Source of the DNA: Octopus bimaculoides
Taxonomy: Eukaryota
DNA: 64,000 nt
Direction of reading: 5' to 3'
NCBI RefSeq assembly: GCF_001194135.2
Contig: NC_068991.1
Span: 8,752,930-8,816,929 of the forward strand
Below are positions 1 to 64,000 of this stretch, piece by piece; positions within the stretch are counted from its first letter, which is position 1, and each line of letters begins with the position of its first letter. The notes under the pieces were generated by a model. The model was not told the DNA's origin. It did not search any database and was given only the letters and a program-made list of their open reading frames with translations. The position numbers and the translations under genes are program-made.

Positions 1-444
1 AGAGCAGCCGAAGCAACAACCAAAACACTATAACAACAGTAGCAATACTAACTTGACTGGATAATTTATATTTACCGTTGTATGGCTGTAAGGCCGAATT
101 TTGCTGTAGTGTTGTTGCTAGTAACCCATCGATCGTCACCACCATCATCGATATTCTCATTATCAATCATTATGATTGAGAACTGACCTATAGTAGTATA
201 AAACCCATGAGCGTCATTCCAAGACCGTGATGGAGGACGCGACTGCTGATGATGGAAAGGAATACTGAACATCCTTCATTGTGTTCGGCTCGAGTGCAAG
301 TTGCAGACGATAAATAATGGACCTTTATAGAACTCCGTCCATTTCCATACAACTTTTGCAACTCAGTACAAGTTGAAAACACCAAGACACAATTTCTAAC
401 ATCTGTGTCTTATTTTCTAGCATAATATCTACAGGACAGAGTTA

Positions 445-847
445 GGCGATCTTTCGGTACGAGTTCCTAAATATCGGCCTTTTCCGTAAAAAGTGTCTTC
501 GGCGATCTTTACCAAAGATCGGCCTTTTCCGTAACACCCGCACGATCTTCACTACGGTGTTAGGGTTAGGGTTTTAGTGTCAGGGTTAGGGTTAGTGTTT
601 AGGGTTAGGGACGGAATTCCCTAACGCAAACCCTAAAACCCAAACCCTAACCGTAAACCTAACCCCAACCCTAACTCTAAACCCTTCAAAATAAATCGTG
701 CTCTCTGTATGTCTTTCGCTGTTATGACATCGTTTCCCTGTTTCTCTCCAACACTGTTTACGGAAAAGGCAGATCTTTGGTAAAGATCGCCGAAGACACT
801 TTTTACGGAAAAGGCCGATAATTAGGAACTCGTACCGAAAGATCGCC
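445..847. mobile_element. Young non-autonomous DNA transposon (MITE) with ~90-bp TIRs and 8-bp TSD; Merlin-like GG termini; internal telomere-like repeats
   Basis: TIRs 445-534 and 758-847 (GGCGATC...GATCGCC, 2 mismatches). TSD CAGAGTTA at 437-444 and 848-855. Internal TTAGGG-like tract 560-610 faces a CCCTAA-like tract 619-685. Confidence 0.85.
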
Positions 848-3469
848 CAGAGTTATTCAGTGTATTCTATACGTTTTTAAAACGCGAAGTTTCCTATTCA
901 ACCTCGTAGACAACAACCGAAATGTAGCTAACACTGTACCTTTAGCGTTGTGCTCTCCCCATACCACCTTTATCATTGTTTCCCTCACATCACACTCGTA
1001 CTTTCTACTCATTGACCTTCCTGGTCATCATTTTCTTTTCACACACCTTTGCCTTGAAAGAACGGAAGTGACGTAGTCTTGCAGCAAAGTAACAGCTCTT
1101 TCGGTGTTATGACTAACACTAGAACAGTTGCCTTTCCCCTGTAAGACTAAAGAGTATTTTATCGGGGCACTAACATTACTATGGTAAAATGCTCCTTGTG
1201 CACTCTATATAAAGTGGCTGGTAAACGAACAGAGACTGGAGAGAGGACTCATTAATTTTGCTAAGTGCATGACAACTTCTCTATAACCGATTCCACGGTA
1301 GAATGCACCAAGTAGTTGGTGTTAGGAAGGGCACCCAACCTCAGAAACCCTGGAAACTTTGGGACATACGAGTGACACGTGTTCCGGATCTTCTAAGATG
1401 GTAGTAACTCCAAATGGGAACTGACTAGGATAGTGGCGAATTTACTCCAGTACAGGACTGGTATTTTATTTATCGATCTCAAAAGGAACAAGAGCGAAGT
1501 TGATCTTGGCGAGATAGGCGTTCAATGTGTGGAAAACCGGAACGATTGCCGTAAAGCAATCTATCTGACGCTCTAACGACTGAAAAATCAACCGTCTAAG
1601 CACCAATCGCCTCTTGCCAAAGCAGTTGCTCCTAAATAGTTATTTAGTGGTCCAATTTCTCTTAAATTTTGTACTATCTTTAAAAGAGGAAGTATATGTA
1701 TACTTTATGATCGGATGCTCAATAAAAATAGGATTGTTTTACAGGCAATTGAATTGTATGGTGAAAATCAAGCGTTCCCACTGTAGCAACTATGACGTAC
1801 TTGAACACTAGTTTACTTCTATGTAAATGATATGTTAACCGTAAACCAAAGGTCAAAATGTAAAATTTCAAATTGTTAGGGTAGAGGAATTGCTCTTTAG
1901 ATCTGGTTTCATAGCATTAACCCAATGAGACAGCTCTCTCTTCTATCTCCCGGATAACGTTACGAGATCATCTATCCCTGTTAGCTAAGGGAACCGAAGT
2001 TGAATTGGAATTGATGTTCAAATACACAATGAAATGCCTGCAGTGGATTTGAATACAAGGCCTTTAACTCTTTGCTTGTCCTGTGATACAGAGGACATAT
2101 CTCCCAGGCGTCCATTCATTCATCATATACGATACATATTATCAATTTCTTGACGAGATAGGCGTAACTTGGGGCTTATGAAAGGAGAGCTTCATATCAC
2201 TAAGAGCGTATGAAACAAGGGCTAGGTGCAAGTCTGGAGAGAAGCTTGGACGTTCAGGAGAACCTTACGAAAAAGGAGTTATAATTCAACATGAACTTTA
2301 AAAAAAGAGCCCTTATATTCCGCATGATACTCCTCACACATCAAACATTGGAATACAAGATGTGCAGCTTGAGCTCTGTCCACTATGAAAATTAGGATAT
2401 TTCACAAACAGATTAATAAATATGATAAAACGATAAGTTGACGACTATAGGTCTATTAAAAAAAATGTCTGAGACGAGACTATACCCTATTCTCTAACAA
2501 ATTTTTCTTCCCAATCTACTTTAATTAGAATTACATGTGACCTAATTCATCTTACCAGCTCAAACTGAACCAATGAGAGCCTCATACAAAGACGCTAAAC
2601 TTGCTAGAAATAGCAGCCAAATCTTTCGGTGTACATTCTACTGTCTTGAATGCTTGCCAGATTATGAACGGACTTTCAAACAGATGGTGATCATACATTT
2701 GAGAGAAGTTCTTCAGTAGGGCTGCACGGAGTTACACATCTATACAGAAATAGTTCACACTCATTTTAAATACAAACATATGTAAGAAAAGAAAATAAAA
2801 AATTTGGTGCTGGAGAAAGAAGGGTTATAATTTTTTCTTTTAACCAATTCTTTCTCTCCCACCAAACACTGTTTACAATTTTATAAGAAAAAATGAACTA
2901 CGTTTCGATCTGTTGTTCTCTTTAAGTGTTTCGAGGGTCGTGAGTTCGATAAAATATTACATCCGTGGAAACTGGCTAAGTTAAATATGATTAATAACAC
3001 CAGACAAGTGGAAACGGAATCCCTAGATACGCGGCCAGAATCACGAGCAAACCATCATAGTTTCACGTGATCGGTCTATTAGCTGATCAACCAGCAAGAA
3101 GCGATGGCGTGAGCAGGTTTTCTCGAATATTCTAACACTTGACTTCCGATCCCCAATAAAAACCGGCGCGCATTTTTCACCAGCCAGATGACCCACGAAG
3201 ACGACTAAGACAGATAAGTGACTGGAACTTCCGTCGCCCCAAATGTAGCACATTCGGTTTCCAGTTATGATGGGCAAGTTTCAGGTTGTGGTATCGATAG
3301 CTTACCGTAAACTCCAAGCAGTATCCCTCCAACGCAATTTGATTCTATAGCCAGCAAAAGCCATTAAAATCAACCCGACTCAGTGCGTGACCATCAGCTC
3401 ATCACCACTATGACCAAGACAAGAAGATCAGAGGAAGCAAAAGCCGTCACACATGCAATTCTTATCACC

Positions 3470-3862
3470 GCAGCTTCTTTACATGGTTGTACTGTCTTTT
3501 TCAAAAATCGATTTAGCACGCGCCTTTTATAAGATTTCTGTAGAATCTACTGATCTTCCTAAAACAGCCATAACTACTCCTTTAGGACTTTTCGAATTTC
3601 TTAAAATGTCTTTTGGTCTTCGGAAAGGTGCTAATACATTCCAGAAATTTGTCGACGAATTCACTCGCGATTTAGACCTTTTTTTTTTGTTTTTGCCTAT
3701 ATCGACGATTTGTTGATTGCTAGCCCCACGGAAGAGCAGCATGAACAGCATTTAAGAACAATCTTTTCTAGATTGTCATAATTCGGTGTTGTAATTAACT
3801 CCAGTAAATGTCTTTCTAGCGTTTCTTCTATTACATTCTTGGGACATATTATTGATAAAGAT
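3470..3862 (+). mobile_element. Degenerate Ty3/Gypsy reverse transcriptase fragment
   Basis: Translates across frameshifts as ASLHGCTVF/SKIDLARAFYKI...PKTAITTPLGLFEFLKMSFGLRKGANTFQKFVDEF, then IDDLLIAS, EEQHEQHLRTIFSRL and FLGHIID. Confidence 0.9.
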
Positions 3863-4348
3863 ATCGATGATCTATGGTATGCCAGCGATAACAACATCAA
3901 TTAAATTACCACGTCTAATCTTTCTTTCTCAAAATGTCGCCCCCTTAGAAATCCCCACCCCACTGTGACTGTTAAACTGCAGTTGTTCAACAGAAACATT
4001 AACAACAATTATCTCTTCGACCTTGGTGAGTTTACGAAAGACTTGGGCATAGCACTTTTCTTCAGATAAATGAAAAAAAAGAAAAGAAAAAGAAAAAACG
4101 AAATTATTAAAGACAATTCTAGCTACAATTATCCTGTCTCTATTCAAACTATATATCTAAAACTACATTATCGAAATACGGCTGTTATTTTCAGCATTTC
4201 GAGCAACCATATGAAAGTTCGGTTCATGGAAAGAACAATATGCCGTGTTCACAGAACGAACACTATAAGGGTATACTCGTCGGAAAGACTTTATCGTAGA
4301 AGCATATGTTCACTAAGATGGTTGTAGCACAGTATCTATATATCTTCT

Positions 4349-4396
<48 letters not shown>

Positions 4397-5738
4397 ATCT
4401 CAGAATGCAGTTGGAATGTAGAACTAAATGCTGAAAGGCATTTTAGTCTGATGCTCTAAATTTTTTTTTTACCGCTCCACTGCTTTTCCCGATACCAACT
4501 ACTGAGTTGGAAATTTTAAATAAATAAATAAATGAATAAAAGTCAGATACATCTTCACCATTGAATGTTGTAATAGCTGGAACAGAAGATAGTCTTAAGA
4601 AGAAGTTTGTAAATAAAGAAAACAAGACAGGCAAATAACTAGAATACACGTAAATGGTGTTATCGCAATCTTTACAAACACATTACGACTATTATACATG
4701 CACACATAACTCCATATGCCAGCTGCATCATGCTTCCATCAATAACTAACTAATTAACTATATATATATTAAAGTGCAATAACGTTGATTTGTGAATCCC
4801 CCCGCCTCTTCTGTTGCCTTAATCTAAGACTGTTTCCAAACTTTTGTTAATCTAACCAATAATACCAACGTCTTAAATCTTCCACGGTGGTATTCAGAGG
4901 GCAAGTGGAGTTTATTTTGAGTTTGTTTCTTAGACTTTCTCAAAACACCCGAAATGAATTTTTGGCATCCTTTTGGCGCGTCCTACATCAGTGTCTTCGC
5001 CATAGTCACAACACAACCGCCAGACGACAATCGCAGGCACTAACAATAACGATAGTAAACCAAAACAAGAACCTCGACTGTACAAGCAAAATGACAATCA
5101 CAAACCGTAAGCCCTAAAACTCATAATGCCGGAGCTCAACTCGGTTTCCATGGCATATAAAGGAACTGAGATTACAATACTAACCATCCCCTCGCATTGA
5201 ACCGGACATCGCTCCGTCACAGAGTTAATTCCCCATCCATTGCTGGAACTCGTTCTACAACTGAGTGAAATGGAGTGTTTTGCTCAAGAACGCAATGCAC
5301 TGTCTAATCCGGGAATCAAAACCACAACAATCCTCGTTTGGGTGCAACATGTTAACTACTTGACGACGACATACCTTCGTAAGTCAGAAAGTAGCGAAAG
5401 ACGGAGATGAAGTTCAGCTGACCCCGGACGCAGTCGTGAAGAAGCAAAAGTGTCTCTGCCCCTTCCTCAATCACGTCACCTGGCGCTGAGCCCTTGCTAT
5501 ACACTACTTTAAGCCTGCTAAAATAATATTCGAAGTGGTTTAAATGATCGGAAATATAATTTCAAAGTGTTCATGATGTCATAATGAAGATCTGATCAAA
5601 GACTTTGCAAAAAAAAAAAAAAAAAAAAAAAAAAACTAGAAAACATTTTAAATATAAAGTGGAAGTATACAAAAATAAACGTTTTCTATCTTGCAGTTAA
5701 TTTTGTTTCATTTTGAAAAAAAAAACAAAAACATTAAG

Positions 5739-5775
<37 letters not shown>

Positions 5776-7663
5776 ACACACATACACAAGGTTTGTGTTT
5801 TGCCAGTTCGTGGGCAGGCTGCGCTTATAGGCATAAGAGAATATATTCACCGAGGTATTAAAACAGCTGGAGGTATTAAAACAAGCGTGATAACTAGCAT
5901 CAGGTCCCGCTGCAGAAGCGATAGACATTAATGTTTCGTCATCTTTGTGACCTGTCAATACCACCTAAGCGAAACGTCACAAGGGGACACCAAAATCTTT
6001 TTAAGTGCTTCGGGCCTCTCTGGGTCTTAATCCGGTTCTGCACATTACCGTAAATCTCACTGGTACTTTATTTTATCGACTCGAGAAAGATGAAAAGCCA
6101 AGTCCGTACTGGTGGGATCCGAACTCGGAACGTAAAGAAAAGAAAGTGATTGAACATAGCAATGTATTTTAACCTGTTGGCCCAAATTATCTCAATAACA
6201 ACAGCAAACATCTTTACAATAACAATATAACTCCATGAGTTTTTTAAAAAATGCAGAAATTATAATTATTTCTTTCTTAGTTTGGAATTTCTCTCTTCTT
6301 CGTATGTTATTTAATTTATTTCAATAATGTTTTTGAATTTCCGAGGTAACAACTAAAATCAATATACACTATAATGTATAAAAGAAGAAACACATGAACA
6401 CGCATAAAAATACTGAAACGCACGTATACGAATAGGTATGTGCACGCACATAAACGCATACATATGGACAAACGAATACACATACAGTCAACTAAATAAA
6501 CGTATATTATTTTTTAACTTGCACGGTTACATACACACGCACACAGGTGTAAACGCACACAAACATATCCCAGAAAACTAGGTAAATGCGGAAGGAAGAC
6601 GAGCAAAGATAGAGTGCGAAGTAAGCCAGCGAAATGGCCTTGAAACAATTATGGAGAGAGAGAGAGAGAGGGGGGAGGGAGGAAAGAGACTTGTGAACAA
6701 AGATGTTATTTAGAGCATGGAAGCAGATCGGGGTAGGGAGGACGTTTAATAGATGGATTGCTTTTATCGATGCGTTTAACGGAAGATATGAGAAGGAAAT
6801 AGCGAAGGATGACTTGAAGAGACAAACCAATTTCCTACTGTGTAGTAATAGTAGTAGTAGTAGTAATGATGACGACAACGAAGTAGAAACCTGAGAAATT
6901 TTGTAGATCGTTGGTTGGAAACGTTGTTGGAAGCTTTAAAACTAAGGAAAAGAGAAAATATTCAGTTACGTTGGTCAATGAATAAAAATAAATCAAAATA
7001 AAAGCTTAAGTATGATACACAGATTGCTATTTTGAATTAGTACTGCTTCTGCCGCTCATAACAAAATTTTATTTAGCCTGCCGGCTAATTGCAACATCAG
7101 TGATTTTTCTATCACGGTTTTACTGCACCAGTAGTGACTGGTTTGGTCTTAGTATGTATGCGGTTGCCAGTAGATACTCGTTACTGACGAAGCCGAAGCC
7201 AGCAGAAATACGTATTCAGCAATGCCAACACCGCTAATGGACGATTTTCTAGTTCTTTTTTTAACACTGAAAGTCGATAAGAGATGCTGTTTCGAGATAA
7301 TACAACCGTTCATTAGGCTTTCAATGATGTACCTGTTTTATGTACGAGATACAGCGTGCTAAAAAAATGTTGTGCTGAAGAATATAGAAATTTAAAATGT
7401 TTGCAATAAAATATTTAGAGTTGAATAAGTTTCTATGCCGTAGAGATGTCATGGATTCTATTTTTTAGACAGAGCCCTGCAGACAGACCATCATTAGTTT
7501 TCTTGGTTTTATTTTGTTTCAAGTGTGTTATCTGCACTCGTATGGCGAGTCCGGTCCCTGCTAGGAAATATTTCTGTCTCTGTGAACAGAAAAATAGAGT
7601 ATGGAAGGGGATAGGACTGGGGAAGTGTTTAACCATTTTCTCGTTAGCCAGAACTGTACCTTA

Positions 7664-8097
7664 TGTGAAGACTTTATTCAATAGAAAAATGCGAGGGTGA
7701 GAACTTACCCTATATTTTCCGAAGCTGGCGAGATAAACGTTTGTCAACGACCGTTTGGCAGAAATGAAATAACGTTGGTATGGATAACCAAAATATATAG
7801 AGAGGAAGTTAGCATAGTACGAGACAGGTAATCTCGTTCACTTCCTGTTAACGAGCAAAGCAGGTAATCTCGTACTTCCTGTTAAAAAGGGGAGTGGGGG
7901 AAGACAGCGGGAGCTTGGAGCGAATAGAACCAGAACGAGACGGAGCTGCGTACGGGTCGGACTGTTCACCACCTACCTTGAAACCATTGAGACTGGACAT
8001 AATCTCTATATATAAACACTTACTTCCCTGTTTGAACACTTTGTTGTTGCAATCAGAAGGTTAGCCCTTTTTCTTACATTTATAGGTATACGTAACA
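7664..8097 (-). mobile_element. Long terminal repeat (3' LTR) of a Gypsy element
   Basis: On the minus strand it starts TGTTACG immediately after the polypurine tract AAGGGGGAAGAA (8098-8109) and ends AATAAAGTCTTCACA, giving TG...CA termini and a polyA signal. The right boundary is firm; the left boundary is inferred. Confidence 0.6.
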
Positions 8098-8203
8098 TTC
8101 TTCCCCCTTAAAGGAAGAAAGTTGAACGCAGTGAAAACTTTCTTATTTACCAATTTAGGAGAACTGCATAAGGGATACCAATGCATGTAAGATCCTGTCA
8201 CAA

Positions 8204-8265
8204 CTAGCCGGCACGAGATAGAGCATCCGCAATGACATTGTCTTTACCTTTAATGAATATACGTA
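8204..8265 (-). mobile_element. Gypsy RNase H C-terminal motif ending the pol ORF just before the PPT (Gmr1-like order)
   Basis: LRIFIKGKDNVIADALSRAG*, with the TAG at 8204-8206 and the PPT about 95 bp downstream. Confidence 0.65.
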
Positions 8266-8289
8266 ACAAGAGTAACGGGAATAATTCAG

Positions 8290-10580
8290 TTTACATGAAG
8301 CGGGAATAAAACTGGCTGCAGTATGTAACAACGTCCGACCGAAGTGAGTAGACGATACCGGTAACAACAGTTTGTTAATACCGGAAAGGCAACCTACGTA
8401 ATTTTAAAGCTATTGCGATTTTCGTCTAAATCAGTTCAATTTCTCCACCTATCCACAATCTTGAAGATTATTAGTAGGGATTCTACTCCGTGAAATTCCT
8501 TTATTTAATGAGGAATTCATAAATTTTCCAACTTATAAAGGAATCTTCACACTGAGTGAATGTAAGCCGGCATGCCAAAAAAATGGAAAACCGCTGGCAA
8601 AGACGTGTAATGATTTTTAGTGCAACCATGTTTTCACACACAAAAACAATAGGAAACCTTGGAACAGCCATCCGCAATATTAAGATAACATCGATACTTA
8701 TCGATATTAGGAGATATTTTGACCTCTTCTATAGTATCGACTCGATGTTTAAAAGGTGTCGTTTGGCCGTTCAAAAGTCTGAGTAATCTTTATGAGATGT
8801 GTTTTGCTTGATTGACGAAATTTTGGTTTGCACTTTGAACTTAATTTACACAGAGGAATCACTCGTTGGTCATTCTCGACGGAGTATGGCATGTTTTTAA
8901 ATGTAATGAAGTGATGCAAGTTGACCCCAAGTGGTACAAAACATTGTGAAGTTTAGCTATGGATCTGTGATCACGAAATGTCGTCTTGGAAATACGATCT
9001 GGGAAACGCCTTGGTAGGAATATAATGTCTCGCTTGTAACAGAATAATTTCTTTCTCCAACACAAAACATTGTCATTCTTTATTCTATGCCACTTATCAA
9101 ATACGTAGCTTACAGAACATTGGCCAGTGAAATGCCTACATGTCATAGAGTGACGTCAAGGCCATTTCGTTTCAATAATAGCTTTTTTTTCTACTCCTTG
9201 AAATGCTTATAAAGAAGAAAGCTTATAGACAGTCTCTTGGGTTGAAATCGACTAAAACAGCAACGCTTAGCGCATCTGCCTCAATTTTCAGTGGTATAAA
9301 CTTATCGTCAGCTTTTACTATCGATTCTTCAGTATCCTTCTTGAGTATACGGAACGATGTTTCTGTCTTTAGAAACTAACTTGTAATACTCAAAGGACGA
9401 ATAAACACATATGCATTGAATATATAATATATATTCTTTCAGAATAATAGGATAAAAGGCCAACATTTTTGCAAAGTAACTTAATATTCTAAGGAACAAT
9501 AGCTCTCATGGAGGTTGGAGTCGGTTAGGATTTGGATGCATCTCGGTTTTCAACTACATAACCAAGGACGTTCAGTTTTTCAGCCGAAAACGTACATTTA
9601 CCCTCGCTGTAATAATTATTCCTTCGTTTTGTAGCCGTAATGAACATTTGAGATATTATATAGATTGCTGTCCAAGTATGCAAAAGTTCCAACTAGTTTT
9701 TCTTCCTAGATAACTAAAATTCATAATACACAAGAAACAAATCACTATTTGTCACCTCAAAAGGCGACTCCAGCAAATTGTAAAAGCTTCTTCAGGCTTT
9801 GGATGCAGTGTATTGCTGATCGTCATTTCTCATTGAAACTTAGTGGAAGCCCAACGTAAATCAAGCAACATTATTCATTAAGATTCTCGTCAAGAACTGA
9901 AAATGTTTCGTTTTTTATAACCTGTACATGTCAAGAGGATTTACAGGGCTGAATTAATACTTCCCTTAGCAATTGTTGAATTTCTTTTTCTATAATTTTG
10001 CGGCCAACGTATAAAGCACTAAAATCCAGAAATAGCAAGGGAAGGCAGATCTCCTTCATAAGCCAGCATTACACCATCATGAAACCCCTGAAAGCCCTGG
10101 CCAAGAGTAAAGTCAGAAGGTTAAGATTGGCAAACCTTAAAATTCTGTTTTACAGTAAATGCTGATGGATCAACAATAATTCCAAATCCCTGATAAAACA
10201 ATGTCGAACTGACTTTCACAGCGTAGAGCAGTGGTCACAAACTGAAAGTTTCAATCTTTTTCATGAAGTCGTTAGGGTTTCCATATATTCTTTTAACGAC
10301 TCTCCGATCTGCTGCCACAGAAGTGTAAGAAGAGCGTGCAAAAATTTCATTCTGAGTTTTATGTATAGTTTGTGAAGCACTTACGGACGTTTTCAAAAGT
10401 TATATATTCTATGATAATTTCGTATCTCTGAAGACTCAACGTTTATGAGACGAAACTCATTTAAACTGACTTGAAGTAAAACTAACAAAAATTTCGAAAG
10501 TTTTATGATCAGACGTTGCTGAGCTGGAATCGACATTGAGCTGTTCATCTCAAGTCAAAGCAGACGATCTATTATGAAGT
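8290..10580 (-). mobile_element. Degenerate, internally deleted Ty3/Gypsy LTR retrotransposon (gag-PR-RT-RNaseH-IN order)
   Basis: Minus-strand motifs in order: gag NEIFAR..QQIGESLKEY (~10350-10290); protease C-terminus LGQGFQGFHDGVMLAYEGDLPSL (~10120-10040); RT IEKEIQQLLRE..PCKSS, TFAYLD, KCTFSAEKLNVLGYVV (~10000-9540); RNase H FRILKKDTEES, FDKWHRIKND (~9360-9050); integrase KLHNVLYHLG, CKPKF, FGMPAYIHS (~8960-8300). Many stops and frameshifts. Confidence 0.85.
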
Positions 10581-12409
10581 GAGTGGCTTACATAACGTAG
10601 TCAGTTTCTGATCACGATAAGTGCAGTATGGTTGAATAGTGTTTATGTTACAATAGAAACCTTATCTGAAGGTTTTATCCAACATAAAATTGCATGTAAC
10701 AATGTAACACTTATTCGATAGCTTAAACAGTATACAATTGACTATATTCAACAGATAAAACTGAGTAAACCTTGTTCATTCTCATGAACAACTTCCTCTC
10801 TTACCAAGATAGTCGAAACGCTAGGTAATAGAGGAAGGGCAAAAGGCGAATATAGCCTCCCTTTTATTGTTTGAGTCAGTTCAGTCATTTTAATATTTAA
10901 GAATTCGCGTTTGCAACAAGGAATTCACTGCTGCGATCTATGTAGCTTACAGTAAATGAATTTCTCAAATCATCTTGTATACACTATAAATAAGTTGTAA
11001 GCTTCCAATCTTCTCTCTCTGGATAAAATGGGAGTATTCTTTCTCTTACCGATCTGTGTATGGGTAGAATGTAAGTGTTCTTTCTCTCAAGAACGTCAAA
11101 CAAGAATGGAAATAAGCAGATCAATCTCTTCCTTCCTTCATTACAAAGAGGTAAAATCTGTGATGTAACTAGTTTACTTTTGAGAGCTAAAACTGTATGA
11201 TTATTTTAAGTTCCAAAATTATCGCGTTTCGTTTGTATGTAGGTTTTACTTAACACTGTTTATAACTCGACTTATTGACATCCTGGTTATATGTGCATAC
11301 ACAAACACTAAACAGATTTGAATAAGATACACACAGACTAGAAATAATTGGTTTGAACGGATTTTGTACATCTACGAAATATGTAATACACGAACAGACT
11401 ATATTTATATAATAGTTAACTTATACACATGCATTACATTAATAGGATACATAAATAGACCCCCCTCCCTAGTAACAACAGCAGTTAAATAATAATTTAC
11501 TGAGATCGTCATTTCACGGTTAGTGAACAACGGAAACTGAGTCAGAGGACATGACTTTTTCTCCCCATCTACAACCCGTGCCCCAAATTAACATCAGACA
11601 AGTCATTTAGTCAGATTTTTTAGCACACTACTTCCGCCTCTGCTCAAAATAACTGCTAAAATGATTGTTTCTAATTTAGGCACAAGGCCAAAAATTTGAG
11701 GGGAGGGGAAAGTGGCTACTATCGATCTCAGTAGTTGACTCGTACTTTATTTTATTGGAAACTGAAAGAAGCTTGTCGTGTGTGTGTGTATGTGTTTATC
11801 TTTGTGTCTGTGTTAGTCTCTCATCACTGCTTGACAACTGGTATGGTTGTGCTTAGCGGTTCGGCTAAAGAACCGATAAAATAAGCACCAGGCTTTCAGG
11901 ATTAAAAAACTAAGTACTAGGGTCGATTCATTCGGCTAAAACCCTTCAAGGCAGTACCCCAGTATGGCCACAGTCTAACGACTTAAGCAAAAGATAATGT
12001 TATTTCCAGTTACATTTTTCTTGTGAACTAAGTATTTTTGGCTGGGAAATTGAATCGCCTTTTTTTTTTCTCTCCATATTTTCTGTCCATAAAAATGTGT
12101 TTATTTGTGCTTAAGATTTTTCTGGGTGGGGTAGGAAAGAGAGAGGGGCAGGTGCAGGACTAGAAATTCGACGGAGTGGTTTGTGGATTAAATTGACCCC
12201 AGCACGACATGCTTTGTGCTTCTTTCATCCACTTTGGAAGGATAGAGGGCAAAGTTGACCTCAGTCGGATTTGAACTCAAAATGGTAACTACATAATTGC
12301 AGGGTATTTTGTCCAGCATAGTACCAATTCTACCAATCCAGAATCATGAATAATGATGGTGGTGATGATACAGATGCAAAACAGAAGGGGTATCTTTGCT
12401 TCACTTAAC

Positions 12410-12462
12410 CTGATGTCAGCATATGTGGAATACTTCCACTCTTTCCTCTGATCAACTTTCTT
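12410..12462 (-). CDS. Candidate 53-nt minus-strand exon (KKVDQRKEWKYSTYADIR in phase 0)
   Basis: Acceptor tatttcattctttcag|, donor AG|gttaag. Weak resemblance of RKEWKYST to the PTPN12 segment RTEKIYPT. Confidence 0.25.
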
Positions 12463-12479
12463 CTGAAAGAATGAAATAG

Positions 12480-12485
12480 TGTGTG

Positions 12486-12516
<31 letters not shown>

Positions 12517-12557
12517 AAGAGAGAGAGAAAAAGAGAGAGAGAGAGAGAGAGAGAGAG
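12480..12557. repeat. (GA)n microsatellite, representative of numerous (TA)n, (CA)n, (GA)n, (TAC)n, (GAT)n and (ATT)n tracts; most N-gaps are flanked by (TA)n
   Basis: Directly visible. Confidence 0.95.
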
Positions 12558-13316
12558 GTTTTTGAATGAGCTATTTTCTGGCAGAGCAGAATATTATCTG
12601 GCAGATAGACGGACATTAGGGGACAGGCAGACAGAGAAATAGGTCTGGCAATAAGAGACAGACAGGCAATAAGAGACTGGCAGATAGACAAGTAGATAAT
12701 AAATGACTAACAATAAGAAACAGATAGACAGACAGACAGACAGTAAGAGACTTAAAGACAACCAATAATAGTCATGTAAACAGAAAATAAGAGACACAGA
12801 GACAGGTTGACAGACAATAAGATGGCAGCCAGTCAGCCAACTTGAAGAGACAGAAACAAGAAAAGAGAAAAAAAGTGAGAGACACAAATATTGGATGTAA
12901 AAATCCTGCTGAGAAATGATACTAAGATGCCACACCTTGTACTGAGAAAACTGTAAGAGAAATCAAGACAAGATAAGGAAATATTTATTTGCCAAAAATT
13001 ATAAACAAGCATTTGAGAATACCCTCATATGCAAAATTATATCAAGATAAGAAAATGAAGAGAAGAGAAAGTGTGCATCTTGGAAAGAAAGGCCAGAGAC
13101 TGTATTTTGTAGGTGTTGACATAGATAACGTATTTGATGATTGCAGACACATACACACACATGCACATATACACACATGCACATACACACACATAAAGAA
13201 ATACACATAGAGACACACTGAGGCACATACAGCAATGCACATGTACACATATATTTACTGATACACATACATTGGAACTCCCATCACTGTCATGACTAAT
13301 CTAAAATGATTCTGAG

Positions 13317-13352
<36 letters not shown>

Positions 13353-14340
13353 CTTTGTAATATATGTGTGTGTGTCTGTATAAATACACACACACAGATA
13401 TGCGCACACAAACATACTTATATGAACTGGAATGGCAGTAGATTATATCTGACTCACATTAAGCTAAGATTTTATTAAAGTGTTCACACATTATTACAAT
13501 AGAGTTTCTCAAGAGAATTACATGGAAAATGAATAACTTGTATTGCCAGAAACAGAAGGAAATCATTATCAAAAGTACTTCATTTGTATTTGTCAATATG
13601 CACTATAGTGTGGCTTGACTGTTTTATAACCAGAGATGACTGCAGACAATATAATTGTTTAATATATATATATATATANNNNNNNNNNNNNNNNNNNNNN
13701 NNNNNNNNNNNNNNNNNNNNNNNNNNNNNNNNNNNNNNNNNNNNNNNNNNNNNNNNNNNNNNNNNNNNNNNNNNNNNNNNNNNNNNNNNNNNNNNNNNNN
13801 NNNNNNNNNNNNNNNNNNNNNNNNNNNNNNNNNNNNNNNNNNNNNNNNNNNNNNNNNNNNNNNNNNNNNNNNNNNNNNNNNNNNNNNNNNNNNNNNNNNN
13901 NNNNNNNNNNNNNNNNNNNNNNNNNNNNNNNNNNNNNNNNNNNNNNNNNNNNNNNNNNNNNNNNNNNNNNNNNNNNNNNNNNNNNNNNNNNNNNNNNNNN
14001 NNNNNNNNNNNNNNNNNNNNNNNNNNNNNNNNNNNNNNNNNNNNNNNNNNNNNNNNNNNNNNNNNNNNNNNNNNNNNNNNNNNNNNNNNNNNNNNNNNNN
14101 NNNNNNNNNNNNNNNNNNNNNNNNNNNNNNNNNNNNNNNNNNNNNNNNNNNNNNNNNNNNNNNNNNNNNNNNNNNNNNNNNNNNNNNNNNNNNNNNNNNN
14201 NNNNNNNNNNNNNNNNNNNNNNNNNNNNNNNNNNNNNNNNNNNNNNNNNNNNNNNNNNNNNNNNNNNNNNNNNNNNNNNNNNNNNNNNNNNNNNNNNNNN
14301 NNNNNNNNNNNNNNNNNNNNCATATATATATATACATATA

Positions 14341-14503
14341 TACGACGGGCTTCTTTCAGTTTCCGTCTACCAAATCCACTCACAAGGCTTTGGTCAGCCC
14401 GAGGCTATAGTAAAAGACACTTGCCCAAGGTGCCACGCAGTGGGACTGAACCCGGAACTATGTGGTTGGTAAGCATGCTACTTACCACACAGCCACTCCT
14501 GCG

Positions 14504-14505
<2 letters not shown>
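14341..14505 (-). mobile_element. SINE family A, 5' half (truncated by gap)
   Basis: Reverse complement of the family A head and CORE. Confidence 0.85.
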
Positions 14506-14537
<32 letters not shown>

Positions 14538-15348
14538 ATATATGATGCAGTCATGGTTATTTGGTTCAAAAGTTCACTTCTCAAACACATGGTTTGGGGG
14601 TCAGTCTCACTTGGACAATTGCCTTCTACTATAGCTCCAGGGCAATCAATGCTTTGTGGGTAAATTTGGTAAAAGGAAACTGTGTGGAAGCACATGTTAT
14701 ACATACACAAACACACACATGCATGCACACACACGCACGAGCTATAAGGATTCATTAGAATCTCAGTACATTAACATGTGCGATACCAGAAATGGCAAGG
14801 TACAATAATACAGTGTTCACAGTGAAGTAAACAACACTGAACACAAGTGTTGGTAGGATTCTGTACATATGCAGGTACCAAATCCAATTTAAACCATAGA
14901 TCTGACTCTGGGGTGGGTCCTTGGCATGGTGTGGACATAAAATATAAACACAAATGGCATTTATATATGCATATATATATATATATATATAGTCGTTCAT
15001 CGTTTAACGTCCGCTTTCCATGCTAGCATGGGTTGGACGATTTGACTGAGGACTGGTGAAACCAGATGGCTACACCAGGCTCCAATCTGATTTGGCAGAG
15101 TTTCTACAGCTGGATGCCCTTCCTAACGCCAACCATTCAGAGAGTGTAGTGGGTGCTTTTACNNNNNNNNNNNNNNNNNNNNNNNNNNNNNNNNNNNNNN
15201 NNNNNNNNNNNNNNNNNNNNNNNNNNNNNNNNNNNNNNNNNNNNNNNNNNNNNNNNNNNNNNNNNNNNNNNNNNNNNNNNNNNNNNNNNNNNNNNNNNNN
15301 NNNNNNNNNNNNNNNNNNNNNNNNNNNNNNNNNNNNNNNNNNNNNNNN

Positions 15349-15392
<44 letters not shown>

Positions 15393-15804
15393 TTATTAAT
15401 AATAAAGAGTATGAAAACTTGTACATCCACAAAATTTATTCTATGATTTTATAAAAGCATATTATAATGACCTACACACGTTTCCATTGCAGTGACTACT
15501 CACTCTTGCAAATGCAACCTTGCATTATTGTCAGTGCAGCTTCATCAAGGTCCATTCATTGTCATCCTTGAAGTGAACTGATTGCAGTAAGTTTCTGTTA
15601 GTGTTCTGTCGGAGGTGGGACAGGGCTGTTATTTACAGGCATGTGCTGGTGACCTCAAATTCACACAGGTCAATTTCAAAATCAAGGCTGGGTCTAAAGT
15701 AGGTCAAGGTTGAGATTATTGTTTTCACAAGTCTCTTTGTTCATTTTAATGGTTGTGTATGCTTCATTTTTGATTTCGAGCGGACACACACACACATATA
15801 TATA

Positions 15805-16020
15805 TGAGGGGAATGTTTCCTGGCTTTGAATAAACGAAAATAGAAGAGGACCAGTTACTTATAATTTTATCCAACATATTCCCCTCTCAGATTCACACAC
15901 TCATTGTAGTGGTCCTTCAGTTTTTCTAAACCCTATAAAAGAACTTGGAAGGTTGGGGGGCTTCCAACCAGGCCTTTCGCAATACCCTTAAAGCCAGGAA
16001 CTTTTCAGTACCCCCTTGTG
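15805..16020. mobile_element. Mariner-like MITE
   Basis: Degenerate TIRs gaggg..ttcctggcttt / aaagccaggaacttttcagtaccccctt in a TA context. Confidence 0.55.
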
Positions 16021-16487
16021 TATACACACATATATAGATATATATATACACACAGATTGTAGTACTATTTATTTAGTGCTACTGTTGGTAATGACAGAAA
16101 AATCAAATATCTAAATAGTTCCGAAGTCTGGAATAAGTTCAAAATAGGCCTGTTCGTACTTAGCTCTGATTTGACTACATGTAATTAAAAGGTAACAAGA
16201 TAAATATCTCGTTGCTACAACAACTTCAATAGGAGTTCCAACAGTCATTGCTCACTCCTACAAACTTTGCCACTTACACTTTTGAATAAAAAAATAAAAT
16301 AAAAGTAAATAAAGAAAAAAGAAAAAAAAAGAATCAGCTGGCATCCATGAATAGAGAGTTCAACTCAACAAAGACTATAATGAACTTGGAAAAAAACTGT
16401 GTCCCACTAACAACTGGATCCAGCTCTGCAAACAGTAATTCTTTCCCAAAGTATGACTGTGACATGAAATAAGATTAACCCTTTAGC

Positions 16488-16869
16488 TGGCTGTGTGGTA
16501 AGTAGCTTGCTTACCAGCAGCATAGTTCTGGGTCCAGTCCCACTGCATGGCACCTTGGGCAAGTGTCTTCTACTATAGCCTCGGGCCGACCAAAGCCTTG
16601 TGAGTGGATTTGGTAGACGGAAACTGAAAGAAGCCCATCGTATATATGTATATATATGTATGTGTGTGTCTGTGTTTGTTCCCCCAACATCGCTTGACAA
16701 CCGATGCTGGTGTGTTTACATCCTCGTAACTTAGAGGTTCGGCAAAAAGAGACCGATAGATAAGTACTAGGCTTACAAAGAATAAGTCCTGGGGTCGATT
16801 TGCTCGACTAAAGGCGGTGCTCCAGCATGGCTGCAGTCAAATGACTGAAACAAGTAAGAGTAAAGAGTA
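16488..16869 (+). mobile_element. tRNA-derived CORE-type SINE (family A), full length
   Basis: tRNA-like head tggctgtgtggtaagtagcttgc..ggttcagtccc, CORE-like gcaccttgggcaagtg, central (TA/TG)n, and a tail ending gactgaaacaagtaa(gagta)n. Resembles recalled octopus OR-type SINEs. Confidence 0.85.
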
Positions 16870-18342
16870 TAATGGGATAGTTACAGCTGAATGCTCTACA
16901 TTATAAGATTGCTTGATCAGGGTTGATTTGAGGCTAAATAACGGACAAAAGAAATGGTATTTTGTTCATTTGAAATATTTTTATATTTCCAAGTTATGGG
17001 GTTACTGCACAAACCTGTTAACCTTCACTGACTGACTGTCATCATGAAAAGCTGGATGTCACAATTTGCTACAGCCTTATCCTCCCCTTCTGTGTCATTT
17101 TATTTGGCTTTTGTTCCTTCTTCCCTTCTTGTTCAAGTTACTGCTTGTTCACTTCCAACAGCTCAGTCTTTCAATATGACCTCTGTTCAATCTATGTATC
17201 TTTTTTTTTTTTTTTTTTTTTTTTNNNNNNNNNNNNNNNNNNNNNNNNNNNNNNNNNNNNNNNNNNNNNNNNNNNNNNNNNNNNNNNNNNNNNNNNNNNN
17301 NNNNNNNNNNNNNNNNNNNNNNNNNNNNNNNNNNNNNNNNNNNNNNNNNNNNNNNNNNNNNNNNNNNNNNNNNNNNNNNNNNNNNNNNNNNNNNNNNNNN
17401 NNNNNNNNNNNNNNNNNNNNNNNNNNNNNNNNNNNNNNNNNNNNNNNNNNNNNNNNNNNNNNNNNNNNNNNNNNNNNNNNNNNNNNNNNNNNNNNNNNNN
17501 NNNNNNNNNNNNNNNNNNNNNNNNNNNNNNNNNNNNNNNNNNNNNNNNNNNNNNNNNNNNNNNNNNNNNNNNNNNNNNNNNNNNNNNNNNNNNNNNNNNN
17601 NNNNNNNNNNNNNNNNNNNNNNNNNNNNNNNNNNNNNNNNNNNNNNNNNNNNNNNNNNNNNNNNNNNNNNNNNNNNNNNNNNNNNNNNNNNNNNNNNNNN
17701 NNNNNNNNNNNNNNNNNNNNNNNNNNNNNNNNNNNNNNNNNNNNNNNNNNNNNNNNNNNNNNNNNNNNNNNNNNNNNNNNNNNNNNNNNNNNNNNNNNNN
17801 NNNNNNNNNNNNNNNNNNNNNNNNNNNNNNNNNNNNNNNNNNNNNNNNNNNNNNNNNNNNNNNNNNNNNNNNNNNNNNNNNNNNNNNNNNNNNNNNNNNN
17901 NNNNNNNNNNNNNNNNNNNNNNNNNNNNNNNNNNNNNNNNNNNNNNNNNNNNNNNNNNNNNNNNNNNNNNNNNNNNNNNNNNNNNNNNNNNNNNNACATA
18001 AAGACACAGGAAATGTGTCAAGGCCGACAGGAAGCGGTGCAGCTTCCTAGGTCTAACCAACAGTAGTATTATTCCCTTCAGGGGACTGTCACATTAAGTT
18101 GACAGCATACAACTATTTCATCATCATCATTGTTTTAAAATCTACTTTTCTATGCTTGTGTCAGCTGGACAGAGTTTATTGCAGCAGATTTTCTACAGCT
18201 GGGTGCCCTTCCTGTTGCCAACCCTTACCTGTTTCCAAGCAAAGTAAAATTTTGCTATGGTTAGACACATTTTAGCAGAATATTGGAAATGAATGACGTT
18301 CATTTACGACAATCATGTAATGTCAAAACAAGGAGACACAGG

Positions 18343-18378
<36 letters not shown>

Positions 18379-19558
18379 TGTACAGGCTTCTTTTAGTTTC
18401 CATCAACCAAATCCATTTACATGTTACAAAGTCTAGGATGTGAGAAACTACAAAGAGGAGAAAAGATTGGTGTAACAAGAACATTTAGGTAGCAGGGGGT
18501 CATATATGTGCATTCCACAAGTTCAATGGGACAATTGTAACAGGATGGAGAAGTTGAAATATGAAAAAAAAAATTATCAAGTACCTAAAATGTTTCCTAA
18601 GGATATTGTTGTGCAGACCTATGAGTAAAGGCATTCCAATCATGACCATCCCATCTTTTTTTTCCCCCCTAGGTATAGTGTTTTATGTAGACTACATTAT
18701 CCAATGCATCTTTTTTGTAAGATCATTATGGTGTTACCCTTTAGCAATTTAGATTACTCAGCCAAATGTAATGTTTGTTTATTTAAATTGTTTTTAATTA
18801 ACCATGCATTATCCCATCTTTGAGATTTCAATGATGAGACTGTTTATTTTTAAAATGACATTATAGGGGAGGTTTGAGAGGCAGGATATGACCAGTTTGA
18901 ACATACAACAGGCAGAGTATTTGGGCCAAATCTGGCTGGTTTGAATATACAATGGGCAGAATATTTGGGGCCAGGTTGGTTTAAACATAAAACAGGTAGC
19001 ATATTTGGATCAGATCTAGCTGGTGTAGGGTCAAGGAAGATTTAACTGCTATTTTTAGCAGATAAAGTAACTATGTAAATGCTCAGTCACTGACACGTAC
19101 AAGGATGTGGTTAGTCCATTTTGGCATCCTTGAAAACTACATAAAACTGGATTGTTGTGCTTGTACAGAACAATAGTATTCAGGAAGTTATGTACAAGTA
19201 GAGATAATTGTCTTGCTTAAGGCCATAAAACAATATCTAAAAGAGGATGTTGAAACTTTACATAGATACTAATAGTTTGAAAACTTATCAATATATCTCA
19301 TTCAGAAATATTTGAAAGCAATTTTTTTTTTTTCATTTTGTCTTTTTTTTTTTCCATGTATGCCGCAAATCCTCCATAATGTAATTGCTAGCAGGCACGA
19401 GTATGTAGTTAAGAAGCTGGTTTTGCAATCATGTGGTTTCACATTCAGGTCCCACTGCACAGCATCTTGGCCCTTCTACTACAGCCCTGCATTGACCAAT
19501 GCCTTATGAGTGAATATGGTGGACAGAAACTGAGCTGAAGTATCTCTCACAAACATAC

Positions 19559-19595
<37 letters not shown>

Positions 19596-19597
<2 letters not shown>

Positions 19598-19793
19598 CGT
19601 AGGAGTGGCTGTGTGGTAAGTAGCTTGCTTACCAGCCACATGGGTTCCAGGTTCAGTCCCACTGCGTGGCACCTTGGGCAAGTGTCTTCTACTATAGCCT
19701 CGGGCCGACCAAAGCCTTGTGAGTGGATTTGGTAGACGGAAACTGAAAGAAGCCCGTCGTATACATATATGTGTGTGTGTCTGTATATTTGTG
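19596..19793 (+). mobile_element. SINE family A, 5' half (truncated by gap)
   Basis: ggcgtaggagtggctgtgtggtaagtagc...gaagcccgtcgtata. Confidence 0.85.
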
Positions 19794-20068
19794 NNNNNNN
19801 NNNNNNNNNNNNNNNNNNNNNNNNNNNNNNNNNNNNNNNNNNNNNNNNNNNNNNNNNNNNNNNNNNNNNNNNNNNNNNNNNNNNNNNNNNNNNNNNNNNN
19901 NNNNNNNNNNNNNNNNNNNNNNNNNNNNNNNNNNNNNNNNNNNNNNNNNNNNNNNNNNNNNNNNNNNNNNNNNNNNNNNNNNNNNNNNNNNNNNNNNNNN
20001 NNNNNNNNNNNNNNNNNNNNNNNNNNNNNNNNNNNNNNNNNNNNNNNNNNNNNNNNNNNNNNNNNNNN

Positions 20069-20115
<47 letters not shown>

Positions 20116-20326
20116 GTATGTGTGTGTGTGCGGTTTGAAATAATACAAAGAATGAAAGACAGGTGAGAGAACAACAAACAAGAATTATTAGTTTGACGCT
20201 CAGGGAAAAATGGAAGTCTAAATTTTAAGAGAACTTCATCAAAGAGGTCTTTGCACATTACTCAATATATGGAAGGGTTACTTAAGTTACATTCATGTGG
20301 ATGCTAAATGCATTCAAAAAGAATAC

Positions 20327-20409
20327 CCAAGAATTATATTCAACTTCTAGTTTTGGCTGCATCGATAGTTCATCAGATCCTTCGTTCTGGTATTTATCCT
20401 GGTGAATTG
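20327..20409 (-). CDS. Candidate 83-nt minus-strand exon (xIHQDKYQNEGSDELSMQPKLEVEYNSW)
   Basis: Acceptor tatatctttctcag|, donor TGG|gtattc. Only the phase-1 frame is open. No homology recognised. Confidence 0.2.
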
Positions 20410-21329
20410 CTGAGAAAGATATAGAATGAAGAGAGAGTATTTGGGGAGAGATTGACTGAAGACCAAAAGAGAGAGGTTGAAGGATGACAGAGAGAGAGAG
20501 TGAATGTGACTGAAGACAGAAACAAAGAGAGGGTAATGAGAGAGAGAGAGAGAGAACGAGAGAGAGAGCGATTGAAGTCAGACTGAGAAAGCAGGAAAAA
20601 GTGTGTGTGTGTGTGTGTGTGTGTGTGAGACTATGTTTGATGTAATTTTTTTAGTTCAACATTAAGTGCAATAATTATGTCTAAGAAATTTAATTAGTAA
20701 TCTAATATAGGTGTGTGTCAGAGAGAAAGAGGGAGGGAGAGTGGGGGTGAGGGAGATACTGGACAAAGTATAACTGATATAATCAAGTCCAAGAGAGGGA
20801 AGAGCAAAAAAAGAAACGATAGTTGGTAACATAATTAATTAAAAATGTTGGAATTTCTGAGTCACTATCAGCATTCAGAGCAAAGCAAGGGATTTAGTTA
20901 CTAAATCAGTGAACAAGGAAGTGCAAAGACTTAAGGGAGCTTTGATTTATCAAGCTAGTAATACTGAGGATGATAAAATAGGTCTGATGGGAATTCAATA
21001 CAGATTATGCAGCAGATTGGTATGTCTAACGATATTTAGTCATGACCTCTCCATATTCTGAGGTCAGCTTTGCTATTCATTCCTCTGGGGTTGATAACAA
21101 AAAGGTACCAGTCAAGCACTGAAGTCAAGTTTATATTCTTCCGGGGATGCAAAATCAAATTATATTGGGTCCTCAGATAAATTTGTTCATTTCTTTCCAA
21201 AGTTATTTGAATTTGCACAAAAAATATTTTTGTGTATTTTTCCTCGACAACTTTTGTTTGTTTTTGAAATTTGAATAAATTTTTATCGCTTTTCAGTGCA
21301 AAGTATAAAAAAAAAGAAAAAAAAAGAGC

Positions 21330-21590
21330 ATTTTCAACATCTGCTTCTTTTTGCTTTCCGACCAAAGTTCCAAAGTTGCTGAAGCCATGCAAGATATTTG
21401 TGATGTCACTGAAAGAACTGCAGAGAAATGGTTCCCATGCTTCCAGAAGGGAAATTCGACCTTGCAGACATTTTGCATTCCTGCCGACTTATTTAGTCCA
21501 ACGAGGATTGACTGAAATGAGCTCACCCATGAGGAAGTTGTGCCAATCCACAAGGAAATTAGCCTAGCAGATGGGATGCTTTTGTGGTAC
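21330..21590 (+). mobile_element. Mariner transposase N-terminal (HTH) fragment, pseudogenised
   Basis: FQHLLLFAF..., DICDV.TERTAEKWFPCFQKGN... and a downstream STRKLA resemble the mariner N-terminus RHCLLFAF..DICDVYG..ERTAR.WF.RFK.GNFDL..TTRELA. Confidence 0.75.
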
Positions 21591-23526
21591 CTTCCCTCAA
21601 TGAGTGAGTTCCAATCAACCTAAACACCAACACAGCACGCTTCTTCAACATGGCAAAGCTCACTTGCCACATTGCTAATTTCACCAAAAATGCTATTAGT
21701 TCAGAGGTTCTATTGCACCCACTGTATTCTCTTGGTATAACACCTTCAGATTATCACCTTTTTCAGTTATTCTAGGCATTTTGTTCAACAATATGGGGCC
21801 AAAAATTTGGTTCAATGAATTCTTTGAGTCAAGATCCAGCGATTTCTACTGGGTTTTGACTCAGAGAATCAAGTGATTCTGAGAATTGTGAGTCTCACTG
21901 AGAATCAAGAAGTGAACAATGAAGGAGAATATGTTATTGACTGATTTCCTGTATTTGTTTCAGTTATTAGACTGCGACCATGCTGGGGCACCACCTTGAA
22001 GAATTTTTAGTTGAACAGATCAACCCCAGTACTTCTTTTTTAAGCCTGGTAATTATTCTATCAGTCTCTTTTGCTGATCTGCTACACTATGGGAATGTAA
22101 ACAAACCAATACCGGTTGGCAAGTGGTGGTGGAAGACAAACACAGGTACAAAGACACACACACACACACGTGCGGACTAGAACAATAGAATGATTGCGTT
22201 ACAGAATTAATTCTCATACGTCCTTAGCGTCTGATCAAACACCATCAGGCATATAGTTGCTATAAACGTATTATAGTCATGCTATTTAGTTCCCTTTAGT
22301 TTTGGGTCGCAGGACCAATTAGCACTCTGCAGGAATGAGCTTAAAATTAAATGTGAAGCTTGACTTAAATCTGAGTGACCCTTCACTGGCAAGGTATAGC
22401 TGTATGGTTAACAGGTTCACTCAGTAACCACTTTTTAGTTCAAACCCATGCACGGTGCCTTGAGCAAATGTTAACTATTATAGGGAACCCCAAGGTAGTG
22501 AACTGGCAGAATTGTTACTGCACTGGGCAAAATGCTAAGTGGCATTTCGTTTGTCTCTACATTCCGAGTTCAAATTCCACTGAGGTCAACTTTGCCTTTC
22601 ATCCTTTCAAGGTTGATAAAATAAGTACCAGTCGAGCACTGGGGTCGATGTAATCACCTTATCCCCTCCCCCGAAATTGCTGGCCTCGTGCCAACATTTG
22701 AAATCATTATAGAGAACCCCGTTCATGCAAGAGTTATAAGTCTTTGCACAGTGCACAGAGAAGCTACTGAAGTTTTTAGCAGATGGTTCAAGACAGCCAG
22801 TGCCTTGAGAGTAAATTTGGTAAGACAGAATGTGTGTGGAAGCTTGACATGTGTGTGTTTGTGTCACTACCTGACAACCGGTGTTGGTTTGACTACATCA
22901 CTACAGCAGCTGAGCTGTTTGTCCCAGAGGGACCGATGGAATAAGTAGCACATTTAAAATATGGACTAGGGTCTATGTGACCGACCAAATCCTTAAAGGT
23001 GGTGTCCCAGCACACCTGCAGTTCAATGACCAAAACCATTAAAAAATTAGTTATACATGAATACAAACATTAATATACACACATGTATGTGTATATAATT
23101 ATACATTTGTATATATACATGTGCATATGTACGTGTGTAAATAAATATATATATATATAATTTATTGGTTAGTGTAGTCTTAGATACACAATGTAAAAGT
23201 AATACCTTTGACAGTAAGTCTGCTCGTGAGCTTCGTCCTGGGGTTAAACAACATTAACAGGCTAAACAAATGATTACTTATCGCAACAGCGTGTAGTACA
23301 CACAAATATTTTATCTTTTGTATTTCAGTTGAAAAGTTATGTCTTGTCATCTTTTATCTTTCGAGACATTTTATAACAAACGTCTACTATTAATTGACGG
23401 GCTGTTTACGTTACGTTACGCTGAGATCAGCAACAAAGAAAATGCCCTCTCAGTACTTATGAATGGGACAGCGAAATAGGGTGTTGCATTAAGCAGGTTA
23501 AAGTGACTTGCACAAAAGCACCTTTT

Positions 23527-23805
23527 ATTGGCTGCTTGCGTTAGCAATCATGTGACTGGCGAGTATGCTAATTTCCTTGACTGCTGTATCAGTAATCATG
23601 TGACTGTTATAGTAGCTCAGCTCCCTTAACTGCCAGCTGTATTAGCAGTCATGTGACTGCTTAGTACAAGCAAGTCATATGACAAGCGTAGAAGCTCCCA
23701 TCATTGGTAGATTTATTAGTAGTCATGTGACTACTTGGTACTAGCAAGTCATATGATAAGCGTAGAAGCCCTCATCATTGGTAGATTTATTAGTAGCCAT
23801 GTAAC
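23527..23805. promoter_or_regulatory. Cluster of M-box/E-box (TCATGTGA) and CCAAT motifs; candidate promoter or enhancer
   Basis: TCATGTGA at 23548, 23596, 23649 and 23723; GTCATATGA at 23674 and 23748; ATTGG at 23527, 23703 and 23777; 74-bp tandem duplication; adjacent CpG-retaining 23200-23560. Confidence 0.45.
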
Positions 23806-25190
23806 TAATGTGCAAGTTTTATTTTATACGAATTATGAAGCAGGGATCTCAGTAGACTACTTGAGTTTTGTAAATACGTCCAGAAAACCCATTATATAAA
23901 CGTTTGCTTCCAGATCTACAATATTTGGAAGATATTGAATATCTGTCTGGAAAACATCACATCCATTTTTTATTTTTTCGTCATGCACATCACACTAAGC
24001 AAATGAGAATTGTGACCACACAGACCATTGTTGTCCAGTAAACTCATCAGCATTTTTATTGAAATTTCAAGGTAAATTTAAATAAACATCACGAGGTGTT
24101 TTATGCTGTTCTGTAGAAATTCAGAGGAATTAGCAGTGAATATTTTCAGGTGAAAAAAAGTTTTGTATGATGTGACGTACATTACACTTTTTAGATCAAA
24201 ACGAAAATACTTGCCTGGGTAGTCAAAATTTACTGTGGAAAATCAATCAATGCAATACTTAAAAATCTACAGCTTGGATATTCTTAATTTGAGCCTGTCA
24301 TGTACGTTACGTGAGAAATGGCCCTTTGTAAAATTTTCTGAGCCTGGGTTTGCACCTCCTAAGCAAATTTTGTTCCTGAGCCAGTGATCACGTGATGTCT
24401 AGACCTTTAGCTTTCGGATTACTCTGTCAAATGTGATGCTTATTCACAATGTTTTGAATGACTCGTACATTATCTCAAAGCTTCAAGATTCAAATGATGT
24501 AATTGTTTATATTTAGGATGACATTGTAGGGTAGGTGTGAGAGGCTGGATCTGACCAATTCAAACATAGAACAAATAGAAAATTTGGGTCAGATATGGTC
24601 ACTTTAAATACTAAAGGACTAGATAAGAGCCCCCCCCCCACACACACATATATACATAGCAAGCTTCTTACAGTTTCCATCAATCAAATCCACTGACCCC
24701 AAGAAAATAAGCTTGGAAAGCAAACTTCTCAACCACACAACCATACTGGCATCTTCATTTGGTAATACATTAATTAATTATATCTGATTATCCTCTATAT
24801 GGCAACAAGTAGTTTTCTGTTTGCAGTTAGCTAGATCAGGTTATCAAAGCCTTCTAAATGAAATTTGGTTGTGTGTTGAAGGCCGCCAGAAGGACCGTTC
24901 CAGTTCCCGTTCTCAGGTGCAATGCTTGGCTTTTGTCTTTTTGGTGTCTACTCTGTTGCAAGCATTCAGGGGATCTGATCTGAGGATAACACCCTCCTTT
25001 CTTCCTGCAATCTCAAAGAGCCCTCGAGGGGTAAATCATGGGTGGTGCTATTCTTCCTTTAACTAAGCCATTTAAATAAAATAAAAGCCATTAAAGTACA
25101 AAGTTACATGTTTTAACCATGAACACAATTGTGGAGCATTGGGCACTCCAGCTAAACCAACAGGAACCAACCTTTTAACAACTCTACTTA

Positions 25191-25450
25191 TTCCACAAGT
25201 ATCCACCACAATTAGAGCTCAGCACTTCTTTGCGCAGCTGTCCTCATCCATACGCATCACATGACCGAACCAGCGCAGCATGTGCAAGAGAGAAGACTGC
25301 TCCGGTTTGGTCGTGTGATGCATATGGATGAGGACAGCTGTGCAAAGAAATGCTGAGCTCTAATTGTGGAGAGTACCTGTGGAAGGGGTAGACCCAGGAA
25401 GGCATGGGATGAAATGGTGAGAAAGGATCTTTGGATAAAGGGCCTCACCA
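25191..25450. mobile_element. RTE-clade LINE 3' ORF fragment plus an inverted partial copy (fold-back)
   Basis: Plus strand reads QERRLLRFGRVMHMDEDSCAKKC.ALIVESTCGRGRPRKAWDEMVRKDL, an RTE C-terminal motif. 25191-25278 is the reverse complement of 25297-25384 with scattered substitutions. Confidence 0.8.
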
Positions 25451-25696
25451 AGGAAATGACTTGATAAGACATGTCAAGCTAAGTAAAATCCACACATACA
25501 AGCTTGCTCTTTCAGGTATCAGTACCACATAAAAAGCACCCAGCATACACTCTGTTAAGTGGTTGGTGGTAGGAAAAGCATCCAGCCGCAGAAACCATGC
25601 CACAACAAACAATTGGAGTCTGGACAGCTCCCAGCTGTCCAGCTCCATGTCAAACTGTCCAACTCATACCAGCATGGCATGGTGATGAAATGACAT

Positions 25697-25912
25697 TCTT
25701 TTATTCTATTACTGGTTTCAGTCATTTGACTGTGGCCATGCTGGAGCACCGCCTTTAGTTGAATGAATCGACCCAAGAACTTATTTGCTGTAAGCCTAGT
25801 ACTTATTCTATTGGTCTTTTTAGCTGAGCCGCTAATTTACGGGGACGTAAACACACCAACACTGGTTGTCAAGCGATTGTGGGGGTGGGGGAAAACAGAC
25901 ACACAAACACGC

Positions 25913-25955
<43 letters not shown>

Positions 25956-26112
25956 CGATGGGCTTCTTTCAGTCTCTGTCTACCAAATCCACTCACAAGG
26001 TTTTGGTCAGCCCGAGGCTATAGAAGACACTTGCCCAAGGTGCCACGCAGTGAGACTGAACCTGGAATCATATGGTTGTGGAGCAAGCTTCTTACCACAC
26101 AGCTACACCTGC
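25697..26112 (-). mobile_element. SINE family A, full length
   Basis: Reverse complement of head, CORE, microsatellite and tail. Confidence 0.85.
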
Positions 26113-28604
26113 ACACATATACACAGACACACATATGCATACACATATATAGACACATACATATACAGGTATACATACATATAAATAATTAACTATATAC
26201 ATATCCTATATATTCCATCTGAAGTCCAATCCTGCAGTAAAGAAAAGGGTAAAGACATCCTTTGGTCATAAATGATCATAGAATTGCACCTAGAAAGTTG
26301 TCCTTTGAGGCACAAGTCTGGGCAAGGATGTTTGTGGAAGATCAGCAGTCGCCCGTGCATACCAGCCTCCTCTCTCCATGCCACAGATGTTCTCCAAGGG
26401 AATGGCAAAGGCTGATACAACTTGGCACCAGTGATGTCACAACTCGTTTCAACAGCGGAGTTAACTGGCGCAACATAAAATAAAGTGTCTTGCTCAAGAA
26501 CACAACACAGCCTGGTCCAGGAATCGAACTCACTACCTCATGATTGTGAGCCTGATGCTCTAACGACTGAGCCACATGTCTTCTACAGTGTCAAACACCT
26601 AAAAAGGTTAGAAATAGGTTATAATATGAAAAAAAAAATATGCTTCCTTCATGAACCCTCAATCATAACATTATACTAGGGAGTTAGTCTGTGAGCCTGA
26701 TGTCATTACCTTGACTATGGGGCAAGAAATCTCACTAAAACATATTCCTGTTTTAAGCCAATAATGGAGAGACAGAGAGGAAGGGAATGTGGTATTAGAA
26801 CTGACAAGAGACTTTCAAGCTAATGAGGACTCCCTTATGCAGTTGCTTGAATTGCTAGAAACAGCAACCAAATCTCTCTCAAATCATACCCTACTTTTTT
26901 TTATAAAGGTAAGGCACCATATTAGATATGTATCATTGTCTAGACGTCATGGGATGGTTTATAAATGAGTATCGTCATCATATAAGTGAGGTTGTTCATT
27001 TCCAGTCTTCCATGAAAAATATGCTCAGCAATGGGAAAATATTAACTTGCTTGAAATAAGCGAAGGTTGATGACAAAAGAAGCATAGTAGCATAGAAATT
27101 CTGCCTCAATAAATTCTGTCTGACCCATGCAAGCATGGAAAAGCGAATGTTAAATGATTATGATGATGAATTGAAGACACACCATACTTGGGTATAATAC
27201 TGGACACTCCCAGACTCAATCTGAGCCATTAAGTCATCTCTGTCCAGTCCCTCTGGAGACACAGAGTGGAACTTTTGGCAAGTATGAAGAACTGCTCTCC
27301 AACAACTATGATAGTAGATGATGACTGCAGCAATTTGCTAGCTCAAGTCATCTTAGATTCCTTGCTGTTGAACCAAGATATTTCAAGTCCACAAAGAAAT
27401 TAGTGTAAAACATCATTTCTATGCTAAACAAAACCACACACTCAAGGAATTGTGGGGCCACCAACACCCTGCTTGAAAAAAGGTACCCCCCCCCCACCAA
27501 AAAAACCAGGTCTCAAAGATGCTTGGTCAAAGCTGGAACATTTTTGATCACAGTTCTACTTAATCAGGGTTTCAAAGTTAATTGACTTTGGACTAAACAA
27601 AATAGGTAATACATAATGAACTCCTAAATATTAAGGTAACGATATTCTTTCAAACTGAGAATGAAACAGTCAAAATACTGATTAAATGACTCTTCAACCA
27701 ATCAAGGAAGATTAAAGCTGTCTGAGGAATTGAGTGTTATGCAATTAAGACACTGAGATGAACGAAAACATCTGTAATCTCAATCACTCCATTTAATATA
27801 TATTACATGCCAGGAGTACAATTCAGTGCTTTGAGTTGTATCATGTAAAAAAAGATATGTCCTCAACTCTGGTTTCATAATGTGAAGTGTGTGATAGATA
27901 AAGTTGGCTGAAATAATAGCTTACCACAAACCACATTCCCAGTGAACCTGGTATCTGTTTCCAACAAATCAATATGCTAGGGCACATAAAATACTCTTTC
28001 TCCACTCACCAGCAAAACACTTAGTCACTGCTCATAGCAGGAGCTAGTAAGATAAGTTTAAGTTTCAACATCAAGAAACCATAGGTCAAATGACTGACTA
28101 TGGTTTGCCAGGCTAATGCATCGTCAGATATGAAGTCAGAGTTTAGTCCTGCAGTTTTACTAAAACTTCAAACATTTTTCCAACCTTTCCTGTAAGCAGA
28201 AGAATATAACTGATAAGTGTTCCAAAGGCTTGTAATCTTGCATTAGTAAATAAAACAGAGGCATTTATTACCAGCTCAGAATAGACTGGTTCCCTCAAAG
28301 GAAATAGTCTTCTTCACTGGGTTTAGTGTGTCTAGCAGATTTAATCAAGGTGATACATGGCTACTCTTGTTGGAAGAGATAAACAGCAAAGATGGTAGAA
28401 AAGATGTGATGGAGAGTACCTTCAAGTATGTGTCAGGGCCATACTGTCTTAAAAAAAAAAAAAAGAAGATACATTGTATAACATAGTCCTAGATACACTA
28501 TGTCTGAAAGGACAAAAGGATTTTCATAGTTGGAAATTTTTTGATCGTAGGCTGTTTTGACCAGGATTTGAGTTTAAACAAGAGACAGAGAAAGCACATC
28601 TTAA

Positions 28605-28797
28605 CCCTTTGTTACCATATATCTGTTGAGATGCTGTGTTTCTTTCAAATAATTTTAAATATAACAAAGAATCTAGTAAAATAACTTAGTATCATTAAGC
28701 TAGTGTTAGGGACATAAATTGCAGATTTTAATTCAGAACTTTTGAAAACAAGACATTCGTACTAGAGGCAGTTTCAGGCAGGTTGGTATCAAAAGGG
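28605..28797. mobile_element. piggyBac-type MITE (family 1)
   Basis: TTAA|CCCTTTGTTACC...GGTATCAAAAGGG|TTAA. Same family as 37384-37604, in opposite orientation. Confidence 0.75.
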
Positions 28798-29185
28798 TTA
28801 AATGGACAATGGACTGTACTTATGTTTCATATAGATAACTCTACAGAGGATGTTTAAGTTGATGGCCTTTTTCCTCTCTTCATACACACACTTCCCTCTT
28901 TAATAAACTCACCTCTTCATCTCTCATATGAATATAAATCATTAAATTTAAATGTTAATGTGAAACTAAAAGTTTTTGTGTGTTCTTAAATGGCTTACAA
29001 ACATCTACCACACTGCAATTGTTTTCATTAATATATTGTCATTGTCCAATTTTTGTTGCCATTGAGTATAGCCCTTCCTCTTATTTGCTATATGGTCTTT
29101 GCTGATAGGAAGATTAAAATTACCACACACACTAACTGTATACATACATACATACACACACACACACATATATATACACACACAT

Positions 29186-29619
29186 TCTTTTACTTTTATT
29201 TGTTTTAGTTATTTGATCGTGGCCGTGTGCAGGAGTGTTGAAGTGTTTTTGTTGAACAATTTGACCCCAGGACTTATTTTTAAGTCCAAAGTACTTATTC
29301 GATCGATCTCTTTGCCAAACTGCTAAGTTACAGGGACGTAAACACACCAACAACGGTTGTTAAGTGATAATGGGGGAACAAAGACAAGACACATCTGTAC
29401 ATATATGTGTGTATATATATTGATATATATACATACACACACGACAGGCTTCTTTCAGTTTCCACCAACCAAATCCACTCACAAGGCTCTGGTTGGCCTG
29501 AGGCTATAATGCCCGAGGCTATAGTAGAAGACATTTGCCCAAGGCACTACACAGTGGGACTGAACCCAGAACCATGTGGTTGAGAAGCAAGCCTCTTACC
29601 ACACAGCCACAGCTGCACC
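29186..29619 (-). mobile_element. SINE family A, full length, older copy
   Basis: Same architecture on the minus strand, with an internal duplication of gaggctata. Confidence 0.8.
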
Positions 29620-29623
29620 TACA

Positions 29624-29674
<51 letters not shown>

Positions 29675-29741
29675 ATGGTGAACCTCAAAGTTGATAAAGC
29701 TTTAAATAGGAAAAGTGGAAGGTATGTACAAGTGTTGAAAA

Positions 29742-29784
<43 letters not shown>

Positions 29785-29973
29785 CACACACACACACACA
29801 CACAGAGAATGCATCCCAGTTTTATAATTGGTGAGTGGCAAAAGGTGACTATAAGGGTGGCCTCTGGAAGGGAATCCAACTATAAAAGCTTTGTCTCAAA
29901 AAGTCTTATTCAACTCATGCCAGCATGGAAAAGCGGAAAAAAAAAAGGAAAGAACATTGAAGATGACAGTAAT

Positions 29974-30015
<42 letters not shown>

Positions 30016-33000
30016 GGAGAGATCTGCGGAAGTAACAATCCAGTTTGCCAAACTTCTGAGTAGAATGTCTTCAATAAATTGGACCCTATATTCGAGTAGT
30101 GGATGTGGAAGATTTTCCTTATCTCTCAGCTGTTGCTCAGATTACCCAAGTTATTCAAACGCACCTCTTCACAGTTAAAGAGAACTGGCATTGGAAAGAT
30201 TCTGGCCTTCTTTGTATATCAATGCTGCGAAACACCTGACTAAGAGTCATGCTGTGGTTCATACTGTGTCTCATGCTGCTGTGGTTAATGCATAGTTGTT
30301 GCTGTCTTCCTATCAACAACAACTGTAATAGCTGTTGTTGATAGGAAGACAGGAAGTGATGACAGAAATAGAAAGCTAATCATTTAAATAGTGTTTGATG
30401 AACAGAGGCTGTGGGGTTATTTTCGAATGAATGCAGAGGGTTATTTTCATCACACGATCGTTACAGGGCGAGGAAGAAGATGGGGGAATATTGACAGTAG
30501 GTTGATAGGAAGAGAAACAGAGTGAGGTTAATAGTGAAACAGAGAAACCGATAAAAAAGGCGACGAGGAGCAGGAGAGAGAGGAAAGACAATAAAGAGAG
30601 AATAAATATGAGTGTCTTCCTTGAAAAAGTAATATGTGATAGAATGATAAGGTGAGTGTGACTCACTGTTGTAGAGTAAGAAGATGTGTGTGGAAAATGC
30701 AACTTGTAGGAAGAGTAAGTAGGTAGAAAGTATTGTCGCAGAGTCAAGAGAAAAACGGAGAAGAGAGAAGAAGGAAAATATGTGAAGCTATTGAAAGAGG
30801 ATGAATGAAAACGTGAGGATGGTTCGTGAGTGAAACACAATATGATGTAAGATAAAAGTGCATGTGCCTGCAATGACAACAATCTATACGCAGTTGATTT
30901 TTGAGAAACAGAAACGGCAGTGTCGGACTAACATATTTATCTCTTCTACGTTTCGAGTTCAAATCCTGTCGTGGCTGACTTCGCTATACAAACAACTCTC
31001 TCAACGAGATCGAAAGGCAAGATGATGTGTGTTCAGTTCAATCAAGCAGATCTCGTCTCCGCAAATGTGTGGCAGTGTGCCAATGTAAGAAATCATTATA
31101 CAACATGGTGGAAAATCTTAATTGATATTGCGATAATAATGACGACGGCGTCAATACAAGGATGCATCTAAATTATCATGAAATAAGTAAAACCTAAGGA
31201 GGAAGAGAGGAAACGTGATAATGATGCACGCCAATAGAGATGTCCGAATATTTTTGTTCTGTAATAAGAACGATGATGATGGCGAAGAGGAAGAAGAATA
31301 CAAGATGGACAGGGGTGTGAATTGGAGAAATTAAATAACCTATGATTCTGGCAAGGACATAGAGAGTGTGGAGAGAGGGCAAGCAAAAGAAATCAATATT
31401 TTGGTCCGGCTTTTTCTCAGACAGCGTCGTCATGTGAGCTGAGACGATGCGGAAGCACACCATATAATATATGTGTGTTTACGTATGTGTGCGCGCCTGA
31501 GAGAATCCACACTTTTTGTCTGATACCCAACTTGTGTTCATGCATTTCGATATGCATATCTACGCATTTGGATATTTGGCATATGTCAAAGAGTGTTTTA
31601 AATGTTCGTTGGCTTGTGAGGGTACATATATATACGTAAAATGTCAGTGATGCATATGTACGTACGAAGAGCTGTGTATACATGTTCATAGAGATCATAT
31701 GTATTTTCCATACATAAAACGAAGCTTGGTTTTTATGTATGTGCAACTCTATACATGTCACCCTGCAACTCTATACATGTCACAGATGTCTCTAACTCTA
31801 CACATGAGAACTCGACACTTACGCACCACGTTAGCACATGCACATCAACCTTAAACCAAGCTGTGCAACACAAGTATACGCCACTGAGGAGAGTCTACAC
31901 AGTCGCTCGAACTGCAAGAAATAGCAGTAAACTCTTCGTTAACCCACTTCCTGTCATTTTAAAATAAAGGAAAGACTTGTCAGATGAGATAGTCCTGCAA
32001 GACTTTAAACAGGCGGATGGTCACGGCGTGAATATCTTTAGGCATAAAACCTGCTTGTTCAGAGTTGACTTGTAGTTAAATAGCAATTCAGCATGGCATT
32101 GCAAGTTTTACATTAAACAATTCAGCCTTGCATATTGCAATTTTACAAACCATTATTATAACTCTGCACTAACAAAGAAGTTTCTATGTAGTCGTTTGAC
32201 ATGCTAGAAGTAGCAGCCAAATCTTCAGATCGCACCCAATCGTCTTAGAAAACAAAAATGACACACTAGATAATAGTGTAATGTCGTGTTGGCTACATAT
32301 AGAAAAAAAAAAAAAGACGAGATGGTCACAATTGGAATGTTTCTGATCATAAGTCTATTCGATCAGAGAGCTGACCTGAAGCTCAACAGCTATGCGCTAC
32401 ACAGCGTACGCCAGACAAGCCCAACAATTCTATAAATACTACTGTGCATTCATAAACCTTTGCAGTAATCACCACTATATTATGTACGTCAGCCCTACTA
32501 CTACTCGCACTACACTTGGTATCTCAGCTGACCCCTAATCAGCCGTAAAATGCCGACTTGTAATAGGCTGAGCGTGTGACATTTAGCGTCAGTGAAAGTG
32601 GGGTGGCAATGGGAATAAGAGAAGACTTGACGGGTGAGAAAGAAAGGAAACAGAAATAGTGACCGTTCGAGTGGCTGGAGAATTTGGTTGATATAACAAA
32701 TATGGGTGTACACTGCAGTGAGTGTATGTTTGAGGGGTAATGGAGAGAGAGAGAGAGAGGATCTTTAGGTGTGATTGTATGCGCATATGATTAGAACTAA
32801 TGTGAAAGTTATACGAATGTACGAGGTGTCGTATTGTCCCTTTCCGTGTTTTGTTTCAGGAAATACGATTTTCGTGATTGTGTTGTAGGATTTTATTTAT
32901 AAATACAGCTATGAAACACAAAAAGTGTCTACATGCAAGTAGGATGTCGCATCGTACATCCTTGATTAGGTTTCGCGAAATGCATTATTTTAAAAGATAG

Positions 33001-33355
33001 GGTGACAAAAAAAGGGTGGTTGTGTTTTTTGTATGGCCACGGATGTGGAAGTATGTGTAAGATGCGTGGTACACAACGTGCTGTTGTATTATATAAGCGT
33101 GGTCGGATACACAATGCCACATTCGTTTCTGTATTTCTCATTACATACAGCGATATCACCATTCATTCACGATTGCACGTATTGCTACACTCCAAACGAA
33201 TACTTCCTATAGGTGCATATAAACATTCTACACACTAACCACAAATACCTACACACGCGAATACACTTTTTGTATAGCATGTACACACATTTTCTTTTCA
33301 CATATATGTATGTGTTATCCAAATAGCGAATGTGTGTCTGTTGTACAGTGCTATA

Positions 33356-33405
<50 letters not shown>

Positions 33406-34292
33406 NNNNNNNNNNNNNNNNNNNNNNNNNNNNNNNNNNNNNNNNNNNNNNNNNNNNNNNNNNNNNNNNNNNNNNNNNNNNNNNNNNNNNNNNNNNNNNN
33501 NNNNNNNNNNNNNNNNNNNNNNNNNNNNNNNNNNNNNNNNNNNNNNNNNNNNNNNNNNNNNNNNNNNNNNNNNNNNNNNNNNNNNNNNNNNNNNNNNNNN
33601 NNNNNNNNNNNNNNNNNNNNNNNNNNNNNNNNNNNNNNNNNNNNNNNNNNNNNNNNNNNNNNNNNNNNNNNNNNNNNNNNNNNNNNNNNNNNNNNNNNNN
33701 NNNNNNNNNNNNNNNNNNNNNNNNNNNNNNNNNNNNNNNNNNNNNNNNNNNNNNNNNNNNNNNNNNNNNNNNNNNNNNNNNNNNNNNNNNNNNNNNNNNN
33801 NNNNNNNNNNNNNNNNNNNNNNNNNNNNNNNNNNNNNNNNNNNNNNNNNNNNNNNNNNNNNNNNNNNNNNNNNNNNNNNNNNNNNNNNNNNNNNNNNNNN
33901 NNNNNNNNNNNNNNNNNNNNNNNNNNNNNNNNNNNNNNNNNNNNNNNNNNNNNNNNNNNNNNNNNNNNNNNNNNNNNNNNNNNNNNNNNNNNNNNNNNNN
34001 NNNNNNATATATATATATATATATAGATAGATAGAGAGCGAGAGAGAGAGAGGCGTGTATTATTGCCCTATATATATGCATATATATATAGGCGTGTGTT
34101 AATGCCATATTTCACTGATTGCGCGTGACATAAACCCTTAATATAGATACACATATCTCGGAAAGTAAAGGAAAAAAAAAGTGCTTAGAGAAACATAAAT
34201 TTTTGCGAGATAAGGAAAGGGGTGTGCGAGACAGCGAGTGTATATGTCAATAGTGTTAAATAGAAAGTAAACCAAGATATATAGGTACTTAC

Positions 34293-34439
34293 CCTGAACT
34301 CCTGTTCGAATCCAGTCATAGACGTCCTCTCGTCCTTAATTTCCAACTCGTTGACATGCTGAAGAAATTTCAGCAGAATTTTTTCTAAATTTGCCGTTGA
34401 CATTTGCGACATTTTTTTTTTTTCAGCTTCTTGTCGTTG
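34293..34439 (-). CDS. Exon encoding the N-terminus of a PTPN12/18/22 (PTP-PEST)-like non-receptor tyrosine phosphatase
   Basis: Acceptor cactttcag| at 34440, donor AGG|gtaagt at 34292. ATG at 34412 gives MSQMSTANLEKILLKFLQHVNELEIKDERTSMTGFEQEFR, similar to recalled PTPN12 EILRKFIQRV...NFARDFM and PTPN22 EILQKFL...EFANEFL. It ends in phase 0 at the same point as recalled vertebrate exon 1. No catalytic-domain exon was seen in the window. Confidence 0.68.
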
Positions 34440-34774
34440 CTGAAAGTGTGTGTGTGTGTATATATATGTGTTTTAATGTCTTATGTGTATGTTATTGTGG
34501 TATATGTATTAACGTGTCGCGGTGCTTGTTGTGTGTATGTATGTCAGTATGGTGTGTTAGATTTAAATGCTAGTATGTCATGGTCTTGTTGTTTCTGATG
34601 TATCGTGGAATAGCTTATTAGTAGAGTATGTGTGTTTGTGTTGGGTTTTATTTAGTGACAGTGTGTGTGTGTGTGTGTGTGGGCAATGGTGTGTCAAAGA
34701 CAACGACAGTCCTTGCTTTTCAGTGACTGTCCCTCTGTTGTCTGCCTTGTCCACTAGACCAGACAACCACTTAC

Positions 34775-34779
34775 AGGGA
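34775..34779 (-). CDS. Candidate 5-nt microexon (TCCCT)
   Basis: Minus strand reads ctccattccctcaccttacctttcag|TCCCT|gtaagtgg: a long pyrimidine tract and consensus donor, 335 bp upstream of the PTP exon. Confidence 0.3.
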
Positions 34780-35372
34780 CTGAAAGGTAAGGTGAGGGAA
34801 TGGAGAACAATATATATATATATATATGTGTGTGTGTGAGAGTGAGAGAGAAGTATATTTGTAGATATATGAAGAAATGAATAACAGCAAAAACCCAGAG
34901 TTAAAAGTAAAGAGAAAAGCATATATACAGGGCTATATATACAGATTTATAAAACTCATTTGTAAATGTGTGTAAGTATATATATATATATATATAAATA
35001 TATATATATACACAATATGCTTAATTATGTTTATCTAGCTAAAGATATATATGCCTGTGTAAAGGGAGGCTCCTTGACTCGTGTTAAAATCTTCCTGTTG
35101 CTGTTGTTGTTGTTGTTGTTATCAGTAGTAGTACAAGTAATAACTATGATAATTGTGGTTTGACTGGTGACAGGATTGTCGCAGGTAGATCGGGAAGGTG
35201 TAATGGAGAAATCCGGTTAGTTATTGTGTTGCTTTTAGTTTGGTTTTGCAAAGTAGCTTGCATCCTGGTTCGGATCGTCGTGGGTAACCTCCTTCGCCGG
35301 TAGACAGTCCTCTTTCTTCGTTAGTGCAATTGTACATTAATATAAGCAAGGATACATTCACAAAGAGAAGGT

Positions 35373-35404
<32 letters not shown>

Positions 35405-37021
35405 GGAAGTCTGTAAAGTATTTCCTTGTCTTGGCAGGTCAGGTCAGCTGCTGGTTAAAGAAAGCACTGACTAGTTGCAATGCTTTCTTGAGAAGATGAT
35501 TGCAGTGTTGTGGCCATCATTGTTGTATATCTTGAGGATGTTGTACAGTCGATGAGTGACTCTGGTTGTACCGACTGTACACTGTTAATTACCATCATTA
35601 CTACTACTACTATACGTAATTCTGCTGCTGCTGTTCTTTTTGACGCAGCAATCAGAATGTGCGTGTATGGTTCAAACTGCAGTGATAGATAGATAGATAG
35701 ACAGGCAGATAGAGAGATAGCAGAGAGTGTTAAATGCGAAGACTACGCGTGAGAAAGAGGGAATGAAGAACAGGAGTGGATAAGAATCATAGGAGAAAAG
35801 GGAACAGGAGAATGGAGAGAGAGAGAGAGAGAGAACGTTTAGAGGAAAGATTATAAGCGACGGACAAGTAATATAAATTGGGCAAAAGTGGAAACAAAAA
35901 AGGAAGGAGTGTGAGGGAGGTGAGATAAATAGGTCGATACCTAAACTGTAAGCATAAGAAATAGATACAAAGTGAGCGGGGAATTAATTGTAAATTAAGA
36001 GTGATCGATAGACAAAGAAGTGGTGGAGCGAGGGAACGTACAAGAGGAGGGGGTGAAAGTTCGGGAGTTAACAGAACACACAACTCGTGTGTCTAAATAG
36101 ACTGTTTTGCTTTCATCGCTTCCTCATTCTCAACCTCCACTTTCGACATTCTCTTTCTCCCCTATATTATCTGTTTATGTCTGACAACGCTTATGCCTCC
36201 CCCATCTCTCTTCCCCGACATATAAATTGCTGAAATCTTTAAGCTATCTATTTACATAATTTTACTCTATTTTATACCTATGCCACTTCTTCCTCTACAT
36301 CTGTCTAATTATCAACCTCATACTTTCTCTCATTCCTCCTCATTTCCCCCTCCTACCTTCTCGCTTCTTTTTCTTGTCTCCCACCATCTATCTCTTCCAT
36401 TCTTTTTTCGTATATATCTCTCATCTTACATATATCTCTTTCAGACATGAATTAAGTTGCTAAGCAATTTCAGTATTACTCGTGTAACGTATCTATGGAG
36501 AGCTAAATGCTTGCTTTGCAAATAAATATTTGCCTATTTCAACCATGAGGGACCTCTACGTAGTCGCTCAACCTGCTAAAAATAACTGCCAAATCTTTAA
36601 ATTACCCCTATCGTTTCGAAAAGAGAGTGACACGTTGCATAAGGTAGCCCTAAACGTACAATAAGTGCCATTGATCCTGTTCCAGTTTGGGCAGACCTAG
36701 TTAGGGGTTAAATCATAATAACATTTTATCTACCAAATGCGAAAACAAAGAAGCAGGAAATTCAAGCTTTACTCTGTCTATCATGGAATTTTTCTTGAAA
36801 ATTTTATTTCCTGCCCTTCAGCTTACATTAAAAGAAATACTATCATTATTTTTCTTCGGTAATTTCATGCAACTTTCTACTGCACTATCTGGTGCACCTC
36901 TGTGTTCCTGAGGTGTGTGTGCAGCATTGTGTTCTTATTTTTGTGGGGATTGGGGAGTGTTCGACTTCTGTTGGTGTACCGCATCAGTTTATTTTGTTGT
37001 TGATGTTATTATAATCAAGAC

Positions 37022-37240
37022 GGCGAGTTGGTAGAATCGTTACCGCACCGGACAAAAAGCTTAGTGACATTTAGTCCGTCTTTACGTTCTGAGTTCAAAT
37101 TCCGCCGGGGTCGACTTTGCCTTTCATCCTTTTAGAGTCGATAAAATAAGTACCAGTTCAGCACTGGGGTCGATGCAATCGACTTGCCCCCTTCCCTGAA
37201 CTTGCTGGCCTGGTGCCCATCACAGAAAGGATTATTATTA
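37022..37240 (+). mobile_element. tRNA-derived SINE family C with an (ATT)n tail
   Basis: ggcgagttggtagaatcgtt...gagttcaaattccgcc..gtcgactttgcctttcatcct...ataagtaccag...attattatt. Confidence 0.8.
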
Positions 37241-37383
37241 TTTTTGTGGCATCCTTGAGCAAGACACTTTATTTTGCATTGCTCCAATCTACTCAACTGG
37301 CAAAAATGAGTTGTACCAATATTTCAAAGGGCCAGGCTTGTCACATTCTGTGTCATGCTGAATCTCCCTGAGAACTACCTTAA

Positions 37384-37604
37384 CCCTTTCGATACCAACC
37401 CGGCTGAAACCAGCTCTGGCTCTGTAGTACAAATGTCTTATTTTCATAAGTTTTGAATTAAAATCCTCCACCAAACCTTAGTCACAATTTATGTTCCTAA
37501 CACCAGCTTAGTAATAACTAAGTTATTTTACTTAATTCTTTGTTATATTTAAAATAATTGAAAGAAACACAGAGCATCTCAGAAGAAATATGGTAATGAA
37601 GAGG
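37384..37604. mobile_element. piggyBac-type MITE (family 1) inserted into a SINE
   Basis: TTAA|CCCTTTCGATACC...GGTAATGAAGAGG|TTAA. The flanks rejoin as one SINE (gagaactacc-TTAA-gggtacac). Confidence 0.75.
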
Positions 37605-38483
37605 TTAAGGGTACACGTGTCTGTGGAATGCTCAGCCACTTGCACTTTAATTTCACGAGCAGGCTGTTGTTCTGTTGATCGAATCAACTGGAATCCTTGT
37701 CATCGTAACCAATGTAGTACCAGTCCTGTTCAGTGGTTGATGGCATCAACGACAGCTTCTCCTCCAAATTGCTGGCATTGTGTTTAAATCAGAAACTATA
37801 ACTGAGGCATTCAACAGAGAATTAGTGGTGGATTAAAAGTAATAATGCTGTCAGGGAAACTCAGAGCATCAATGAAAATCAGCTGGTTAGTCCGTTCTGG
37901 AGAAGCTTTGGACCAGGTTCCTTGGATAATTTCCAGCAATCCTAGGCCTGGTAGAAGCTATTTGGAGGGAGGGGGCATTATTGGTTTGAGATAAACGCTA
38001 CAGACATGGAGGTGTCATCAGTAGAGCTCATCTGAGGTGTGCACAGAGTGATAACACTGTTCTACAAGAATTCATCTGGTGCCCTAGCCTTGCTGAAATC
38101 TGGAGTTGTGTCAAACACCTGTTGTCATATGTAGAATGGATCCAGCTGTCAGCTGAGTTCATAGTGAAGATTATTCTGCCGCCTTCCTTTGGTTGGTAAG
38201 AGCAGCTGGTCTTTATCTGTCAGGTGGCTTTGGTGAAAGAGGTTGTGTAATGTGTGAGATTAAAAGAGCTCAAAATAAACATCTTCCTCCTTGCCCAAGG
38301 AGGAAAATGTGTGTGTGTGTGTGTGTTTGTTATTGTCTCCTTACTTTAACTTTGTGTGACAGTTGTAAACGAGTGCCTCTGTCATACAAGTGGTGTCTTC
38401 AGTTTCCAACTGTTCAGGAAAACATGGCTTGTCATGGGAGAGAATTACCTTACCATGCCAGCATGAAAAATGTATACTAAAGA

Positions 38484-38533
<50 letters not shown>

Positions 38534-39002
38534 AGGAAACAAGTGAAAGTTGGTGACAGGAAGAGCATCTTGCTGTAGGAAATTCACCTCAACAAATTCT
38601 GTACAACCCATGTGAGCCTGGGAAAATGGATATTAAAACAATGCTACAACTAATATTATTATTACTGATGATGATGATGATGATGATGATTTTAAACAGG
38701 AACGGTGCATTTAAAATTTGTAAAACTAAAAATTGTCGAGGATAAACTAAATTTATCATTTTCACTGAATATGTTAGTGTTATTTAATTTCTGACTGGTT
38801 TTGCTGTTGTTTGTTTATGTAGTTTGATTTCTTTATCCATCAGTTTCTACTAAGATAGAGACGCGAGTAAAATTAATAATAGAGAAACGAAAATAAAACT
38901 TTGGCAGCAGCAACGCCACCATAACTTATGCGGAAACCATGAGCATGCTTTCAAGGGAGATAATCAGGGAAAGACTTGAAAGTGAAGGTGAGATTGTAAT
39001 AC

Positions 39003-39220
39003 TTCATGTAAAGTAAATATAACAAATAATCCAGAATCCTTGTTCAGTACCAGATTGATCCCAAAATCTAATCAGTTCATGCCAGTCATGAGGCCAAACA
39101 TCCCAGAAAGTTTCAACCGAATCCATCCTGTGGTTCTTGAGGTATCTTGTCCATGGACAAACAAACGAACAAACACAACTGAAAACAATACCTCCGACTT
39201 CGCTAAGGCAGAGGTAATAA
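39003..39220 (+). mobile_element. Helitron/Helentron-associated non-autonomous element (HINE-like)
   Basis: Internal (CAAA)n-like tract followed by gaaaacaat and the 3' hairpin acctccg-acttcgctaa-ggcagaggt-aat, as recalled for HINE/DINE-1-like ends. Confidence 0.55.
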
Positions 39221-40430
39221 CAAGACCATAATTTTGGGAAATTGTTAAAAATAATCAATGCAAAGTAAGTAAAATGTTGAAATATATGAAAGAAACAAAA
39301 TACTCAAGACATTGATCTGATGAGATGACTTGTTGGTTTTCTCTCTGACAATTTGCCAACCAAAAAAGAGAGAGAAAAACCCCACAAAAACAAAAACAAA
39401 AATAATAACAAAAAACACTATAAATATAAGTAAAAAATATTGTGAAATGTATCTTTTCTATATTTAATTTTAATTTGCTAAACTATGCTAAAATTTTGGG
39501 AAATTTCTGTTAAAAACAAAAATAAAATCAAACAAGCAGTAATTGCAACATTGTATGAAGAAAAGATATCTTTAAATGAGTAAGCAAAATGAAATGCAGT
39601 GGATAAAAACAAAAATAATTAAGAATTTGTGCAACAAAAATATGTGTTTGGTTGTGTTGTGAATAGACTGAGCTGCAGTAGAAAATATTTAAAGAATGAA
39701 AAACAAGAATATCCTGAAAATTCAGCTGCTAAACATTATAATCAGACTGAATTCTAAAACCTAAGCCTTTTGATGGAATGAATCTGAGAGTCAACATGTA
39801 TATATGTATTCTTTGAGTTAAAGGATAACAATTCTGTCTTTTGTATTTTTATCTATGTGGAAACTATCTTTCAGTTCACAGCATTCTGAAAGTTGTATAA
39901 ATGATTAAGGAAAGAAAAGAAAAAGTAAGAAAAAACGGACAGATGGCAGTAGCTGTGACGATTCTTTGAAGTGTTGACATTTCCAGCTTGATTTTTGTTT
40001 CTTAAAGGGGGAAATGACTATTTCATTTGTAATCTCTATCATCTTAATCAAATGGCAGGAAAACATGAGGAACTTTGAGTTTTAGTTTAATATAGAAACA
40101 CACATATATTTAGTTGTAAGGTAGTGAGGTAGATATACAGCTTTACATTTGAGACATATACTCTTTACTCTTTTGCTTGTTTCAGTCAGTTGACTGCAGC
40201 CATGCTGCAGCAACGCCTTTAGTTGAGAAAATCGACTCCAGGACTTATTCTTTGGATGCCTAGTACTCATTCTATCTGTCTCTTTTTGCCTTTTTTATAA
40301 ATGTTTTTCGTAACTTTCCAGAATATTCCAGTTTTAATGTCATGTTTTAATTTTAACCTTTTTGTTAATTAACCAATAAGCTTTGTTGCCCGTGTTTCTG
40401 GAATGTTTACTCCTTTTTATTTTATGATTA

Positions 40431-40515
<85 letters not shown>

Positions 40516-40554
40516 TTACCACTACTACTGCAAGGATTGTTGTCATTATTATTA

Positions 40555-40722
40555 TTTGGTATTTCATCCGTCTTTATGCTCCGAGTTCAAATTCCACCGA
40601 GATCGACTTTGCCTTTCATCCTTTCAGGGCTGATAAAATAAGTACCAGTTGAGCACTGGAGTTGATGTAATTGATTATCCCCCTCCCCCTAAATTTCAGG
40701 CCTTGTGCCTAAAGCAGAAAGG

Positions 40723-40754
<32 letters not shown>

Positions 40755-40828
40755 GGTAGTGAGCTGGGGTTGATGTAATTGACTTATCCCTACCCCAAAA
40801 TTGCTGGCCTTGTGCCAAAATTTGAAAC

Positions 40829-40888
<60 letters not shown>

Positions 40889-41705
40889 GGTGGTGAGTTG
40901 GTAGAATCGTTAACATTCCAGGCAAAATGCACAGTGGCATTTCNNNNNNNNNNNNNNNNNNNNNNNNNNNNNNNNNNNNNNNNNNNNNNNNNNNNNNNNN
41001 NNNNNNNNNNNNNNNNNNNNNNNNNNNNNNNNNNNNNNNNNNNNNNNNNNNNNNNNNNNNNNNNNNNNNNNNNNNNNNNNNNNNNNNNNNNNNNNNNNNN
41101 NNNNNNNNNNNNNNNNNNNNNNNNNNNNNNNNNNNNNNNNNNNNNNNNNNNNNNNNNNNNNNNNNNNNNNNNNNNNNNNNNNNNNNNNNNNNNNNNNNNN
41201 NNNNNNNNNNNNNNNNNNNNNNNNNNNNNNNNNNNNNNNNNNNNNNNNNNNNNNNNNNNNNNNNNNNNNNNNNNNNNNNNNNNNNNNNNNNNNNNNNNNN
41301 NNNNNNNNNNNNNNNNNNNNNNNNNNNNNNNNNNNNNNNNNNNNNNNNNNNNNNNNNNNNNNNNNNNNNNNNNNNNNNNNNNNNNNNNNNNNNNNNNNNN
41401 NNNNNNNNNNNNNNNNNNNNNNNNNNNNNNNNNNNNNNNNNNNNNNNNNNNNNNNNNNNNNNNNNNNNNNNNNNNNNNNNNNNNNNNNNNNNNNNNNNNN
41501 NNNNNNNNNNNNNNNNNNNNTTGACAGCCTTCCTTTTGCGGGATCTTTATATTCTGAGTTCAAATTCTACTGAGGATCAACTTTGTCTTTTGTCCTGTTG
41601 GGGTCAATAAAGAGTACCTGTTGATGTAATCTACTCGCCCCCAACTTCCCCACAAAATCACTAGCCATGTGCCAAAATTTGAAAGAATCATCATCATCAT
41701 CTTCA
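40555..41705 (+). repeat. Head-to-tail cluster of SINE family C units separated by (ATT)n, spanning a gap
   Basis: Successive family C segments at 40555-40753, 40754-40887, 40888-40943 and 41521-41705. Confidence 0.65.
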
Positions 41706-42339
41706 TGATATTTGCAATAGTTTTGTGCAAGTATTTGTGCCACCAGATACTCCATTTCCCTGAGGCATGTAGGCAGTATTGTGTGGGCTTGTAGGCATAA
41801 AGTGCAGGGATAGGCGGGGGGTTCACTCTGTTGCAGGGTTTGTTTTGCTGTTTTTGGTGTTTATTTTAGTTGTTTTGTACGTTTGTTGTATAGATTGTTT
41901 GCACTGTAAGTGTATTGTTTTGCTCTGTTGGGTAGCGTTTGTGCAGGATATGTGTTGTGTGGATTGTAGTACAAGTTTTAGTGTTGGTTACTATTTGTGT
42001 AGAGCAGGGTCTGCAAATTTCTTACATCGTCAGCTCGTTTCATGGAACTGTTGATAACATATAAACTCCACCCCTTCATGTAATTTTTAAAATAAAATTT
42101 CTAAAATAAAATTAAAATATATTACATGATATAATATTCCTTGATTTAAAAACAATAATTCCTTTGTCCATTTGTGTCATTACCACTTTTTAATTAATAA
42201 GATATATTTAACCATTTAGCATTTGAAATTGGCCATATCTGGCCCAGATATTCCATCTGCTTTATGCTCAAACTGACCAGATTTTCCTCCACCCCTACTC
42301 TGCAATCTCGAGCCTACAAGATAATACATGATTAATTTT

Positions 42340-42660
42340 TTGGCACGTGAAAAGACATTCGAGCGAGGTCATTGCCAGTGCCGCCAAACTGGCTCCTGTG
42401 CAGGTGGCACATAAAATACACCATTTTAAGCGTGGCTGTTGCCAGTACTGCCTGACTGGCCTTCGTGCCGGTGGCACGTAAAAGCACCCACTACGCTCTC
42501 GGAGTGGTTTGCGTTAGGAAGGGCATCCAGCTATAGAAACTCTGCCAAATCAGATTGGTGCCTGGCGTAGCCATCTGGTTTGCCAGTCCTCAGTCAAATC
42601 GTCCAACCCATGCTAGCATGGAAAGCGGACGTTAAACGATGATAATGATGATGATGATGA
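42340..42660 (+). mobile_element. Retroposon family B, ending in a (GAT)n tail (SINE or LINE 3' end)
   Basis: cgtaaaagcacccactac...gttaggaagggcatccagc...catgctagcatggaaagcggacgttaaacgatgat. Confidence 0.85.
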
Positions 42661-42952
42661 CATTGGACTAAGTAATCTGAATGCTAAAGTGTCAAAGAAA
42701 TTCAAAGAAAATACTTAACAAAATTGATCAAGAACAATGAAAATTCAGTGCTGTTATATTGATATAGTTGGAATATTTAATGAGAAATATGATGAATACT
42801 AGTTACGGTTGTATTGATATTTGACTGGAAATTAGTGAGTTATTAACCTTAAATTACTCCCATTCTTCTTGATTCAGTTCATTAATATTATTTCAGGTGT
42901 TTATCAACCCTATGTTTATCGACCCTTTAGTGATCAATATTGACTACTTTAG

Positions 42953-43200
42953 TGGAGACGCATGTCTTAGTGGTTAAGGTATTTGGTCCACAATCTTAAG
43001 GTTGTGAGTTCAAATCCCAGTGGCATTCTGTGTCCTTGAGCAAGACACTTTATCTCACTTTGCTCCAATTCACTCAAATGGCAAAGTTGAGTAGTACCTG
43101 TATCTCAAAGGCCCAGTGCTCAGCCACTTACACATTAATTTCAAAAGCTGGCCGTTCTGTCGATCAGATCAACTAGAAGCCACATCTTGTAACTGACCGA
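42953..43200 (+). mobile_element. tRNA-derived SINE family D (gtgtccttgagcaagacactt core); copies at 26270-26580 (-), 37245-37790 (split), 51770-52055 (-) and 58920-59225 (-)
   Basis: A/B-box-like head (tagtggttaagg..gagttcaaatccc) and a conserved ccttgagcaagacacttt core. Confidence 0.7.
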
Positions 43201-43844
43201 CTGCTAGTTTTTTTTTATTGACCACTTTATCAGTTCATGGTGTAGGGTATGTGTTGTGTAGGTTGAGAAGAGAGAAAAAGGTTGTGAGGAAGAGAGAGAG
43301 AGAGAGAGAGAGAAAGAGGAAGGGAGAGAGAAAGAGGAAGGGAGAGAGATAAGTAAAAGAACTGAAGAAATATTTGTTAGAAAGAAAATCATTGCAAGGG
43401 AAATATTATTTGAAATGTATTTTCTTTGCAACTGGCACAGAGAAAATGGTTAGTTTGGCTGACTACAAAGAAAAACAGAAATTTCTTGATGTTTTACAAA
43501 GAAATCTAAAAGCCAAATATGTCGTTATAGCCTAGACAGCGCCTAGAGGAACATGGCATTGATTTTGTGTAGATTATTGCTAGGTTTCCTTAGGTAACCA
43601 TTCTATATAGTTGTGTGTGTGTGTGTGTCAATGCATGATTGTGTATGTATGTGTGTGGATATGTATGTATTTATGCATGTGTATGTACACATGTGTGTAC
43701 AAGTGTGTATGTAGGTTTGTATAAATGTATGTATGTATGTAACATAGTTATGTAGATTTGTATGAGTGTATGTGTATATATATATATATATGTATGAGTG
43801 TATATATGTATGTTGGTGTGTATATGTATATAGGAGTATGTATA

Positions 43845-43881
<37 letters not shown>

Positions 43882-45370
43882 GCAAATGCATATGTATGTA
43901 TCAGTAAATGTGTATGCAAAAATGTGTTTGTATGTATATATCTACATATGCATATATTTACGCATGCATACATATTTATACTCCAGTCAATCCAATAATC
44001 ATAGACGTTCCACCCACGGCCATCCCATCTCATCATTTATTCAGACACAGCATATCTAGAACTGCATTGTCTAAGGTGGCCTTCCTTTGTCTAGATGTTA
44101 GGTTACATTATGATGGAAATTTAGCAGCTATGTTTGGCAGGTCAAGCAACCACATACTGTTAACATTTATTGACTGTTGTTTGTCTTTAGGCCTAAGCTG
44201 GCTGTGACTCGGCAGACATATGATCAAATATTTGCCAACCATGACAAAACCAGCATAGTTTTTGAAGTCTCTGGTATACATGTTTCTAGGACTACATCAT
44301 AGAATGAATCATTTGTTTACTAAGATGGTAGAGCAAGAATATAATCATGTGAGTTACAAAGGGAAGTTTTTAACCAAACATCTTAGCCTGTATCCATAAT
44401 ACAACATGTATACACACACATGCACATGTGCGCGCGCACACACACACACACACTCTCTTTCAGCGTCCATTTACCAAACCTATTCACAAGTCTTTGATCA
44501 AACTGGGATTATAGTAGAAGAGACTTGCTTAAGGTTCCATACAATGGGAGTGAAGCCAGAACCATTTAGATGGGAAACAAAATTCTTAACAACATAACTA
44601 CAGGCAAAACTGTAAATTAAATAGTTCCACCATTTTATGTGTGTTTCATTAACAAAGAATGATGATCAGTGATATAATGATATAATATAAATTATATAAA
44701 TAAACTACATTGTCTAATCTTCAGAGATGCATAACACTCTTTTGTAATTTTACTGCAATTTTACTGAATTCCAACCAAATGATACATGGTCTATATGAAT
44801 CCTCCTCTTGGTTTCCATCCAGAAATACACAAATATATATAGAGTTCTAAGAGATGGTAATGTGTCTTTTCTGGCAATTCAACTTTTAGCATTTAAGCCG
44901 ACCATATTGGGCCCAAATATTCTACATGTTTTGTGTTCAATCTGGCCAGATCTGGACTCTCACATCTACTTTACAATGACATTCTAAAAATATACAGTCA
45001 TATCATCAAAATTTTGAAGCTATGAAATAAAGCATGATTAATCCGAAACAATATGACTAAAGAAGAATTACATTTGACAGAGTAATTTGAATGTTAAAGG
45101 GTTAAATTTAAATTGCCCTATAAAAATGTGTGCATGTGTGTATGTATATATATATATATATATGTGTATTGTGTGTGCATATATATATATATATATTTAC
45201 ATATACATACAAAGACACACATACAAACACATACATATCCCTCATGTAAACTGTGTGCCTTAAATCTCATTAACCACCATCCCCCTCCACCACCACCACC
45301 ACTGTTCATTTACCGAGCAGTCCACCTCCTTCGCTGCTAACCGCATGCTTACCTGCTTGCTTTTTTCCAG

Positions 45371-45531
45371 CCGCAGACTGCTACGAACTTGGTAGAATCG
45401 CTTATCATGATGATGACTTCTACCACACTGTACTGTGGATGGACGAAGCGTTGCTGCGTTATGATAAGGAAACGGTTAAGACAATCAATAAAGATGCCTT
45501 ATTGGACTATTTGGCTTTTGCCACGTATAAG
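45371..45531 (+). CDS. P4HA: Prolyl 4-hydroxylase alpha subunit internal exon, variant A (peptide-substrate-binding/TPR region)
   Basis: Acceptor ttttttccag|CC, donor AAG|gtatgt, 161 nt, phase 1 to 0. Reads xADCYELGRIAYHDDDFYHTVLWMDEALLRYDKETVKTINKDALLDYLAFATYK, matching the recalled P4HA motif AEDCFELGKVAY..DYYHTELWMEQAL...LDYLSYAVYQ. Not shown in this frame in the ORF track. Confidence 0.93.
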
Positions 45532-46598
45532 GTATGTGATGCTGTGTGCTTGTCTGAGATTGGGTGGTGGTAATGGTGGTAGTCGTGGTAGGGATAGTTG
45601 TGTGTGTCTNNNNNNNNNNNNNNNNNNNNNNNNNNNNNNNNNNNNNTGTGTGTGTGTGTGTGTGTGGTTGGATTGCTTTGAGGAATGGTGATAATGGGTT
45701 TGTGGTAAGGCTGGATGTGGTGTTCGTGAATGAAACCTTGTTGGCTGTCCGATATTGTCGTGAATTTATGTGTGTGTGTGTGTGTGTGTGGGGTGGAGGG
45801 GATTGCTTAGAGGAATAGCAATCATGGTTTTACAGCATGGTTGGATGCATTGGTGAATGGTACCTTGTTGGCTGTTTGAGTTAATCACGAATTTGTATGC
45901 GTGTGTGTGTGTGTGTGTAGATGTGACTGTGTGGTTAAGAAGTTGGCTTCCTAAGCACATGGTTTTAGATTTAGTCCCGCAGTGTGACACTTTGGGCAAG
46001 TGTCTTCTACTATAACCCCATGCCAACCAAAGCCTTGTAAGTAGATTTAAACAGAAACTGAAAGAAGCCCACCATATATACGTGTGTGTATGTGTGCATG
46101 TGTTACTGTGTTTTAGCCTTAACATCACATGACGGTTGTAAATGAATGCCACTGTCATGCAGAATGTTTTCTTTTGTTTCCAATCTTCCATGAAACCACG
46201 TCTGGTCATGAGGAACTACTACCTCATTTGGAAACAGGAAGGGCATCCAGCTGTAATAATTCAGCCTCAACAAATTCTGCCGAATGTAAACAGTAAAACA
46301 ATGATGATGATGATGATGATGATCATGAGGACCTGGTGTATGCAATTAAGACAGTATTTAATTAAAATAGCCATCTATGTATCCTACTTAATGTATATAC
46401 ACAGTTGATGGACCATTTACTGCTGTATTTGTCCTGACATAACATCTGTTATGGATTTTTGCTGTGCTTGAAACATATTAAATATAATAGATAATGAATT
46501 CACTCATCTGAGTATGTGGTTGGTTGCAAGTCTGTGCCATTGAAAAGGCTCAAAAAGGCCAAAATACTCCCGCCACTCACACCGGACATTGCTTAGAT

Positions 46599-46853
46599 CA
46601 GTGTTTCTCAACCATTTTTTGCCTATGGGCCCCTTTGGTCCCTACTTTACTCAGACGCACCCTCATCGCCATTTGATGTTTAAAAATATCCTATTATATT
46701 TTCATAATTAAATATTGCTAGAAATTGTATAAAAAAAATTGTTAAAATATTTCATGTATTGCAGAAGTATAAACAATTTATGGTGGATAAATTTTAACAA
46801 GAAAATTTTATAGAGACCTCCAAAGCCACATGGACCCTGGTTGAGAACCACCA
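46599..46853. mobile_element. hAT (Charlie-like) MITE
   Basis: CAGTGTTTCTCAAC...GTTGAGAACCAC termini, with a degenerate 8-bp TSD gcttagat / gaatagat. Confidence 0.6.
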
Positions 46854-47063
46854 GAATAGATGATGAATTTTCATCTCTCTCTCATATTTATTGCATTTTT
46901 AATGCAGCAAGTCTCCAAGAAATATTATCTGAGAACAAACACTGCAGTAATGGCCTATTGAAAATATGTGTACACAGATTGTAGGACCAAACATTTTTTT
47001 CTTTTAAATGTTGAGGTCAACAATGGTGGTGATGGTGATATTAGATAAATAACAATTGTGATG

Positions 47064-47340
47064 TTAATGGCTGTTTATAGCAATGGCGATGATGGTGGTG
47101 GTGGTGGTGGTGGTGGTGTGAGGTGACTGATGATCTTGATGACAATGATGATGATGATGGTGGTGGTTGTAGGTTGTAGGAGTTGCTGGTGGTGGAAAAG
47201 ATGATGATGATGATGGTGGTGGTTGTGTGATGGTGATAAGGTTGGTGTTGGTGATGATGGTGGTGAAGATAATAACAACAATGATGATTATAATAACAGT
47301 GCTGCTGATGTCTGATGATAACACTGGTGATACTAGGATG
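47064..47340. repeat. (GGT)n/(GAT)n low-complexity tract
   Basis: Mixed ggt/gat trinucleotide runs. Confidence 0.9.
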
Positions 47341-48636
47341 ACAACTCCAACAGTGTGCATTTCATTTTTTTGTTCTTTCCATAATCCATAACAAGAAAAA
47401 AACCCTTGAAATCCTTTGCACACATCCATCTGTATGTTCCCATATCAAAGCATATCTCCAACTAACCCCTTAACTTTAATAACCTTTGTGTTTTGTTTTA
47501 TGTACATATTCTCATGCATAATAGTTGCGTTTCTAGACATGCGCATATATACTTAAATGCTAAACTCCTGGAAAGTTTTACAAATTTTTACAGTTCCAGT
47601 GATGGCTTGGAACTGGTGCCCTCAAATAAGCTTTGTGTGTGTGTGTGTGTGTGCGTGTGTGCGTAGTAATGTGTAAACACACTTTAATTACAAAATCTTT
47701 GAGGACAGAAAATGAGAGATCATCTGAACCAGTGTTGGAGTTTCATTGTCAACTGAGTACCCTCTTTAACTACCCCTGGAAATACTGCATATAAATGTTG
47801 TTACCGAGAACTTATTAGTGAATTAATAATACTTGTGGGTTAATAACAGCGGATTTGTAAGCAGTGTTAATTAATAACTATTAAGATAATAATTTGCCAC
47901 ACTATTAACCTCTATACAGATAGAAAATACATAAAAATATAGCAGGGCATCTATTCATACATTTATGCATATATATGCCAACCATATATATACATATGTG
48001 GCCTTCCTTTCTAAAGGCAGTTGTGCAAGAATTGAAGCAGATTTTGCTATTTCTAGCTTTTTTAAAACAACCATGTAGAGGTCTCTCACATTGTTGTTGT
48101 AGGTATTATTGCTGTTGTTAACTGAAATCAACTTGATCAAATATACTATCAGCCCTATTTTTAAATATATCTAGTATCAAAGACCTTCCAACTATAACCA
48201 TCACATCCCATTTTTTCCAGACATAGTGTATCTAGGACTACATTATCCATTGTGTTCTTTGAGCTTTATAAAATTTTTATTCCTTTAATTTTAGTACAGT
48301 AGGATGTCTGACCTAAGAGAGGAGATTTCTCAGATATTTCTAGTTTGTTGAATCACAAGATAGAGAAGTTCCTTGATTGGCTTATTTATAATTATTGCTG
48401 ATGTCATGTGATCTCATTAGTTGTATGGTAATGGTGCATGGAACTTGTATGCAAACTAATTCATACCTTAGTGCTTGCTCATATATATACATATATATTT
48501 ATCTCTTGTCCTTAGATTGAACCGTTTATCATGACAATAACAGCTAAATTGAACCCACCAACTAACACTTCTTACCTCCCTCGATAGTGCCTCTTTCTCA
48601 CTCAGTTTTGGGAGTCATTTTGGCAAACTGCATTAA

Positions 48637-48837
48637 CCCTTTAGTATTCAGATCCTGTCAAATGTAACGCTTATTTATTCAGTGTTTAGAATTAATCATG
48701 CATTATCTTGTAGCTTTGTGACTGTTTATTTTTAGAATGACATTGCAAGGTTGGTGTGAGGGGCCAAATTTGGTCAGCTTGAACATAAAACAGGTAGAAC
48801 ATTGTGGCCAATTATGGCTAGTTTAAATGCTAAAGGG
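48637..48837. mobile_element. piggyBac-type MITE (family 2); further copies near 18740-19020, 24400-24620, 44885-45105 and 54500-54720
   Basis: TTAA|CCCTTTAG...CTAAAGGG|TTAA, with a shared internal sequence (ttgaattaatcatgcattatc...tttagaatgacattg...gaacataaaacagg). Confidence 0.75.
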
Positions 48838-49220
48838 TTAAAACAAGCATGGATTTTTGTTCTTTTATTGTAGTTTAGTGAAGCCAATTAATATCTTCTA
48901 ACTGTTTTAAGTGCACAATGCTCTGAGCTGGGTCATAAACAGAGTCTGCTGACTAACATTTTCCACTACTCTTGAAACTGTCTCCCTTCTTCATCCCTAA
49001 CCCTTACTCACTCAGTTCTAGGAATCTTTTTGGCAAACTTTGTTACACAAGCATGGACTTTTGCTCTTCTGCATGTCCTTACAATAAGAATCTAATTCTG
49101 CCAATGTCTTTTATTCTTTAACTGTTTTATATTTACCATGTTGCAAATCCTGCATCATGGTGAAAAAATACATTTTGCTGTTGTTTAGTGACACCAATTG
49201 AAATTCTTTAACTGTTTTAG

Positions 49221-49381
49221 CTGAAGAATGCTTTGAGCTAGGACGCTATGCCTATACCCAACGTGACTTCTACCATACTATTATGTGGATGCAGGAATCT
49301 CTGGATCAGGATGCAAGGGAATTGAATAAAACAGCCGATCGAGCACTCATTCTTGATTATTTATCCTATGCCATGTCAATG
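49221..49381 (+). CDS. P4HA: Prolyl 4-hydroxylase alpha subunit internal exon, variant B (homolog of 45371-45531)
   Basis: Acceptor aactgttttag|CT, donor ATG|gtaaga, 161 nt, phase 1 to 0. Reads xEECFELGRYAYTQRDFYHTIMWMQESLDQDARELNKTADRALILDYLSYAMSM; 24/53 aa identical to variant A. Confidence 0.93.
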
Positions 49382-50084
49382 GTAAGAATGCATAAAACAA
49401 AACTTTCTTATATATACCCTAGCAGAAAGGCATTAATGCCTTGCATTCTCGGTTTGCCTTTATAAATCTGTGCTCTTTGTGCATGAACAAGGACAACTTA
49501 TGTTATTCATTATGGCCACCTTTATGTACCCTCTACATATCCCTCTCTTCCTCACCTACACCTTGAAAATTAAACCCCTACTTTCTGATCTATCCTCCTT
49601 CTTGAGCTTCTCCTGTCTCTCTTATACCCTCTCCATGCTGGTATTTCCCATCGACCACACCTCCACCCTTCCCCATCTCTAACCATCTGTTACTCTTCAC
49701 ACTCATCTGAAGTTACCCATTCTCTCCTTTCTACCCCTGATCTGTCTCCCATTTTGTGCTCACCTTCTTGTGCCTTAAGGGTTTACTCTGGCACCCATCT
49801 CTGACATTTTTACCTTCAACTTCCCCAATTACTATTACTCATCATTATATAATGTTGGGTAGACATGTATCTCTTCTATAGCAAGACACCTGTCCTTGTT
49901 CCTTTGTCATATTTTAGCCTCTCCATACCTGGCATAAATCCACCTCCCCTTCCCTAACACTGCTCCCCACCCACTTCTACTTAGTCATAGAGTGGGGGTG
50001 AAGGAGCTTTTCCCTTTTCCATTCTTCTGCCTTGCAATCTTGTTAGTGCCAGTGCACAGCACAAAAAAAAAAACTAAAAATAAA

Positions 50085-50478
50085 GGCGCAGGAGTGGCTG
50101 TGTGGTAAGTAGTTTGCTTACCAACCACATGGTTCCGGGTTCAGTCCCACTGCGTGGCACCTTGGGCAAGTGTCTTCTACTATAGCCTCGGGCCGACCAA
50201 AGCCTTGTGAGTGGATTTGGCAGGCGGAAACTGAAAGAAGCCCGTTGTATATATATTTATATATATATATGTATGTATATGTTTGTGTGTCTGTGTTTGT
50301 CCCCCCAACATCGCTTGACAACCGATGTTGGTGTGTTTACGTCCCCGTCACTTAGCGGTTCGGCCTGGGAGACCGTTAGAATAAGTACTAGGCTTACAAA
50401 GAATAAGTCCTGGGGTCGATTTTCTCGACTAAAGGCAGTGCTCCAGCATGGCCGCAGTCAAATGACTGAAACAAATAA
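50085..50478 (+). mobile_element. SINE family A, full length, young copy
   Basis: ggcgcaggagtggctgtgtgg...gactgaaacaaataaaa, with CpGs largely retained. Confidence 0.88.
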
Positions 50479-50872
50479 AAATAAAATAAAAAATAAAAAA
50501 GAGCATCCAGTACACACTATGAAGTGATTGGCATTAGGAAGGGCATTGAGGTCTGACACTGGAATTTGGTGTAGCCCTGCAGCTTGCTGGGTCCAGGCAA
50601 ACTGTCCAACTCAAGCCAGCATGGAACATGGACATTCAATGACAAAGATGATGGTGATGATGAGGATGATGCGGCTAACAGAGGAGTTAGATTTTTCTTG
50701 CACACCTTTCAGCCCTGTGGGTCTGGTTATGTTGGCACACTTCTATTATATCCCTGTCTTTGTGTATTATACTTCTTGTTGTGGTCAAGTTAATTTTAGT
50801 GGAGATGATACTTTAGAGTGGGGACCCACTTCTAAGCTTGTTTAGATATAATTGAATCTTCTTGGAACTTAC

Positions 50873-50916
50873 CAGCATTTAGCAAACTTTGTGAAGTTCT
50901 GAACATCTTCACCATA
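50873..50916 (-). CDS. Candidate 44-nt minus-strand exon, possibly an upstream exon of the PTP gene
   Basis: Acceptor tttatcaatcag|, donor CTG|gtaagt. Contains the ATG frame MVKMFRTSQSLLNA. Supported by splice signals only, with no homology. Confidence 0.3.
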
Positions 50917-53073
50917 CTGATTGATAAAGCATAATATCAGAGAGCACATCAAATAGACTAGTTCATTTAATCCCTAAATTGTTGGAGTACTTTGTATGTG
51001 TGTATGTGTGTGTGTTTGTGTAAATATACATGCACACATTCACACATATATACATACATACACACACACATATTTGTGTGGTGTGCTTCATTGATAATGA
51101 CATGATTCAAACTGTTGAAATATAAACAAACTGTGTTTGTTTATATTTCCCATGATCCCTCTTATTTCATGTTTCTTCTTGTAGTTCCATTGTGATATTT
51201 TGAACGCAGACTCCAAATACATAAGACAAGTGTGTTTATTCACTTGAATAAATGGAAACATTTATTGACATAATATATAGTGTAAACATTCAAGCATTGT
51301 CACTATCTTTTGAAATCCTGTTGCATTTCACATGGAATCATTGGTCTTCAAAATTCATCTTGGTTTATTAGTCAACTCACCTTTTTTGACTGTAAATTTT
51401 AGCCTGAAAAACTCTACTTGTATGCCAGAAAATATGTGTATATATATGTGTGTGTGTGTGTGTGTGCGTTTATATATATTTTAATCAAAGTGTACAGTAA
51501 GAAACAACCATTACGGTCAATCTTACCTGTCATTTTTGCACTAGGGGTTCAATGGGATGTTAGGTAACAACCTGATTATGCACCCCTGCACTCGACAGAA
51601 TTTGCAGTTACTTAACATCCCACTAAACCCCTAATGCGAAACTGATTGATAAGATTGGCTATAATGGATATATAATACTGTACACTCTGATTAATATGCT
51701 CACACTATTGACAAATATATGAATGCATATTTTTTCTGACTTATGGACTTTTAGATGGCTCTATATAAAGGTTAAAGATCCCCTTCAGTCATGAATGACC
51801 ATGGGATTGCACCTAGAAAAATCCCCTCCAGGGCAGGCTTGTTTGTAGAAGACCAGCAGTTGCCCATGCATACCAGCCTCTCCTCTCCATGCCAAGGGAA
51901 AGGCAAAACCCAATACAGCTTGGCACCGGTGACATTGCAACTCATTTCTACAGCTGAGTGAACTGGAGGAACATGTAGTAAAGTGTCTTGCTCAAGAACA
52001 CAACACACAACCCAGTCTGGGAATCGAACTGACAACCACATGATTGTTAGCCTGATGAATTTAGTGCCAAACATGTATAAGGGGTTGATTTAATGGACTG
52101 TTTCCCTCTGCGTAAAACTTCTGGTTTAGTTCCTACGTTTGAAACATGATGATAATGATAATAATATTTCAAAAGTATAACTCAAATAGCACACACAAGA
52201 CATACTCCATACAAAACCCTCTAAATATAACATCACAACCCACACATCATATAGCTAACATGACTACCACCACCTGACAACATGACATGACACACAGGGT
52301 CCATATAATGTATAGCTGATGTTATAACACCAACAACTTCAAATTCTACATAGCAGCAATACATGGAGGCCACACAGTCCACACATCACATACTTTACGC
52401 AATCATTGTCTGTTGCTGGCGTACATAACAACAATCAGGCATGGCTGTGAGGTTAAGACGTTAGCTTCCCAACCACATGGTTTCAGGTTCAGTCCCATGG
52501 CCCAGTACCTTGGGCAAATGTCTTCTTCTATAGCCCTAAGCTGACTAATGCCTTGTGCTTGGATTTGGTAGACAACAACTCAAAGAAGCCTGTTGTGTGT
52601 TTGTGTGTACCCTTGTTATGCAAGCGATATTGCTCATTTCCAGTTGTCTGTGGAAAACATTTCTGGCCATGGGGGAAACATTACCTTGCCAAGAAACAGG
52701 TGGGGGTTGGCAACAGAAAGGGCATCTGACTGACAGACGCATAGAAAAGTGGACGTTTAACAATGATAATGATGATATAGATGTATGCATGTGTGTGTAT
52801 ATACTTTATTTAGTCAGCCATGATCATACTTGTTTAACAAGTTGACATCTATCCTGTGTGAGTGTGTATACATATATAATACAGGAGGGGGGGGGGGACA
52901 AAAGTCACACACCAAAACATTTAACCTTTTATTTATATTACATTATCATTATTATTTTTGTTTGCCATGTACAAGTATGTGTGTATTCTTCATCATTTTA
53001 TTTTAAAAAATTGAAGCATGTCTTTGACAAATCTGGAGTGTATTGAACTTATTTTGTGTGTGACTTTTGACCC

Positions 53074-53112
<39 letters not shown>

Positions 53113-53370
53113 AATAANNNNNNNNNNNNNNNNNNNNNNNNNNNNNNNNNNNNNNNNNNNNNNNNNNNNNNNNNNNNNNNNNNNNNNNNNNNNNNNNNNN
53201 NNNNNNNNNNNNNNNNNNNNNNNNNNNNNNNNNNNNNNNNNNNNNNNNNNNNNNNNNNNNNNNNNNNNNNNNNNNNNNNNNNNNNNNNNNNNNNNNNNNN
53301 NNNNNNNNNNNNNNNNNNNNNNNNNNNNNNNNNNNNNNNNNNNNNNNNNNNNNNNNNNNNNNNNNNNNNN

Positions 53371-53406
<36 letters not shown>

Positions 53407-53959
53407 TATATATATGTATATATATATATATGTATACAAATAGATACATGAGAACATAGATAGACTAATAGGTAGGTAGATACATACATACATGATGCAT
53501 GCGAGCACACACACACACACACACACATACAAACACACAGAGGATGTGTGCAGTAATTCAGTAGAACAGCCAGCTAAAACTGTACTTTTGTTCAGTTTGC
53601 ATGGTTTCTTTTCATAGTGATTATTTGTCAAGATTCAACTTTAATCAGAAGTCTGGTATGTTGTTGCTAGACTTTGCTAACATCGCAGAACACAATGTTG
53701 CAACCATCACAGCTGCTTGTAACACCAACTACTACTACCAAGTCTTCTATCAGTCGTTTCTGTTAGCTTAGCAACAGAATGGTTAAGTAGCAGAAACTGC
53801 AGATTGCCACATGTCTACCAAAGATCAGGCACTTCTTTCCTCCACCTCATTACTTCACCACTGATTTTCAGTTGTAGCAAATGGTAACTAATTGGAACTA
53901 TGCCACATTAACTCTTTAGCATCCAGAACTTGTCAAGTGTAATGCTTATTTACTCAGTA

Positions 53960-54340
53960 CTCTTTTACTCTTTTACTTGTTTCAGTCATTTGACTGTGGC
54001 CATGCTGGAGCACCGCCTTTAGTCAAGCAAATCAACCCCAGGACTTATTCTTTGGAAGCCTAGTACTTATTCTATCGGTCTCTTTTGCCGAACCGCTAAG
54101 TTACGGGGATGTAAACACACCAGCATCGGTTGTCAAGCGATGTTGGAGGGGACAAATACAGACACACAAACACATACATACATTTATATATATATATACA
54201 TATATACGACGGGCTTCTTTCAGTTTGCGTCTACCAAATCCACTCACAAGGCTTTGGTCGGCCCGAGGCTATAGTAGAAGACACTTGCCCAAGGTGCCAT
54301 GCAGTGAGAATGAACCCGGAACCATGTGGTTCCGGGTTCA
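53960..54340 (-). mobile_element. SINE family A with a 5' fold-back end
   Basis: Tail and CORE on the minus strand; the head is replaced by the 30-bp palindrome 54311-54340. Confidence 0.82.
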
Positions 54341-55929
54341 CTTTGTTTTGAATAAATCATGACATCTTGTAGCTTCAATATTTTAAAGAAATAATTGCTT
54401 AGTCTTAAAATGAGATTATTAGGTAGACATGAGATGCTGGATCTGGTCAGTTTGAACATAAAACAAATAGAATGTTTTGGCCGTATATGCTGGTCTGACC
54501 CTTTAGTATATAGATTATTCTGTCAACTGCAATGCTTGTTGGTTCACATTGTTTTGAATTAATCATGTATCGAGATTTCAATGATGTGATAGTTTAGTTT
54601 TAGAATGACATTGTAGGGTTGAAGTGAGAGGCCAGATCTGGCCAGTTTCAACATAAAACAGGTTAAATATTTTGGCCTAATGTGGCCAAGTTGAATGCTA
54701 AAATGTTAAATGCTAAAGGGTTCTGACATTTTGAACAAAAAAACATTTTTTTTTCTTTTTGTATTAGTTGTGTGTGTGTGTGCACGCTCATTTGTTTTGT
54801 TGATTTACCCTTTTTTGGAGCTTAATCCTGCAGACAGCTCTCTGCCTTCTTTCTGTTCAAGGGGGATATTTAACTCTAGCTTTAATCAGGCATGGGCAAC
54901 CTTTTCTGAGAAGTTAGCTGCATGAGACACAGCTTATCATCAGGTGAGCTGCATTATTAGAAAAAAATGGAAGGTGATTTTTTTTCATTAAGCATGCTGT
55001 TCAGAAAGTTTCAAAGACTACAGGTTTCCTGTGACAGCTTTAAAGTATTGATTATAGCTGAGTTTGCTTCAGGATACATTGTTAATAAAGATTTGTATTA
55101 TTGCAATCTCTCACCACCACCACCACCACCCATCCCCTTACAATAATCACTGTTGCCAGTCTGTCTTCTTCCCCAGAACACTGGTCCTTAGGAATCGGAA
55201 CATGATGATTTGAACAGCTGACTGAGCATCGAGCATGTTATGGCAACAATATGTTTTGCTGCTGGTTAGCAAAACAACTCATACAATATGTGTACAAAAA
55301 TATATGCCAGTGACACATAAAAAGCACCCAGAACACTCTGTAAAGTGATTGTCATTAGGAAGGGCATCCAGGTGCAGAAACCATGCCAAAACAGACAACT
55401 GGAGCCTGGTGCAGCTTCCTGACTTGCCAGTTCCAGTAAAGCCATCTAACCCATGCCGGCATAGAAAACAGATGTTAGATGATGAAGAGTGAGAGGTAGA
55501 GCAAGGGTGAGGGAGGGAGAGAAATAATTCATTAATTGAATATGATTGATGAGAGAAATAATTCATTAACTGAATACTTTATGTCTCCTTATGTGCATAA
55601 AAAGAAATATGCTTATACACATACACAGAGGGGGAGGGAGAGAAAGCAAAAGTGACGGGGGTGGGGAAAATAGAAATACTAAAGCTTTTGATACCATTAA
55701 GTCAGTGCCAAATCAACAATGCCAAACAGGTGGTACTAAAACAGGTGTGCCAAAACATCTTATAACCCTCAGGAACTTCCTTTCTGCTCGTATCTTTTCT
55801 TGAAGAAGTTGACTTACAGAGGTTCAATGGAACCAGTTTTATTGGTCTTGGTGGGGTCTGCAAAGACAACGGGCACTGCCCCTTTCTCCAGATCCAACAA
55901 GTGAAAGAAAAAATTGTAATTAAAATTAA

Positions 55930-56215
55930 AGTGGTAAGTAGCTTGCTTACCAACCACATGGTTCCAAGTTCAGTCCCACTGCGTGGCACCTTGGGCAAGT
56001 GTCTTCTACTATAGCCTCAGGCCAATCAAAGCCTTGTGAGTGGATTTGGTAGACGGAAACTGAAAGAAGGTCATTATATGTGTGTGTGTGTGTGTGTGTG
56101 TCTTTTTGTCTGTTTCTCCCTCACCACTTGACAACTGGTACTGATGTGTTTATGTCTCTGTAACTTAGCAGTTCAGCAAAAATAATTGATAGAATAAGTA
56201 CCAGGTTTTTTTTAA
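55930..56215 (+). mobile_element. SINE family A (tail cut by gap); other partial copies near 11760-11990, 21960-22160, 45915-46080, 52440-52600, 57985-58230 and 61755-61900
   Basis: Same head, CORE and tail motifs. Confidence 0.8.
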
Positions 56216-56814
56216 AAAAAAACTACTGNNNNNNNNNNNNNNNNNNNNNNNNNNNNNNNNNNNNNNNNNNNNNNNNNNNNNNNNNNNNNNNNNNNNNNNN
56301 NNNNNNNNNNNNNNNNNNNNNNNNNNNNNNNNNNNNNNNNNNNNNNNNNNNNNNNNNNNNNNNNNNNNNNNNNNNNNNNNNNNNNNNNNNNNNNNNNNNN
56401 NNNNNNNNNNNNNNNNNNNNNNNNNNNNNNNNNNNNNNNNNNNNNNNNNNNNNNNNNNNNNNNNNNNNNNNNNNNNNNNNNNNNNNNNNNNNNNNNNNNN
56501 NNNNNNNNNNNNNNNNNNNNNNNNNNNNNNNNNNNNNNNNNNNNNNNNNNNNNNNNNNNNNNNNNNNNNNNNNNNNNNNNNNNNNNNNNNNNNNNNNNNN
56601 NNNNNNNNNNNNNNNNNNNNNNNNNNNNNNNNNNNNNNNNNNNNNNNNNNNNNNNNNNNNNNNNNNNNNNNNNNNNNNNNNNNNNNNNNNNNNNNNNNNN
56701 NNNNNNNNNNNNNNNNNNNNNNNNNNNNNNNNNNNNNNNNNNNNNNNNNNNNNNNNNNNNNNNNNNNNNNNNNNNNNNNNNNNNNNNNNNNNNNNNNNNN
56801 NNNNNNNNNNNNNN

Positions 56815-57118
56815 TATATGAATTTATGCATCTGGCTCCCGTAGGATTTTCGAGTGAGATCGTTGCCAGTGCCCCTGGACTGGCTTGTGCGGGTGGCACA
56901 TAAAAGACACCATTTCGAGCGTGGCCGTTTTCGTGCGGGTGACACGTAAAAGCACCCACTACACTCTCTGAGTGGTTGGCGTTAGGAAGGGCATCCAGCT
57001 GTAGAAACTCTGCCAAATTAGATTGGAGCCTGGTGTTGCCATCCGGTTTCACCAGTCCTCAGTCAAATCGTCCAACCCATGCTAGCATGGAAAGCGGACG
57101 TTAAACGACGATGATGAT
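56815..57118 (+). mobile_element. Retroposon family B, young copy
   Basis: Same motifs as 42340-42660. Confidence 0.85.
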
Positions 57119-57635
57119 ATATATGTAAATACACACACACGCACATGTATATATGCATATGTGTGTGTGTAGACAAATACAAGTATATCAAATACCATAC
57201 AACATAAATTGTTGATTTATTAAAATTATCGCCACCTCCAGAGGATGTGTCACAATTATCTCTGCAGAGATCCAAGAAGTGCAATGTCTGTGTACAATTT
57301 CTTCTCTCAAGAATGAGATATATATATGCATATGTAGTTTACTGTTCTGTTAAGCAAAGATCAATGAAAAATGTACTCCATTCAGTGAGAGATGAATATC
57401 ATTTAATGCATACAGTATAAAGATACAAGCTACTGATAGTTTCTTGCATTGGAGACATGGGTCTAGGCAGGTTTTTTATGACATGACTTATGCCACTTTG
57501 CAAAGTGGTTGGCATTAGGAAGGGCATCCAGCCATAAAAATCATGCCAAAACAGACAGTGAAACCTGCTACAGTCTTCTGGCTTACTAGCTCCTTTCAAA
57601 CTCTCCAACCTATGCCAAATGATGATGATGAGGAG

Positions 57636-57678
<43 letters not shown>

Positions 57679-58592
57679 GAAATTTACAGAAAAACAAAAG
57701 ACAAAGACAGGTGTATAAACAACAAGCAAGTGTATTAGTTTGACTCCAAGGAAAGTGAGAAAGTCTTTTACGTTTCAAGCCTATGTTCTTCAACAGAAAG
57801 GAATAGGAGAAAATAAACGGAGAGAGAATAAAAAAACATGTAGATTTAGTGGTCATGCATTATATATATATATATATATATATATACTTTATTTAAAAGC
57901 AGCAGAAATATAACAAAAAAACCGTTACACATGTGCTTACTCCGGTATATATATATATATTTTATATTTTACTTGTTTGAATATTCTACTGGTCTCTTTT
58001 ACTGAATCGTTAAGTTACAGGGATGTAAACACACCAACACCGGTTGTCAAGTGGTAGTGGTGGTAGTGGTGGGGAACAAACACAGATACAAAGACACACA
58101 CGCACACACACACATACAACAGACTTCTTTCAGTTTACGTCATAAGGCTTTGGTTGGACTAAAGCCCAAGGTGCCATGCAGTGAAACTGAACCTGGAACC
58201 TTATAGTTGGGAGGCAAGCTTCTTACCAAACATACACACACACACACATGTATGTATGTAAACAAACAGTAAAGATGTCTTAACTTGAATAACCATTGAA
58301 TGAGCAAACATAACAGATTAAAGCCAGTATCACAGTCTCTCTGCAGGATCCATTTCCCTACCTTGGTTGAAATTGAGTGTTGCATTATATAGGAATGGGT
58401 TAGGGTTATTTTAAGGTATAATTTATTACCCATTAGCATTAACTGTTAGGGGTGAGTTTGTTGTTTTGAGCCTGGCTAAAAATAGTTAGGTCAGAGAAAT
58501 AGCTTAGCCGCTAAAAGTGCAATAATTGTTTTTTTTTTTTCCATTACCATACATATTGAATATTCTGGTTTTGTGCATGTAAATAACTGGAA

Positions 58593-58631
<39 letters not shown>

Positions 58632-58710
58632 CAAGTCATGATTAAGCCAAGATTGATTAAAAAAATATATAACATTTTAAATTAAGTCTGGACATAGACA
58701 GAGGGGAAGA

Positions 58711-58758
<48 letters not shown>

Positions 58759-60008
58759 CAACATCAAAACAAAGTAAAAAAAAATGGTAAAATTGCCAGA
58801 GAGAATAAAGGATTTAGTTCTCTTTGTAAATGTTTTGATTTTTTGGGATTTATTCACTAATTCAGAGAAATTATCAAAACCCACTCAGCCCAGTTCCATC
58901 ATAAGTTGTATGATATTCCATTGGTTATGACGATGACTATTCCAGTTGATCCAATGAATGGAACAGCCTGCTCATGAAACTAATGTGCAATTGGCTGAGC
59001 ATTCCAAAGACATGTGTACCCTTGAAGTAGTTCTCAGGGAGATTCAGCGTGAAACAGAATGTGTCAAAGCTGACCCTTTGAAATACAGGTACAACTTATT
59101 TTTGTCAGGTGAGTGGACTGGAGCAATGTGAAACAAATTGTCCTGCTCAAGGACACAATGTACCACTGGATATCAAATTCACAACCTTATAATTGTAGGC
59201 CGAGCACTCTAACCACTACACCACATGCCGTAAAAACCCTGCCAAAACAGACACAGCAGCCTGGGGTAGTCTTCTATCTGGCCGGCTCCTGTCAAACTGT
59301 CCAACCCATGCCTGCATGGAAGGCAGATGTTAAGCAATGATGATGATGATATATATATATAGTCTCCCTACCAATTACTACCCCCACGGGGTAGCCATGT
59401 ATCTTCTGTATAACAAGACACCTGTGCTTGTCCCACTATTGTACTTTAAGCCTCTCAACACCTGACATAAAGCCAACTCCCTTCTCAAATATCTCCCCCC
59501 CCCCCACATGAGTGGTCAGGTGGGGGAGGAGATTTTCTTTTTTTCCTTTTCTGCTCCTTTCCTGTCTTGAAATTGCATGTTACTTGGTAACCTCACTAGT
59601 ACCAGTGGCACAAGAAAAGTAGCTATGTACACACTAGTTGGCATTAGGAAGGGCATCCAGCCATAGAAACCATGCCAAAGCTGATGGAGCTTCACACAAC
59701 CGTGCAGTTTGTCAGATCCATCAAACCATCTGACTCATGCCAGCATGGAAAACTAACATTAAATGACGACGATGATGATGATGATGATGATAAAGATTTC
59801 AAACTGAATTTGTTAAGGAAGATTTTTCCATAGCTGGGTGCCTTTCCTGTCACCAACCAGCACGGCTTATAAGATGGCGATATTTGTTTATAACCGTTGT
59901 GTTGGCAAGGAGACACACACATAGGCACTCGCATACACCAACATGATATATGTTGTGAGACTGAACCTGAAAATGTGTGTGTGTGTGTGTGTACATATAA
60001 ATATATGA

Positions 60009-60045
<37 letters not shown>

Positions 60046-60212
60046 NNNNNNNNNNNNNNNNNNNNNNNNNNNNNNNNNNNNNNNNNNNNNNNNNNNNNNN
60101 NNNNNNNNNNNNNNNNNNNNNNNNNNNNNNNNNNNNNNNNNNNNNNNNNNNNNNNNNNNNNNNNNNNNNNNNNNNNNNNNNNNNNNNNNNNAGCCCCTTG
60201 TTTATTATTTAA

Positions 60213-60502
60213 GGATTTTCGAGCGAGATCGTTGCCAGTGCCCCTGGACTGGCTCTTGTGCGGGTGGCACATAAAATACACCATTTTGAGCATGGCCGTT
60301 GCCAGTATCGCCTGACAGGCCTTCGTGCCGGTGACACGTAAAAGCACCCACTACACTCTCAGAGTGGTTGGCGTTAGGAAGGGCAACCAGCTGTAGAAAC
60401 TCTGCCAAATCAGATTGGAGCCTGGTGTAGCCATCTGGTTTCACCAGTCCTCAGTCAAATCGTCCAACCTATGCTAGCATGGAAAGCGGACGTTAAACGA
60501 TT
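60213..60502 (+). mobile_element. Retroposon family B; further copies at 14993-15162 (-), 25520-25690, 55300-55485, 57480-57630, 59635-59790 and 60650-60900
   Basis: Same motifs and (GAT)n tails. Confidence 0.85.
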
Positions 60503-61253
60503 ATATATATATATATATATATATATGAGGTACTGATGAACAACCTCAGGAAGCTGAAGTTTTCAAGCACCTTCCCGTATACAAGAAGACCTGTACTCCA
60601 CACCAGAAGTGTTAAGATCCCTCTAGCGGTGTAAAGCATTTGTGGTGGTGCTATGTAAAAGCACCCATGTGGCAATACATAAAAGCATTTGTGTGACATC
60701 ACATAAAGCACCTGTGTGGTGCCATGTAAAAGCCCCCGGTACACTCTCTAAAGTGGTTGGCGTCATTAGAAAAGGCAACTAGCCATAGAAACCAGGCCAA
60801 ATCAGACTGGAGCCTGGTGTAGCTCCCCAGCTTGCCAGCTCTGGTCACACTATCCAACTCATGTCAGCATGGACAACAGACATTAAATGATGATGATATA
60901 TAATATATACCGACATATATACATATTTACACACACATATATATATATATATATATANNNNNNNNNNNNNNNNNNNNNNNNNNNNNNNNNNNNNNNNNNN
61001 NNNNNNNNNNNNNNNNNNNNNNNNNNNNNNNNNNNNNNNNNNNNNNNNNNNNNNNNNNNNNNNNNNNNNNNNNNNNNNNATATAATTCTAACTTTGCCAT
61101 TGGTCTCTTTATCTTATTCTTTCTTTATATATACACACGCTAATACACGACCCATGTTATATTCCCCACTCATGTTGCAACCACGACAGGGGCAAAACTA
61201 GTCGGTATTGCCTGTATTTTTAGGGTTTGGTTGACTCCAATACCCTTCATAAC

Positions 61254-61312
<59 letters not shown>

Positions 61313-62494
61313 ATCTACCCATGCATGCATGGAAGATGGACATTAAATGATGATGATGATGATGACATACATACATATTTACACACACACACATATATTA
61401 TATATATATATATGAATAAGCAGTGGTGAGAACTCATCTGGAGTAACAGCTGAGTTGCTCTTAAATCTTTAATTCTCTATAATGGAATAAGAGATTACCA
61501 AGTTGCTAAAACCATATTACAAATAGACAAAGATATGAAAACAAAGCAAAACAAAAAAAAAATCAAAAATAGAAGAAATGAGGGGAAAAAAACTACATTT
61601 TAAACATGGAGATTAGAGAAGAAATAAATATAAAAGATTGGTGTGTGAGAAATGGCACAATATAGTTTGTGCAAGAGCATCTGTTAAATATTATATGATT
61701 AACAGTAAAATCCTCCACCTCATCCTCGTTATGAGGTTGCAGGCATTGCTAAGTGCAGACATGGCTGTGTAGTTATGAAGCTTGCTTCCCGAAAATGAGG
61801 CTACAGGTTCACTCCCACTGTGCAGCACCTTGGGCAAAGCCTTGCAAATGGATTTGTAGAGAGAAACTGAAAGAAGCCCATCATGTGTGTGTGTGTGTGT
61901 GTATGTGTATGTATGTTCTCTTTAACTTTTTAATTTACAGTAAATTTTGAACAGCCACTTACTTGATACCAAGGCTGTGAAGGAAAGGATCTTGTTTTAA
62001 CTGCCATTCTTTAAGTCTTAAAGTCTTGCGGATTATTATAGTTCCTGATACTGTGATCATTTGTAGAGTATGAATTAAGGATTTGTATTCTCTCCCCAAG
62101 AAACCAAGTTCAGCTATACTTTAAAGCTCCAGACAGGTTGGTATGTATCTTGTTGCTTCAATAATAAAAGTTATGAAGCTGAAATTATATCTTGGGCTCT
62201 GGATTTGCAAACTCCTTATTAATATGGTCCACAGATGTCCTCTTTCTTTTGTATTTTTCTAACCACATTAGTGTTTAGAGGGCGGCTGATTTCCACTACT
62301 GAATCTATCTTCTCCTTACATATATACATGCATTTATGTATGTATAATGACTGACAAAGGGGACATGTAACCTTACTTGGAAACAGATGATGGTTGATGT
62401 GAGGAATCTGGTCACAGAAAATCGTTTTCAACAAATTCCATCTGAAAGATGCAAACATGGAAAAGTGGATGGTAAAAATTTGATGGTGATCCAT

Positions 62495-62547
<53 letters not shown>

Positions 62548-62550
<3 letters not shown>

Positions 62551-62674
62551 GGTGTCCACAAAGTCTGGGTAAATGGGGATTAACACATACTTTAAGGAAT
62601 TATTATTTCATATATTTAATTGTTTATGTTATGATTTTATTTACTGCAGGTACCCAGACTTTGTGGACACCCTG
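62548..62674. mobile_element. Tc1/mariner-type MITE, 127 bp
   Basis: Perfect 24-bp TIRs CAGGGTGTCCACAAAGTCTGGGTA / TACCCAGACTTTGTGGACACCCTG, flanked by TA and inserted at a (TA)n tract. Confidence 0.9.
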
Positions 62675-62677
62675 TAT

Positions 62678-63064
62678 AATACAAAGAAAATGGAGAATGC
62701 ATACACAGAATAATCAATATATTTATTATAATAGTCAATTCATGTTGCTTGCACACATTTTGGTTTAATTACTTAAATCCATATTTATGCAATTAAATTG
62801 CATTATGAATTTGGAAAAGCAAAAACCTTCATCAGGGCAAAAATTGACTGTTACTAAGGTAAAAATTGACTGTTATTTTACCTTAGTAACAGTAGATTTT
62901 TTTTCCTTGATGAAGATTTTTGCTTTTCCAAATTTATAATGCAATTTAATTGCTTAAATATGGACTTAAGTAATGAAACTGAAACATGCGTAGGTAACAT
63001 GAATTGACTTTTATAATAAATATATTGATTATTTTGTGTATGCATTCTCCATTTTCTTTGTATT
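62678..63064. repeat. ~387-bp fold-back palindrome (probable MITE)
   Basis: AATACAAAGAAAATGGAGAATGC... pairs with ...GCATTCTCCATTTTCTTTGTATT along ~185-bp arms, with a short central loop near 62860-62875. Confidence 0.85.
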
Positions 63065-64000
63065 GTTAGATATTTTTCTCATATATTGAAAAGATGTAAG
63101 CATCTGTAGTGACAACTGGAATTTCAAAAGTGTAAAGTAATAATATCCAAGAAGAACTAATGATAAGCACTAGTACATATGCACATGTGGAATTTCCAGT
63201 ATCGCTAATTGATATAGAACTAAACAGGCATATACTTGGATAAATATCCCTACGAAAGAACAACCTCTTTCCACATAGANNNNNNNNNNNNNNNNNNNNN
63301 NNNNNNNNNNNNNNNNNNNNNNNNNNNNNNNNNNNNNNNNNNNNNNNNNNNNNNNNNNNNNNNNNNNNNNNNNNNNNNNNNNNNNNNNNNNNNNNNNNNN
63401 NNNNNNNNNNNNNNNNNNNNNNNNNNNNNNNNNNNNNNNNNNNNNNNNNNNNNNNNNNNNNNNNNNNNNNNNNNNNNNNNNNNNNNNNNNNNNNNNNNNN
63501 NNNNNNNNNNNNNNNNNNNNNNNNNNNNNNNNNNNNNNNNNNNNNNNNNNNNNNNNNNNNNNNNNNNNNNNNNNNNNNNNNNNNNNNNNNNNNCATGAAC
63601 CTTGTTTTTTTTTCTCCCTAAAACTATATATTTATATTTTATACTGTGAAACTTGATTTAATTTTAATTTTTAATAAATTGATTTTAATTGAGTTTTTAC
63701 CTGTAATTTTGGATTTTATCCCTAATATTATTATTATTACGGAGATGCACTTGCATAGCAAGTGACCTGATCTGAGATCGTGTGCTGGAACGAAAACAAT
63801 TGCAGTGTGGAAGGTGTTTATAAGCCATTTAAAATAACACACAAAATCCGTTAGATTCACTTCAACATTTAAATTTAATTTGTCAAAATATTTTCGTCGC
63901 TTTGAGACCGAGACCTGTTCACTGACAAAATTCTGAGAATTTTGTCAGTGAACAGGTTGTATTCCAACAATGAACATTATCCAAATCGGAATTTTCTTCA

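What the first reader, a model, noticed from the sequence alone, without database searches (positions are those of the whole stretch)
45371..49381. Duplicated, probably mutually exclusive exons swapping the peptide-substrate-binding surface of collagen prolyl 4-hydroxylase
Seen: two homologous exons, both exactly 161 nt and phase 1 to 0, with canonical splice sites, intact frames and 24/53 (45%) aa identity. They are 3689 bp apart with no other P4HA exon between them (only a 37-nt gap). Joining A to B reads B out of frame (CTG AAG AAT GCT TTG AGC TAG), and skipping both also frameshifts, so only one-of-two inclusion keeps the frame. Established (recalled): this segment is the TPR-like peptide-substrate-binding domain, carrying human P4HA1 Tyr158, Asp192, Tyr193 and Tyr196, and the vertebrate mutually exclusive exons I recall (P4HA1 9/10, P4HA2 12a/b) lie in the catalytic domain instead. 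Variant A has LDYLAF (Phe at the Tyr196-equivalent) and acidic HDDD; variant B has LDYLSY and TQRD. Inference: one gene makes two isoenzymes with different collagen or proline-rich substrate preference, achieving by splicing what vertebrates do with paralogs. I do not know whether this is already described.
Basis: partly seen in the sequence, partly recalled or inferred. Interest (0 to 1): 0.88.

Follow-up and report, generated by a model that had tools for sequence, protein, structure and literature searches.

The report
Alternative exon pair in octopus prolyl hydroxylase
An octopus collagen prolyl 4-hydroxylase gene carries two old, interchangeable copies of one exon, only one of which is spliced in, and they change two residues in the groove that grips collagen; databases already list both protein forms for sister species, but I found no paper on it.

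Summary
Exon A (45371-45531) and exon B (49221-49381) are both 161 nt with AG/GT splice sites. They are 24/53 aa and 59% nt identical. Both match the peptide-substrate-binding (PSB) domain of collagen prolyl 4-hydroxylase alpha (Pfam TPR_P4H, E about 1e-19 to 1e-20; human P4HA1 PSB structures, E about 1e-13 to 1e-15). The N gap (45610-45646) lies in the intron, 79 nt past exon A's donor, so it affects no reading frame.

Octopus sinensis XP_029649805.1 and XP_029649806.1 differ only in this 53-aa segment: one carries B, the other A. The same two proteins were annotated in O. vulgaris by a transcript-based pipeline. The same ordered pair sits in one gene in Argonauta, Sepia, a bivalve and a gastropod. 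Two annelids have a single copy, and the arthropod isoforms sampled never differ here. Both exons are under purifying selection (dN/dS 0.03-0.14).

Across the molluscs, the 5' copy keeps Phe196/Tyr199. Different substrate preference remains an inference.

This is a new example of a familiar mechanism. It is already in sequence databases, but I found no paper describing it.

The parts
45371..45531 (+). Exon A, the 5' copy. 161 nt, enters in phase 1 and leaves in phase 0. Encodes (A)ADCYELGRIAYHDDDFYHTVLWMDEALLRYDKETVKTINKDALLDYLAFATYK, equivalent to human P4HA1 residues about 148-200 (helices H7-H9 of the PSB domain). Groove residues are Tyr158, Asp192, Tyr193, Phe196 and Tyr199.
   Evidence: sequence, AG/GT, frame. 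(TPR_P4H 73.9 bits). (human PSB structures, E 5e-15). (93% identical to O. sinensis isoform P0273 across the exon; 52/53 within it). (dN/dS 0.03-0.14 against Argonauta and Sepia).
49221..49381 (+). Exon B, the 3' copy. 161 nt, same phases. Encodes (A)EECFELGRYAYTQRDFYHTIMWMQESLDQDARELNKTADRALILDYLSYAMSM. Groove residues are Tyr158, Asp192, Tyr193, Tyr196 and Ser at position 199.
   Evidence: (TPR_P4H 68.5 bits). (E 1e-13). (98% identical to O. sinensis P0227). (orthologue in Logan contigs L001/L002: 51/53 aa, 5 synonymous-type against 3 non-synonymous base changes)..
45532..49220 (+). Intron between the two alternative exons (3689 nt as assembled). It has a U2-type GT...AG and is full of microsatellites and dispersed repeats. 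It contains no other P4HA exon.
   Evidence: no further homology. (against Argonauta, only about 40 nt upstream of each exon is conserved).
45610..45646 (.). Assembly gap (37 N, length estimated), inside a (TG)n / ~128-nt tandem repeat, 79 nt downstream of exon A's donor site. It is intronic.
   Evidence: (repeat families D6 and D7 directly after the gap).
48863..48932 (+). Decayed partial extra copy of exon B's acceptor region plus its first ~22 nt (77% identical to 49173-49242). The acceptor is spoiled (TTTTAAG), the reading frame decays (..AQCSELGHKQ..) and then stops. It is not a usable exon.
   Evidence: family D5; D9, D12 and D14 show the same local duplication. (translations).
44878..45105 (.). 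Left arm of an inverted repeat whose right arm is at 48633-48841, so the two arms bracket exon A. Both arms are copies of a dispersed repeat, and the pair is not conserved in Argonauta. It could loop out exon A in the pre-mRNA, but this is only a possibility.
   Evidence: I1, I6, I12, I20; 123-nt core, 79% complementary. (five copies of the element in the window, about 74% identical; no hit in Argonauta locus L003).
48633..48841 (.). Right arm of the same inverted repeat, 380-590 nt upstream of exon B.

Best explanation
The window lies inside a very long (about 105-109 kb in sister species) single-copy-looking gene for the alpha subunit of collagen prolyl 4-hydroxylase in an octopod. The octopod is close to, but not identical with, Octopus sinensis/vulgaris. 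The two 161-nt exons are an old tandem duplicate that is spliced in a mutually exclusive way. Each mRNA takes A or B between the same upstream exon (...GGVKTQELT) and the same downstream exon (QGNAHLAL...).

Exclusivity is enforced at least by the reading frame. 161 is not a multiple of three, so A+B gives a TAG seven codons into B, and skipping both also shifts the frame. Such transcripts would be non-productive and probably removed by nonsense-mediated decay (inferred).

The exon encodes helices H7-H9 of the TPR-like PSB domain. That is five of the roughly ten side chains that form the P8 and P5 proline pockets. Tyr158, Asp192 and Tyr193 (P8 pocket) are kept in both copies. The copies differ at 196 (Phe in A, Tyr in B) and 199 (Tyr in A, Ser in B). 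Arg223, Asn227, Tyr230 and Phe231 come from the shared downstream exons.

I infer that the switch leaves the P8 pocket intact and remodels the P5 pocket and the Tyr196 stacking site. This would give two isoenzymes with different affinity or register for proline-rich (X-Y-Gly)n peptides. B appears to be the commoner form.

The duplication predates the split of cephalopods, bivalves and gastropods.

Shown: anatomy, homology, frame logic, conservation, purifying selection, annotated isoforms.
Inferred: NMD, the biochemical difference, which form predominates, and how the choice is regulated.
For: 1. Anatomy and frames.
2. Domain identity: Pfam TPR_P4H for each exon peptide; P4Ha_N + TPR_P4H + 2OG-FeII_Oxy_3 for the full orthologues; human P4HA1/P4HA2 PSB crystal structures.
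3. One gene, one-of-two use:
- O. sinensis isoforms P0227 (B) and P0273 (A) are identical outside the segment, and the same proteins occur in O. vulgaris.
- O. vulgaris alternative forms were derived by PASA from Iso-Seq and RNA-seq (PMC10700109).
- The gene range is 105-109 kb.
- mRNA-sized Logan contigs from Sepia-like samples carry upstream-B-downstream joined (P0278-P0281).
4. Same architecture elsewhere, always with canonical AG/GT, length = 2 mod 3, and between the same flanking exons:
- Argonauta L003 37793-37953 / 43753-43913.
- Sepia pharaonis L006 25105-25265 / 28143-28303.
- Tegillarca L004 11713-11873 / 12820-12983.
- Biomphalaria L005 10292-10479 / 11007-11167.
5. Selection: dN/dS is 0.13, 0.03 and 0.14 for A; 0.04 and 0.10 for B; dS is saturated. 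Against Argonauta, only the exons and about 40 nt of upstream intron are conserved.
6. Class-wide signature (alignment):
- 5' copies have F196, Y199 and K200 in all five molluscs.
- 3' copies have a non-aromatic residue at 199 in all five, and Y196 and M200 in four of five.
- Octopus A is closer to Tegillarca copy 1 and B to copy 2.
7. Role of these residues: P8 pocket = Tyr158, Asp192, Tyr193, Tyr196, Arg223; P5 pocket = Tyr196, Tyr199, Asn227, Tyr230, Phe231. Y193A, Y196A and Y230A raise the Km for (PPG)10 (PMC12433258).
Against: - No RNA reads were examined for the species of the window. A-containing transcripts are known to me only through two annotations of sister species.
- All four Logan transcripts and both Sepia models, and the single Argonauta model, carry B. 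A may therefore be rare or tissue-restricted.
- The flanking constitutive exons are not in the window, so 'same gene' rests on orthologous loci and proteins.
- The neighbour-joining tree of 53-residue segments has weak support for cross-class orthology.
- Biomphalaria copy 1 is divergent (9-aa insertion) and is not the reciprocal best match of octopus A.
- Sepia B has Phe, not Tyr, at 196, so only the 199 difference is universal.
- No binding or activity data exist for either variant.
- No conserved intronic RNA structure that could choose between the exons was found.
Confidence: 0.85

Rival explanations
1. Only one of the two exons (B) is really used. Exon A is a leftover of an old duplication that annotation pipelines occasionally pick up from splicing noise.
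For: Every transcript-derived protein I could inspect directly (Logan P0278-P0281) and the Sepia and Argonauta gene models carry B. Exon A evolves faster than B in Argonauta (34/53 against 48/53 identical).
Against: Exon A keeps an open frame, its exact length of 161 nt, AG/GT sites and the pocket residues in Octopus, Argonauta and Sepia. dN/dS is 0.03-0.14 while synonymous sites are saturated and the surrounding intron is unalignable. A 5' copy with the same F196/Y199/K200 signature persists in a bivalve and a gastropod. Two independent annotations list an A isoform, one of them built from Iso-Seq and RNA-seq assemblies.
Confidence: 0.07
2. The two exons belong to two separate tandem P4HA paralogues, or one of them to a gene fragment.
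For: The flanking exons are not visible in this window, so the window alone cannot exclude it.
Against: A complete paralogue would need about ten more exons between A and B, and none is there. In Argonauta, Sepia, Tegillarca and Biomphalaria the pair sits between one upstream and one downstream exon of a single gene. The O. sinensis isoforms share every other residue.
Confidence: 0.01
3. The pair is an assembly artefact (haplotig or collapsed/misjoined sequence around the gap).
For: The assembly is gap-rich (12 N runs), and one gap lies 79 nt from exon A.
Against: The copies are only 59% identical in DNA, far below allelic divergence. The same pair is present in five other independently assembled species.
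Confidence: 0.01
4. The exons are truly alternative, but the two proteins are biochemically equivalent. The duplication would be kept because it allows separate regulation (tissue- or stage-specific exon choice, or expression control through unproductive splicing), not because the binding groove differs.
For: [quoted passage not shown] The P8-pocket residues are identical in A and B.
Against: 29 of 53 residues differ, yet each copy is strongly conserved within cephalopods. The differences at groove positions 196 and 199 are class-wide across molluscs, which is hard to explain without selection on the protein.
Confidence: 0.25

Closest known systems
Vertebrate P4HA1 mutually exclusive exons 9a/9b (also called 9/10). 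Equivalent exons are reported in Caenorhabditis (PMC8373072; PMC11868403).
   Same: It is the same gene family and the same mechanism: two adjacent homologous exons from a tandem duplication, with exactly one included. It is ancient, and both copies are conserved.
   Different: It is a different exon and a different domain. The vertebrate pair encodes the ...RATVHDPETGKLTTAQYRVSK segment at the start of the catalytic region. The equivalent exon (LNRATVQNSVTGKLETATYRISK) is outside this window. It is single-copy in the Argonauta and Sepia loci and duplicated in Tegillarca. The pair studied here changes the peptide-substrate-binding groove instead.
Vertebrate C-P4H isoenzymes I and II (paralogues P4HA1 / P4HA2) with different PSB-domain specificities (PMC12433258)
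   Same: The catalytic machinery stays the same while the PSB groove varies. A single aromatic pocket residue is present in one form and absent in the other (Tyr233 in PSB-I, Gln in PSB-II), and this changes affinity for (PPG)n and poly-Pro.
   Different: In vertebrates the difference comes from gene duplication, concerns the P1 pocket (residue 233) and has been measured. Here it comes from exon choice within one gene and concerns positions 196 and 199 (P5 pocket), and no binding data exist. In the octopus protein, position 233 is Arg in both forms (sequence, my alignment).
Tandem-duplicated mutually exclusive exons whose exclusivity is enforced by reading-frame incompatibility and NMD (a general class; reviewed in PMC9013439, PMC5740500)
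   Same: The two exons have equal length that is not divisible by three, and equal phases. Double inclusion or double skipping gives a premature stop.
   Different: Nothing unusual. No sign of the other known enforcing mechanisms was found. The intron is U2-type GT-AG and not U12. It is far too long for steric hindrance (3689 nt). No conserved docking/selector RNA pairing was seen.

Membership tests
Collagen prolyl 4-hydroxylase alpha subunit (P4HA) | TPR-like peptide-substrate-binding domain (Pfam PF23558 TPR_P4H) | tested here: met
   Each exon peptide alone scores 73.9 and 68.5 bits (cut-off 27), covering profile positions 1-54 of 91. Both match human P4HA1/P4HA2 PSB structures.
Collagen prolyl 4-hydroxylase alpha subunit (P4HA) | N-terminal dimerisation domain (P4Ha_N) and C-terminal 2OG-Fe(II) dioxygenase domain with the His-x-Asp...His iron ligands and the 2OG-binding Lys | tested here: met
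   These domains are not in the window, since the exons lie outside it. They are met in the orthologous O. sinensis proteins that contain these exact exons: PF08336 and PF13640 hits. The motifs GGHYEPHFD, TRHAACPV and NKW are visible in P0227/P0273.
Collagen prolyl 4-hydroxylase alpha subunit (P4HA) | Conserved proline-pocket residues of the groove (Tyr158, Asp192, Tyr193, Tyr196, Tyr199; Arg223, Asn227, Tyr230, Phe231) | tested here: inconclusive
   Both exons keep Tyr158, Asp192 and Tyr193. A has Phe196/Tyr199 and B has Tyr196/Ser199. Arg223, Asn227, Tyr230 and Phe231 are present in the shared downstream part of P0227 (my alignment to the numbering). The P8 pocket is therefore complete in both forms, and the P5 pocket is complete only in A.
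Collagen prolyl 4-hydroxylase alpha subunit (P4HA) | Forms an alpha2-beta2 tetramer with PDI and hydroxylates Y-position prolines of X-Y-Gly repeats | not testable with these tools
   This needs expression and an enzyme assay.
Mutually exclusive exons from tandem exon duplication | Adjacent homologous exons of the same phase, with their own functional splice sites and no other exon of the gene between them | tested here: met
   The same holds in four other mollusc loci.
Mutually exclusive exons from tandem exon duplication | Mature transcripts contain exactly one of the two | tested here: met
   Met indirectly and in sister species. O. sinensis XP_029649805.1/XP_029649806.1 and O. vulgaris CAI9739422.1/CAI9739423.1 differ only by A against B. 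The O. vulgaris isoforms come from PASA on Iso-Seq and RNA-seq. Raw reads for the species of the window were not examined.
Mutually exclusive exons from tandem exon duplication | Including both or neither is non-productive | tested here: met
   A+B gives a TAG at codon 7 of B. Skipping both gives a stop after 12 codons in the Argonauta locus.
Vertebrate P4HA1 exon 9a/9b pair (the known P4HA mutually exclusive exons) | Encodes the ...RATVHxPxTGxLxxAxYRxSK segment preceding the catalytic core | tested here: not met
   The exons here align to human residues about 148-200 of the PSB domain. The exon-9 equivalent is a different exon, outside the window.
Mutually exclusive exons chosen by competing RNA structures (docking site / selector sequences) | Conserved intronic sequences complementary to one another next to each alternative exon | tested here: not met
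   The only long complementary pair (44878-45105 / 48633-48841) consists of copies of a dispersed repeat and is absent from Argonauta. Between octopus and Argonauta, only about 40 nt upstream of each exon is conserved. Short selectors could have been missed.

The most novel reading that the evidence does not exclude
The exon pair may be a molluscan switch, at least Cambrian in age, that turns the P5 proline pocket of the substrate-binding groove on (Tyr199) or off (Ser/Leu/Ala199). A second cluster of two or three alternative exons in the catalytic domain (K-E-x-x-AF...GNRIATFL-Y; seen in O. sinensis isoforms X1/X3/X4 and in every mollusc locus examined) could combine with it. One gene would then produce a combinatorial set of C-P4H isoenzymes with distinct substrate preferences. 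[quoted passage not shown]
Probability: 0.35. Interest if true: 0.65.

Novelty: new member of a known kind. Interest (0 to 1): 0.45.

Why it matters
[quoted passage not shown] In vertebrates, specificity differences between isoenzymes are tied to single aromatic pocket residues. This gene has kept two versions of half the groove, probably for more than 500 million years. The two versions differ consistently at two pocket positions. That gives ready-made, evolution-tested variants for binding, structural and hydroxylation-pattern studies. It also raises the question of which collagens or other proline-rich proteins each form serves in molluscs. It is also of practical use for annotation. Several deposited mollusc gene models (Tegillarca KAJ8318338.1, Biomphalaria KAI8794049.1 / KAK7004431.1, UniParc UPI00078A0997) wrongly string both exons into one protein. 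The Argonauta and Sepia models omit the A form. The mechanism itself (tandem-duplicated, frame-incompatible alternative exons) is ordinary.

Tried and rejected
1. Two word-indexed protein searches with the bare 53-aa peptides found nothing. The index needs longer queries. A profile search of the representative library and a search with a probe alignment then worked. The probe alignment was a real metatranscriptome P4HA, P0016, with its PSB segment replaced by A or B, plus P0020 and P0042. The chimeras were search probes only.
I then used 24 database P4HAs, motif scans and the O. sinensis isoforms. None found any other P4HA exon in the window. The neighbours lie outside it or in gaps, which fits the gene length of about 105-109 kb.
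3. The O. sinensis and O. vulgaris genomic DNA could not be fetched because the gene range exceeds 100 kb. The A isoform is not indexed because only one product per gene is on record.
4. I tested whether arthropod 'isoform X1/X2...' records hide the same switch. In ten clusters (Schistocerca, Bacillus, Periplaneta, Neodiprion, Thrips, Photinus, Amblyomma, Rhipicephalus and relatives, Anopheles, Rhynchophorus), no isoforms differ in this exon.
5. A neighbour-joining tree of the 53-residue segments separates 5' from 3' copies, but with weak bootstrap support. One support value near the root is an artefact of re-rooting. I rely instead on signature residues, exon order and reciprocal similarity.
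6. I looked for an RNA-structure selector mechanism. Only repeat-derived inverted repeats were found, and they are not conserved.
7. The source species of P0001 (UPI00078A0997), which also carries both copies, could not be identified. It is about 46-50% identical to mollusc P4HAs and about 48% identical to a horseshoe-crab P4HA. Whether the pair exists outside molluscs therefore stays open.
8. Structure prediction was not run. It would return only confidence summaries, not pocket geometry, and the sequence matches to solved PSB structures already settle the fold.


Full report
**1. The observation**

The sequence is as described.
- Exon A (45371-45531) and exon B (49221-49381) are both 161 nt.
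- Their splice sites are ...ttttttccag|CC...AAG|gtatgt and ...ctgttttag|CT...ATG|gtaaga.
- Each has one open frame, starting after two bases.
- The peptides share 24/53 residues. The DNA is 59% identical, with no excess identity at third positions, so the duplication is old.
- Flanking introns share only dispersed repeats.
- Joining A to B puts a TAG at the seventh codon of B.

The N run flagged by the scan program (45610-45646) begins 79 nt after exon A's donor. It lies inside a (TG)n / ~128-nt tandem repeat, so it is intronic and no frame crosses it. Its true length does not affect the finding.

**2. What the exons encode**

- Each peptide alone passes Pfam's threshold for PF23558, the prolyl 4-hydroxylase peptide-substrate-binding domain (73.9 and 68.5 bits, cut-off 27).
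- Each aligns end to end with the crystallised PSB domains of human P4HA1 and P4HA2 (E 5e-15 to 2e-11).
- From those alignments, exon residue n corresponds to human mature residue n+147. The exon therefore carries the equivalents of Tyr158, Asp192, Tyr193, Tyr196 and Tyr199.

According to PMC12433258:
- The P8 pocket is formed by Tyr158, Asp192, Tyr193, Tyr196 and Arg223.
- The P5 pocket is formed by Tyr196, Tyr199, Asn227, Tyr230 and Phe231.
- Alanine substitutions of Tyr193, Tyr196 and Tyr230 raise the Km for (PPG)10.

Exon A has Y, D, Y, F, Y at these five positions.

**3. The rest of the gene is not in the window**

No other P4HA exon turned up anywhere in the 64 kb with any of these probes:
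- a recalled human sequence used as a probe;
- 24 real P4HAs;
- motif scans;
- the octopus proteins themselves.

This fits the size of the gene, which spans about 109 kb in O. sinensis and about 105 kb in O. vulgaris. The window holds nothing else of note apart from repeats and 12 gaps.

**4. One gene, one exon at a time**

A profile search and a word-indexed search retrieved cephalopod P4HAs. The 90% cluster of the Octopus protein contains five products.
- XP_029649805.1 (= O. vulgaris CAI9739422.1) reads ...KTQELTAEECFELGRY...SYAMSMQGNAH...
- XP_029649806.1 (= CAI9739423.1) reads ...KTQELTAADCYELGRI...AFATFKQGNAH...
- Everything else is identical.

The borders are exactly those predicted from the splice sites. 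The window's exons are 52/53 identical to each of these segments, so the window comes from a close relative, not from those two species. The O. vulgaris paper states that alternative forms were added by PASA from Iso-Seq and RNA-seq assemblies. The A form therefore has transcript support there, independent of NCBI's pipeline. mRNA-sized Logan contigs from Sepia-like samples show the upstream-B-downstream joins directly (P0278-P0281).

**5. Conservation**

I fetched six orthologous loci and mapped them.

| Species | Locus | 5' copy | 3' copy | Lengths (nt) |
|---|---|---|---|---|
| Argonauta hians | L003 | 37793-37953 | 43753-43913 | 161 / 161 |
| Sepia pharaonis | L006 | 25105-25265 | 28143-28303 | 161 / 161 |
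| Tegillarca granosa (bivalve) | L004 | 11713-11873 | 12820-12983 | 161 / 164 |
| Biomphalaria glabrata (gastropod) | L005 | 10292-10479 | 11007-11167 | 188 / 161 |

- All eight exons have AG/GT sites and a length of 2 mod 3. In Argonauta and Tegillarca I mapped the pair between one upstream and one downstream exon.
- In Argonauta, the upstream exon ends ...ACA G|gt and the downstream exon begins CAA GGC. Skipping both exons gives a stop after 12 codons.
- The annelids Lamellibrachia and Helobdella have a single copy.
- In ten arthropod clusters rich in annotated isoforms, none differs in this exon.
- Within cephalopods both exons are under purifying selection. dN/dS is 0.13, 0.03 and 0.14 for A, and 0.04 and 0.10 for B, with synonymous sites at or near saturation.
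- Between the window and Argonauta, only the two exons and about 40 nt upstream of each can be aligned.

An unused exon would not keep its frame, length, splice sites and pocket residues over that distance.

**6. Are the copies orthologous across classes?**

- Octopus A is more similar to Tegillarca copy 1 than to copy 2 (67.8 against 47.0 bits), and B more similar to copy 2 than to copy 1 (62.8 against 59.7 bits).
- In the alignment, all five 5' copies have Phe196, Tyr199 and Lys200, and Lys at position 40 of the exon.
- All five 3' copies have a non-aromatic residue at 199 (Ser, Ser, Ser, Leu, Ala) and Arg at position 40. Four of five have Tyr196 and Met200.
- GRI-AY against GRY-AY is shared between cephalopods and the bivalve.
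- The neighbour-joining tree puts 5' copies and 3' copies in different halves, but with weak support. Biomphalaria copy 1 is aberrant.

I conclude, with moderate confidence, that a single duplication occurred before the cephalopod-bivalve-gastropod split. The 5' copy keeps the state seen in single-copy animals: arthropods have LAFSTY, annelids and human have L(A/S)Y..Y. The 3' copy has lost the aromatic residue at 199.

A UniParc model of unknown origin (P0001) shows the same arrangement, but I could not place it taxonomically.

**7. How it probably works**

- Shown: two competent exons, frame incompatibility of double inclusion and double skipping, and two annotated products.
- Inferred: aberrant combinations are removed by NMD.
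- The intron between the exons is an ordinary U2-type GT-AG intron of 3.7 kb (0.5-5.8 kb in the other species). Neither U2/U12 incompatibility nor steric hindrance applies.
- I found no conserved complementary intronic elements. The only long inverted repeat brackets exon A (44878-45105 / 48633-48841), but it is made of two copies of a dispersed element and is absent from Argonauta. It might favour looping-out of exon A in this species, which is speculation.
- At the protein level, the switch replaces helices H7-H9 of the groove. Arg223, Asn227, Tyr230 and Phe231 come from shared exons (P0227 sequence). The P8 pocket is unchanged. The P5 pocket and the Tyr196 stacking platform change.
- By analogy with PSB-I and PSB-II, where presence or absence of Tyr233 changes affinity for (PPG)n and poly-Pro, I expect different peptide affinities or binding registers. 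This has not been tested.
- B looks like the major form: it is in four of five O. sinensis isoforms, all Logan transcripts, and the only Sepia and Argonauta models. This is also an inference.

**8. Comparison with what is known**

- The known P4HA mutually exclusive pair is P4HA1 exon 9a/9b. It has been traced to Caenorhabditis.
- It encodes a different segment, whose mollusc equivalent (LNRATVQNSVTGKLETATYRISK) lies outside the window.
- Four literature searches found no description of alternative exons in the PSB domain or of P4HA splicing in molluscs. The library does not hold most subscription-journal papers.
- The isoforms are, however, already in RefSeq and GenBank.

I therefore class this as a new member of a known kind. 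The mechanism is familiar and the sequences are already in databases, but the position is apparently undescribed and it touches an open question about the PSB domain.

**9. Verdict**

- Observation: confirmed.
- Mutually exclusive splicing of one gene: well supported (about 0.85-0.9).
- Ancient molluscan origin: likely (about 0.7).
- Different substrate preference: plausible but untested (about 0.5).
- Interest: moderate.

Noticed in passing
Outside the window. O. sinensis isoforms P0227/P0274/P0276/P0275. L003 65978-66040, 73054-73116, 79781-79846. L006 44955-45017, 45722-45787. L004 28215-28274, 28815-28880. L005 16843-16902, 17396-17461. L007 21264-21326, 21464-21511.: The same gene has a second cluster of tandem homologous exons in the catalytic domain: KEEKNAFKRLGTGNRIATFLIY, KREIDAFDEMVGNRIATFLFY and KRKSTVLEQMVGNRIATFLFY. 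O. sinensis isoforms X1/X2, X3 and X4 use one each, and X5 skips it. There are three copies in Argonauta, two in Sepia, Tegillarca and Biomphalaria, and possibly two in the annelid Lamellibrachia. With the PSB pair this would allow combinatorial isoforms.
   Followed up: partly
L004 (Tegillarca granosa) 18033-18101 and 18198-18266: There are two adjacent homologous copies of the exon encoding L(K/D)RA(Q/T)VHN..TG.....YRISK. This is the exon that is mutually exclusive (9a/9b) in vertebrate P4HA1. The cephalopod, gastropod and annelid loci show one copy.
   Followed up: partly
window 48863-48932 (and 48593-48629 / 49003-49039, 48843-48864 / 49047-49068): A local duplication upstream of exon B left a decayed partial copy of exon B's acceptor and first ~22 nt. 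It has a spoiled AG and a broken frame, and is not a usable third exon.
   Followed up: yes
window 44878-45105 and 48633-48841: Two copies of a dispersed repeat in opposite orientation bracket exon A (123-nt core, 79% complementary). There are five copies of the element in the window, and none at the Argonauta locus. The pair could form a pre-mRNA stem that loops out exon A in this species.
   Followed up: partly
GenBank/UniParc models P0215 (KAJ8318338.1), P0232/P0283/P0284/P0282 (Biomphalaria), P0001 (UPI00078A0997): These deposited gene models string both alternative exons into one protein, giving a duplicated half PSB domain with some translated intron between the copies. They are annotation errors caused by the exon pair.
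   Followed up: yes
L003 37793-37953 (Argonauta) and L006 25105-25265 (Sepia pharaonis): An intact exon A is present in both, but it is not used in the deposited models (P0271, P0266/P0277 all carry B). The A isoform is missing from those annotations.
   Followed up: yes
L003 against the window: Exon A has diverged much more than exon B along the Argonauta lineage (34/53 against 48/53 identical to the window). Against the more distant Sepia the two are similar (42/53 and 40/53). This suggests relaxed or changed constraint on A in Argonauta.
   Followed up: no
L001, L002 (Logan SRR11869385, SRR11869391) against window 49027-50085: A related octopod (species not identifiable here) has exon B with 51/53 identical residues. 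Within the aligned 400-nt stretch, the ~120 nt upstream of the exon is nearly identical apart from two small indels, while downstream intron carries a 25-nt indel a few tens of nt past the donor; the whole contig matches the window at about 80%.
   Followed up: partly
window 45647-45917: A ~128-nt unit ending in (TG)n is repeated in tandem directly after the assembly gap. The gap probably hides further units of this minisatellite.
   Followed up: no
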